From contig CM060731.1 in NCBI GenBank assembly GCA_030704615.1, positions 10,788,001 through 10,852,000 on the forward strand: DNA of 64,000 bases. Reading direction: 5' to 3'. The notes below the pieces were generated by a model that saw only the letters and a program-made list of their open reading frames with translations, was not told the DNA's origin and did not search any database. The number at the start of each line of letters is the position of its first letter. Positions within the stretch are counted from its first letter, which is position 1. The translations under genes and the position numbers were made by a program. Below are positions 1 to 64,000 of the stretch, one piece after another. Origin of the DNA: Takakia lepidozioides (taxonomy: Eukaryota; Plantae; Bryophyta).

Positions 1-1642
1 CCACTCCCTTGCTGACAGAAGGTTTATTCGCCCTCCCACGGATTTGGAGTTTCCACACTGTAAGACCTCGCCACCATCCCCACATGGCAGCGTGACTACT
101 CTCTTGCGGCCATCTATGACCGCTCCGGATTTGCTCCCAATGAGATCTATTCATCGATCTGGCAGATGGTGAAGTTTCTCACGTCCCTCCAACTCCCCAG
201 TTGAAGAGGAAATCAAATCGCCAACCTTGTCGCCAACTGTGGTTTCCTTTGCAGAACGCACCTCAATAGAGGCCCCAGTCACTTGGTGGGAGTCCCAGCT
301 TTTGTGCGTTGCCGGTGTCGGAAGGAGTGCGACGCTCCTGTGTCCACCAACAACGACACATTTTCCAGATTTATCCAATCCATGAACACTAACTGACTCC
401 CTTTTCGTAAGGCGCCAGTTTCCTGATACAACTCACAAGAAAATTGCCTACATTGCAAGTCCTGGCGACCACCGCTTCCACCAAGCGACTGATGGTATCT
501 TCCGAAGCTCCGTGGTCGCCCGAGTCATGTTCAATTGCCGGGGCTTCGTGCACTTCTTGGCCATGGCCCGGTCTCCCCGCAATTGAAACACACTCCATCA
601 AAGGTCGCCTTCTGTCCGCCATAAGCCGCTCCACCCGCTTTTCTTTCGGAGCAACGAGTTGCCGCCTGACGTGTGAAGGCCCTCCCTTCGATTTCCACGT
701 GCAATTATCGCCGCATGGCCTTTCCCACTTCTTTCCGGTCGGAATGAGTCACTTCCCGCCGATCTTCTTGTGGTCAGCTCCGTACGGCCGTGTCTTTCAC
801 CCCTAGGGACATCCGAGAAACATTCAGCCCTCTCAATTGCCTCGTTCAAAGTCTTGGGTGGCTTCTTCCTCCGCCTGTCCCATGGGTCCAGTCCCCACAA
901 AGTTGAAGACCCTTTCTTTCTGTTTCTGCCATGTCCGCGATTTCGAGCAACAGCACATTGAAAGCCTGGACGTACCCCTAATGTCATCTGTTTGCTTCAA
1001 ATTCCTCATCTTGTCCCGGCAAAGTAGCCAGGACGCGTTGAGGGGCACAAACTGTCTCTTCAACAATTCCTTGAACCCACCCATTTCAAGGTTTCCGGAC
1101 TTAGACCTCGTCGTGAAGGCGTTTCTTTCTGCCACCATTGTTGAGCATAGCCCTTAAATAGGTGGGAGCCACTTCCACGCGATCCTCGTCACTCAACCTT
1201 GGCCGCCCGGAAGTACTGCTCCAGCTCCAAGAGCCAGGTGTGAGTGCCTTCCGATTTCGGACGCCCTCGAAGGTGCCGGGTTCTTAGGCTTCACCTTAAA
1301 CTTTGCCTTAGTGGAAGTGGCATTAGCCCTTCAACACGTCCTTCAACGTCCCCCCAAACTGCGCCAACAACCCTTCCCAAAAGGCTGCCGGCATGGGAGG
1401 CATCTCTTGGTTTGTCGGAGCTCTCAAGGATCCTCGGGCTCCGACTCCTCGGATTCCTCCCGCTCTTGGGCGGCCTCGTTTTCGGAAACATGCATCGCTT
1501 CCTCAAACGGCCGCCTCGGTGACACGCCGCCCCCATCGAGCTCAACCGGGATCATCATCTTTTGGGCCGTTCCGCTTTCGCTTCGGCTTGCCCGACCCCA
1601 TGATGAGGCCAATCCCAAGGACGATCGCGTACTGAACTCTAA
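1..1642 (-). mobile_element. Ty3/gypsy LTR retrotransposon internal region (gag, zinc knuckle, aspartic protease), frameshifted; continues off the left edge
   Basis: Minus-strand translation across frameshifts gives a gag core (FKELLKRQFVP...RDKMRNLKQTDD, ~980-1080), a CCHC knuckle CFNCGETG(H)MAKKC (~548-592) and the protease motif LLVDTGASHSF (~320-355). It follows a PBS and LTR. Confidence 0.9.
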
Positions 1643-1654
1643 GCTCTGATACCA
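1643..1654 (-). promoter_or_regulatory. Primer-binding site for initiator tRNA-Met
   Basis: The reverse complement reads TGGTATCAGAGC, 2 nt inside the LTR end. Confidence 0.92.
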
Positions 1655-1656
1655 AG

Positions 1657-2378
1657 TGTCGCGCACCTCACTTCGGTAAACTCCCCTTCAAGTCATAGTT
1701 ACTCGCTTTGATGCCGCACCTGACTCCCAACCTGGCCGCCGGGCAACTTGGAGCTTCGGCTGCTCACCGGGACATAACGGTCCCCTTTCGCTTCCCTCTA
1801 AAACCCTCCACCTAATTGGGACTAGGAGAATTCCCTTTGGTAGATGGCAGTCCGGAATAGCTCCCCACTCTTTGGTCGCTTTCCGGCTCGCTCGCTTACT
1901 CACTAGTTTTTGGTCACCAACGGGCTTGCACCGTTCTCGGGGTTACTACTCCCTATATATACTTCTGTAGCTGTCCGCGGGGGTTTCACAACCAGCCATG
2001 CCATTTTATGGCGAACCACCACGAAGACCCTCGATTCCCAGTGGTGAGTCGCGGTGAGTCTTGGCCCGCTCACCACGGCCCTATGGACCGTGATGAGTCC
2101 CAAGACTCCCCACGACTCCCACCACGAGGTCTCCGCCCCCATGGTGAGTCCTATGCCACCCCCACTAAGTCCCACTAAGCTACCACCACCCCTTGTGGAG
2201 CCACCCCCACCGCAACCCGGTGTGCGGGCTCCACCTAGTGAGCGCCTCCGCTTCCCTGAGTGCCTTGGGCACTCAAGGGTGCCTCAGCCCCCCATACCTA
2301 TCGCTGCCGCTGCCCCCACCACAGGGGCAGCCCCTCATGTATCCCGACCCCCTGCCCTCAAGGCAAAGGGCCGCGACA
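1657..2378 (-). mobile_element. 5' LTR (722 bp) of the gypsy element
   Basis: TG...CA ends with a 7-bp terminal inverted repeat (TGTCGCG at 1657, CGCGACA ending 2378), adjacent to the PBS. TATA-like TATATATA near 1954. Confidence 0.88.
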
Positions 2379-2379
2379 G

Positions 2380-2510
2380 TTTCCCAATGCGAAACCCACC
2401 GCTACATAGGTTTGTGCCCATGTCACCAAGTACCAGTAAGGGTTTCTCAATGCGAAACGCACCGCTCCATAGGTTTGTGCCCATATCACCGAGTCTTTCT
2501 CAATGCGAAA
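2380..2510. repeat. Short tandem repeat (~55-62 bp unit, two copies plus a partial)
   Basis: CAATGCGAAAC(C/G)CACCGCT(A/C)CATAGGTTTGTGCCCAT(G/A)TCACC occurs at ~2385 and ~2448; a partial CAATGCGAAA at ~2501. Confidence 0.85.
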
Positions 2511-3293
2511 TTTGTAGTTGTCGCTATAAGTTTAGGGTTTCTGGCTACATTACTGAAGTTTTCGCCTCGCTGAATTGGTGCAGATGTACCGTATATATGC
2601 ACTCATCCTCTATACCCGCTTATGGTTTTTTCCGTTTTGCAAACATATAACTCCTATGACCGAGGTTAAAAAAAACATAAAACTCCCATGACTGTAGGTT
2701 GTGCTCACGCGCGGGAGCCTGCGCACTGTGCTCAAGCGATACCAACCCCCTATTACTTGAACTCATCATCCAATAGATAGCCAAGTGCCTAATACCATAA
2801 GTTATTGGTGGTTGAGGCTTCAAAAGACCTCAGAGGTGTGTTGGATGCCATGAAGGTGTCCACCTCCCATTGGAAGGCATAGCTGGTCAAGTGACACCAT
2901 AAAGTACAGTTAAGCCTCTCGATCTTTTTTGAACTCATCCTGTATCCCGGACACAATGGGGGATAGATGCCAGGAAAGGAAAACAAAACACCTTTGTCAG
3001 CTCTCTAGTATGTCATCAATCGACATGCCTTAGACAACTCGACTAGACTTCTTCACAACTCAAGCATTATACTCTTCTGTGTTTTGGATTGAGCCATTTT
3101 GAGCTGCTTCGTCATGTTGCCTCCCCCCTCTTCCCTTCCGTATGCTCTCTCCAGCGTAAACCTGGTCACAATCGAGTGAAGGCTATGGCAAGTGAAGACG
3201 AGAAACACCTCAGCCTCCAATATCCTTGTATTTACAGTTCAGGTTATTCCCTCTGGAGCTCAAAGGTATCTCAAAATATCCCATTGCAGAGAC

Positions 3294-3455
3294 TCAATAA
3301 GCCGAAATTGAGACTTCTTGGGGCCCCATACCTTGTACCACAACATCAAGATCACTCACAATCCACTCAGCTGTTTGAGGAGAATCACTTATATAGACTT
3401 CAGTGCCCACATCTATTGATGGCCATACCCTCTTTGCTGGTGGAGTCTCAGGATC
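3294..3455 (-). CDS. Duplicate of the last coding exon of the DUF7705-like gene (possible alternative terminal exon or paralog remnant)
   Basis: Acceptor ttttcctttgacag, then an open phase-0 frame DPETPPAKRVWPSIDVGTEVYISDSPQTAEWIVSDLDVVVQGMGPQEVSISAY*. 27 of the first 38 aa are identical to exon 5802-5951. Confidence 0.65.
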   Translation of the reverse strand, partial: DPETPPAKRVWPSIDVGTEVYISDSPQTAEWIVSDLDVVVQGMGPQEVSISAY

Positions 3456-4159
3456 CTGTCAAAGGAAAATACTCCAGTAAGTACTTGTGTTGGGGTTATG
3501 TGTGCATGAGAAGATGAAAAGAAAGTATTCAGTCCATGGGAGGAAAAGAGAGTTATTCAGTGACCAGTCTCGTGCTTTCTTTGGGAAAGAAAGGAACACT
3601 ATGATTTCCACAGAAAAAATAACAGTAGAAGGGGAGAGGGGGCCTTCTGGTGCCAGTTTCTCTAAGTTGCATGCCAAAGTTGTGTTAGAAAATTTTACTG
3701 TAATAAAGTTTGACATTGGGTGTTTTCCCCCTTTCTTTACGAGAGAGTAATCGCTGTTTTGCACGGTAAAGGGCATAAGCCTCTTCCAACCTCCTTTAGC
3801 CAATTCTGGTTTCAGCCCACAAGACTTGGCACTTTTGAAGACAGCCATCAATAATCCAGTCACAGAGTATTCTAGTGTGCATATATGCATTCGTATTCCA
3901 TCTTTCTAGAGGCCATGAGGTTGATTACAGAACTGCAGCTCTGGCCCTCCAGCTGGAAACAGACAACAAATGCTGCCATGGTCACGTTACCAGTCACAGT
4001 TGAAAAAATAAGAGGGGGGGCTTGGAAACAAAGAAATGCCACATCCATGGCGGCTGGAGACACCACACAAATAGGAGAGTGTGGACCTAGAGGGTCCATG
4101 GAACACATACTAGGACAGAAATGAAATGAAATGGTGCTTTATAACGTCCACGGAAAGCT

Positions 4160-4560
4160 CATAGAGCTTATGGGACAAAATGGAAAGAAAAACATGAGAG
4201 AAAACAGGAAACCAGACTCAGAGATAAGAACTATTGTTCGAGTGATTGTCTAAGGGTGAATGCCTTGTGCAGGTAAGCTGCCAAGCATTTCTGATCTAGA
4301 TAGTGAAAGACTTCAGTGAGAGATTGGGTTCCACAGAATAGACAAGAAAAAAGAAGAGAAATGGTACTTTATGTAACATCCGTGGGCAGCTCAAAGGGCT
4401 TATGGGACAGGTGGAAGAAGAAACAAGGAAGAGGCAGGGGCCACAAGCAGCCCAAAAGCAACTATAGCTCAAAATAGTCAACGCTTCATGCAGGTAAGCT
4501 GCCAAACAATTCTAAGTAATGGAAGACCTCCGTGAGAGATTGGGTATCCGGAAGAGACAG
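4160..4560. repeat. Degenerate direct duplication, ~220-230 bp period
   Basis: GCTTATGGGACA at ~4167 and ~4398; GCAGGTAAGCTGCCAA at ~4269 and ~4490; GTGAGAGATTGGGT at ~4316 and ~4532. Confidence 0.7.
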
Positions 4561-5801
4561 TTGAAGGGATCTCATGGTGTAAATGGCAGTGAAAGAAGAA
4601 ATATTCCTCGCTTTCAATTTCTGAAAACATAATCAAGTGACAGAAATAGAAGCATCACAAAAATTGGTGAAATTTTGATGCAAGTCTGGAAGAGCTTAAC
4701 TTGAATACTTGATTACTTGTAGCTGTCTGGCAGGTGTAAAACACTGAGAGAGGAGCTCACGTAAAGGGATAACATATTTTCTCCACAACTGCCTGAAAGC
4801 TGAAAGGATTGATGAAGGCACTAACGAGGACTTTCGTAGATAAAGAAGCGAAACTAAAACTAAGGTTTCAGAAACTTGTGTGCCAAACGGAAGCCCGCAG
4901 AAGGACAAGGATACAATGTACAATTAGATCATTACTGCTTCCAGTGAGAAATAAATTGAGCGCGAAATGTCAATGAACCAAAAAGCCTAACTTAATGGTC
5001 GAGGGAATCCAAAAGGATGACCACAGTAACAGCTTAACCAATGCTAAGGCTATTGCGCCCAATCAAGGACCAAGAAGGTACTTATGCACGCCATTCATGA
5101 GAGGATAGGAGAGAACTCCCAAGATATAAACTGCTGTCAAAAGTAGCTTGATATTCAGCAACGTACAAAGCGTGGGACTCTTGCCCTGGTCAAACTTGGT
5201 TGATACAAAGGTCATGATCATAAAAGGTAGAACAACTTTCACTACTATCTAGGCTTTGCTCCAAGGGCCTCTAATTTTTCAAGGATGCTCTGGACAACCA
5301 CCATGATTTGGTGGAAAATAACGTATTGTAATTGTAACAGAGAATTTGGTAAGCAGTGACCCTGACATTAACCTAACTTTCAATATAAGAAATCCTGTTT
5401 CTCAAAGAGATAAAACCCTTGGAATGGATAGTGGAGAAGGCTGGAAATAATAACAGCAGGGAGAGAGCTAAGGCTAGCACCTGAGTCTCTGGGTACCCTA
5501 GAGTGGGTATGCAGCCCATGAGTAAGCATCAATTGGAAGACAACAATAGGGTTGGTGTGAACCCTTGAATACATACTCAGACTTGAAACTTGAAAGGAAG
5601 ATCGCAGCACTGGCACCTGGAATTCAAAGGGAGGAAAGGAGAGAATCCCCTAGCTTTTGCAGAGTGAGGGGACCTTAAATGTCCCGAACAATGACCTCAT
5701 ATGTAGCTGCCCTCCCAGAGACAATTCAAGAGTCACAACCAACTGGCTACCAATCCCAGTAGGCAGACAAAGACTCCACTACCCTGGAAGGACACTGCTA
5801 A

Positions 5802-8800
5802 CTATGCTCCATTTGCAACCAGTGAGCTTGGAATAAGAACATCAAAATCAGCGACCGTCCACTCGGCTGTTTGGGAGTGACTATCAATGTAGATCTCTGT
5901 GCCTACATCTATTGATGGCCACACCCGGGTAGCCGGTTGCGTCCCAGGGTCCTGCGATGTGAATTCAGCAGGAGATGAATGAGATGCTTGGCTATCACAA
6001 TTGATTGACACCTATTCCAAAGTGTCACGCCAATGTTACAATGAATATCCAGACACAAGAATGCTAGCAACGAATGAGAGGGAGTGAGGAGATTTTGAAG
6101 GAGAAAAAATAATGATTGATACACACATTCTACCTTAGCTCTTCCTCTTCCTTCCCCCATTGTCTCCTTCCTTCTATTTACAGCATGGCATACACCAATT
6201 AAAACAGCCAGATACTGAGATGCCAGCAATTGACTGTAGCCACATTCACAAAAGAAAAGGAGAAGCAAAAGCAAGACAATCTTACGTCCAGTAGAGACAG
6301 AATGTACTCATAAGACGTTTGCCACAGCCCAAGGACAGAGAGAGAGAGAAAGAGCGATGATCTTCTCATCAGACCCTGCTAGCTTATAGACTTGCTGCCA
6401 TGTATGCAACGACAGAATGGGGGTCACTATCATCACAGAAGGCTTGCTCCAAAGGTAGTCCGTATCTCTTAAGAGTAAGTTGCTTCCGACATTTCAGGAT
6501 TTTCTCGAGAAAGATCCATGCATTGGATTGAATGAAGCAAATTTATTCCTTCCCAAGGCAGCGGAGTGGGACTGTAGGACACATTGGAACTAGGAGAGAA
6601 GGAGACGAAATATGATATATCCACGAGGGCCATGGGATACAACAAACAAAGAAGGTGCAAATGAAGGAACCAAAGGTACTATCGTGCTATGTCTTAGAGT
6701 GTGTGTATGTGTATGAGAGAGAGAGGAAAAAGAATAGGGAAAGACATTATAACATCTACTAAAAAAAAATTCATTACATCCACATGAGGCACAAAGGGCC
6801 CACAGAACGAATATAAGTAGAATGACACAGTAGAACCACATAAAGCAAACAGTAGAACCAGGAACAGAGAGAGAGAACCTGATAGAAGTAGAGACGGTTC
6901 GAAAGGGCTCCCACATCAAGCACCCATGTCCTGGAGTCACCAACCCATCCGTCCCCTTTCTTGGCAGGATAACCATGGACAGCCCACTCAGGATGCGGAA
7001 GCAATTGCACCAGCTCTTGAGCCTGAGGATTGCTGTAAGGGTCACACATATAGCTTGGTTTCTCTGCATAGGCTGCATTTGGTGGTGTACAGTAGAGATG
7101 GTAGGCTGAATAGGGGAAATTTTCCGTGTCATTGCGATAGATCTTTGTCCCATTGATGGAGATGTGGTAGGGTGGGCACTGAACAAGGGCAGTAGACCTG
7201 CATCATTCAAAAGTAAGGTGTTGGGATTATTACACAACAATGTAAGTCCTGAAAGATTTTCTTGAGCAAGTATTTATGGTTGAGCCTTATCTCTTCCATT
7301 TCCAGTACAACAACTATTCCAATACTTGAGATGAACAAGTGTGGCAGGAATGTCCAAAGACAGACAGACAGACAGGGCCCAAAGGGGCCAAAGAACAAAA
7401 GTGGAACAACAAAGAACCACAGAGATAGAGAGAGATTTGAGGGGGAGAGTTCTGACCTGCACCAGTTGGGTGTGTCTGGGTTGATGATCATTTCAACATA
7501 CCGTGTGACATCAGTATCAACACTACCATTACATGGTTCTCCAGTGTTCTTCCAGCAACCCCCTATGTCAATCAGATAGAATTGACTCTGAGGACCCCCT
7601 CCTTGAATCACATCCAGTGTAACAACAACTGTGAAATTGGGAGACACTGGCACCTGAGAATACGACAGAGTAGGAGGATTAAAAACTTTGCACTCCTCCT
7701 CACCCTCCATCACCTTACATGGGACACTTTCTTTGATCCTCTTCAACTACGGCTGTAATTGGTGCAAGGTCGGGAAGTGAATGAAATCAAAATCTCTTTG
7801 GCCATGTGTCGGATGTGGAAAAAGGAGTGAGAGAAAGAGAGAATATTACATATGAGGGCATGGGTAAAAACTCATTGGCCGACCAACCCCATTTCAGACT
7901 TCTGCAAAATCCAATATCTATTACATTGGAGATCAGACGTAATGGATCAAGGTGCAAAACATGTGGTGACATGATCATCTTGTATACAAAATGACTCCTC
8001 CATATTACATTAGAACAGCAAACTTTGGAGATTAACCAAAATAAACAGTGAAGTTCTTATGCACCCACCTGTTTCATCATGCCGCGTGTATCCCATGGAT
8101 AACCACCGGACACACCTTTGGTTGTGTCCGCCCTAAGGTAGAGCATAAGCCACGGATACTTTGGAGAAACTGTGAGCTGGTGTCGAAAAATCCAGCTACC
8201 AGAAGTTGCATTCTTCTGCCATGAAACTGAAAAGTAGGATATGTTACTGGAACCAGATGAAAACTCAGTTGTGTTCATGTCATAGGTCCCATAGAAACTT
8301 CCTGAAAGTGATCCCTGTGATGCTGAGGTTATATTCCCAACCGACGAAAAACTAGATCCTGTGGATGTTGACCAATTGTGGTAGACCAAAGGCTGATTCA
8401 TGCAACCCACACCAAAGCATGGAAACGCTGCTTTTCTGTTTCTTCCATATACACTACTCTCTGTCCTGTTGTTTTGAGTAAATTTTACGGACTTTGAGGC
8501 AAAAGATTTGCATAGGCCCGATGTCGCATCGAAGTTCCCATTCTTTAGCATAATCATCCAAAAATGCCAGGGCTTGGTCTCATTATTCCCTTCACAAAGT
8601 GATGCCAGATACTTCTCCTTCTCAACAGCATAGAGATCCGGATCATCAGAAGCCATGAAGGAGCCTGTTGGGAAGACATTTGCAGTCTGCAACTGGTTGT
8701 CTGCATCCTTCACCCTTCTTACCGCAGTACAGGTCTCAACGTGGTTCACTGAACAAATTGGACGACAACCAAAATTAGGCTCCTTTGGGTGACCAAGGAG

Positions 8801-9322
8801 GGTGAATTAGGCAAATTTGGTCTGATTACAGCTGACCTCCTAGGAATTTGCTTAATCTTCAACTGTCCAATAGAAGGAGGCCCATGTATCCACCTATCTT
8901 CTATCAGTAGAAAAGAAAATTATCTCTGGAGCAGCCATTCAACAAATGTCATCAGCCAACGAACTCCAACAAGAAGGACCGCATCAGACGTTGGGTAAGA
9001 GCTTGCCATCAGATGGGTCGTCACACTGTTGGTCGGTACAATCGGCCCACCGGGGACTGGGTTGTAAGGTCTGTGGTCCAGCGCGGTTGCAAAAATTCCA
9101 TCCCTCCACCGCCACTCTCACCTTCTGACTTTTCATTCCCGGATCTCCTAAAATGCTTGATGTGTGAGTCTTGTTGATGGATAGAAAATTTTCTTCTTGC
9201 AGCACGAAGTCCGTAAAACTATAAGCTTGGGTAACAGAAGACCGCAGGAGACATAACAGTGAGACGATGGAGTATGAAAAGAGCATAGTCCAGTCCAGGA
9301 GATGAGATCTCGTGACCGCCAT
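5802..9322 (-). CDS. Secreted plant-conserved uncharacterised protein (DUF7705 / AT2G47010-AT1G17030-like family), 553 aa, 5 exons: 9322-9007, 8748-8069, 7653-7457, 7197-6879, 5951-5802
   Basis: Exon phases add to 1662 nt with no internal stop. Hydrophobic N-terminus. Family motifs GDPGM..VAVEGWNFCN, FWMIMLKNGNFD, KYPWLMLYLRAD, GGGPQSQFYLIDIG, CDPYSNPQAQE, WPSIDVGTE. Family name recalled, not searched. Confidence 0.88.
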
Positions 9323-11369
9323 TCTTGCTCTTGTGTGTGGCCCTCCAGTTTGGCTATGAGCGCCTCCGTATGGTGCGGCAGCCTATTTGCTGACTACCTG
9401 CGTCCTGCCTGCCTTTCCCAAAACAGTTCGCATTATTCAGATGTTGTACTAGAGACCCGACACCGAGTGTCCTTCACGAGAGTGAAAGGATTCAGCTCGG
9501 GCACAACTTCACAAGTTACGAATCAATTCAAACTGTAAAGGAACCACCTCTCTGCTGCACCTCGTGTGCGACCAAATGCGACAGAGACAGGAATGTTGAG
9601 TAGCCTCTCTCTCTCTCTTACATACACACACGAACACACATCCCCAGCCTCATCTCTGCTGTCTGAGTCATCAAACAACTCTTCCACTTAATGCATGTAG
9701 ATGAACTGGGTGCATCCCATTTTAATGCAGCTGAGTCATGTTTCCAACAATACCGTATAGGAAGTAGAGTGTAGGATCACCAGCATCCAATGCTCCACTC
9801 TTTTGTATTCATACAGTGCATACCTACTTCAATACAACGACCAGAACTTGATAAAACTTGACTCATACCTCTTCCTCCCTGCATCTCCTACACCCATCTC
9901 TTGTCAAAAACAGCAGCCGGGTAGCAGGCACACTATCCGCAACCGAGCCTCTGCATCTCACAACTAGGAAGTGCGGGTCTTAAATTGCACCCCCCCTTCC
10001 TCCTCCTCCCTGGACATTCAAATGCCAAGGGGGGCGGGGGGGCGTGGAATCCATGCATGACCACCATGCACCGGCCATTATCCAAAGCAAGTAAATGACA
10101 GTTGCATTACCCATGGGTTAAGGAAACACGAACACAAGGGTGATTAGGTTATCCGCCATAGCTGCAGCTGGCCACCATCAACACAATGTTAACGCGGTGC
10201 CAGAATACAAGCATGCCACCACGAATGCTGTGCGTGAATGAACCGGCTCAGCTCTGCCCACACTCCCACTGTCAGGAATCTCTCCGAATATTCCTTGGAG
10301 CGGGTATAACGGCAAACGGTCGGTGTGTCCCTTTAGGACTTAAATGGTCTCACCAGTCACACCCGGCGGCACCTCCATCCTTAAACACATGGGTAGTGCC
10401 AGATCTAAGCCTGATTTTCCCATCCCAATGCCCGTGCTTTGATATGATGTTGTGAATGTTATGATTTGTTTATGCAACAGTTCCATATGGTTAGAAAGCC
10501 TCGTCCCCCGCTGATGATGGGCGTGCAGATTGATGCAAAAGAATAGTCATGGGACTTGTTCTTTCAATATGCTGCCAAAAGAGCCTACTGCATTACCTCA
10601 GCATCTATACACGAAACGGGATAACGGCAGAGGGGATGTGACCTCAATGGTGATTAAAACTGGGGAGCAATATGGTCTGGAACAAACCGGGACCACCTAA
10701 AGAAAGTGCATTCCTAATTTGGGCAAACTGCCAACAGGATCCTGAAAGCATGTTGTAACATAGGCATGGCACAAACTTTGGAGCGCTGCGTTCTAGGTAC
10801 CTTGAACATCAGTCTGACTTTTTCAAGTGCCTCTACCAGGAATCAAGGGCCGCTATCTTCGAATAAGCTGAGCACTGCGAGAACTTAACTACAAGAGTAA
10901 GAATAAATTAACTGTCAACCCATGTCCTATCTTTGAATCTCTGCGAAATAGCACGGTCCTCCGGAATCTCGCGTGTGGTCGCTCTCAAGAACTACACTGA
11001 CCACTTCAATGCTAGTAGTTCCTGTTAAATTCTATGAGATGCAAATTGTGGGTAGAAGGGTAAAGCTTGGGAAAAGCCCGATCTATAGACATCGGAAGGA
11101 ATGTAACGCTTCAAGAGCACCGGATCCATAGCAGATTCCAAACTACATACTCTGGGGCGCCAAGGGATGTTCTGATGGAGCGCATCATCAAACGATTGCA
11201 GCTGGACAGCGCAGCCTCCGCCTCACTCCCAAGGCCACAACTCGACACTGGCGGCCCCACTCGAACTAGGCACCACAAAAAACAAAGGGAAGTTTTGTTG
11301 GCTCTCTTGTAGAGAGAGACATGCAAGTCAATGGAGAAAATGTGGTCAAAGTACCTTACACCGTGTCAA

Positions 11370-11492
11370 GGCGCTGATTGGTGTGTTGTGCTGAGTCATG
11401 CTCCCTAGTCCTACCTTCCTCTTATGTTGTGCCAAAGCAACGCAAAGCAAAGCAAGAGAGCCAGTTGCCATTTGAGGCTTGTTTAAGAATAA
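11370..11492. repeat. Dispersed ~110-bp repeat (second copy ~40737-40836)
   Basis: Both loci share GTGTTGTGCTGAGTCATGC...TTATGTT...AAAGCAAGAGAGCC...TTTGA...CTTGTT. Confidence 0.7.
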
Positions 11493-14099
11493 ACTTGGAC
11501 CAATTCGTTTCTTATGTCTGCTCAGTCTTCCTCTTGCTCCAAGCTGTCTTATTAGAAGTATCGGATGTAGGACTACATCTGTCATGCCCTTGTTTACAAT
11601 TCACGGGACTGGAATGTCCCATCTTACCCTTGGTTCCCGCGCCAGTGTTGTCATTTCCTATTTGATTCCTTGGGTTCACCAACGCTCTCATTGATCCCGG
11701 GGTTTGCCCTTGTTTGTCTCATGGCTTTTGTGGGTTTTTTTGTTTGCACCCTCGCCGGAATTTGAGAGAGACGTGAACTGGAAACACGTCAAGCACCCAG
11801 CCACTACTTCCAGGCTAAATTTTCGTTAAGTGTAGATGTAGATTAGCTCCTTGACAATCTCATCTGCAGGCTTAATTTTTTGGAAGACTCTCAGACAGGG
11901 CTAGGTTGCTGTGAAAGGTTCGCTCTCTTTGAGCACACTGCGGCACTTTAGCAGCAGGCAATGGATCTCCCTTCACTAACTACAGTGTGTAGCCCTCATG
12001 GTGCGAAAGGGGTTTTATTTTTTTCCCCTCAATTCTGGTATAAATGCAATATTAAACGTTTAAAAATAAATAAATAAATTGTGAAGGTTTCCCTTCCACC
12101 TTTCTCTCTAAGAAAAACCCATCATTCTGCTTCATGCAAAGATGCAACATGCTTTGAGCAGTCCTGGCACTAAAGAAACCTACTTTTTGAGTTATTTATT
12201 ATACCTCGGGAATAATAAACATCTACAATAAACATCTACTCAAGTAAGGCACTGGATATAAGGTAAGCCATGAGGGGCTTGTGATGGCATGCATATGCAT
12301 GGTCCTAAATGTATCACATGAGACATTGACATGGGCAATGTATGCTACGATGCACATGGCACAGTGGAAGCACAAGTGTGGGTCCCGCTAACCATAGTTG
12401 GATGAATGAATAGTTTGGGACATGATTTTGGTTTTCATGTCAGGAGGGGACATGGAATGTAGTTAAAATTCCGACCTTCCTGAGGTCTTGATCAACTTGT
12501 ATTCGTTACGATTAGGCGCTCATGGCGGGTATACAACGTGCCACGGCTCTGTCGCCATGTCTAAGCTTCAGTGGAGGTATTGGATGGCGGGGTATCTCGC
12601 CGCTCCTCAGAACATCTCGTACTGTACCCAACAAGACCCCCCACAATTTTCGTCATATCACAGCACACAGACCTGCACAATATTAGATGTGCTGCCCAAC
12701 GATTTGTCATTTGGGAGACCTAAAGTTAGTTGCTGTCACGAAGTCTGGTCGTTGACTCACTGCAGTGCCTGCTTAGGCTTCGAAAACCTACTTATCAACA
12801 ATTTGAATGTAACAACACACCCATCAGTGAAGGCAATGCCCCAGTTCTCCTCCTTGATACTTAGATATTTGTGGACAAAGTACATTATTTTTCAATGAAT
12901 CACCCAGTTTTATTTTATTTTTTTATTTTTATTTTTTATTGGAAAACACCTGGGAGCGACAGCTCATCAGGCCCCTTGATAGAATTTTTAGGTGTTGTTC
13001 TTAGGTGAGTCCTCAAACATCAATTCTCTTATCCTGTGTGTGGGAATGTTCGTGACGGTATGTCTGGGCATCGATCGTCCTTTAGGTGTCATGACCCATA
13101 AATGAATGGGGGTTAATTTTCCCCCCTCCTCAAGGGCCTGAATTGTGGGCTGTCGCTCCCAGGTTTCCTTCTTAAAAAAAAAACAACAAATCTTCAACCA
13201 CTAGATTATTTGATCGTTTGTAAATAAATAAATAAATAAATATTTGTTTTTTGTAAATATGTTTTGAATCAAGTTGTTTTCATTCTGATTTATTATAATT
13301 ATTCAAATATCAAATATATATTTCCCACGTTTCATGAAACTTGAAAGGGACCTAGTTACGTATTGAATATATTTATGAAAGTTTCAAGCTTAGATAATGC
13401 ATGCCGCGGTGGCTCAGCCAATCAGAAACATTTTATGATTTTGAAGAAGGTTACATGTCAAGAATGAATAACTGTTCAAATTTAATTTTTTAAATGATTG
13501 TGATCGTGCCTGAGTATCTATCATTCATTCTCTTGCCATCCCAACCAATAAGCTAATAACTGATAATCGGCTAATAACTTATAGACTAATAATCAAGTTT
13601 TTTAAAACTGTCGGAAATATTGAAATGACTATCCATTTGTTGAGGTTTTACTTTTAAATGGATGAACAACAGAAGACTCTACAACATTTATTTAATTTTT
13701 TTGTATTTTTGAAATGGACTGAGGCCCTGCTCGAACTTTATTATAATTATTGGAGGGAAAAAAATAAACCCTCGGTTGCCAAAGGCTGCCATAAGGCATG
13801 TCACACATGAGGCTGTGCCAGATAACGTAGAGCTAGTAACTGTAACAAGAAGACATCATAAGACGTGAATAAAATCACTAGAAACTCCAAGTGTGGAGAG
13901 GATCCAGCCCTCAGCTGATTATCCATGCGGGCAGAGGAGGTACATACAACATTGTGGGGTCAACCGCTCGTCAACAACAAGGTCTCGTATTTATTTGCGG
14001 CCATGTTGTACACAGAGTTGATTTTATTGCGACCAGTGGATTGACAAACTGTCACTGCGAGACAACGTACTAGACTATACATGTTCTCTGATATCCCAG

Positions 14100-15384
14100 A
14101 CTTGTATATACGTCAGGGGCGGGACATCATACGGTTCGATGGAAACGACGAGGTGAAAGAAGGAGGAAATGCGGATGGAAACGACGATGTGGAAGAAGGA
14201 GGAAATGCAGACCAACCTCCAGATTATACGCCGCAATAGGTCTCCGCAGTCGGGCCTTCAACGTCTGAGGTTCCATTGGAGGAACAGTTGGCCACACATG
14301 AACAGCACATCAAAGACCTGCAAGACATTGTTCATTTGCAACGGTGGCAAATAGCGAAGTTGTCGGAAAGAATAGGGTTGGGGACTCTCGACAGCGTACG
14401 CGGTGTGCTTCAGGACCCGAGGCCAATCACCAACGAGCAAGACATATTGGCGCGTTTGAATATGCCACCAATGGACATTGACCGCGTCATCGACGGGGTT
14501 GACTCAATCAGGCATAAGAATGAAGTGCAAACGTCTGAACTGGACCCGACGAGGGTTGAGGAAGAAAGACTTGCGGGGGAGAGGGCAAGAAAAGGGAAGG
14601 ACCCCATAGTGGAACTGGGGAATGTTCAGCCGTGCAAATTACATCGGCCCAAGAACAGGAATTAAAGCAGCTTGTGGGGGAACGCAAACAAGCTAGGGCT
14701 GTTGCATATCGGTACTCAAATGCCATGCAAATCCGATCGTGGCCATGGTTGAAGGGGAATTGACGGAATTGGGTGACATGGGCGGGCCATCTAGCATCGC
14801 GGGAAACATGGATAGAAGAAGCGTTGTCCTCCCTCCAACGTGCAGCACGTTTGTCGAATCGAAACATAGATAACATCTATGCTAATTTACAAAGGCACGA
14901 CACTGTGCGTGATGTATTCACGTCGAAGTACACTGGATTCACTACATAGGGTGATGTGCATGCCATGTTTGAGCACTATGTGCATACAATTTCCGATACC
15001 AATAACAGCATAAATTAGGATTTGGAAGTAGAGGAGGAGTGAGACACCAGGCCGAAGATGTCATCCTACATTAATGAGGATAAACGGACGTGGATACCAC
15101 AGAACAATCCAGCGTCATGGGTAACAGATGGTACGGTGTGCACAATGTGCATAAACCCTTATGGACCGGAGGGAGGCTATATGCTTGGTTCATGTGGTCA
15201 TTTGTTCCATCCCACATGTCTCATATCGGCAGCCATGCGAGCCAGACAATGTCCTGACTGCCGTGGACCAATCCATCGACGTTTCTACGAGTTGTTTGGG
15301 TTGCAAGAGGAAGAAGAGTTGGAGGCTTTGAGGAAGGGAGCCATGGATCTATTGGGGACTGGAGCTGAAAGAGATGGAGAGTAA
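14100..15384 (+). pseudogene. Decayed long ORF (acidic/coiled-coil region ending in a RING-H2 finger), probably TE-borne
   Basis: C-terminal CTMC...CGHLFHPTC...CPDC fits C3H2C3. Upstream ORF pieces (14276-14665, coiled-coil-like) are joined through stops and frameshifts; no introns evident. Confidence 0.55.
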
Positions 15385-18300
15385 AGGCGATAATCGAGAG
15401 AGAATGAGACTACGGGGAAGAGAGGATTAGAGATTGAATGGGTAGAGTAACAAACACTAGAATCGCTGTCTAGAGTAGTGATGACTGAAGCGATGGTGAT
15501 CAGCAGCTGAAGTGAAGGTGATAACGAAGACGGAACTTAAGACGGAGCGAAGATCCGCCAAGGGTGGTGCTGATCAGACCAGCGGAGGGAGTAGCTGGGT
15601 AGACAATGGTTTGATTAGTGAGGGTGGCTGTGTGATGGCTGTAGCCAGTTTTTGCCGGGGATCATTACTTGGGTGGCAGACATCTTTTAGTGATTGGAAG
15701 AGGGGGGTTTTTCAGGTGAAATGGTAAGGAGTCTTGGGGGCTTGGCGGCGGTGCTTTAAGGGAAGTTAAGAGATGTGACTTCCACGCATGTCGCGAGGAT
15801 GAATAAGGACGAGTTCATCTGGAAGACGATTCAAAAGATGCGATTTGGGGAAGCCATCCAGTGCGAGTTCTGGGATAATGATGAGCAGAATGATGCCATG
15901 GTTCACGGAAGGTGCCATGTACGAGGTTGCTTGAGGTCTTAAACTTATGGTAATGGAGTCTTGGAGGTAGCCTGCGAAGCCGATGCCCTCACCGCGAGAC
16001 GCGGAGCTCGTCTTCCTCATCCTCCATCTCTTTCTCTATGTAATGCCAAAGATAACGTGATAGATTCAGGCCACAACATTCTCATTTTAGGAATGGTCGG
16101 ATGACCATGCTGTGGTCAAAGGCTTGTTTATTCTCTACATAGAACAATGAGAGTACTTGCAATTCAACGTTGGATTCCGAATAACATCATAATGTATACA
16201 TAAACAATATTTAAAAATAGCAAATAATCATATCATAAGTTGTCTCAGTTATCTGTCAGGCTATGAAGCAAGTAGGGCCGTGGTATAAAAAATACTCGTA
16301 TTGGGTACCAACTTGGCATTGGTTTTTTGTTTTCTTTCTTTTTTTCGGTGAAAGGGTTTGGAGCCCTTGTTGGTTGCAACTGGCATAATACCCAAATAAA
16401 TAAATAAAATAAAAAATCCTGGCATAATACCCACTCTCGGTTGTTGAGATAACCAGTGAGAATATACTGGTACCCTTACTACACATTCTCTCTTAGAAAT
16501 GGTATCACCTAGATGCAATGTGAATTTTTTGGGGGGAAAATAGCCGGATTTCGACCTGCAAAAAATGGGTCAGCTACTTGTACAAATGAATTAAGGGGAT
16601 AAAAATAAAAAAATTGGCAAGAAAGCGCCACCCTCTCGCCAGTTGAATATCAGGAGCCTGATTCACCTGTTAAAACGTGCCACCTGTTATATAGCCACTT
16701 TTCTAACCCTGTCACCTCATTATTCTCGCCACATGGGTGTTTGAGTAGAATTTACATGTGGCCTGTGACGATTTTGGAGAAATGAAAAAAAAATATTATT
16801 TATTTATTTATTTAATATATAGGATAGTTGATCTCATCATAGTTTTTGCTAATGTCAAGTTTTAATATATTGTATAGAGGAAAACATAAATATAAAATGT
16901 GTAGTTGAACTGCCTCATCAAGTTGCAAATTCCTATATCACAAGTTTTATAATATATCAAAGGAATAATCTTATCCAGTTTTCATGAGGATGTAGAACTC
17001 CAAGCCATAAACAATTTGTAATCACTAGAACTGCATGGGACCCTTCCAGTCTTTTCTAGAAAATATTTACTAGGCAAGTGCATATAGTAAAATATGACAA
17101 AATAAAGAATGTATTAGGGACCATTCCAGCTAGAAGTGTAGCTGATACAATATGATATATTGTCATAGGTATTTACCCCCAAAGTGTGGGCTATGGTAGC
17201 AATAAGGAAACCTCGTTTTAAGGCTTTGCAAAAAAGTTGTGCGTCTTCTTAGGCCCCGGCCATACCGCCCTACAAACGCAAGTTAATACGCTAGTGTTAA
17301 CTACTGCTAGCCAAAATTTTCCGGCAAAACCAAATATCATAGCACTATCGATAATAAAAAAAACTAGAGCTACTCCCTACACCATCTCGCCATCTTTTTC
17401 GCCATCTCCTCTACTTCATGCTTTATTCTTTAACACAGATTGACGCTCATTTATAAATTTTTACTACAGTGCACCTGCATTAATTATAAGTTGAAGAGCC
17501 TAAAATTGCCATAGAGCCTATGAACAGCCATTGACATTAGATAGTGAGGTGCCGACTGTTTTCATATTCAAAAACATGATGTGAAAACTTAGCAACACTA
17601 CTACAGCAAACCCTATATATTCCACACTCATGATGTCTATGGCTATGGTTGCACCAGACCCACCGTGGGTTTAAGGGGAGGGTCTTGTGGTTAGAGTATA
17701 AGGAGAGACTAAGGAAAGTTTCGGTGTTTTGGATGGAAGTCTATCAATTTTTAAGAACTTTGTTATTGATCTTTGTACTTGTATATATTGTTGCACATTG
17801 GATAACATTTGCTTGGATGGTTTGGCAAGAGCTTACCAAAGGTTATCAGTTTGTGCACGGATTCCATCGCCATGACTAGCTCTGCCCTTTAATTTGTCTC
17901 AACGGTTGGAAACACTCAGACCATCTCCCAAATAAGTATTACATTAGGTTGTTCATTTCTCTATCATGAATACAAATTTGTAGTTCATATTTTTAATAAA
18001 ATTTGATAGGGCCTTGAAGACCATAATAAAAGAATTGACTATTCCAGCAGAAAGAGAACGATGCACAATAAACACAGCATTGAGCAAATCCCAAGAAAAC
18101 AATGTTGCTTTACTGTAAAAAGTCTCATGACGATGCAATAGTACAATATAATCATTACGTGAAGACACTGTTGTTGAGTATATGTATTAGGTGAAGTCCT
18201 ACAACGAGGGCTTTACGCGATTCAAGATTCCATAGCCCCGAGGGCAGTAGCCCGAGTTACAGGACTTTACTTCACGTAAAAAACTGAATGTAAGCTTATA

Positions 18301-18683
18301 TAATAAATTTGTGTCACGTGAGGCATATTACATATACACTAGTTTTTTAAGTTGATGGCGTTTTTCTTTTAGCAATCTTGATTTAGATGAGTTTGTGCAC
18401 ATTGTTTTGAGTGTTATTTCAGTAAGGCCCTTCGTGCACAATATTGGTATCTTCAGGTTACGATACTGATTATGCTGTTGCTGCAACTGTCCAAGATATA
18501 ACAACAACATTTGTTAATCCATTGGAACTTGTTCTACAAAACATTTCCACTAACGAGGATCAATGTCCCAACTTCTCTCTTGGATATCACAAGAATATCT
18601 AGAATTAAGGTTCTAGTGATCTTGTTGTAAGGCGCTCTATATCTCGCCTTGCTGCATCTTTTGATGCATCTCTTGACTGAGTT

Positions 18684-19520
18684 AGCGCTCTCTTAGCACG
18701 TGCATTGATGCTTGTTGTGCCCCAAGAAATAACGTCTATTGGAATTGGCACATTTCCTTGTCGATGGTATGAAACTGCTAACAAACCAACATAATTATCT
18801 CTCTGGTTTGGCCACCGCTTGAGAAAAATATACATTTGCACCTCTGTGAAGGCTGATATATACTCATCTGCAAGTGAAATAAACAAACCGATGGATGAGA
18901 AATTTTTCTAAAAGAGGTAGAAAATCTATATAAATGATGAATTTGAATGCGGTTGCTAGAATTCTGCTAAAGCAATATAATGATTAAAATATGACTAGCT
19001 TTCTTACCTGCCCTCTCCAATTGATTGTGAAACTCCGACTTAAAAAACAAGGAATGAAAATCGTTTTTTTGGATGTTTAAGGAAACACCTTAGACTGACA
19101 TATATCTTTTAAGAGAGGCAGCAAGATCAACCTCGTAAATCTTGCCCCCCTGGCCTATACATAAAATCATTGTTTGGCGACATACGAACTGCGTTCTGCG
19201 GATCTTGCACTATCATTTGTCTCTGTATCTCGCCAATTGCCTCACCATGATTATTTTAGTAGTTAGTTTATCGACCAATATTATCTTGTCATTTTCACAA
19301 TGACATTTCATTCCCACGTTCTTGATATACTCCAACCACCGAAGAAATTGGTCCAAACTAACATCTTCGGCCAACATCTTGTCTTTCTCCTCCTCTTTGT
19401 CATCTTCATTTAGAGCCCTCCTCCATAAAGCATCTGTCAACCTCTCAATCAAGACCTTTGAAAACCGCAATTTTCCTTTCCCATGGCCTATCTTGGATAT
19501 TGTAGAAATTGATGACCCTT
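18684..19520 (-). pseudogene. Copy 1, 5' part (inverted): Uma2/Crinkler-type PD-(D/E)xK nuclease-like pseudogene, intron 18868-19007
   Basis: Translates, with lesions, to LAEDVSLDQFLRWLE..MKCH..NDKIILVD..HGEAIGEIQRQ..VGVSQS..RA|DEYISAFTEVQMYIFLKRWP..VISWGT. Inverted match to 22745-23840. Confidence 0.6.
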
Positions 19521-19919
19521 GACAAAGATGTCATAATTTAACATATGTTACAATGATGGGTGCCGAAAGAAATTGGGGTTTGAAACTTGAAGTTATCTCA
19601 TAGGAAGAGACCAAGAGACGAATGTAAATGAATTCATACAAAAGACACAACGACACAAGTCAAGACTCCAAGTGCAAACATCCAAGCTTGCTTTTATAGT
19701 GGATACATACCTCACACAAAACACCCTTAGAGACTAGGTACCACTCAACGTACTTCCAAGGTGGAAAAATGTTCGTATGCTAGTACTTGGAATAATATAG
19801 AACAAACACATACATTGTGCATACCACATAAGTTGAGGTGAAGGACAATGTGTGTATGATGCTCTAAAAGATATGGGTACTAAACACTATGCATTCAAAT
19901 GTTGATTATTACTTCAGTT

Positions 19920-20322
19920 TGAGCTACACGCTCTTCTTGTCGAGCTCGAATGCTTTTACCAATGGCATGAATCATTGTCTGTATACTGTTCAATATCAAT
20001 AGAAGAATGGCAATGTGCTTTAGAGATCGTAAGTAAGAATATAATAGTTGAAAAGCCTTAAGTACCAAAGATAAAGCATAAAAAAGATTTTATATTAATA
20101 TAAAAATAACTACATGGTTGGAGGATCCGGTCTCCTGTTTTGCTTCGCAAGTTGCAACATAAAGATCTCAAGCATGTCAACTAGTGGTCGGACATCATCT
20201 TCTTCATATAGATCTGCAAGCGATTTTTCAGTAGAATGTCCGAAAAATACACGTCATTCATCAAAAGTTTTTTTGGCCCACTTTTCGAAACTTTCTGAAC
20301 GTCTGGGACCTCCAAATTCAAC
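19920..20322 (-). mobile_element. Fragment resembling the N-terminal region of Crypton/DUF3504-associated tyrosine-recombinase elements
   Basis: EFGGPRRSESFEKWAKKTFDE*RVFFG..LADLYEEDDVRPLVDMLEIFMLQLAKQN..PPT, then after an intron-like AT-rich segment IQTMIHAIGKSIRARQEERV. The WA..F....L..F.....K....PPT pattern is recalled from this family. Confidence 0.45.
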
Positions 20323-21341
20323 GTCATGGCCGGCATGGTTCCCATGATCCAGTAACTGGATTATTAGATCCAGCATGCAATGGAGCTGGAATTGGATTAT
20401 ATAGTATTCATCTCCCCAGCGCTCTTGTTTTCTCTCAAGTTGGAGGGGAAGCTCCACCTAATGGTTATGATTTTGATTTGTTTCCTATTCAAGGTTGCCT
20501 ATGCTTACCCTGCCGGAATAATTAATTTTTTATTTTGAAGAAGGGGTCCGGTAGGCTTTTTGTAATTTCTGTAGTTTTGACAATGATTATGATAAATAAA
20601 TAAATAAAATATATTGTTTGCATGTGTATGGCTGGCGCAGTGGTATCAAGTGAAAATTTGGTAGGGCAAGTTTGGAGGTTGATATGTGGGACATTCGGCC
20701 GTGGAAGAAATTTAATTTAAATTTTTTCGGCAGTCTGTTTTGCATTTATCATTGGATAGTGTAGGCAGGTACGGTAGACAATACTTCTGCCGAAACTATT
20801 ATTAATTTATATGTTAAACATTGTTCGCACATTAGTTCTCTGCACAACATTGAGCATGATTGGTTAAAATCCAACAATGTTATTGGAGACTTCTTGATGC
20901 ACGAATTATACTTTTTGCTTTTGGATGTGCTATATGTGTGGTACAAGCCCCACTTCAAAAAATTGGTGACTCTTTTTACATCATATAACTTGTACTTCAA
21001 CTACCATGTAAGGTAGGTGGGTTATCTTTACAATACTAAGTTGGTTTTGCCATGACACATTATAGTGACAAACTAAGATGTTCCACCAAGTAATGTTGAC
21101 ATGTTTGTATGATTCAAAACCTATTGGACATTGCAAGTCTAATTGTCAATTTTCTACCTTGACCTATTAGTTGGTTGTAATAATTTTTTAAGCATATGAA
21201 AGTCCGACATGGAACACAAAGTACACTAAGATAAAATAATTATATGCTCAATGAGTATCATTGCTAAGTAGCATAGTTCTTTCAGATTTTTTGAGTGGCT
21301 GTTTACAAGGCTTTCTGATTCAGTGAAGTTCTTCCAAATAC
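20323..21341 (+). repeat. Direct repeat of ~23862-24891; contains the 3' end of nuclease copy 1 (PACNGAGIGLYSIHLP..NGYDFDLFPIQ..*) and its 3' flank
   Basis: Long colinear near-identity, e.g. CCTAATGGTTATGATTTTGATTTGTTTCCTATTCAAGG and TTCTTCCAAATACA at both loci. Confidence 0.9.
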
Positions 21342-22744
21342 AAGAAGATAATTATCTCTGTCCAAACACATTTGATCACACATTTTTACTCATATCCGCT
21401 TCGATTGCTCACAATATTAATGATCATAATATGGTGATGCTGGCAAGTGCAGGTGGTATTGGCTTGGTTTTGCTGGACACTCTCATACAAGTGGCTGCTA
21501 GTGGGACAAAGTCTGTAGTCACTGCTACCCATTATACATGTTTAGTATTTAGCCATATTAATTGCAGAACTTCAAAGTCTTTGAAGGTTACTTCTCTATT
21601 GATTCAAAAGGCATCCATCCCATATTCCTTACATAGTTGAGCTACTTGGTGTGCATTTGATCTAAATTTGCCTCAAATTTGAAGGGCAATATTTTCCTTC
21701 CTTTGCCCCCTTCTTCTTCTTGCAAAATATTTCCCACGGTTATGTGCTGGCAGTCGACGTTTTTGACGATTATAATCATTTATGTACCTGAAAAATCTGA
21801 ATGACAATATTTCCCGTCATTTTCCCCCCTTCCTCGCTTTTGTGTGTGATTGTTACAAAGTAGACTCCAGACATTTTTTTTGTTAATGCCTCTAATACTA
21901 TAGATCAAACTTTGTTGAGAATGAGGAAGCTATTTTTTGTCTCTGTTTTGTAAAGACATATATAGAGATAGAAAAGAGTGTCTAATATGCCTATCTTGGT
22001 AGCATTGATGGATGCAAAAACAATATTTTGTAGAAAGACTATCGTACTTGTCCATGCGCAACCCCTAACTTGAAAAATGCACGGATTCAGCTACTTCAGT
22101 CGTTCATAGAAATAAACAACATACGAGCTATAAGAGCAAAAATGAAGCTCTAAACTAGATGTCATTTAGGAGTATAATTGTTTACTAACGGATGGCATGA
22201 GAAGCGTGAAATCTTCGGTGAATGATGGTTGTAACTTCATCAATTCCCCGCTAGGTTTTTGCCTAACCAAGTGCCCAATACATTCTTCTTTCAGGTTTGG
22301 GAACTCGTAATACGCTGGAAATGATGGGCTACGCGTTGTACCTTTGTGTACAATAAGATGCGATTGGCGGAGGTGAGTGAGGACTTTGAGGTAACGATCA
22401 ACATTTGAATGCACAGACCTAGATGCTGTCACGCCGTGCTTTCCCCTAAAATAATGTGGTACTTGTACACAAGACTCTGAAATGTACGTGTTTGTTCTAT
22501 ATTGTTCCAAGTATTAGCGTACGAACGTTTCTCCACCTTGAAAGTGAGTGGTACCTAGTCTTTATGAGAGCATGTTTTGTATGAGGTATGTATCCACTAG
22601 AAAAGCAAGCTTGGATGTTTGCACTTGGAGTCTTGACTTGTGCCGTTGTGTCTTTTACATCCGTCTCTTGGTCTCTTCCTATGAGATAGCTTAAAGTTTC
22701 AAACCCATCATTGTAACACATGTTAAGTTATGACATCTTTATCG

Positions 22745-24069
22745 GGGTCATCAATTTTTGCAACATCCAAGATCGGCCGTTGGAAAAGGAAATTGTGATC
22801 TTCAGAAATCTTTGATTGAGAGGTTGACGGATGCTTTATGGAGGAGGGCTCTGAGTGTAGATGACGAAGAGGAGGATGAAGACAAAGTGTTGGCCGAAGA
22901 TGTTAGTTTGGACCAATTTCTTCGGTGGTTGGAGTATAAGAACGTGGGAATGAAGTGCCATTGGAAAAATGACAATATAATAGTGGATGAACTTGAGCTA
23001 GGATTCTAGTAGCACTCCTGCAAAGAAACAAAGAAGCTATGGTGCGCCTAACGGTGAAGACGATAACGTGCATCCATACAATTTTTGAATTTTGAGAAAC
23101 TTTGACGGGGAGACCGTTGCGAACCTGACTAATGGGTAAATAAGTTGGGATGGCTTGATTGCGGCATTCATGTTTTTCTTTCTGATTGTGATCCCTTTAT
23201 GACTGTGATCTTGTGACGAGACCATGGGTAGGCTCGGATGACTCGAAGAATTTGACGCTCTTGATAATCATGGTGAGGCAATTGGCGAGATACAGAGGCA
23301 AATGATAGTGCAAGATCTGTAGAGTGCAGTCCATATGTTGCCAAACAATGATTTTATATACAGGCCAGGGACAAAGTTTATGAGGTTGATCTTGCCGCTA
23401 AGAAGTTATGTGTCAGTCCAAGGTGTTCCCTTAAACATCCGAAACAAATTAAACGACTTGCCTTCTTTGTTTTTGAAGTCGGAGTTTCAATCAGTTGGAG
23501 GACCTCGTTCAGAGGGCAGGTAAGAAAGCTAGTTATATTTTAATCATTATATTGCTTTAGCAGAATTCTAGCAACCGCATTCAAATTCATCATTTGTGTA
23601 GATTTTCTACCTCTTTTAGAAATCATCTCATCCATCTGTTTGCTTGTTTCACTTGCAGATGAGTATATCTCAGCCTTCACAAAGGTGCAAATGTATATTT
23701 TTCTCAAACGGTGGCCAAACCAAAGAGATACTTCTGTCGCTTTGTATTTAGCAGTTTGATACCATCGACAAGGAAATGTGCCAATTCCAATAGACGTTAT
23801 TTCTTTGGGCACAACAAGCATCAATGCATGTGCTAGGAGAGGCGTTTATTGCGTACAATCTTCCTCCTTTGTCGTGGGCATGGTTGCCTAGATCATTAGA
23901 TCCACCATACAATCAAGCTGGAATTGGATTATACAGTATTCATCTCCAAAGCATTATTATTTTATCTCAAGTTGGAGGCATACCTCCCTGGGGAGCTTCC
24001 CCTAATGGTTATGATTTTGATTTGTTTCCTATTCAAGGTTGTCTATGCTTACCCTGCCGGAATAATTAA
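22745..24069 (+). pseudogene. Copy 2 (contiguous): Uma2/Crinkler-type PD-(D/E)xK nuclease-like pseudogene, intron 23520-23658, ~265-bp insertion at ~22995-23260
   Basis: Reconstructed across lesions: LIERLTDALWRRAL..LAEDVSLDQFLRWLE..NDNIIVDEL[ins]NHGEAIGEIQRQM..PSL.FEVGVS..LEDLVQRA|DEYISAFTKVQMYIFLKRWP..VISLGT..AGIGLYSIHL..NGYDFDLFPIQ. The GT-AG intron is in both copies; several stops and frameshifts. Confidence 0.62.
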
Positions 24070-25532
24070 TTTTTGAAGTTGAAGAAGGGGTCCGGTAGGC
24101 TTTTTGCAATTTCTGCAATTCCGACAATGATATGATAAATAATAATAAAACATATTGTTTGCATGTGTATACGGCTAGCGCAGTGGTATCAAGTGAGAAT
24201 TTGGTAGGGCAAGTATGGAGGTCGATATGTGGGACATTCGGCCCTGGAAGGGCTTTAATTTAAATTTTTTTTCCGGCAGTCTGCTTTGCATTTCATTATC
24301 ATCGGAGAGCGTAGGCAGATATGGTAGACAATTCTTTTGCCAAAACTATTATTAATTTATGTGTTAAACATTGTTGGCACATTAGTTCTCCGCATAACAT
24401 TGAGCATGATTGGTTAAACCCAACAATGTTATTGGAGACTTCTTAAGGCACGGGTTGTACTTTTTGCTCTTGGATGTGTTATACGTGTGGTACAAGCACC
24501 CAATTCAAAAAATTGGTGATTCTTTTTATATCATACTTGTACATCAACTACCATGTAAGGTAGGTGGGTTACCTTTATAATACTAAGTTGGTTTTGCCAT
24601 GACACATTATAGTGACAAACTAAGATGTAAGTCCACCAAGTAATGTTGACATGTTTATATTAACCAAAACCTATTGGACGTTGCAAGTCTAATAGTCAAT
24701 TATTTACCTTGACCCATTAGTTGGCTGCAATAGCTTTTTAAGCATATGAAAGTTCGACATGGAACACAAAGTACACTCAAATAAGATAGTTATATGCTCA
24801 GTGAGTATCATTGTCAACTAACATAGTTCTTTCAGATTTTTTGAGTGGATGTTTGCAAGACTTTCTTATTCAGTGAACTTCTTCCAAATACATGTTGAGC
24901 TTCGACTTGGATGCCAGCATAATCATCATTATCAAAACAAATTAATTTGAACTATGTTTGGAACTTCATGCTTTGCAGTGACCTAGAGTTGCAGCCATAC
25001 ACACATTAAAATATGGTGCAAATACTTTCAGCGGATGTTACATATACATAAAAGTACTATTGGTTTTTCCTCTTTATCTTTGTGCCTATGTTGAGGGGGG
25101 AGCATTGGAGCATTTAAATATTGGGGGCACCGTCATCACTGAATTTGACAAAATATGGATATTTTGTATAAATGACTCTCCTGGTATCTGTTTCTTTGAG
25201 GTCTACAAATAAAAGTCACCAATAAATAAATAAATAAGGGTCCCAAATCCTAGCAGGGGATGTTCCTAAAGGTCGAAAAAGGGGAGAAGATTGGACCGGC
25301 CACTGGGGATGGAAGGCAAGCCTATTGGAATGGGTGAAGGACGAGGACAGCTGTAAGGGATAGCATGAAGTAGGAGGGTGGGCCTGCTCATAGTTCTAGA
25401 GCATTTGTTCTCCACCACCGCCTTGATATATTTATATATATGACGCCAGCCGGAGCTAGCGTAAATAAGAGCCTCTTCCCTTTGCAGGTACTGCCCCCTT
25501 TCGGGGGTGGGCTCTATCAGAACCAGAACCCG

Positions 25533-26190
25533 TTACGTAGTGGCAAGCTGGCCACTTTCAATCTCTCTTTTGTTGAGGATTAAGGCTGTAAGTGACGTAA
25601 TAGTTGTGTAGTATAGGGTGCGTAGGAGTGGGGTGATGTATTTTAACGAAAGTTTGAGGTTTTCTTTGAGAACCTGAGTGATGTGGCAATGTGCTCCCCC
25701 TCTGACACCAGCGGTAATGATAGTCAAAGGCGCGGTATTCCATCCATGGTAATGAAGGGCTAAGATGAGCGGTTCATATTTTTCACGTTTAAACATAATT
25801 GATTGGTTAGGGTCTCTATCATGACAAAATGTAAATTCTATTATATGAATGGTAAGGGAGGGATGTGGACCTGTTGGTATCGTTGATGAAAGAGGTAGTC
25901 CATTGATAAGTAGAATATCAGGGCATGACCTTGCTAGACAACGACATGGGATATAGAGACATGTGCATGGTAGAAACCATAGAGGTATTGTGTGGTCCGG
26001 TGGTCTACCTTGAAACGTATCTGCATTGATGAGGTTAAACCATCTGGATTAGTATGTGACAGAAGAAGTTTTTGAAGATGCCAAACTCCTTGGTTGTGTC
26101 TGGTTATATGTCATCCATGGAGTATGGGGTGCTTACAATGGAGAAGCAAGTGTGGCCATATGTCTACTTTGGGGGGTCAGTGTGTGTGCC
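25533..26190 (-). mobile_element. 3' fragment of a non-LTR retrotransposon with a restriction-like endonuclease (RLE), decayed
   Basis: Zinc-knuckle end WPHLLLHCKHP, RHN motif (ITRHNQGVW), PDILLI, IIEFTFCHD..K..KY, TAGVRG: the RLE C-terminal signature. In-frame stop and frameshifts. Confidence 0.8.
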
Positions 26191-26194
26191 TTGA

Positions 26195-26320
26195 TATAGT
26201 ATATAACGAGGGTAAAGGCTAAACTCTACATGGTTCCTTCTGGCTCCACCTCACTTAGGTGGGCTTTGCAAGCAGGGCCTCTTAAGAAAAAAAGTTGGAA
26301 GTTGGAACCTAAACCATCTT
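26195..26320. repeat. Dispersed ~125-bp repeat (second copy ~59855-59970)
   Basis: Both loci share ATATAA..AGGGTAAAGG...GGTGGGCT(T/C)TGCAAGCAGGGCC(C)TCTTA. Confidence 0.65.
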
Positions 26321-28236
26321 CAAATGAATAGAAATGAATTTGGAAAAGACTTTTGTGTGCTAGATCTCATCTCATGCCAAATAATCTAATCGTGTGGTTG
26401 GCTTGCATGTTTTCATTTTATGGGTAAGGATGCTGCCATATGTCACTGACCCAAACTTGGCACTTGGTCAGGGCTTTCCAAAGCTGTACTGCATTTTATT
26501 GGCTCCTCACCACGCATCAGTGCCAAAATGGGGGTAGATCCTGATATGCCTTCACCGGAAAACACCCAAACTTCACATATATACCTTCACTAGTTACATT
26601 GCTATTTATATTAATGAGCATCAAATATTGATTTGTATTTATTTTTGTTTTTGTGAAATATATTCTTAACCAGTAACAGCCATTGGGAAATGGCTGGAGA
26701 CCAGTGAAAGCTTCTTCCATTTCTTCCCTGCTCTCATGTTAGCAAAACCCTGGCCTTCGTTGGCCTTCGTCGTCCTGCCCCTGGGAGCAGAGATGAGTGC
26801 CATATGTATAGTTTGTGTGGGGAGCCTGGCCTTTGGACTTCTTAAAGGAGGAAAGGGCGGAACGCTTGGCAGGACGACTTGAGTGACGGTGCGAGGCCAA
26901 CAACTTGTGCACAGTAAGTAGCTTCCTTGTTGATCCTCTTGTGGTTGTTGATATGGTCAGCCTTTGTGCTGCTGTTTATCTTCTCTACACTTGTAATGGG
27001 CTGGGAGTGGTCCGATGCCGCTGCGAAGTTTGACCTCCGTTCTAAGTTATAACTAAAACCCTCCAAATTAGGGCGGCCCCCGCTGACCTTACTCAGGAAT
27101 ATAGACAATATGGCTTGGATTCCCTTTATGTGTGGAGTGGTTCAACTGCTGGGCTACACAACAAGTTGAAGACCCGCAAGACCTAGGTTTTTGTCCAAGT
27201 TATTGTTGTGTGTGTTGATCTATACTGTCCTTTTGGTGAGTCCCTGCAAATCTTCTACTTTGGCGGATTGCAGGGTGTGTAATATCAACTCCAGCAATCG
27301 TGTCAAGCAATGTCTGTATATATGTTTGTATGTTTGTATCTGTATCGGAGGATATGTATGTTGTTCAATACCACTTACTAGTCGAAATGGAAACCGGTCA
27401 CTTACAGCAAACCAAATTATTTCGCATTTTCGAGGAGGATATCAGAAATCAGGTCTGAAGTTTCAACCATATTTTTTGTCATTTTCATCTTTGTTATGTG
27501 TGTAATGCTCTCTCTGGGCCTTCCGTGGACGTAAGAAATTTCTTGAATGGCAGAAGCCTTCAGCTTTTAGGACTAGAAGTGCCTGGCAGCCTACCTGCAA
27601 AAGGCACGTCTTTTTGGAGTGATATTTCTTACTTTGTGCCATTTCTTTTTTTCTTCTCTCTCCTTTCTCTCGTGCTTTGTTAGTATCCCTTGCGTATTGC
27701 TGCACTGTTGGTAAAAACACTTGGAGATTAATTCTACATCAACGTACATAATTCATTCAGCATCGGAAAGTTGCATAACAGTGGGAAATGGGGAGTCAAC
27801 ATGAGGTGGTAGGTCTTGGGTACCTCATTTTACCATAACTGCTTGATATCCAACGATGAGCGGTATGTTCGGAACTAGCCAGACATCCATTGGAGCTTGC
27901 AGAAAGTTAATTATACAAGATTTCAGGGATGTAACCTTGAATTTGAGAGATCAATTATTCAAGGAAGTCATTCATGCAGATGTTACACATCCAAGTTGCG
28001 GCAAGAGGTGATAATATCGGCAGAACAGGGGCAGCCTCCACAAATGGAAAGTAGTGGGGCGCTCTTTGCCAGCACCTCATTTTGTGTGGGCTCTCTAAAT
28101 TATGGATAGACACCTCCTCTCTGAATTGCTTGTGGTTTGTTATGGTTGGACCAGCCATCACCATTATCTGTTTTGCTGCCACCATTGCAGAGAGAGCATT
28201 GGACTGTTGACAGAATTATTATTGGGAAGACCCTGG

Positions 28237-28350
28237 TATTTCAGTATTTCAGTATCTCAGTATTTCAGCCAGATTTTCAGCAAGTATTTTAATATTTCAG
28301 CTAGTTATTCTCAATATTTTAGTTAGTATTTCAACAAGCATTTCAATAAT
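28237..28350. repeat. Degenerate 8-bp tandem repeat (TATTTCAG)n
   Basis: TATTTCAGTATTTCAGTATCTCAGTATTTCAG... decaying rightwards. Confidence 0.75.
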
Positions 28351-29224
28351 TTAATAATTAAATATCATTTTTGCATTATCATACATGATTACTTTATTCA
28401 TACATCCATAAAGTTCTGCCAGGCCCTGAGTCTGCTCCCGGCTTTATAAATGAATAAATAAATAAATGTTCCTCTTATGCCGAACATGTTTAAAATATAT
28501 ATGAAAATAGAACATGCAAAACATGCTCTTATGCAGGCTTAAAATATAAATTACAATCAAGGGTTTTAATTTTTTTCCCTTCAAATAATCTGTAATAGAG
28601 TTCAATCCAGGGCTTCTGCCCCTGTTTACCAAGTAGTGAATACGTAATTATCTTATCTCAATAACATTTTAAGGAAATTTTCTACTTGGAGTTTTAGGAG
28701 TCTTAGGGTGGAGCCATTACACGACTAGCCGCTTGTTTTTATTTGACTGAAGAGATGATAAAGGCCATTGAAGGCGAGAAAAGCAAGCGGCTAGTTCCTT
28801 ATGGCCTCAGTCCTGTTTGTGAACAGTGGAATCTACTTTCATCCATGATACACTTGAAAATTCATCCATTTACTTTTCAATAAGGTATTCAATTACAAGA
28901 GAGATGTTACTTGAGGAAGGTGTTACCTACCTGAAGAAGGCACAACATGGAAGTAATTAAGTATAGGAGGTGACACCTAGGAAGACACAACCGGGCTTGG
29001 CGATTTTTGACACAGTTGCCTGGTCAACAAAAAACAAATACTAAAAGGGCCATAAAGCACAGACATCGTACGCGACATCGTACGCGGTGAGGGCGAACCC
29101 CACAAATAGAAAAACAGGCCAAGTGGTCAAGTGGTGAAAGGCATACCTATGCAGCATAGAAGCCCGCAGCGTGCAGCACGGCAGGGCCCAGTGACCACCA
29201 CGAGGACACGACATTACCAACCAG

Positions 29225-31080
29225 CTACAGTGGGTAATGGGGGGAGAGCCAAAGCATATTAGCAAAGTAGCCATCAAAAGCTAAGGCGGGCTGAATGCGA
29301 TTTGCCGAGGTGTTTCCAATTGATTTCACGCTGGAATTTATAATTTCTGAGACCAGGAATCGTTTAAGCATGCTGCTGGCGGAGCGCTTGAGCATACGAT
29401 ATATACAGTGGTTTCCAGGGGATTTTGCTGGACGTCTGCAAGAAGTTGAGCCCAAGCAAGGAAAGGCTGTTTGGTAGTTTAGTAACAGGTTAATGTGCGG
29501 TTGGCGGGTTGAGAAGCCAAGTTCTGCGATCCAGGGCCTGATATTCTGTGGAATATGGTACAATGCAGCTGGAGGCAGTGTTCCAATGATTCCGAGATTC
29601 CTAGATGGCAACATTTGCATAGGAGTGCTTCTGCAAATTGGAGGCAGACATCTACTTTTACCATACAATTCGCAATTTGTCATGAACGCGCTCTGCTTGG
29701 CCGGTCTCGATTTGGCTCAGGTTAGGCTCCAAATCGGGCCCCAGTTTCCTTCCAGGACCTCGAAATTAGCCCATTTGTTATCCCATTTCTGTTGGAGGTT
29801 AGGGAGCGGTACGCATTTATTACCGTGTATTGAAGGATGCCAAAAAAAATACCAAGTCCATTCTGCGGATCGATCTGTGTCCCCTTAAGGGCCGGCTCCC
29901 TCTACCAGAAAAAAGAGCTGGAGAAGAGCCATGCTGAAGGTTAAAGTGTCTCTGGGCAAATAGGGTTTGTTTCTTTGCCTGGGGAAGACCATAGACACTC
30001 TCGAACTGGCCTCCTGTGAAGTGGTGTGCTTGTATAGAGGTAAACATACATATATCCTCATTCTCTTCCCATATTTCTTACGGCTTGGCCTCATGAATGA
30101 ATAAATCGTCATTTCTAACAAACTGCCAAAATCAAATGCAAGCGAAAATCGAGGAAGTTCTATGGGCAAATCCGTGGTCTGGGTACTCGCACAACCTTCA
30201 TCGATATTCTTCGGATCTTCTTCCAAGATGAACTCGGGATGAACTCATTGTAGTGAGCTTGTCAGCGTCGAGGGAGCAACTCGATCCTTTCACGGTTTGG
30301 TTCTTCACTGTGAACTCTGGAAGTAGGTACGTCTTGAAAGTCTGACATGCATCATGAGAATTGAGTCCGTGTTATAACCAATTTTAAGAGAGTCTAACGA
30401 AAATATATGAAGCTGGAGTCTTTTAAAATGGAAATCCTAATGTATTAATTTGTCTAGAGATACCTGTGAGACTTGAGGATTTAAAACAAGTCAAAATTAC
30501 GAGACAAGTCTCCCTGCGGCCATCCGATAAACTGGTAAGTTCAAGAGCTACCCAACGAGAGGTTTCCAATATCAAAATGGCCAACATCAATTTACATTTC
30601 CTGGAGACAAATCAATTTAAGAAAACAGTTCTTTCATGTCTTTACAGTTACCAGTAAAACCTTGAAACCATGCTCAGAGGTCACATCACCAAAAACTTGT
30701 TTCACTAGGATGAAGTCCTGTAAGTTGTGAACAGATAAGTCGCAGATAAGTAGCTGGCCCTGGCCCTTGCAAGTGAGAAGTGTCACTGAACTTCTGGGCA
30801 GGATGTGTATATGCGTAACCTCTCTACCAGGTGCCAGCAACAATATCATGAGCCAAGTAGTGTCTTATACGCCCCTCTATCTTTTTCAGCTCAAGTCTGT
30901 GAAGCTGGATTTTGAGAATATTGAGGAGAGTCACTGCTGTGAGTTTTCTCCCAAAAACGTTTCTCCCCAATTGAGCATAAAAAGTGCGACTGCCTCTACA
31001 CCGCGCCTTTATATAATTTTCTGGGTTTTGGAGGCTCAAGACAGCTATAAGCCCAGTGCGTCCACCTCGTCTGACGACTA
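29225..31080 (-). mobile_element. Highly decayed L1-like LINE ORF2 C-terminal region (post-RT region and zf-RVT-like finger)
   Basis: Fragments LKKIEGRIRHYL, CKGQGQLLICDL..N..ILVKQVF (resembles PK..GGLGIRDL), WGPIWSLT.AKSRPAKQSAF and CKCCHLGISESLEHCL (C2C..ES.EH). Confidence 0.5.
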
Positions 31081-31866
31081 CATTATCTGAGATACTTATC
31101 CCATCGGTGCTGCAAGATCATGTTCAGTCTATGTAGGCTTGAATCGATCGATCCTGAGCCGGAAAGAATCACAGCCGTGGGATTCATGGACGGCTCCGGA
31201 CTGTTGCGCACAGCTCCCACATTTGAATATGTGACACGGTCACATGCCCAAACGGTGGGTCCACCCCCTAATCTCTTCCTTTCCCCTGCGGGGCCCTGCT
31301 TTCCATGGAACCATATTGATCAAACAACAACGCTATACAGGCGAGTATAAATGTTGCCAACTTAGAATTCTGGAAATTCTGTGATCAGTACTAAAGTCAG
31401 AGCACAGTATGTTGTATGAGATCCAAGATTGGGCAGCGGTTCACGAACAAGCATCAATTCAACTCGCAAGGATGCAAGCCCACTGCAAGGCTCCCAAAGT
31501 TGGCCTGATCAAAATACTGTTTCCTGCCATCAAATTAGAGTGACCTCGACTTGGGTAGTCTTCAGTCACTGAGGTATGCAGAGAATATGCCTCCCAAGGC
31601 CTATTGTTGTTTGTGACAACTATGGAGGTTTCCATCCTCTACTCTCTTTGCAAGCGTAGAGGATCTCGATGTTCTTCGGACCGTCTAATGCTGTTAACCA
31701 CACACTAGTCGTGCTCATTTATTACTGTGAATGCAAATTACAAACTAGTTGTGATCTTGACGCAAACATCAGGCCTACGTCTTTCCGTTATTCTAAGGTG
31801 ACATGGAACACCGAGAATTATCCTGTATTTGGTGTAAGATTTGGCTACGTATCTAGATCTACACCT

Positions 31867-33020
31867 CTAGCGACGGCAGACAATTCCTCCTGTCTTGCTG
31901 ATTCCAGTGTTACCGCACATTGTGCGGTAGGTTGGCAAAGCCAGCATATTGGGCATAGCTGGATCTGAAGAAAACTGGCTTACTTTGCAATCCGTAGACA
32001 TAAGGGACGTGGATGAAAATTTATCGTTACCTCCCATGATAGGCATGGGCACATTTCTCTTCACTGGGTTCTTGAAGCCTGGCTGGTAGGTCTGTCCCAT
32101 GACACCATCCACAGTCGCGGACAGATTGAAGAAGTTGAATTGCATGTCCAGATGAGCGAAGCAATCGTCCTCGGTAATCTGGTAGTTGTGAACCTTGCTT
32201 TCCTTCTCAGTGACAGGCACTGCACTTACAGACACTGCCATCAACTCCTTGATACTCACATACACACTGTTGGTGTCAGTGATGCGCTCCACAGATACTT
32301 CAGCGTCAGCGGAGGTCCAGATAGAACCCTGGCCTTCAGAGATGAAGAAAGGCATGCCGTCGTAAGAGAACAAGAGCAATTGTCTCATCCCATTTACTCA
32401 CAATCCTAGCCTCGACACTGAGTTTGTGGGAGCCAAACACAAAGCCAAGGGCCTGCACCCATGTGTAATCACGTGTCCTCCCCTCGGGCCTCTTGCCAAT
32501 AAAATGAGCGTTGATGTGAAGGTTGCGGTCAGAGACTAGACAGAAATCCTGGTCTTTCTTCCCATGGAAATAGAACATCACACCGTCTCCACCAATGATG
32601 CGGGGGTCGTAGCATATGGCTCCTAAACTGTGGCACAAAGACTTGCGATCTGCAAAACAGAGCACGAAACGCCCATACACATGTTCATTGCCACTTATAA
32701 TGTACATATGTCCTAGCGCCTCGATGACTCTGCCCAGCATGTACATTGGAACACGAGTTCAAGTTACACTGGAAGAGGAAAGAGAGTGATACTAACGTTT
32801 GCAGGTGGCCTCGCAGCTCTCGTCACAGTCACCAGCAGGCCCTCCCGTCACGTTCACGTAACAGGCGTTTCGGACACCTGTCGGGGCATTCGATCTTCTT
32901 ACCCTGGCATTAGGAGTCCTTGGAGCAAGTCATATCATCATTTGCCATAGTCTGTACCACTAGCACGGACAGTAAAACCATCGCTATCCGGCTGAGCCAT
33001 ATCTAGACGTAGACATTGCT
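31867..33020 (-). pseudogene. Root-cap / LEA-related protein (Root_cap family) pseudogene, intron 32650-32796
   Basis: CEATCK|HRKSLC..CYDPRIIGGDGVMFYFHGKKDQDFCLVSD..HINAHFIG, DDCFAHLDMQF..VDGVMGQTY..MPIMGG. Lesions: in-frame TAA and a frameshift in exon 1, and a frameshift at ~32385. TATATAA upstream near 33125. Confidence 0.88.
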
Positions 33021-33989
33021 GGTCACGACACTTGCTTGGTTCTCAAGTCTGGATCAGTGGATGGTAGAAGCAGGACTTGAGAGTAGCTGCCGGATTGCAA
33101 TGAGATGGGGGATGGGCCACCGCCTTATATACTGATCCTAAGCGTGCTTTCCTAAAGGTTTACTGGGACGACATTTGTCTAGTTACAGCTACAGCTTGAA
33201 AGTACATCAAACTTGTACTGAACATGAGAAATAAGGTACTATCTAGATCTTACGAACACTATTCTACACTGAAGATGCAGCAGGTACTTGGCATTTACTT
33301 ATCGAAAATAACGAGAAATTTTCTCGAAATTCCAGCGCAGAAAGATGGCTCCACGAGAGTTTCTACCTTGATTTTGACTGTACAGCCAATTTCTAAGTGA
33401 GATCCCAATTAGACTACATTGTTCACGCTGTGTGGAATAGATTCCTCGTAATCTCCATTTGAGGCCAAAATCTAAAGTTTGTCCACATTATTAGTAAGGT
33501 GCTGAACGTGCCAGTCGGCAGCCATGTCCTCCACCAACATCGTGTCGGTATTGGGCATCCTATGTACAGCACATAACGCAACAACAGCCTCTTGCGAAAA
33601 AGCTCCTGTATGTAAAGTCAAAATTGGTGCAGGCTCAGCAGAAATTCTAGGACGTGCTCAAGGTAGATATAAAAGTCAACTTCCAGGATCAAATCCGAAG
33701 GTGTACATCCATTATTAGTGGAGTTTGATTAATGGGTTGCGAAAGAGGCTCAGCAGAGCTCTACGCAGTCCACTTCCAAGGGGTGTTATGTCACAGGCGT
33801 CACGAGTCCATATCTCAACACTCCCCGCCTAAAGCTCACATGTGCAGATGCTATGCGTACTGATTAGTCGAGGATCAAAGCTGCTTATAGAACAGAACCC
33901 TGAAGGTTTCATGATAAGTCGCATACATTTGACGTCTAAAATATAGATTTCGATCAAATCTGTGTTCCATCTACATGATTGGCATGTTT

Positions 33990-35195
33990 GCACGTGCGAT
34001 GTGACCGGTGGGCCCCGCGCACGGACGCCCGGCTCCCCAGCACCCCGCCCGCCCCGCCCGCCGCTGCGCGCGGTCGCCCAGCCGCGGGCGCGGCTGCAGC
34101 AACCGCGCCCACGCCCCCCTCCAGTCCGTCAGTCCGCTGTTGGCCAGTCCGCTGCCCAGCAGTCTGCTAGTCCGCTAGTCTGCCCGCCAGTCCGCTGGCC
34201 AGTCCCCTGCCATCCAGTCCGATGATGGCGCAGGATCGCCACCGTCCATTCCCATAACCCATCCGAGCCCTCCATTTTTAGGGCTGCAATTCAAACCTGC
34301 ATCCCTGCCGCCTGCCACTTGCCAGCAGCCGCGAACGTGCGCACTGTTCTCCTGACACGTTGTCGATCGTGTCTTGTACTGCGGCGCGTTTCTTGCATGT
34401 TCAGAAGCGTGTCCTTTGTACTGTATAGGGCATGGACGTGGAAGCAAAACCCGATGATATACTGATCACAGAAAGCCCGCTTATACGGCCTCTTTGACAA
34501 TGTTTGCAAACAGCAAAACCAGGACCCTTCAACAGGAAGGATCTCCATTGGAAGAGTGAGACGCAATATGGGTTTATGGGTGTGCGAGTGAATGTTGAAA
34601 AGGCCTGCATACCTTGGGATAGAGTTGGTGACTTCGTCTTGGGAGAGGAGAGTTTAGAGGACTACCCCACTCAGTTTTGGGTGAATGTCCATTCTAAAGT
34701 GGAACCCGGCTCGCGAAAAGCACCCAGAGCCAACACATTTCTGTCCAGTATTATGTGTACACCATCCTCAGTCCTTTTGACGTTTCATTGCATGTCTGTT
34801 GTCATTTTTTGTTTCACGAGTTCTCTGATTTTATGCTTCCTCAAGTCGTTGGATATCGATTTTAGAATTTTCTGTCCAGGTATCAATACTGCTACGGTCC
34901 TGATGACAAACGCACCGACAAAGCAATAGTGGAGGATCCAAAACAGATCGGACTGGATGGCAGCGGACTGGCGGGCAGACTGGCGGACTGGCAGACTGCT
35001 GGGCAACGGACTGGCGGATTGGAGGGCAGCGGACTCATGGGCGGGAGACTGGCCGCGCGGCGGATGGGGGCGCGGGCGCGGTTGTTGCAGCCGCGCCCGC
35101 AGCTGGGCGACCGCGCGCAGCGGCGGGCTGGGCGGGTGGGGTGCGGGGGACCCGGGCGTCCGTGCGCGGGGGCCCACCGGCCACATTGCACGTGC
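33990..35195 (+). mobile_element. Internally deleted Mutator-like (MULE) element: ~235-250-bp GC-rich terminal inverted repeats (33990-34223 / 34947-35195) around a transposase N-terminal fragment (34432-34946, intron 34755-34879)
   Basis: TIRs align as reverse complements (GCACGTGCGATGTGACCGGTGGGCCCC... / ...GGGGCCCACCGGCCACATTGCACGTGC). Internal peptide KDLHWK..ACIPWDRVGDFVLGEE..TQF..M|YQYCYGPDD resembles the N-terminus of plant MULE-derived SWIM proteins. No TSD seen. Confidence 0.75.
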
Positions 35196-38100
35196 CCATT
35201 GAAGACCCTATTATCTTAAAATGAGAGGCGTGAGCAATCTGGTTTAATAAGCTTATTTTTCTTACCACTTTTGGATGACTGACTCTGGAATCCTTTCATC
35301 CTCAAATTTCCCTCCCTCAGTCACTCCCTTTCTCTGTCACAGATTCGTCCATTCCCTCACAATTGTCGAGGAGAGAGCTACTGGACGTGGAGATACACTA
35401 TTGGGCAGACCAGCTCCTGGAAAATTCCAAGCGTACTGGTGGCTATGAAGGAGTCTAAAGACAAGACATTGAAACACGAGTAAAGCGTGTCTGATGGATT
35501 CATAATAGCAAACCCGGTTGAAAATTCCTTCAAGAGAATTGAGATCACAGTGAGATCCCTGGCAATTGCTGTGGGCACTTGGTGAACCTTTGATGTTGTC
35601 AATCCTATGCCAATTAGGATCCTACCACTGCCAGCAGCCCAGACTATTTCAATACAAATCTGGGCTCCATTGTTTCTAATGATATGTCAGAGGATCCAAT
35701 TTTGGCTATGGGGGAGCATAACGCCGAGGAGATGCAGGAAGCCGTGAGCATGAGCCTGCATCTTGTTTCTGATGCCAACCGCAACAAACCGAGAGAAAAT
35801 GCAGCAATATTTTCTCCTTCCAAAGAAAGCCCTAGGATCAGCGTGTGCAACGACAACTTCGGGCTGCTGCAGCAGAACAGAGGAGTTTGGCGGCTGAGGG
35901 CATCCGATATCCTCGACGATGGATCATCCGGAGGCCTGGCATTCCCAGGCCGAACCGAGGGCTGAACCCAGCTACGGGCTCTACTGAGGAAGCCAGTGTG
36001 AGACATGCTGCAAAGAAGAGTACCAAGGATAAGAGGAGAGTGGAGACTGAAGGCATCAACTGCCCTCTCGGGTGGCAGAGCAGTTGCATTCAATAGTGTT
36101 TTGGTGAGGAAGAGGTCAACAGAGACGTACTCCGTCAATGGCGTCATCAGGGCTTCAGGTAACTGACAAATTTTGGAAAATTGTTCTCATAACGATTGTT
36201 CGTCACGCCGAATATGTGCTATTAAGTTCCAATGCCAAATGAAAACAGTTCAAGCTGAGAAAGTTTGCTTACATGGTAGGGAGCTCAATCTAAGTCTGCA
36301 TCTTTTTGAGAATCTTCCAGAGCTGCGAGCTCTCCATTATGGATGAGGGCATCTTTGGCCTTTCAAATACGTCCTGTATCATTATTTCGTGGCAACTGCG
36401 TGATATCTCTTCCTTTAACCAGACTATTGATAGCAATTCTGAGGAGGGTATAAATGCGGGACTACTGATTTGCTTAACTGTGTTGATTTATAGCTGTAGC
36501 TATTCTCGAAAGGACCTAAAATGGGATTGACTGGAACAGAAAACCTCCTAAGTTAATTGCACACCATTTTTTGAAACTGCCAATGGGGTGCAGCTTTGGG
36601 CCATATTGGCATGATGATGCCCCTGTGCCCCAGTATTGGAAAGCAGCTTCCTTACTCATGGGGCTGCTTTGAGTCCAAGCCATTTTATCACGAGATACTT
36701 GTCCCAAGCTTCCTTTGGACGTTATGAAGTCTGACTTTGTTTTTCTTTCTTTCCCCAATGATTGTTTTTGGGCTGCTTGTGGAACACCCCTCTGTCCTTC
36801 TTGTTTCTTGCTCTCTCTTGTCCCATAAGCTCTTTGACTTTCCGCAGACTTTAAAAAGTGCCAGATCATTTCATTTCTCTCTCTCTCTGTCCCACCCTGG
36901 CTATGCTGGTTGAGTCAGATGTACTCTGAGGTTCTACTGTTGTGCAATCTAGAGAACTAGGACTAATTGGATGTCGGAGTCCCCCTATCTCTTTGCATTC
37001 TCCAGAGTATGGCTGAGGTGGGAACTGTACCCTGGCCAGGCATTCGTTCGCAAGTACCTCCTATATGTACCCGAGTCAACGTGGACAAAGGTACTGAGGC
37101 CAGATCCACATTACACACCCCTACTGCATCCTGCATGGAGCTCAGTCCTAGCTCAGCTGTGGACCCTACCAACAGGGAAGTGCTTGATGCCAGACTTGTG
37201 ATTTCTGATGCACGAAAAACCAGGTGTCAAGCTCCCTTCAGATGTCCAAAATGGCCAAGAGCTTCAATTGCTGTTCTTGGCTAGAAATGACCACTTGAAG
37301 ATGTGCTTTCGCATATCAGAGTAGGAAGTAAGACTTGGTGACTTAGTACTTCAGGGCTTTGTAAAGCTGTGCATCCAATTCATTAAAATGCATTCTGTTT
37401 CCTGCCTGAAAGGGGAAAGAAGAAGAATGTTTGACTATTTTGTAAGCTGCTGTAATGTATGTGGCCGACCCTCTGTGGAAGGAACTGGCACTCTTTTGGC
37501 TGAGCTGTATATCGTTTGAGCCACTTCATGACAGACTCTTGAAAACTCTGCCAAACATTTGTATGTTCAAGGTATAAATTCAGGTAGACCGCTCTTAGGT
37601 TTAGTGGTTGGATTCTGACAATGCTGTGTCCTAAATCCACCGGTCATTGAGTAGATGAAGGGCCAGGTTCTCAAGTTCAAGGCCAGGCAGCCAATTACCT
37701 TAAGCAATCGCATCCTGGTTATGTTTGCAGTACATGGCCATGGTTGTGAATGTAACGTGGAAAATGGCTTATCTGTTGGCTATTTGAAACTTGGCAAAAT
37801 AGGATAGTTTCTGCACAACCTCTCTAGAATAGTTCAAAATCCCTACTTCATCATCTTGTGGTATGGGGTGTATTTGCTTGCTGCTTCCTTTGGAGGCTTT
37901 GAGGATCAAAGAAGGGTGATAGCAGCATGTCAGAGAATCTGATTTTTTGACTGGAAGAGCTGTATTGGTAGCATTGACCTCACCAGGCCAAGGCTTCTCT
38001 AGTCCGGAAGCTGAAGGTGCTGAGCATCAGGAAGCAGGTCATCATGGAAGCAGTAGGTTGCTTATTATATTCAGTCACTTTGCTAGATGGGGTTAGCAAC

Positions 38101-40386
38101 AACACCCACGCTGTTGAATGGTGTGGTTGGTGGCCTGCTCAAAAGGATAGTAGAGCATAATAACTCTGCGGCATGGATTCTTGAAGTGTCAGGAAGTCAT
38201 CACTCTGTAGCATGAAGGTGAAACAGTGACTTATGCAATTCTTGCTCTGTTTTCCTACAGGAGGTACTGAATCTCTTCCTGTGTAGGCAATATGTGGGCA
38301 AGCGGTCACCAATCCATTTGATGGGAACAAGGACATGGGCTCTGGCATGTCTCTCAAGGGATCCCAGGTTGGGTTCTTAACAGTCTGGGATGACGTGTAC
38401 AAAGTGGGGCATGACCTAAAGGGCCCCAAAATGTCAAATCTGGGTGGTTGGTAGTGAATCACATACACATTACTGTGTCTTGTTTGCTTTCACCACCACT
38501 GTGCCAGAGGATACTGGGATTGGAAAGAGAGTAAGGCTTCGGTGCAGCAAGCTTTCCCAAGATCAGAGCGGCAGGGAGGGCTCATCAGTGGGGAAGCCCA
38601 ACTGCAAGTGGTCTGTGATCTCAAAAATTAAAGCCAGAGGCGACCGTGAGCACCCTGTGGAATGATCTGTGGGAAGAACCATGCAAGCTCGATAAGGACT
38701 GAAGCATTCATCATCAACACTGGGAACATCAGGGTCCGGTCCCGCAGACACCAGACACTATTCTGCTGGTGGAATGCAATTCATCCAGGGATGTGTCTTC
38801 GAAGGGGGATGGACCCTATGCCTGAACCTGCTCAATAAGCAGCCCTTATTCGGTGCATGTGACATGACGGACACTGGCAAAATGTAATTGGATAGGTGAT
38901 GCTCCCAGTATTGTGAAAAGCCTCAAACTGGAAGTTGTGGGACATAGCTGTTTCTGTCTTTTATTTGTGGGTGGAAAGAGCTTCATTAAAATAGGCCTTC
39001 TCTGTTGGCTTCCTGAGTGAGCACAGATTCTCAATCTTTTGCAACTTCATTGAAGCTGTCACAGTAGGAGGAATGTGCCCTTTCATGTATCTCTTGTCCA
39101 TCTTCTGCGTGCCATCGAAAGGGACCCACGATGCCTTTATCAAAGATAGGGACTACGCCATATATCCGGACCCCAATGTGAAAGCTGTTTTGAGAACTGA
39201 GGATGAGGGTCTTCCTGAAAGATTTTCAGTCTACGGTGTCAAAAGCTTGCAAACTGCTGCAGAAACAAAACAGCGAATGCAAGCGATGAAGAAACACTTG
39301 GTGATGAACGTTGAATGCGTGGAGAGGATTTTGAGTAGGCGCGGTTGAGGCAAGGGAGCAGTGGCCGTGTCGGCGGGGACGGCGAGTCCGCTCGGTCTGA
39401 CAGGAACGGTCAAAGCGCCGGGATTGCACACCATATCCACACGAAATCCAGTTACTGTACAAGACAATAGAAATGATATGGAGGCTTTGTACTCTTGGAA
39501 AGTGCGTTATTCCTGTGTAGTTATGTGGGTTCGTTGCGTTGTCACTAATAGCTCCCATCAATGCTTATTCCTGTGTTTGCCGCACAAGCTTCCAGAATCC
39601 GGTTGCTTTGCAAGTAAATGAAGCATTCATTGAACACATTTTTGGCGGGGATGTTACATACTGTTCTTGTTGTTTTCCAATTGGGATTTGGTGGGAGTCA
39701 ATCGAGTGTGTAAGTACGCTCACTGATTAGCCCCTTGCGATTAACTGCTGCTGTAATGGCTTCCACTGTTTGTGTCTGCAGATTGCACCAGAATGTTTTG
39801 TCATCTTGTTGGTTTCAACTTCCAACTTTTGCTTCCGTGTGCGCTCTGACATAGCCATACCCCCAATTTGTGGGGAATTTGAGAATGATCTTAATTGGGT
39901 GGGAATAGGCGCCCGTCCTGCTTGCAGACTCAGCTTTGGGTCAGGCCAGCTTTACCTATGGAGTCTAACTTAGCTCTATTGGAGTGCAAAATCCAGTGTC
40001 AGGAATTTCACGTCTGACAGACTGCAAGCACATGAAGACATCGTGTCTAATTTTCTAAGACAATGGAGGTCCATAGATTCTTGTCAAGGAACAAGGCATT
40101 GTGTGTGTACAGGGAGATGCAGCCATGGCATGGGTGTGGGTGAAAGAGCTTTACAAACTGCCAAATGGCAAATGGCAGCAGGAGCCCTGCAAAGACGGTA
40201 GGCCTTTGTCAGGCCAGTCATGTGACTGATGCCCGCCAGGCTTGCTAGCTTGCTATGTACCCACAACCTTGTCAGGACCCTCCTTCCTTCCTAATAAGAG
40301 GCCACCCACTGGGTTTTCTCTCCAATTGTACAGTGACTACACCCAATCACAACTCGTGGAGCAGTAAGTAATTACAATCATACGCC

Positions 40387-40700
40387 AAGTACATCAGGGA
40401 ATTGCAAAGATAAACAAACAAAAGAAGTTGAACAACTTATTTCAGTGGCCTGATATGCACCATAACTTAGTTTTTTTTTATTGCCTCTCTTCTGTACAAG
40501 AGAGACTATGCATCATGTTGAAGTACATCAGGGAATTGCAAAGATAAACAAACAAAAGAAGTTGAACAACTTATTTCAGTGGCCTGATATGCACCATAAC
40601 TTAGTTTTTTTCTCTTCTGTACAAGAGAGACTATGCATCAATAACTTAGTTTTTTATTGCCTCTCTCTGTACAAGAGAGACTATGCATCATGTTGAAGTC
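40387..40700. repeat. Tandem duplication (~134-bp unit x2 plus a partial third)
   Basis: AAGTACATCAGGGAATTGCAAAGATAAAC...CATAACTTAG at ~40387 and ~40521; TGTACAAGAGAGACTATGCATCA occurs three times. Confidence 0.9.
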
Positions 40701-40863
40701 AATCGAGAACAAATGTGGTCAAAGAACCTTAGACCCTGTGTTGTGCTGAGTCATGCCCCTTATTAGTCTCACCTCCCCCCTTTATGTTTTGCTAAAGCAA
40801 GAGAGCCCATTGTTGTTTGATACTTGTTAAATAAAGAATGTCTCCAGTGAATGTTAGGTGAGT

Positions 40864-40944
40864 GTTGATATGGCCGAGTTGGTCTAAGGCGCCAGATTAA
40901 GGTTCTGGTCCGAAAGGGCGTGGGTTCGAATCCCACTGTCAACA
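40864..40944 (+). tRNA. trnL-AAG: tRNA-Leu(AAG), intronless, long variable arm
   Basis: Acceptor stem GTTGATA/TGTCAAC, A-box TGGCCGAGTTGG, anticodon arm CCAGA-TTAAGGT-TCTGG, variable arm, B-box GGTTCGAATCC. Confidence 0.97.
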
Positions 40945-41923
40945 GCTCTCATCCCAATGAGGTCAAAGTCACCTGCACTGTGACAGAAGAATACTTTTTG
41001 AAAACATCATTTTTTTTAATACCATGTGGTATTATTATATAACCCAACAATCATTAGACTTGATTGCGCACACGGTACATACAGAGCTCCTCCCCTTATT
41101 ATACATATATAGTAGACTGCAGAAGTGAAGCCTTCACTCCACTCCAGAGCACAGAGAGCCGTTTTTACCATTTTACCCAATGTTGATGGAGTGTTGGAGC
41201 CCACAAATCACATCACAGCGCATTGTGTGTACTTTGTAGAGTAAGTCTACAGCACAAGGGGTGACAGAATGTGGGTGTGAGAAAGAAGCAGTTTTTTTAT
41301 TGCAAGAGAGGTATGGGATGATGATGGGGTGGCAGGCAAAAAGCAAAGTGATGATGGGGAGTGGGAGAGAAACAGGGTGCAACGGTAATAGGTCGGGAAT
41401 AAGACCGCGGATTTGGAGGCAGGCTGGGCCCTCCTGCAGCAGCGGCCGTTTTGCTGCATCATGGTGGCATGGCCCCACTCCTTCCACTCTCCCGCTTGGG
41501 GAAATCTTGTAAAGCAGTTGTCAGCCCCCTGCTGTCACTGCTTCGTTTCCGCCTCAACTCGTGTCTCACTTCTTGTAGCAACTGACCGTGCCCAGACTAC
41601 TTCGGCTCTGCTCTCTCATACTCTGTCGTAATGTGTTGACTGAAAACGGAAGATATCTCGTAGTTTTCTTTTTCAAATTTTCTTTCAATCTCCTCTGCTA
41701 TCTCCGAAGTTCCCAACTTCCTTCTTTGTCTTGCTTCCATTCCAATTGGATCGTATATTTCTCCTGGTAGCGTGCATCCCTCTCGAGATCTCTCTCTCTC
41801 TCTCTCAATAGGCCCTCTGCCCTCCTGTGCATGCAAGTAAAATCCTCCTTTATTATTCTTCTCTATCTCCAGCTTTCTTCATCTCTCTTTGTGTTTTCCC
41901 ACACGTTTCTCTTCCTGGGAGTG

Positions 41924-41929
41924 CTCTCC

Positions 41930-41973
<44 letters not shown>
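41924..41973. repeat. (CT)n microsatellite in the 5' UTR of the Cys-rich peptide gene
   Basis: CT dinucleotide run ending 5 nt before the ATG at 41979. Confidence 0.95.
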
Positions 41974-41976
<3 letters not shown>

Positions 41977-41978
41977 CT

Positions 41979-43746
41979 ATGGCGACACTACTGCAACTGG
42001 TGCTGCTATTATGCGTTGTTACAGGTATGCCTGGGCTTGCTTACACCCTTTCCCTTTCGTGCCGAAAATGCGACCTATTCGAATGTGCCAGTGGGGTGAT
42101 ATTTTCATTTCCGGTTGGGTTTCTCGGTTTTCTTGCTCTGCTGTGATAGATGGTTGATATCGAAGACCCAGATACAAGGATTAGTCACTGGCGGTATAAC
42201 CAGATTGGGATTGTTCAAGGATTGAGCTGCCCACTTGTGCAAGTGAAGTGGAACCCAGATAAAGTGAGCGTCACCTTTGACCCTTCGGCATTTACTGCTT
42301 ACCTGTAGTGTATCTGGGTTTCTTGGTGGGAATGTAGGTGAGACTGCGGCCGCCCTCTCACTGCGCCACCCAAAGGTGCACCTTGCTTGCCATTTCTTTA
42401 CATTTCTTGACACAGAAGTATTGGACTGCTAAAATAAAAACTCTATGATGTGACTCCCACACACGCACACAACGGGACTTAGAATGAAGATTAGAGGACA
42501 GAATTTATTTGGAGAACAACGCAACATACGTTATAGATAGAGTCTACATGAGATATGTTGCCCCTTCGTCTCTGCGCCATAGTGGGTAACTGATCGAAAG
42601 GCCAAGCCTCACAATGAAGGCGAACAGAGTTGTCGTGAGGGAATGAGTTTTCCACAGTTCCCATACTCAGGCAATGTGGATTAGATTAGGAGCTGATTGA
42701 TTACAGGCATAATTCAGCACTGAGAGTAGACAGTTTGGCTGAGGATCAGTGGGCCAACGTAACTCCAGGCAGATCGAGGACATGTGTCACTCGACACAGT
42801 GTGAACAGCGGAAATAGAGCCTTTGTGACTACTTACACATAGGAAAAATTGCTGAAAAACAAAGGGCATTGGTTGAGGGCATGGCAATGCAGAGAGATGG
42901 ACAGGAGCAGCCTGGTACGAACCACTTGTCGCTTGAGGTAATCTCATCCTTTCCACCTCTGACTCTCTGCTGCCCCCCCTCCCCCCCCCCCCCCCCCCCT
43001 CTTCAATGTCTAACATTGGGGCTAGCTTGAAATTCTCTACCTTCCTTGTTTCACACTGCTGGGCTGTGGCAGTCTTCTTTAGTGTATTACAGCGATGGTT
43101 ATTCTTCCAACACCTGCAGTGGCCTCTAAATCTCATGTTCAGGTTTGGGACAGGTCGGATGTCCTGGTTGTGAGAGAACTTATGGAGTTACAAATTTAAG
43201 ATTGTCAATCAGGTGGGTATTAAACTGTGGTGTCTAGATCCCGCAAGGCTCCAGTATGTCTCAAAAGCATTAATGAGTTTGATCTAACAAGTCGCACAGG
43301 CCTCCTGGGAGTTGTATAGGAAATGTCCCTGTGTCACAGCAATCAAGTTAGGGTCTTTGCAAAAGAGTGTACAAGGTATCCTGAGTCTCATTGTTGTGTC
43401 TATTTGTACATAACCCACTGGCCTGAAATGACTGCAGGCTAGCCATGACACATCGGATGCTGTAACAGACAATGATCCATTGACAACTAGCGTCATGAAG
43501 CTGTCTAATGGAACAGAAGTCGAGGTGTTTCCAACCTCCCCATCCCTCTATAAGTACATGAATGGGACTAGGAGACTATTGGGTGATTTCCGAGAGTGCT
43601 CTCCCTGCACGTGCTGTGACCAGACGAAGCGGTGGTGTCTCCCAACAGTTTGTTGTTATAACATCAACTGTGACCTTCGGGGGTTACCATTTGGGCTTTG
43701 TTCGTTTACTCCCATCTCGTGTACTTGTTTAGGATGCAGGGATTGA
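41979..43746 (+). CDS. Small secreted cysteine-rich protein, 125 aa; exons 41979-42024, 43120-43142, 43438-43746
   Basis: Signal-like MATLLQLVLLLCVVTVAS. GT-AG junctions in compatible phases. C-terminal RRLLGDFRECSPCTCC..CLPTVCCYNINC..PFGLCSFTP.SCTCLGC has 12 Cys and resembles a plant-conserved family (RRLG.F..C..CTCC...PFG.CSF.P..C.C.GC). Confidence 0.85.
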
Positions 43747-44769
43747 TGAATTTAAGCAAATCCTTGCATGGTGACTTCTCGATGTGTAAGAAAGAGTTTT
43801 GACATTGTTTGGAGTATTTTCTTTCAAAATAGTGCTCAAGACCATGTCCATGGTGACTAGTGGGCTACAGAGGTAGACACAATGGGTCTTGGTTTCCTGC
43901 TGTAAACAATAAGCAATGTTCCCAAAACTGTGAACTTGCATACAATTACCTGTTCAGGTAAGCCAACTTTTCTTAATAATGATGTGGTATGTCCTGCCTA
44001 CTTTTCCCTCTCACATTTGCTCAACTGGTGTGGGTACTCTCAAGCAGTCACTCACTGGAAAGGCCCGTTACTCAGTGTGGCAACAAGCGCATCTCAGGAA
44101 AGTGGCCTTTGTTCTGCGTTGATTGCCAATATCCCATTTGTAATAATATGCCCAACAATCTTGATGCTTGATCACCTGCTAGATGCAACAGTGGCCTGAT
44201 ACCTATGACTGTATGTCATGTATTGGAACCCTGCTCGATGTCCAGATTGTGAAGTAGGTTCGGTTGAGAAGGGATGGGCCAGTCTGGCAGCAGTGGACAT
44301 TTGTGTAGAATTTGTTGAAATTTGCTGCACTGTGTAAAGGGAACAGTGTCGCTGCCAAGATAACTCCAACAACAGTAACAGCTGCAAGTCTACCCTCTGA
44401 CTGCCATTTAAAATTAGTTCCAAGTCTACTAAGACCATGCATGTATAGTAATGCTACACAATCAGAAACCTTCACTTGGTTGTGATACCTGAAGACAGTC
44501 CCAAGCGACCCTGAAACTTCCATGTGAATACCATATTGCAAGACAGGAAACAGACAAATAAGAGAAACATCACATCCATTCAGTATATCAGGGCATTGTC
44601 CTGACAATGTTTTTCTATCACATTGTCGTCCACACAGCCTGCTAGCCTCTCTGGATTGCCTCTCTGGATCTTCACATACCTCCATGGCATTGACCCTGCT
44701 CTCAAAAAGTATTAACATACAGAACTGTGCATCACACATTCAGCTCCTAAGGCTCTGTAATCGCTACAT

Positions 44770-47700
44770 CTTTTAGCCTGTAGTCACCATCTTGGCAACC
44801 ATCCAGGCTCTAGGATTTAACGTGCTACAGAAGTGTAGGCCTACGGAACGGTAGTGCTGCACACTCATCCAAGACATCTGCTCCAGCTTCCATTGCTCTC
44901 ACTCCTTAACAGCTGTCAAGTGGTCCCATAAAAAAACTCCCAGCTATCAAGACTTCATGGAATGGCATGGAATGGCATGGAATGTGACAGTCACCCGTTA
45001 TGACTGTGCTCAGACAAACACATTAAAAGTGGCACCCATATGATAAAAAAGTGCTTACTGAATTGCTGCCTTCACTTTTTGGCAGCCTGCCAACAGCAAG
45101 ACAATTTCAGTGCAGTTGCCTATGTTGCAGTTCAGGCACAGCCATGGGAAGGTGAGATAAACACCAACAACTTCAGTACATTCTTGGCAACTGGGGAGCA
45201 TTTATCGGCGAAGACTTCATTGTGACACATGAAAGCCTCGATTTTCAAGGCGTGTGTAGGGAGGCTCTATGCACATACCAAGCCTCCTCACATTGTCAGC
45301 AACCCCTCTGTACAATCCCTGCCATTTCAAGTTGAACCAACCAAAGTATTTGTCTATTATCATACAGCAGCTTACTATGCCACTCTGTAAAACGTTCAAT
45401 CCATTGGTGTGAGTATGCGCAAGGTAAGCTCTGGCCATGACCTTAACAAGCTAACTTCTTGGGGGAAGTCCCTAATGCTCAACGATGTGACATGCTCCAA
45501 ACAACTGATACCAGGACATTACAAGAAAAGACCTACTTTTCTCCAAGGCCTTAACTACAGCCACACGAGCATCAAAGCGTTTCATGCCTTCATATGCCTT
45601 GCCCCCATTGATGTTGATCTTGCATCATCCGTGAAAATGTTGATAAACTCCAATCTATGTCGCTTTCCCACCTCAAAATTGTTGGGGTCGTGAGCTGGGG
45701 TGATCTGCAGGGATAACGGAAGTCCGAGTGCTTTTGTTGTTTATACTCCCAAAGGAACTCTATGCTACTGCAAACCAAATGTTGCTCACCTGTCCTACTG
45801 TCTGTACAAATGTGAAAGACAGACAACTTCATTTCCAACAAACCCATGACAAAACTACAAAACCTCAGTAGTCAAATCTCACCTTGACAGCACCTGTTCC
45901 AAATGCCATTTCAACAAGCGTGGCATCACATATGAACGGGGATCGGGAGCTTCGTCCCCTTGAACAGATGCAGTAACAACTTGCCATGAAGGTGCTTGTA
46001 GTGTGGGTCCTCAGGGTGTACAGCTACGGCTGTCTCCAAGCATAGTTTCAGGCCTTGTAGTGGCCACCACAATTTCACCCAGCCCACCCTCCAGGGGGTA
46101 GCCAAATGAGGTGATAGCACCAAATTCCACAGGTTTTTCATACCCTAGTACTCGCCTCAATGTCCGGCCTTTTAGGTCGATGTAGTCAACCTGTATAATT
46201 CCCACAGCTGAGTACTTTCTGAGAAACACTTAATTTGGACAGCCACCACAAAAGACATCTTCTACTTATCACTGAAGTTCTATGGTATAAGGACACAAAG
46301 GGAGGAGGCAGCAGAAAACAGGAGGAGAGTCTGATGGTCTAGGGCCCAGAAAATAAGTAAAATCTACATGTTGGGAGGCAAACACAAAGATGATATATGT
46401 GCACACACTAGGGGTCATAACAAAGCACACACTAGGGGTGAGCCCACCTCTATATCTGAGATAGCAATTCTAAGCACGCAATCCCAGTTCACAAGTCAGT
46501 TGTCTCTGCAAGAACAACCAGCAGCTTACCAAATAAGACCATTTTGTGATATCCCTGTAACTGACGCACCAGATGTGTGCTAACTGTGTCGAATGCAAAG
46601 AACTGTTATTCCGACTCCTGAGACTTGTACAGACAAATGGGAGAACAAACACTCATTGTTGACAGTTGTGTGCTAAATTGGTGTCAAGTGCCAAGAACTG
46701 TCATCTCAATTCCCAAGGTTTATCTTCGCAAATGGGGCATGAATAAGAACCACTCAGCAGCAGATTCATATTTGAAGAGGCTAAATTAAAAGGTTCCTTC
46801 TTAGAACAGGATGACAAAGGTTAGTGTCCACATCAAAAACTAAGTCTTAACCACAAAAACAGACCCCCTGCCTGGTAAGCATTTTGTGCCCATTCTCAGA
46901 GAGTTGAATAGGTACAACACTGCTTAAACAAGGAAAACAACGGGCTAAATGATTGACTGAGAGACTTCTTTTGAGAGAACTATATACAAGTTTCAACAAC
47001 CATGATAAAGGGGAAAATGACTAAGTACTGGTTGGGAAAGGGGATGGGAAATAGACCTGTAAATGAGACCCTGCTTATGCAACCTCACAAACGCTTCTGT
47101 TACTGCCTTAGACAACTTGTCGTCCATTGTGAAACACTGTCATCCTCCATTCACCCCCTCTGCCACTTAGCTCTAACCTTTTTAATCCAGACTTTTGTGG
47201 ATACTTGTTCAATAAATTCCACTTTCCAATTAGCAAGAGGGACAAATAAACCATGTACACCTGCAATTGATGCACATCCACCACAGGCATTTGCTTGGTC
47301 AAAACCAATAGTATAGCAAAGGAACCTAGGTTGTCAAAGACCTAAAGCATATCATATATGGGGGGAACGTGAGATAAGAAAGGGGGAGATAGGTGTACCT
47401 CAGCCACAAATTGATCCCACCCAAGATCATCCCGGATCATTTTTCTCTCTCTCATTATCGTCTTCTCTACCACTACCTGCGCAAACCAAAAGCACGGCCT
47501 TAATAAATGTCTGGCCTTACATAATCTGACAGTTGATTGCAAAAAACCTCACTGTAGGACTCCTGCCCTCACGAGGAGAGAGAATTATGCAGTACCTGGG
47601 TGGCAATGCCAGCATGGTCAACCCCTGGAACCCACAGAGTATTGTACCCGCTCATCCGCCGCCACCTCACAATCATGTCCTGCAGTTCCATCAACAACTA

Positions 47701-50410
47701 AGTGGTTTAGATACAAAAACATGACAAATGTCTGAAAAGTAGTGTACTGCAGATGGTCAAGTTCTGACTTTGTTGGGTCAAAAGATCTACCTCAACTGCA
47801 CCTGTGAGACCATGACCAGCGTGGAGTGCTCCTGTCACATTTGGAGGGGGGGAGGGTATCACCTGACCAAAACCAGTCACATAACCATTCTTCCCACAGT
47901 GTTAGGCATCGCCATTCTTGAGTTTGTGAAACAAATTTGGACAGTTTGGCTTCCAAATTATTCAACTGGATTGTGGAGAAAAAGTACAAACAACCGACAC
48001 TTACGATTGTAAAGGGAGGTTTCTTGCTCTGGGCGTCAGCAACAAAGAAGCCTTCTCCCACCATTCATACCACCTGCCACACACGTGCTCTCCAAAGTAC
48101 GTCAGTATCACCAGATTGCAGTGTGTCCTGTCTTGATAAGTTTCTTGACATGAAGGGTGAACTGTTAATCCCCTGACAAATTAGACCCAAAGCCAATTTA
48201 TTTTCTTTCTCTAAAACAAAAGGAGAAAATTGGAAATGGAAGAGATTCAGAGAAGCGGCTTATGGATGGGGACATACACGAGATAATTAGGGAGAGGAAC
48301 GTAGGAGCACTCAACAGCCTTGGGACTATAGGATTTAGCCATCTCTGGAGCGAAACGCTTCTTCTCACCCGCAGGAGTGGGCGGGTCAACCGCCTCAGCC
48401 TCATCTGCAATAGATGCTGCCTTCTTTGCCTTCTGCTCTGCCTTCTTTTATGGTTGCGCTGGAACTTTGGCAGCCTGTGCTTTTTGTGCTGCCTTCAGTA
48501 TCAAACCTCCATCATAATTGTACCTAGTCATAAGTTAGCAACTTCATGAACTTGTGTAATTGGGTGACTTCCGACCTCTCCCTAGCCTGCACGCATCATA
48601 CTGCTCCCCCGCAAGCACGGCTCCTCCTCAATCCCTCTGCCTCGCGTACATTGCATCCACGTGGCAGCACGGCCTTGTCTTTTCAAATGGGTCCACACAA
48701 CAACAAGTGGAGCATCTTGTGTGGCTCATTCCTGAAGCTCCTCAAGCCAAATCAGCAAACCTTGCAGTCAAATCACCGCATCAATAAGCATTCCAGCGAA
48801 AGCTCACCATGTCCCACATTGAAACTTTACACGCTGTAGGACAATAGGACAGTCTTGGCCCAATTTATGACAGGCAACAGCTGGACAGCCTTTTCATCCA
48901 TAATAGTCAAATCATATTCCACGACGTATGACTTACGATAGAAGTGCCTAAACTTCCACAGATCATCGATGATGATGGCAATCCCTTCATCCATAAGGGG
49001 GATAACCTGATTTCCTGGTGTAGTAAACAACCTCACAAACGCCTTGTGAGACGACTCCCCTGATGGAATGGGTAGCGAGCATATCTTCAACCACCCTGTC
49101 ACAAAGTTGTCCCACTGCTGATAGAACCCCTCCAAACGCTTAGCTATGCCGAACGAGTCACACTTTGGAATTTGCAAGTGGAGGAGGAGCTGCTCCCGTA
49201 GTGTCTGCATCACAAAAACACACTTCCCTAGAACTTCGACATTCTCCACAAAAATGCGATCCTCAAATAGAGTGCCAGCTAGACTAATATACTGCCCATC
49301 CCTTCGAATGGCAAGTATGTTTTCCTTAGCTCGATGACAAGTCTACAAGATCCACCTCCTTCCCAACACCTTCAACTCGTCTGCCCATTCCACAATCTTC
49401 GACGGATCCTGGATCTTTCTAGACTCGAATCCAATGTCAATGTCCTGCGAAGTTGCAGTATTTCTTAGGAATGACCCAAAAAGCAAGACCCTCTAGACAT
49501 TCGGTTTGCTGATGAGGTATGCATGTATCGGTGCCAGGATCTTGTGGTGGTCATCAGAACGCTCCAGAGAAAGGGGTGGGGTTGTGTTTGCTAGGCAAAG
49601 CTCCTCCATATCGTATGTGATGGCGTCATTTCCATAAATCTCCCGCCATACTACCTCACTACTTCCTCCTCGTCAGAAATGTCACGGAAGAACAACCGGG
49701 AAAGTGCCAGCTTCAACTTGACGGGTGTGTCAAGCAAAGAATGCAAAGCCAATATCTCCGATGAAGGTGTCTCCAGCAAAGCCACATTATAACCCTGCAC
49801 AATGTCTCACTTCTTTCATGGTGGCGTCTATCTTAAAAGCCAGGGAAGGGCCAAATGGGAAGCACTGCACTCGTAACTGCCAATCCTACTCCATGGTAAC
49901 TCACTGCACAGATGCTGCCCGATTATTTCAACCCTCAAAACAACGAAACCCTAAACACACGATATCGTTCTCCCGAAGCCCTCTCCCCAAGCTTCATAGC
50001 TTCAAATTATAGGACCACCGAAGTCCCTTACCAGAAATACCTGCGAAACCAAGGACTCTCTTTTTAGCTATGCAGCTGAACATTATACTGGAAAAAAAGG
50101 TGCAACCTAAATTGAGCAAATCATATCTTCTGCATAGCAACTGCTCTTAGTGTGGCATTGCTCGCAAGGAAGAAGACAGACGAAACTCACTCAACCACAG
50201 TCTCTCTCTGTCTCTCGCTCCCTCTCTCTCTCTCTCAACACACGCATCATCACCCCAACTAAAAAACTATATGCAATGCCCCAAATGGCCAGTTCGCTGA
50301 CACAATCAAACATGCTATGCTACATACCTTCTCTTCTTTCTTTTTGGATCTTCTTCATTTGCTCCATCAGCTCCTTGTCCGACGTCCAGCATTCCTCATT
50401 CCGGTAAGTC
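44770..50410 (-). pseudogene. VARS: Cytosolic valyl-tRNA synthetase pseudogene (intron-containing, decaying toward the 3' end)
   Basis: Exons encode KKKEEK|, DPPTPAGEKKRFAPEMAKSYSPKAVE, GFFVADAQSKKPPF, PPNVTGALHAGH (HIGH), [72 protein letters not shown]. Many stops and frameshifts; C-terminal half largely lost. Confidence 0.92.
48827..49894 (-). pseudogene. Fused MNT (minimal nucleotidyltransferase) + HEPN (HepT-like RNase) ORF, disrupted
   Basis: RVLLFGSFLRNTATSQDIDIG (GS-x9-DxD, 49477-49436), KEVDLVDL (in a locally shifted frame) and IRRDG, then in frame IAKRLEGFYQQWD..IPSGESSHKAF..IDDLWKFRHFYRKSYVVEYD (R-x4-K-x-Y at 48949-48926). TAG stops at 49495 and ~49345, plus frameshifts. Confidence 0.75.
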
Positions 50411-50690
50411 CCTGACCTCAACTGCCATGTGCTAATTTGCTAAAAGAAGAAGAAAAGCATAGAAATACCTTCAATTGTGGCTGGGGAGCAGAATCTTCCC
50501 CTTTCTCCAGTGAGGGTCATCCATCTGCAGGCCCATCGATCTTCGATATGGGACCAAGCCAACAATCCTCACAGTTAGCTCTACCTCTATGAAAATACGT
50601 CCCAATCGATCCCCGAAGACCAAATCCCTCCCCCACGTAGGACGTCTCTATGCAGTGAAGGACGAGGACGACGGAGCAGTGACTTAGGTT

Positions 50691-50780
50691 TAGGGTTTAC
50701 TAGCTTGGGCAGTCACCCCCACTGGAAGGTCATTGTGACGCAACATGGCTTTTTATCTCGTTTGTGCACCCTAAACCCTA
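50691..50780. promoter_or_regulatory. Telo-box motifs upstream of the ValRS pseudogene
   Basis: TAGGGTTT at 50691-50698 and AAACCCTA at 50773-50780. Telo-boxes are typical of promoters of plant translation-machinery genes. Confidence 0.5.
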
Positions 50781-50849
50781 ATAAAATGAAATCCGTTTTC
50801 AGTGTTCGGAAATTCAAGAGCATCCGGCAACAAGGGTGGAATGACGAGG

Positions 50850-51210
50850 GAGGAGGGATTCGTGGATCGTCTAATGGAATGTTGGTCTTCACAGTGCTGT
50901 CCCTGACCTTGAGACTGCAACCTATAATCTAAGTTATGGGCTTGCTGCCCGGCATGGCCCGAGCTTGCCTGGACAAATCCTTGCTGAAATTTCCAAGCTT
51001 TTACCAGTGTCCCTGCTTTTCGCAACTCCCCATAAGCCGCACCATCTCCTTTCCAGTTTCTTCGGCAGTGCAAAGGCGTCGGCATGGAGCAGGTCACATT
51101 GTTTTGAATGCTGCAGCGTCATTGACGTCCAGAGTTACATCTTCCTCAAGAAATATGCATCACTGCTCTACCAGGGGATTGGATTCAGGCCTGCGATGGC
51201 TGCAAACATG
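50850..51210 (-). pseudogene. Possible decayed NAC-domain relic
   Basis: Pieces RPESNPLVEQ*CIFL..QCDLLHADAFALP, GHW*KLG and KTN..*TIHE loosely parallel NAC subdomains (RFHPTDEEL..YL, DL....PW.LP, GYWK, KTNWIMHE). Confidence 0.3.
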
Positions 51211-51485
51211 GACTATGCATGAGGCAAGGTCTTCATCGGGGACAGTAACCGCTAGCCTTGGTTCCAGAGTGTTGCTGGGAGAGGATACGAGGAAGAGTTA
51301 AATCGGCAATGCATCACCGTTGTTCGGGGTAGGTTGAGGACTTATGAAGAGCTTTGGCTTGAAAAGCTGGCAGTTCGGGACTTCCAATGCATCTCAGTGT
51401 GCAGAGGCCTCTTCAAATGTTGGAGTTCAGTGCTGTAGATAGATTTTGCTATCTTCTAAGCCACGAAGATGCGCGCAGAATTTCA

Positions 51486-54305
51486 TTATATAGTCCGTGC
51501 CGCGGGGAAATCTGCCATGTACTTGGTACAAAACCCTAGTGCCTCATCCAACACATACCCTTCTGCCATGGAGCCTTCAGGTTTTGCCTTATTACGAACA
51601 TATCCCTTGAGGTATTTCATTGCCCTCTCCACTGGATACATCCACCTCGTGTTTACAGGTCCACAGATAGCCAACTCATCAACCAAGTGTACCAACAGGT
51701 GAGTCATGACAGCAAAGAACGAAGGTGGAAACTCTTTTTCTAGGAGACACAACGTGATGACAACCTCTTCATGTAGAGAGTGCATATCTGTAGGATCCAC
51801 AACCTTGCAACAAAGTTTCCTAAAAACTCTTGACACTCGCATTATGGCGCGTCGTGGACCAAGTTCCATCAAACCACGTAGACACAACGGAAGGATTTGT
51901 TGCATTAGTGTGTGATAATCATGACTTTTCAAATACGTCAACTTTCCATCCTCCACGTGTTTTTTGTATGCAGATGCATACCCGGTGGGCACCTTCAACG
52001 ATGACAGAGTCTTCAAAAATGATTTATGCTCCTCTGCACTCAAGACGTAAGGGGCTGCTGGCATTAACACCGTATTTGCTCTGCTTCCATGGGGTCGCAC
52101 CCACAAGTCCTGCCAGATCCCATCTCGTTCCAAATCCCTCCTAGATTTCAAAGTGTCTTTTTCTCCAAGGATAGTCTTCACTATGTTTTCACAGAGGTTT
52201 TTCTCGCAATGCATAGGGTCCAGTGTCTGCTGAATGAGGAGATCCTACACATAGATGCAAAACGTGTACAGCCATTAGACAAATGCGGCAATTCCTGAAG
52301 AGATCAAATCATCAGTAAAGGACCGGGGCTTGAATGACAGGCAAATGCATGTTGATCTTGAAAGCCGAATGTTTACCTTCCAGTAAGGTAAGTCGAATAG
52401 ACACGTCCGTCGTTTCACCCCATTAGCTTTGGAAGGATCTGGTACTGTGGATGTTCGGCCTCTGGCTCTTCCATTGCCTACAGCAACCCATTCTGCATAC
52501 TGTATGGCAAACCTTTCGATATCAGCTGCTGTCACAGTGGGGGGAGCTGACCTCTGTTCCGTGAAGCCATTGAAGCTTTTTGACCTTCTGTATGCATGGT
52601 TGCAGGGAAGGTACTTGCGGTGACCTGCAAATATATATTTTTGGCTATGATGCAAATAACGCGAGACCACATTTGGGCCGCAATTGGGACATCCTGCGTA
52701 CCCTTTCGTCACTTGGCCAGCCAACAACCCATACGCAGGGAAGTCGTGAATGCTCCACATCAACATAGCCCGTAGCTGAAAATCTCTCTGAAATCGGGGC
52801 CTAGACACATCGTGTGCCATTACGCCTGTGCTCCACAAAATTTGCAGCTCGTCCACCAATGGCACCATGTACACATCTATGTTTGCACTTGTTACTGATT
52901 CTTTGCCTGGTATCAACAATGCCATCATGGTGAAGAATTTTTTTGTCGTCAACCATGGCAGCAAATTGTAATTAAACAATAGAACTGGCCATGTTGTCGA
53001 TCGTTGGCCGAATGGATTCACACCATCCAAAGCAAGGCCTAGGCGTACATTGCGAGGTTCAGCTGCAAAGTCTGGCCACATACTGTCAATGTGACTCCAG
53101 GCCTTTGAGTCTGCGGGATGCCGAACCAGACCATCGGTACTGGTGTTCTTATGATGCCATGTCAGTAGCTCGGCAATACTCTTGCATCTGTACAACCCTT
53201 GTAATCGCGGTATGAGGGGGAAATGACGTAACACCTTCTTTGGAACGTTGCCACGACCCACCAAATACCTGGAGTTGTTACATTTAGGACAGGTAAGTGA
53301 ATCCTTAAGCGCCCCTCTAAACAGTACACAGCCTTTCTCACAAGCATGGATGGTCGAGTACGCCAATCCCAATCGGGAAATCAATTTCTTGGCCTCATAA
53401 TGCGAGACTGGTAGGGTGTTCCCATGAGGTAAAATGGAGTTCTTCAGCAAAGACAAGAGCTCATCAACAAATGAGTTGGAGCAACCGTGTGTTGCGCATG
53501 CGTTCAAGATCATCAACGCTGCAGAAAGACGACTGTGCTTACTGCCACTGTATAATTTGATTTTTTATTCTTCCATCAGTTTTTGATGTTGGGGATCCAC
53601 AAATGCTCCATCCATCTATCTTGGATCTAGATTTGAACCCATGTCATTCTCATCAAAATCGCCTTCACTCATGTCAAATTGAAATAGTTGCTCTCCATTC
53701 ACATTGTTTGTTTCATTCTGCTGATTGCATTCTCCTCTTTCGAAGGCCTCTTGTAGTGCTCTGGCAATATCCATTCCCACATTGTTGTCTGATGCATCCA
53801 GCTCAATGTCATTGTCGATGGATTTTGCCCCAGCCAGGGAGCCCGTAGAGTAGTCCCCATCTGAGGACTCATCAGAAAATTGCTCCCCGTCATCCTGTCA
53901 ATTAAACCAATGCTATCGTCAATGTTTCCTATACTTCAGTACATATAAAATAGTATTTGCAATTCCATGTTTTATTTTTAAAAACCAGTGCATGATGAAT
54001 GACATTATAAGGGAAATCGACATGACTCATAACGGTCATGCGAATGTTAGTTTTAGTCATGGTGCGCCGTACCTGCATAGTGCGAGTCTGGCGCAAGTAC
54101 GGGTCCCTGCCATAGTTTAGCATGTGAGACTTGACAGTAGCTCTCAGTAGCGGCTTCCCTCCGTGGCACGCAACAACAACACCGTAGTTTTTTCCATCCC
54201 TATCGTCTGGCCAAGGGCATCCTCCTTCCGCCACAAGTGCACATCTCTCCTTCTAAGTCTTGCTTATGCTAACACTCTACCTGAAAAACGTGGTTGCCTG
54301 TACAT
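51486..54305 (-). mobile_element. CACTA (En/Spm) TnpD-like transposase gene (Transposase_21 + DUF4218), 3' truncated; intron 52245-52376
   Basis: IHACEKGCVLF, RHFPLIPRLQ, EPRNVRLGLALDGVNPF, SIHDFPAYG, FDLPYWK|DLL..DPMHCEKN, LKSHDYH, FPPSFF.VMTHLLVHL..GPVNTRWMYPVER..PEGSMAEGY. Confidence 0.93.
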
Positions 54306-54400
54306 GACTGGTAGCTGTAGGCAAGGATTCAAGGATAGTGGCAATATTGGTTTTGGGCGCGTAAGTTGACCCGCACACACCTGCACACTGTCGTCACCGA

Positions 54401-57400
54401 ATGGCCAATGGAAGTAGCTCAACTCTCACGGCTTACGAGGTGGAAAGGGCAGCCAACGTAGCGGAGGTGAAAGCACAGTTCAAAGAACTGGGACTAGCCA
54501 CATTGGTAGTAGAGTAAGCTAGGGATTCTGAATAACCACATGGCAGCAGAAGTAAGCTAGGAAAGCTGAGTAAGTGGATTGTAGCGCCTTGGAGTGACAG
54601 AAGGGCCCTCGCAAGTCTATGTAGAGACAGATTAGAGACAGAGATGTCAAGGAGGGTTTATTTCCTACACACTCCCTTCTACACCCTTCACTCTCCTTCA
54701 CGTCGTCATTGAGGGAAGTACCTCCTTTACGGAGGGTAGAATGACAGAGAGTCTGCCGAGCAGGTGAGAATGAGGGCCCGCACTCATGTATGAGAGTTTC
54801 TTGTGTGGAAGAAGAGTGCTACATAGGGGGGATTTTTTGCGCGGGAACTTTTTATTGCATTCGTTGTGCCAAAAATCCAAGAATCCAAGAATCCAAGAAC
54901 CCAAGAAATTCACTTCACATTCTTTTGTCATCTTAAGGTTTACCAGCTAGCTTGAGTCCTAACATGCTTGATAGTATGCAGGCTGCAGAGAGCGTTGCCC
55001 ACAAAGGCAGTGCGACAGCAGGCCCCACGCAAACCAGTGGTTGAAGGTGAGCCAAGGCGGTCATCTAGGTTCGTACTACAGCTTCCACCACGGAGCATGG
55101 CTGCAGAGGGAGAACCCGACGATCGACGCTACACTACAGGCGACTCAGACACGGATGACAACACCTGCCCTCCAGACGATGAAGGCACTGGTAACACTAA
55201 TCCCCTCCATGATGGGAAATGGAAGAGACCTGTTGAAATGCCTCCAAGGCCACCTGCCAAACGTCCTGCACCACAGCAGTACATATCACCTGTGGTGAGT
55301 GCTACTCCTACACACATTAACCCTAAGCTCCATCTCCATGTGTATTAGGTGCATATTTGGGTTTGGATCCATAATGTAGACAACACACTGTGGGTGTTGA
55401 TATGCCAGAGTAGAGATCAAAAAACCCTAGTTTGATTTGGGAGGTTCAGCAAAGATGATTTCGCCAAATTTTGGGTCATTCCACTACACCTACATTCTCT
55501 TGTCTTGCTTCATAGGTGGTAAGGGCTTTGGCCATTTGGCATTGGTGATTTGGTGCAATCCCATGAGAAAAACCTAATTACAAACACCAAAGTGATGTGC
55601 TTCTGCTTTTGAGGATATGAACATAAAAAAGGAACAATTGATCTAGCATGTTCAGGAAAGTACTGAAAATACTCTAGTTGTGCATGATTCCAGATGCACT
55701 TGATGTGTGGATTTATCAGTCAGGATTTGCAGTGGCAGTGTCTTGCCTGGATCATGTTGGTAGATGTCCACTTACTGCGTAATGTTTAATGTGGCAGTCA
55801 AGAAGCAAACGGGGGAGAGGACAATTTGTTGGGACCCTTCAACGTAGCCCTGCGCGTGACACATTTGTGCCCATGGAAGGGGGACATGCTCAAAATCCAA
55901 CAGGCTGTTCTCGCCCAGTCCGTCACATCTCGTATTCAAGACAATGAACACTCATGTTCAGCTAGATGTTGTGGTTGTGAGGAAGACAATAGGGGTCATG
56001 TTAAAAACTATTCGCACAGATTTGCGGGGTCATTTTCTCAAGGGGAAAGACAAACCAGCGACTGTGAGTTCTGCACAGTGGGACCGCCTAGTGGCTTATT
56101 GGCAAACAGAGAAGTTTCTGAAATCTTCTGAGAATGGGGCTGCTGCTAACAAGGCTGCAAAGAAACAAAGCAAGACAGGACCCGGTGGAAAGAATGGGGT
56201 TGAAGTTCGTCTGGTAAGGACCTCACTTGCAAAACCTGAAGCGCTATTGATGATGTGGACCCCTTTTTGATGTAGTGCCTATATGGGAAATGTGGAAATG
56301 CATGCAATTTTTGTGCACATGTGTAATCTAATACTTGAATATTTTGGCGCATGCAGGCTATGTCAACTGGCAGGACCCCTTCTTTCCAAGAGATCCAAGA
56401 GGGATCAATGAGCAAAGTGGGTGATCAGCCCACTAGCCCTAGATTGAGTCATTTAAGAAAGGAGAGGCTGTTCATTTTAGTATATTATGTTGTTTATGCC
56501 TTCATTTGTAGTATGTCTATTGACATTTGACGGTTTGTTTGGTAGGACAAGACAAGCACCATCCGCGAATTGGCAGAAAAAGTGTCATTGTTGGAGGGAG
56601 GTATGGCGGACATGAGGAAATTCATGTCTGAAGCCAAGGAGTTCAACAGGCTTTTGGCTATGAAGTTTGGCCTGAAGCTTGACCCTTGTTCCAATGGCAA
56701 CACACGTGCAGGCTCATCTATCGTGGTAGATGGAGCTACACATGTCCCTACCGTGTCAACTCGTCTGGACTCACGTTTTAACATGATTGAGGCGGTTGGC
56801 AATAAACCAGTATTGAACGTGGAGGGTTCACAGTCCATGCGGTCACCTTCTCCAGTGCGAGAAGTCAATGGCAACGGAGACCCAGTTGATAGTGATCGTG
56901 GATCACCTACTTCATCGAGCAAGGGTCAGGGCATGTTACTTGCACAATTTGAACCTCCTACACCCAAACATCTATTGATTTTGGACTTGAATGGATTGTT
57001 GTGCGATGCCACTCACCATGTTCTTTCTGTCCCAAAAGGAATTGTGTCCAAGAAATGTGGTTCAAAGCTCGTGATGTTAAGACCAGGGTGTTGTGAATTT
57101 ATTGCAAATTGTTTGAAAGTCTTTGAATTGGCTATTTGGTCCTCTGCACAAATTCACAATGTCCGGGCAGCCGTCGATTGGATATTCAGGGCGCATGTTA
57201 CAAGGCTTCAGTTTGTATGGGATCAGTCCCACTGTGAACGTGAGGAAGGGGAAAACATGCAGTCCTCATCAAAGCCTGTTTTTTTACAAATGTTTGGAGA
57301 AGGTGTGGAAGGCAATGCCACAGTGGTCGGCCCGAAACACTGTCTTAGTTGATGACAGTCCTTACAAGGGGATGCGCAATCCCGCCTACTCTGGGGTTTA

Positions 57401-58487
57401 TCCAGTTTCATGGACACATGACACAGGGATTGTTGACATTGGGCTGTTGGACAGTGTGTGGCCCTACCTTGAAAGACTGGCACAGTCCCCCAATGTGCCC
57501 GAATTCATACGCACAACAGGGGGATATGGACAGGGACCTATTACTACAGAGGCTGAAGGCGTGGCCAGAGAGGTACACTCTGGCCCTCACCTTGCATTAG
57601 TGAATGTTCATATCTTATGTTAGTCATAGGTTTGTGGACATTTGACGATAGTGTTTGTCATTGTCAATATTGTGAACAGCTATTTGACATATCGTTGTTG
57701 TACAATGCAATATCAGCTGCATGGTCGCAGAAAGCCAGGGACAGCGAGGGTTTCGGGCACAGCAAACACTGCCTTGGAGAAAAATATGGTAAGATCTCTT
57801 ACCTTTTTTGTGCTTACAGTTATGAGGACTATAATCATTTACATGTGGGAGTTCAATTGTTTCTTGACACATAGTTGGCATGAGGTTGAAGGGCATAGCA
57901 GGGCACATTGTGGATGCAACCCCCGTAGCATGACACGGGTAAGGCAAAAAACACCTGGCAGTGGGCTGATGTCCTTTATGTTTGCGAATTTCCCCACGTT
58001 GTTGCAGGTTGGACATAGAAAGCAAGCTGTCCTAGTGAAGACAACACCAGCTTAGAAGATCGTTATTCCAACACCCTCGGAGCAAAATGGGGTGAGAAAA
58101 ATTATACACCCCTATCATCTTCTCATGATTGCACTGGCATGTGACTCGGTTCAAACCTGTGAAATACGGGACTCATTTTTAACTGACACTGCTTGTGGAT
58201 TGTGGCAGGTGATTAAAGGCCATCGAGTGTGGCTTTTGGATGCCCTATCAAAAGCCAAAGTAGGTAGTGGTTTGGTGATGGGTTTGCAGGGTAGTACACC
58301 CCCAGAGGGATACCCATCTATACCTGTTGGGTACGTGGCTGTGCGTGTGGATGAAGTATGCATGGCCAACACCCCGCTTGCATACTTCAATACTTCAGTA
58401 CGGCCAGCCCACATAGAACTTGGTCACACTCTGGACTCTGTCACAGTGTGGAGTGATAAGTTGCTGAAAGTGCTGCCTCAACGGTGA
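54401..58487 (+). CDS. CACTA TnpA-like multi-exon gene with an embedded FCP1/NIF (HAD) phosphatase domain; 1-nt frameshift in the T-run 57279-57285
   Basis: Exon 1 YEVERAANV..FKELGL splices (GA|G) to the exon at 54982. Transposase_24-like WDRLVAYWQT..G.GG (~56000-56212). NIF domain LLILDLNGLL..LRPG..F..FELAIWSSA..FVWDQSHC..NTVLVDDSPYKG.RNP (56960-57410). Tnp1-like C-terminus VWLLD..VGSG..IPVGYVAVRVDEV..W (58210-58487). Confidence 0.72.
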
Positions 58488-61249
58488 TTTTAGAGGTAAT
58501 GCTCTTACTTTGACATGTGGTTACCCTTGAGTGATTAGCTAAATAGATCTCATGTAGTACTTACACGAACCAGTGGATTGAAACCAACAACCTCTTCTCA
58601 GCTAGTGTTGTTGATCTGTTTATACATGTGTGCATTCACGTGCAGGACATGCGATCATGATCTCTTGTAAGGAAGGAGGCAGAAGGTGTTGGGGCAGAAG
58701 GAGGCATGCTATGGACAATCAACGAGGAGGAAGGTGCTCGGTTTGTCACATTTTTGGATTCATATATGTGCAGTGGGTACTTGAGTACTTGGGCTACCGT
58801 TGAGAGATAAGATGCTTTGAACTCTCCACTTTTTTGTTGATCTGGAGGCACTGTACAGATTTGAAACAAACCATTGTCTTCCTATCATATTTTCCATCAT
58901 TTGTCGAATCTCTTTTTTACCCAATTGGCTCGTGACACCGTGTATTTGTGCAAAATGATATATTCTCATATTATAAATCACATATAAATGGTATTATATT
59001 TGAATACACGAGCCCAAGCCGTGACCGTTGACCGTGACCGTGGGAAGTCGTGGTGCGGACACCACAGGTGGGCACGGTGACCAAATTGTGGGAATGGCGG
59101 GCGGTGAAGGCTCGTGGGCATGGTACCACGGGGCAGCCCGTGGCCAACGAGCGCCTAGGGCGGACCGTGAGGAGTCGTGGCGGTTAGAGCCACGGAAGGC
59201 CGCGAACAAACAGAGTGAAATATATATAAATATATATATATATATCTTTTTTCACTCGTTTCGTGGACCTTGATGGGGAGGCTGGGCTCTGAAGAACAAT
59301 GGTTTTGAGCTAGCTGATCCGGCAGAAAAGTCGGCATTGCCTCCCTGTTGTGTTTTTACAAAGCTAGACATCGCTCTTCAATGAATTTTTGCAGAAGACA
59401 ATAAAATGCTAGGTACTTTGACCAAACTAAGATAGAGTAGCATCACTATATCATTGTACAACTACAAGAATCCAATCAAAGCACTAAAAACAAATTTAAA
59501 AAAACAACTATTGCACCTAGTTTCGTTTGCCTTCGGGCTTGCATGGGCTTTTGTGTTCATGTTCATATTATAGACAATAATCTTGGCCAGTTTGGGAAGG
59601 TAAGGCAACCTGACACTGCTGGAAGAGTCAATCCGTGGGGCCATGGGAAGCTTGGAGAGGGTGCAAACACCTGTACACCTAGGCTAGCGTAGAAGTAGGA
59701 GGGTCGATGGGAGGTAGACAATTGTACGGTTTTTGTGGGCCCAAGACATGCGCCGAAGACACTTGTCGTTCTCCTTCTACTTCTAGAGCTTTCCAGAAGC
59801 AGTGGGATGAGGCGGTGGGCCCCCTTCTAGAAGGCTCCACCACCCCTCCAATGACTATATAAGAAGGGTAAAGGGTATACATTTTATTAGGTTTCTTCCG
59901 CCTCCCTTTGGTGGGCTCTGCAAGCAGGGCCCTCTTAGAAAATAAAAATTTGGAACTTGAACCATCATCTAATTAAAAACTCTATTACTATAGCACTGAT
60001 TCAATATGTGAACCCAAGTTTCATTTCAAGGAAAATCAGCCAGTGAGAAGCTGGCACGACGAAGTGGGGGGGCTAGTGGAAAAGCAAGCAAAGGACATGC
60101 AGCCGCGAGAGAAGATGGGTGGGCCCGTGCTGCAGCCACGGGCACACAGAGTCGACGAGAGAGCAGACTCCAGGAGAGAGCCAGAATGATACTGACGCAA
60201 CGGACAAGGATTCGGGGAGATAGGTCGAAGATATAGACATAGGATGGAGCTGGAGGAAAGTCGGGCGCGTAGCAAAACGACCTACGACAGAGCCATCGAG
60301 TTGTGACAAAGGCAGCCTGCAAACAACTTCTGACAAAACCGTGATAGCAACCAGCTGTGAGAATGGCACAAAGATTCGAAAATGTTCACAGGCTCCTCGC
60401 AAATTACTTTGAAGGATCGATCATATACCGTCAACAATCTGTCAGCAGACCTGTTTGCGGGGATGTAGGAAATGGAAGGTTGCTGGCAAGATACTCAAGT
60501 CTTTCGCCGGTATGCTACATGGGCTTGGTCTCTTTCAAGAGGTATTGTAATGATCTCTCTCCATGCAATGTAAGTTGTTTTCTTTGTATTCATATCTTTG
60601 TGCCTCTGAATTCACTATAACGATTTTATGTAAACAAAATAATGGTTAGTATTAATTTGATTCAATTTTGCTTCAAGAAACATGTCTTAGTCTCAACATA
60701 GTGGGCCACGTTGAGACATAAGACAAATGAGGTTGGATTCTTTATGTTCATGGTCCGCATCTTCAAATGGGTGTCCAATGGAAGTTTTTTATGAATCCAT
60801 AAGAACCAATTGCACAATGAATTTGAGTTCCCCTCTAGCACGTTATGCAATAGGGTTCTTACTCTAGTAGAAAAAGAGGTTCAAGTTGATGTTGCATAAG
60901 AAGGTAGGGTGTGTGTTAAAAGAAAATTCAGGGGGACAACTCAAACCGAGGAAACGAATCGTCCGCACTTCATCGACCTCGCCTTTGGGCTTGTGATAGA
61001 GTGAGTGACAACATTTAAAAATGATATGTTGGATTTGTGTACTCTAGGATAAGGAAATTCTAACTCCTCCAAAAACTTCATAAGCTTTCCTTGGTACATG
61101 ATCACCTACACATGTTCCCATATCATCTCAAGTATATGTATTTGATGGAATCCATGTATCTTAAACATATCTATGATTAAATTACCCACAAACATATGGG
61201 CCATATGATCGACAACTAGATGTCATATTTGGTCCATGATTCCACAAAA

Positions 61250-62700
61250 GTGAATCTTTATAAGTTGCTGACAAGTATTACCAATGTTGTTGTAGCTACG
61301 AAAGATCTCCCCATGATGGAACAAGTACCTTCATAGTTGTTTGTCATATTCCTCATTCTCATTGTTTTGATTTGGTGGTTAAGTTTCAACAGTCATACTA
61401 TATACATGTGCAAGTTAGAATTTCCACTTCATATATAAGATAGGCATGGGAAAATTCCAAGTCTATGCTTCATAGAGGTGGGAAAATGATGTTCACAAGA
61501 TACGACGGTTGATGCAGCTTTGGAATTTTTGCACGCCATGTCTTCATGATCTTCTGATGGAAGCTCATTTTTTAAAAACATTTTTACTAGTGGTTGATGA
61601 ATCCGCAGATCTGACTTGGAGCAAGATTTGATTGTTTATGTAAGTTATGTATCTAAAGCTAAGGAAAGCCCTGCTGTTCCCAAGTTTGCGAAGCTTATGC
61701 TTCTTGAAAAAGGAACATGAGAAGTTATGTATGAGTGCATGAATGTAGTTTGATCCAAAAGATGCATTGGGAGAAGACACAACTAGTAGCTATGGGCGCC
61801 ACTAATGGAGTTTTTTCTATGATAGCTATGAAGCAGGGTTTAGTTATACAATTGAGATGATGTTCCTGATCATCTTTTTGGAGTTCATTGCATAGTATAT
61901 AATGTCAGATAGTTGGAAGATGATGGGGCAGTTGTTGAATTCCAAAAACTGGGGCTGAAATGATTCGCTACTGTACATTTGCTTGATAAAACAACATTCT
62001 GCTGAATAACACAATCAATCGCCGCATGGGTCTCGTTGGACTCCCAAAACTAGTTGTCAAAGAAATGAGGAATAATTTGTGTCAATACTGCGTACGATTT
62101 TAAATGAGAAATGTCTGCTTCACTCATGGGGTTCTCTCCAGCAGTAAAAGAGCCTTGTCCACCAACTACTGCAAAAATCTCCTCCGCTTCCTAGACAATA
62201 ACCTCAGTACAATTTGCAGGTACAACAAGAGCACTAAAGGTTCAACACCAATAACATGTATTGCACCTTCTACCTTGATTATGCATTTCTGAGCTACAAC
62301 AAAAAGTCTTTGTGTGTGCTCAAATGCAGCAGACCAGCTGATATTATCCCAGTGATGATATATGTCAAGTTATTAACTGGTTGTCGTGTATATTTTGGAA
62401 ATGGTATCAATGTCAAATTTGTTATATGGTCCCAAATATGGCATGATCTATTTTTGATGTAATATGTTGCGAGTGTCCATAGTTGTTTCTAAAGGGGAAT
62501 GCAAATCCATGAGCGATGAGCAGAGAGAACATGAGCAAACTTTACGAACCTCACCCAAATAAAAAACCGAGTCAAAAAATGAGGTTTGATATTGGTTTGG
62601 ATAAGATTTGGAACAATCCCATCCCAAAATGTCCAAGAAAAGAGCCAAAACACACATAATTACAATGTACAACTCCTCCAACTGTGGAAACAAGGATTGG
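61250..62700 (+). mobile_element. Decayed hAT-family transposase fragment
   Basis: LVVDESADL / EQDLIVYVSYV (~61590-61655), ATNG..SM....GL...LR and HLFGVHCI (~61795-61895) correspond to the hAT DESTD, TDGA and HCxxH motifs. Many stops. Confidence 0.65.
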
Positions 62701-63223
62701 GTTAAAAAGTTATTCTAGCAACGACCGAAGGTCGAAAGCTAGTTTAGCATAGAGCAGATATAGGGTGCCATAGTGCCACGTCATCATCGCCACGTTTCGT
62801 CGTCGCCACATCATCGTAGCCACGTCATCTTCGTCATTTTGTTTGGAATCTGCCCGGACATCCCGAAAAAACCAAAAATGAGTTCTCGAGCTGTCTCAAG
62901 CTTCTCTGCGGATTTTCATGGAGGCCGCAATCGCAGGTGTGGCTTTTTCTTAATGCACGATGTGAAGTAGTTTGTCCATCCTGCACATGCGGGCTCTTGG
63001 CTCCTGTTAGTACCATGATTTTATATTCTTCCTGATTATGTTTACAAGGTTCTTGGGAGAGTCAGCTCGGTCTTAGCAGACCGTGTTTCAATCTATGCCT
63101 GCTCAGCTGCACTGTGGTGGTTCTCACAGACCAATCCAACATCACCTGACTACAAACACAAGCAGCACACAAGGGGTCCTTTTGGGTTGATGGTCAAATC
63201 CTCCATGGGTCATGCCACAAGGT

Positions 63224-63900
63224 CAAGGACAATGTGGTGAGGGCACCTTCTTCTTCGATCTATTTCAGCCTGTTTTGCCCTCTCATCAGACTCGGCCCTG
63301 AGATGCATATTGAATTTTCAAGGACAATGTGGTGATGGCACCTTCTTCTTCGACCTATTTTCAGCCTGTTTTTCCCTCTCATCAGACTCGGCCTTGAGGT
63401 GCATATTGAATTCTGTAAGTTAGCTCGTGTATCTGTGGTGGTTTGGAATGACTATGACAAGTAACTGCGGATGTGGCAACAGAAAAGTATCCAAAACAGA
63501 TCACGGGGATGAGGAGAAGCTTCAGTTTGTACACAGGCACGGATAGCTGAAGGACCAGGGGTAGAGGTCCAGATTCATCCAAGAGGGCCGGATTTCAAAC
63601 ACAAGATTACTTCTGATTCATGTGGATCCATAGCTACAAGAAATCTTCGTGGGTAGATGGTCAACTGGAAACAGCAGCGGTAGCTGCACAATTGATAGAA
63701 CAAGGCACTGCTAATGAAGGCACCTTTTTCAACACATTTCACCCTGTTTTTCCCTCTTGTCAGAATCGGCCCTAAATTTCCATGTTGAATTTTGCAAGTT
63801 AGCTGGTTGAGTGAATCTGGTTGGAGTGACTTTGACATGATACTGCCAATGTGACAACATGAAAGTATCCAAAAATAGGTAACAGAGATGAGGAGAAGGT
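63224..63900. repeat. Nested degenerate direct repeats (~95-bp unit x2, re-duplicated with ~380-bp period)
   Basis: GGCACCTT(C/T)TT..CCTGTTTT.CCCTCT..TCAGA.TCGGCC at ~63242, ~63337 and ~63719; AAAGTATCCAAAA..GATGAGGAGAAG at ~63484 and ~63862. Confidence 0.8.
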
Positions 63901-64000
63901 GTGGAATGAATATTTGTTGACCCCAGTCAATGGTGGGACAACCGAGGTAGCAAGTTGAATGCCTGTTAGATGACAGAGAGTAGCAGACACAATTCAGCAT

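Follow-up and report, generated by a model that had tools for sequence, protein, structure and literature searches.

Bacterial toxin-antitoxin and defence modules are increasingly found re-used in eukaryotes. Among fused systems of minimal nucleotidyltransferase (MNT) and HEPN domains, the toxin-antitoxin FhepTA (SO_1440) of the Shewanella oneidensis prophage CP4So has been studied experimentally (PMC13000451). Like the eukaryotic family described below, it is one polypeptide with an N-terminal MNT and a C-terminal HEPN, and the Tyr adjacent to the HEPN motif corresponds to the self-oligoAMPylation site of FhepTA (PMC13000451). FhepTA has a DUF86-type HepT, an intact R-phi-xxx-H, a toxic HEPN, two regulatory Cys and a prophage location (PMC13000451), whereas the eukaryotic family is of the HepT-like_2 type, shows loss of the His, carries an extra N-terminal domain and is found in eukaryotes. 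The folds also match those of type VII HepT/MntA (Shewanella SO_3165/3166, PDB 5yep/7bxo; Aphanizomenon HEPN-MNT, PDB 7ae2), for which the best Foldseek matches are MntA chains, with HEPN toxin chains lower, and the profile comparison with 5yep_A gives E 3.8e-6; these systems differ in using two genes instead of one and another HEPN Pfam family, and in the catalytic His, which is missing in our locus.

Closest in architecture are the bacterial single chains of Polbeta (MNT) and HepT-like_2 (PF20797), ~250-270 aa long (P0008, L004-L083; hosts in Cyanobacteriota, Chloroflexota, Acidobacteriota, Planctomycetota and others), which have the same domain order and are colinear with the eukaryotic family. 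Both share GS/DxD, P-x-G-x-S-S/W-H and a Tyr after the HEPN motif; the bacterial proteins differ in having no N-terminal extension, in R-H-x-x-R-H (32/34 sequences) against R-x4-K in our locus, and in sequence (identity ~20%). Kanamycin nucleotidyltransferase ANT(4') (PDB 1kan) and AadA likewise combine a nucleotidyltransferase and a C-terminal HEPN-related helical substrate-binding domain in one chain, and their HEPN moiety without RNase residues represents a ‘domesticated’ state (PMC3710099). Foldseek aligns ~276 columns with 1kan-type enzymes, at an identity of 11-13% and an rmsd of ~15 A, which implies a different domain arrangement, and nothing suggests a small-molecule substrate for the family.

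The locus that we describe lies within a stretch of 64,000 nucleotides (hereafter the window) and is very probably a decayed member of a rare eukaryotic MNT-HEPN family without introns, i.e., a relic of transfer among eukaryotes and not a working toxin-antitoxin. What is new here, judging from sequence comparison, is an apparent eukaryotic offshoot of the known fused MNT-HEPN architecture, distinguished by a novel N-terminal domain and by changes in the HEPN active site.

A broken MNT-HEPN gene beside a valyl-tRNA synthetase gene

The features of the locus and its neighbourhood are as follows (positions of the window).

51489-53516, minus strand: CACTA-type transposase ORFs (Transposase_21, DUF4218; Pfam E 2.6e-73, 1e-40), context only
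49802-49819, minus strand: putative start codon and first residues MKEVRH, resembling as M-x-x-h-x-[VI]-Q-[DG]-[WY] the N-termini of P0004, P0006 and P0012 (weak, by inspection only)
~49806-49800, minus strand: frameshift after MKEVRH, seen in the translation
49657-49806, minus strand: piece one of the N-terminal extension (..SEILALHSLL..LSRLFFRDISDEEEVV), whose RLFF/RVF motif matches KRLFF/HRVFR of relatives
49654-49664, minus strand: frameshift of ~11 nt (GTAGTGAGGTA-like, beside GTAGTA), frame 1 to 0; missing from the copy of a related species (run X7, 11 nt left out at 49654)
49496-49654, minus strand: ‘WREI...TPP...’ segment specific to the eukaryotic clade and first MNT helix (HHKILAPIHAYLISKPNV); hhalign against family alignment A2, E 1.7e-5, positions 74-136
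49493-49495, minus strand: in-frame TAG directly ahead of the MNT strand RVLLFGS, seen in the translation
49370-49492, minus strand: MNT catalytic core (FGS 49480-49472, DIDIG 49444-49430), from Polbeta, NTP_transf_2 and MntA profiles and motif alignment
49365-49369, minus strand: frameshift from frame 0 into frame 2, separating ..ADELK from GKEVDLVDL, seen in the translation
49329-49364, minus strand: third acidic MNT motif GKEVDLVDLSSS, in a different frame from the core, from translation and motif alignment
49320-49328, minus strand: break, where the incoming frame runs into TAA 49328-49326 and 2 nt are lacking relative to the related species, which (run X7) has an extra C behind 49320 and an extra G behind 49325
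48830-49327, minus strand: MNT tail (ENILAIRRDG), then HepT-like_2 HEPN with PSGESSH and R-x4-K-x-Y; 166 codons open
48827-48829, minus strand: stop codon of the family frame; relatives stop at most a few residues away
48305-48500, minus strand (shared with the pseudogene): 5' coding part of the valyl-tRNA synthetase (ValRS) gene; unspliced RNA-run contigs run on into the HEPN half
47710-47880: ValRS exon with PPPNVTGALHAGH HIGH motif (tRNA-synt_1 profile match)
46011-46229: ValRS TTRPETMLGD

Translation and profiles place a short N-terminal extension, then an MNT with GS and DxD motifs, then a HepT-like_2 HEPN on the minus strand from 49819 to 48827, a span a little short of the upstream limit at 49894 given in the initial annotation. 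The domain identities and the colinear single frame across MNT and HEPN that it had proposed were borne out, and every string that it quoted was recovered on the translated minus strand (RVLLFGSFLRNTATSQDIDIG at 49492-49430; VDLVDL at 49355-49338, in another frame than RVLLFGSFLRNTATSQDIDIG; IRRDG at 49309-49295; PSGESSH at 49066-49046; FRHFYRKSY at 48952-48926). A minimal nucleotidyltransferase was defined by a Polbeta score >=26.9 bits, hG[GS]-x9-13-DxD and a third acidic residue. All three motifs are present (FGS, DIDIG, VDLVDL), and the 49-aa MNT piece matches Polbeta (PF18765) at E 1.2e-4 and 22.6 bits, under the cut-off of 26.9 because it is a fragment of a domain split by stop and frameshift; NTP_transf_2 (E 6.5e-3) and NCBIfam MntA (E 4.4e-5) match it as well. 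The 171-aa piece 49342-48830 passes the cut-off of HepT-like_2 (PF20797; 32.0 bits, E 1.4e-7, cut-off 27; residues 66-154), and the Pfam search reported no HepT/DUF86 match to it. In a phmmer search of 1.84 billion representatives the window piece matched the intact 400-aa relative P0002 at E 1.2e-29; the homology is far beyond chance. At the 5' end, tblastn HSPs extend to 49657 with P0002 and to 49666 with P0006, and the N-terminal piece 49657-49806 alone gave E 0.014 and 3% probability against the family profile in hhalign.

The window copy is a pseudogene, broken by three frameshifts and one or two stops, and yields no full-length protein, in agreement with the disruption noted initially. 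Only the HEPN half is visible as an ORF (listed at 48827-49249) because the 3' 171 codons are open. The breaks are genuine and not spliced out, since contigs of the source run are identical to the window over 48547-50170 and RNA-like contigs of run X5 are colinear with the DNA (record 11, 49355-49624, crosses the TAG with 1 difference, at 49446; record 10, 49037-49330, has 0 differences); RNA origin is presumed for runs X5 and X6, the contigs of which carry neither strand nor level. This colinearity across the breaks identifies the copy as a pseudogene. The GC content of the pseudogene is 47% and that of the window 45%.

The pseudogene adjoins an intron-bearing ValRS gene, the spliced CT..AC joints of which were seen in contigs of the sequencing runs (records 9, 17 and 18); a spliced ValRS contig carries on to 48891 and another contig reaches 49206. 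Profile searches of the other window flanks found Root_cap, DUF7705 and the CACTA transposase. The continuity of spliced ValRS with the HEPN end and the plant flanking genes substantiate the nuclear plant context. As far as these contigs show, which is in part, the pseudogene is transcribed only passively, being carried along in the ValRS transcription unit, in its 5' region or in an unspliced intron.

Relatives in plants, other eukaryotes and bacteria

Further copies, as expected initially, were seen: reads from the source organism show a second variant of the gene, and run X7, from a related species, has a copy of 92% identity on a 7.6-kb contig. At two of the frameshifts in the window this copy keeps its frame; its alignment to the window is limited to 48773-49992, with the flanks unaligned. 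A paralogous locus apparently without 48501-50326 was also noted. In the liverwort Calypogeia fissa the copy (CAM6105366.1) shares only 660 bp with the window; its 3' end is intact and its 5' end degraded, like the window copy, and it reads through at the equivalent of 49365-49369 (..LKDLIGKEVDLVDLSSSF..). Between the window and Calypogeia copies dN/dS was 0.227 over 209 codons (MNT half 0.232, HEPN half 0.216), with an uncertainty inflated because dS, at 0.97, is near saturation. These ratios show that purifying selection acted in the past, over most of the divergence of the two copies, and may have acted partly in donors if the two were acquired separately. Retention of the HEPN half alone was considered and is unsupported, separate dN/dS being equal in both halves.

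The phmmer search returned 9 matches at E<=0.001; P0007, a repeat protein, is spurious, which leaves a clade of 8 sequences. The named sources are C. fissa, the only plant match, and the chytrid Geranomyces variabilis (KAJ3184634.1), the others being on eukaryote-like metagenome contigs; no other plant, animal or dikaryan fungus was among the matches. The Geranomyces gene has a single exon and ordinary fungal genes around it, and the gene is intronless in the fungus, Calypogeia and the window alike. Other clade members adjoin a TALE homeobox gene, a SET-like gene or oomycete-like ankyrin genes, and no poly(A) was found at contig ends of the metagenomic relatives. L086 has a ParA-like neighbour gene. 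A word-indexed protein search gave no match for the 171-aa piece, and with the family profile only two of its own members; tblastn against plasmids gave no match, and degenerate-pattern scans of JGI metagenome contigs and IMG/VR viral contigs found no relatives.

The intact product has 360-400 aa, comprising an N-terminal extension of ~110-150 aa, MNT and HepT-like_2 HEPN. P0002 is over both cut-offs (Polbeta 33.8 bits, HepT-like_2 40.6 bits), P0006 passes for Polbeta (32.4 bits), and HepT-like_2 scores for P0002, P0004 and P0005 are 36-43 bits. The AF2 model of P0002 (pLDDT 72.7; 80-90 in the MNT and HEPN parts) resembles MntA 7bxo/6m6w, kanamycin nucleotidyltransferase 1kan and HEPN toxin 7ae2 in Foldseek. 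The extension, common to the eukaryotic clade and absent from bacterial relatives, is weakly suggested by modelling to be beta-grasp/ubiquitin-like; no Pfam domains were found in it or in the ORFs between transposase and pseudogene.

In the phylogenetic tree the window copy falls within an eukaryote-borne clade with support of 100/100, as sister of the Calypogeia sequence (99/94); the clade sits on a long separate stem, with deep internal branches and no specific bacterial sister. The nearest relatives proved eukaryotic, not bacterial. The gene lies in a plant nuclear genome among plant neighbours, has C. fissa as its sole plant match among the 1.84 billion representatives and has fungal or other eukaryotic sequences as its nearest full-length relatives, as expected of a horizontally acquired gene; an ultimate origin outside plants, as claimed initially, is supported.

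Bacterial single-chain MNT plus HepT-like_2 relatives number 377 in GTDB species genomes (tblastn with P0008), and Atlas clusters contain further ones, mostly cyanobacterial. Aligned by hhalign, the eukaryotic family and the bacterial single-chain proteins match over both domains (99.4%, E 2e-21, 234 colinear columns), and a continuous single frame, not mntA followed by a separate hepT, was found in all intact relatives and bacterial homologues. NCBIfam MntA (NF047752) scores 23.3 bits for the window, 29.6 for P0002, 37.2 for the Calypogeia ORF and 49.0 for P0008, all below the 60-bit cut-off.

The HEPN motif of the window reads R-H-F-Y-R-K, with Lys where the catalytic His of the intact R-x4-6-H RNase motif of type VII HepT/MntA and FhepTA is expected, and Calypogeia and the P0002 group are alike; P0005 and P0003 are without the Arg as well, the stretch is deleted in Geranomyces, and P0004 is the sole clade member keeping R-x4-H (RHFARH). 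Of the 34 bacterial sequences compared, 32 have RHxxRH. Clade members with an eroded or deleted HEPN motif still retain the MNT catalytic residues, and a Tyr two residues past the motif (K-S-Y in the window) is conserved in 7 of the 8 sequences of the clade and in every bacterial fusion. We infer that RNase activity was lost in the R-x4-K members; some HEPN families function with residues other than the canonical ones (PMC3710099).

Weighing the explanations

The initial annotation read the locus as a two-gene bacterial MntA/HepT module that entered the plant directly and was fused there, intact paralogues being a self-neutralising RNase. The MntA-then-HepT order in the window, the conserved Tyr beside the motif and the self-AMPylation of the fused Shewanella FhepTA (PMC13000451) would fit; fusion in the plant, however, is opposed by bacterial relatives that are widespread, already fused and colinear over both domains, and direct acquisition by the eukaryotic affiliation of the closest relatives and an N-terminal extension that they have in common and bacteria lack; moreover, the matches are to HepT-like_2 without HepT/DUF86, with MntA scores (23-37 bits) below 60. 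A self-regulating RNase is doubtful because the catalytic His is replaced by Lys, as in Calypogeia and the P0002 group and unlike nearly all bacterial sequences compared, and the motif is eroded or deleted in three more members. We regard this reading as highly improbable. Old vertical inheritance with loss nearly everywhere would explain the single eukaryotic clade, its specific extension and its deep internal branches, but ~8 sequences among 1.84 billion representatives, with no further plant, animal or dikaryan fungus, the lack of introns in fungus and liverworts, and the scattered hosts (chytrid, oomycete-like contig, liverworts) make it unlikely. Microbial contamination or mis-assembly into a plant scaffold, to which a bacterial- or fungal-like intronless gene might point, is barely credible, given that source-run contigs are exact at both junctions, two more studies of the source organism contain the stretch, it is continuous with spliced ValRS exons in one contig, the related species and C. 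fissa have copies, and GC (47% vs 45%) is close to that of the window.

Two further accounts concern the neighbourhood. The adjacent CACTA (En/Spm) transposon might carry the gene as cargo or as a second ORF and so spread it, given that the Transposase_21/DUF4218 ORFs are 1.7 kb upstream of the gene on the same strand, and the restriction of the related species' alignment to the gene region, the paralogous locus seemingly lacking the segment and the short stretch shared with Calypogeia would agree. We hold this to be improbable: read depth is ~170 from 51486 (the transposase end) but ~20 over the pseudogene, Calypogeia has no transposase less than 10 kb away, nor is there one close to the gene in Geranomyces or L002, no terminal inverted repeats enclosing pseudogene and transposase were found, and the ORFs between them are without transposon domains. 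At the borders of the putative insert, direct repeats do not exceed 6-7 nt, a length expected by chance. Alternatively, the HEPN-half ORF 48827-49249 might encode a functional protein of its own or regulate the ValRS mRNA as an upstream ORF, with 171 codons open and all lesions in the 5' half, RNA-run contigs over 48466-49206 linked to ValRS exons, and the same 3'-intact, 5'-degraded state in Calypogeia; yet a lesion-free 3' half arises by chance in ~7% of cases (estimated for 5 lesions and ~330 codons), dN/dS is equal in the halves (0.23 vs 0.22) and the catalytic His is missing, and we consider such a function quite unlikely.

Origin of the family and its significance

Under the preferred reading, a pseudogene left by transfer among eukaryotes, the MNT-HEPN core would derive from bacterial proteins that were already single-chain, and it would be inside eukaryotes that the N-terminal extension was gained and the R-x4-H motif of the HEPN decayed. 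The most likely route of the family into leafy liverworts would have been transfer from a zoosporic fungus or a comparable microbial eukaryote. Purifying selection acted during most of the window-Calypogeia divergence, and the window copy has since died by frameshifts and stops. In intact relatives the conserved activity is presumably nucleotidyl transfer by the MNT, and the HEPN, with Lys for His and the Tyr kept, is probably a substrate-binding or auto-modified regulatory module instead of a canonical RNase toxin.

Bryophytes have been reported to acquire microbial genes at a high rate (PMC12513842), and the family fits this picture. The window copy is dead and therefore has small direct biological weight; its value is that of a pointer to the family and, possibly, to intact copies in related liverworts. 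The family offers a natural experiment on the fate of the RNase half after transfer, and the offshoot a testable case of a toxin-antitoxin-derived enzyme spreading from eukaryote to eukaryote (a chytrid, probably an oomycete-like organism, and liverworts). More tentatively, and less likely than not, a eukaryote-specific extension-MNT-HEPN derivative of the bacterial fused modules, its RNase His replaced, may have moved among zoosporic fungi, oomycete-like protists and leafy liverworts and been selected in the liverworts, with an intact expressed copy in the related species or as the second copy of the source organism. If true, land plants would have their first functioning nucleotidyltransferase-HEPN system of toxin-antitoxin descent, with a possible role in conflicts with microbes or mobile elements.

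Disrupted reading frame and authenticity of the locus

Combining the three minus-strand frames gives one protein-like sequence running from about 49819 to a stop at 48829-48827, and all strings quoted in the initial annotation, which had reported a bacterial MntA/HepT-like pair in this place (a minimal nucleotidyltransferase, MNT, followed by a HEPN domain), were found on translating this strand. The pieces and five lesions are listed below (bridged with X at each break for comparisons).

Pieces and lesions of the window copy (from translation; for lesions 2 and 5 also from a contig of organism B, a related species)
49819-49802, minus strand: possible start, MKEVRH
near 49806-49800, minus strand: lesion 1, frameshift
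49806-49657, minus strand: N-terminal stretch ending in ..LSRLFFRDISDEEEVV
around 49664-49654, minus strand: lesion 2, 11-nt frame-shifting stretch
49654-49496, minus strand: VVWREIYG..TTPPLSLERSDDHHKILAPIHAYLISKPNV
49495-49493, minus strand: lesion 3, TAG stop
49492-49370, minus strand: RVLLFGSFLRNTATSQDIDIGFES..ADELK
near 49369-49365, minus strand: lesion 4, frameshift
49364-49329, minus strand: GKEVDLVDLSSS, in a different frame
49325-49320, minus strand: lesion 5, 2-nt shortfall with TAA in the incoming frame
49327-48830, minus strand: KENILAIRRDG...PSGESSH...DDLWKFRHFYRKSYVVEYD...SYSV, 166 open codons

The frame of the last piece is open from 49342 (171 codons to 48830), and this 171-aa piece matched Pfam HepT-like_2 at 32 bits against a gathering score of 27. 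The MNT fragment matched Polbeta (E 1.2e-4), NCBIfam MntA (E 4.4e-5) and NTP_transf_2, with scores below the cut-offs, as expected of a fragment of only 49 residues; both domain identities are borne out by these matches. No second copy of the gene was found within the 64-kb window.

That the broken gene is a contaminant or a product of mis-assembly is very unlikely. Contamination is opposed by plant-like surroundings, including an intron-bearing valyl-tRNA synthetase (ValRS) gene and a CACTA-type transposase, and mis-assembly by contigs of the presumed source run, which equal the window over 48547-50170 with 0 differences, and by contigs from two further studies on the same organism, which also contain the stretch. 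The identity with the source run is not independent, yet it speaks against consensus error. The contigs of the two further studies are RNA-derived, as indicated by GT..AG-type joints in the adjoining ValRS, and are colinear with the DNA across 49037-49330 and 49355-49624, so that splicing removes neither the stop nor two of the shifts. The window copy, disrupted as initially described, is a pseudogene and truly part of the genome. Short-read contigs break at a (GA)n microsatellite at 50196-50247.

Neighbouring genes, transcription and other copies

Other features of the window
6590-8749, minus strand: DUF7705, ordinary plant gene fragment
31867-32388, minus strand: Root_cap protein, ordinary plant gene fragment
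46011-46229, minus strand: ValRS, motif TTRPETMLGD
47710-47880, minus strand: ValRS, HIGH motif (gene with introns)
48305-48500 and down to about 46000, minus strand: ValRS 5' part and exons (introns, spliced RNA support)
51489-53516, minus strand: CACTA/En-Spm-type transposase, two ORFs (Transposase_21 E 2.6e-73; DUF4218 E 1e-40)
56570-57352, plus strand: NIF/CTD-like phosphatase, ordinary plant gene fragment

One RNA-derived contig contains spliced ValRS exons followed by unspliced sequence as far as 48891 and another spans 48466-49206, which means that the HEPN half and the 5' part of ValRS share a transcript, in which the HEPN half lies either in a long leader or in an unspliced first intron; a candidate splice donor, AAG/GTATGT, lies at about 50328/50327. 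The Lys/Ala-rich N-terminal extension of ValRS carries an in-frame TAA at 48450-48448 in the window copy, given which ValRS translation may start further downstream, or the gene may be an impaired paralogue; reads indicate a second ValRS paralogue with higher coverage.

A 7.6-kb contig of organism B matches only 48773-49992 (about 92%), and its copy, with single-base insertions at 49320 and 49325 and without the 11 nt at 49654, is in frame at two sites of window frameshift; in place of the window's S-Q-D (49450, 49446) it reads A-R-D, the family consensus. The same letters occur in a second variant of similar depth in the source run, so organism A, from which the window derives, carries at least parts of the gene a second time, as a further copy or an allele. 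In one contig from an RNA run (94% similarity to the flanks), 50327 is joined to 48500 with 21 unrelated letters between, which suggests a paralogous ValRS locus without the 1.8-kb segment (48501-50326) holding the pseudogene, a lead from a single contig. Direct repeats at the borders of this segment measure only 7 nt.

The position of the pseudogene, 1.7 kb downstream of the transposase ORFs and on the same strand, favours a link with the adjacent CACTA transposon, but read depth differs between the transposase end (about 170, indicating a multi-copy transposase) and the pseudogene (about 20), no terminal repeats enclosing both were found, the intervening ORFs gave no transposon domains in a Pfam search, and the loci of Calypogeia fissa, Geranomyces variabilis and the eukaryote-like contig L002 are without such a transposase. 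A diverged CACTA transposase copy with a 675-nt insertion at 51372 is present in RNA-run contigs. Near-identical MNT-HEPN genes on two eukaryote-like contigs, L086 (6-1307) and L002 (1-1155), have different upstream neighbours (a ParA/CbiA-like ATPase in one, an uncharacterised 385-aa protein in the other), homology ending about 600 bp upstream of the gene; some mobility of the gene is therefore possible.

Relatives and origin of the fusion

An exhaustive phmmer search with the 171-aa piece over 1.84 billion cluster representatives matched only nine proteins at E<=0.001 (P0007, a repeat protein, was rejected as a spurious match). Five relatives are 356-400 aa long and P0003 is a 237-aa partial; their common architecture is an N-terminal extension of about 110-150 aa, without a Pfam match, followed by Polbeta/MNT and HepT-like_2. 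Two matches were traced to named organisms, KAJ3184634.1 to the chytrid G. variabilis, whose single-exon gene lies among ordinary fungal genes (SIR2, SRAP, DEAD helicase, MMS19), and CAM6105366.1 to the leafy liverwort C. fissa. The remaining relatives come from metagenome or run assemblies. Genes of eukaryote type lie beside them: L002 has a TALE homeobox and a weakly matching SET domain, and L084 an ankyrin-repeat gene for which the closest Atlas cluster consists mainly of Oomycota.

In Calypogeia (locus L001) the homologous ORF, 9938-10603, keeps both domains in a single frame open for 222 codons, with two stops upstream and without the N-terminal extension or a usable ATG, so that this copy is likewise degraded or truncated. 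The deposited gene model CAM6105366.1 (CBCUJL010000023.1, L001 10001-11151) takes as its start an internal Met past the MNT G-S motif and splices from mid-HEPN to an unrelated ORF (10990-11151), removing the HEPN core. Between the two bryophyte copies, shared DNA is confined to about 660 bp (71% identity), their flanks being unrelated. Over 209 codons, dN is 0.22 and dS 0.97 (Nei-Gojobori), the dN/dS ratio of 0.23 being approximate because dS is near saturation; with 0.23 in the MNT and 0.22 in the HEPN part, both domains were under purifying selection while most of the divergence accrued, the disabling lesions being of comparatively late date.

The initial annotation placed the fusion event in the plant. 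The weakest informative match, P0008 (252 aa, metagenome), is itself a single-chain MNT+HepT-like_2 protein, and as query it led to 377 confirmed relatives in bacterial species genomes (Terriglobia, Anaerolineae, Planctomycetota, spirochaetes, Entotheonella and cyanobacteria such as Hormoscilla, Pleurocapsa, Microcystis and Dolichospermum). A language-model Atlas search with P0002 returned two-domain clusters of about 265 aa, mostly cyanobacterial, and a structure-based Atlas search several further NTase-HEPN fusions in bacteria and archaea. In profile-profile comparison, the eukaryotic alignment matched 34 bacterial fusions across both domains (234 colinear columns, probability 99.4%, E 2e-21). 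The joining of the two domains in one protein thus predates the family's entry into eukaryotes.

A maximum-likelihood tree (LG+C20 PMSF, 42 rows) unites the eight sequences borne by eukaryotes in a single clade (100/100) on a long stem, without a specific bacterial sister group, long-branch caveats being flagged. Within it, the sister pair of window and Calypogeia (99/94) falls together with Geranomyces and the P0002 set (100/99); the other branch comprises P0004, P0005 and P0003. Upstream of the MNT core lies a WREI..TPP.. segment that is absent from bacteria and in the window matches the eukaryotic family profile with E 1.7e-5 (the most N-terminal 50 residues alone are not significant against this profile). 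As liverwort, fungal and protist genes have this derived feature in common, the liverwort gene was not acquired directly from a bacterium. The foreign origin proposed initially holds, with eukaryotic genes, rather than bacterial ones, as the nearest relatives.

Predicted structure and active sites

P0002 was modelled with AlphaFold2 from a seven-sequence alignment, with a mean pLDDT of 72.7 (80-93 in the MNT and HEPN parts, 36-73 in the N-terminal part). The model's top Foldseek matches in the PDB are Shewanella MntA chains (7bxo, 6m6w, 6m6u, 7aer), followed by kanamycin nucleotidyltransferase (1kan) and, lower, HEPN toxin chains of the Aphanizomenon system (7ae2, 7ae9); the family profile also matches the MntA sequence 5yep_A (E 3.8e-6). 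The N-terminal part (residues 1-150), beta-rich and of low confidence in the model, gave weak ubiquitin-like/beta-grasp matches.

The MNT G-S and D-x-D motifs are kept in all eukaryotic members, and the third Asp also in the window, Calypogeia and P0002 group. The HEPN motif F-R-H-x-x-R-H-x-Y (R-x4-H, then x-Y) occurs in 32 of the 34 bacterial fusions compared. In the eukaryotic clade it reads RHFYRKSY (window), RHFSWKAY (Calypogeia), RHFSRKVY (P0002), RHFARHAY (P0004, the only intact one), TQFARVGY (P0005) and THYARAAY (P0003), and in Geranomyces (L003 10001-11071) a deletion of about 13 residues removes the R-x4-H/Tyr stretch with the MNT motifs intact; the motif-adjacent Tyr is kept in seven of the eight members. 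A self-regulating RNase, as first proposed, is wrong or unsupported here, the His of R-x4-H being Lys in the window.

One fused toxin-antitoxin, FhepTA, has been characterised in Shewanella; its MNT domain oligo-AMPylates the motif-adjacent Tyr, and the same paper mentions fused forms in eukaryotes in passing, without analysis (PMC13000451). Judged by their intact motif, the bacterial HepT-like_2 fusions look more like FhepTA (PMC13000451). HEPN domains fused to MNTs are typically without the RNase residues and are probably substrate-binding or regulatory parts of domesticated nucleotidyltransferases (Anantharaman et al., PMC3710099), a description that the eukaryotic clade fits. What is new is a variant of the MNT-HEPN architecture, the architecture itself being already known; the window locus is non-functional, a defunct representative of a rare lineage that branched off in eukaryotes from single-chain MNT-HepT-like_2 proteins of bacteria.
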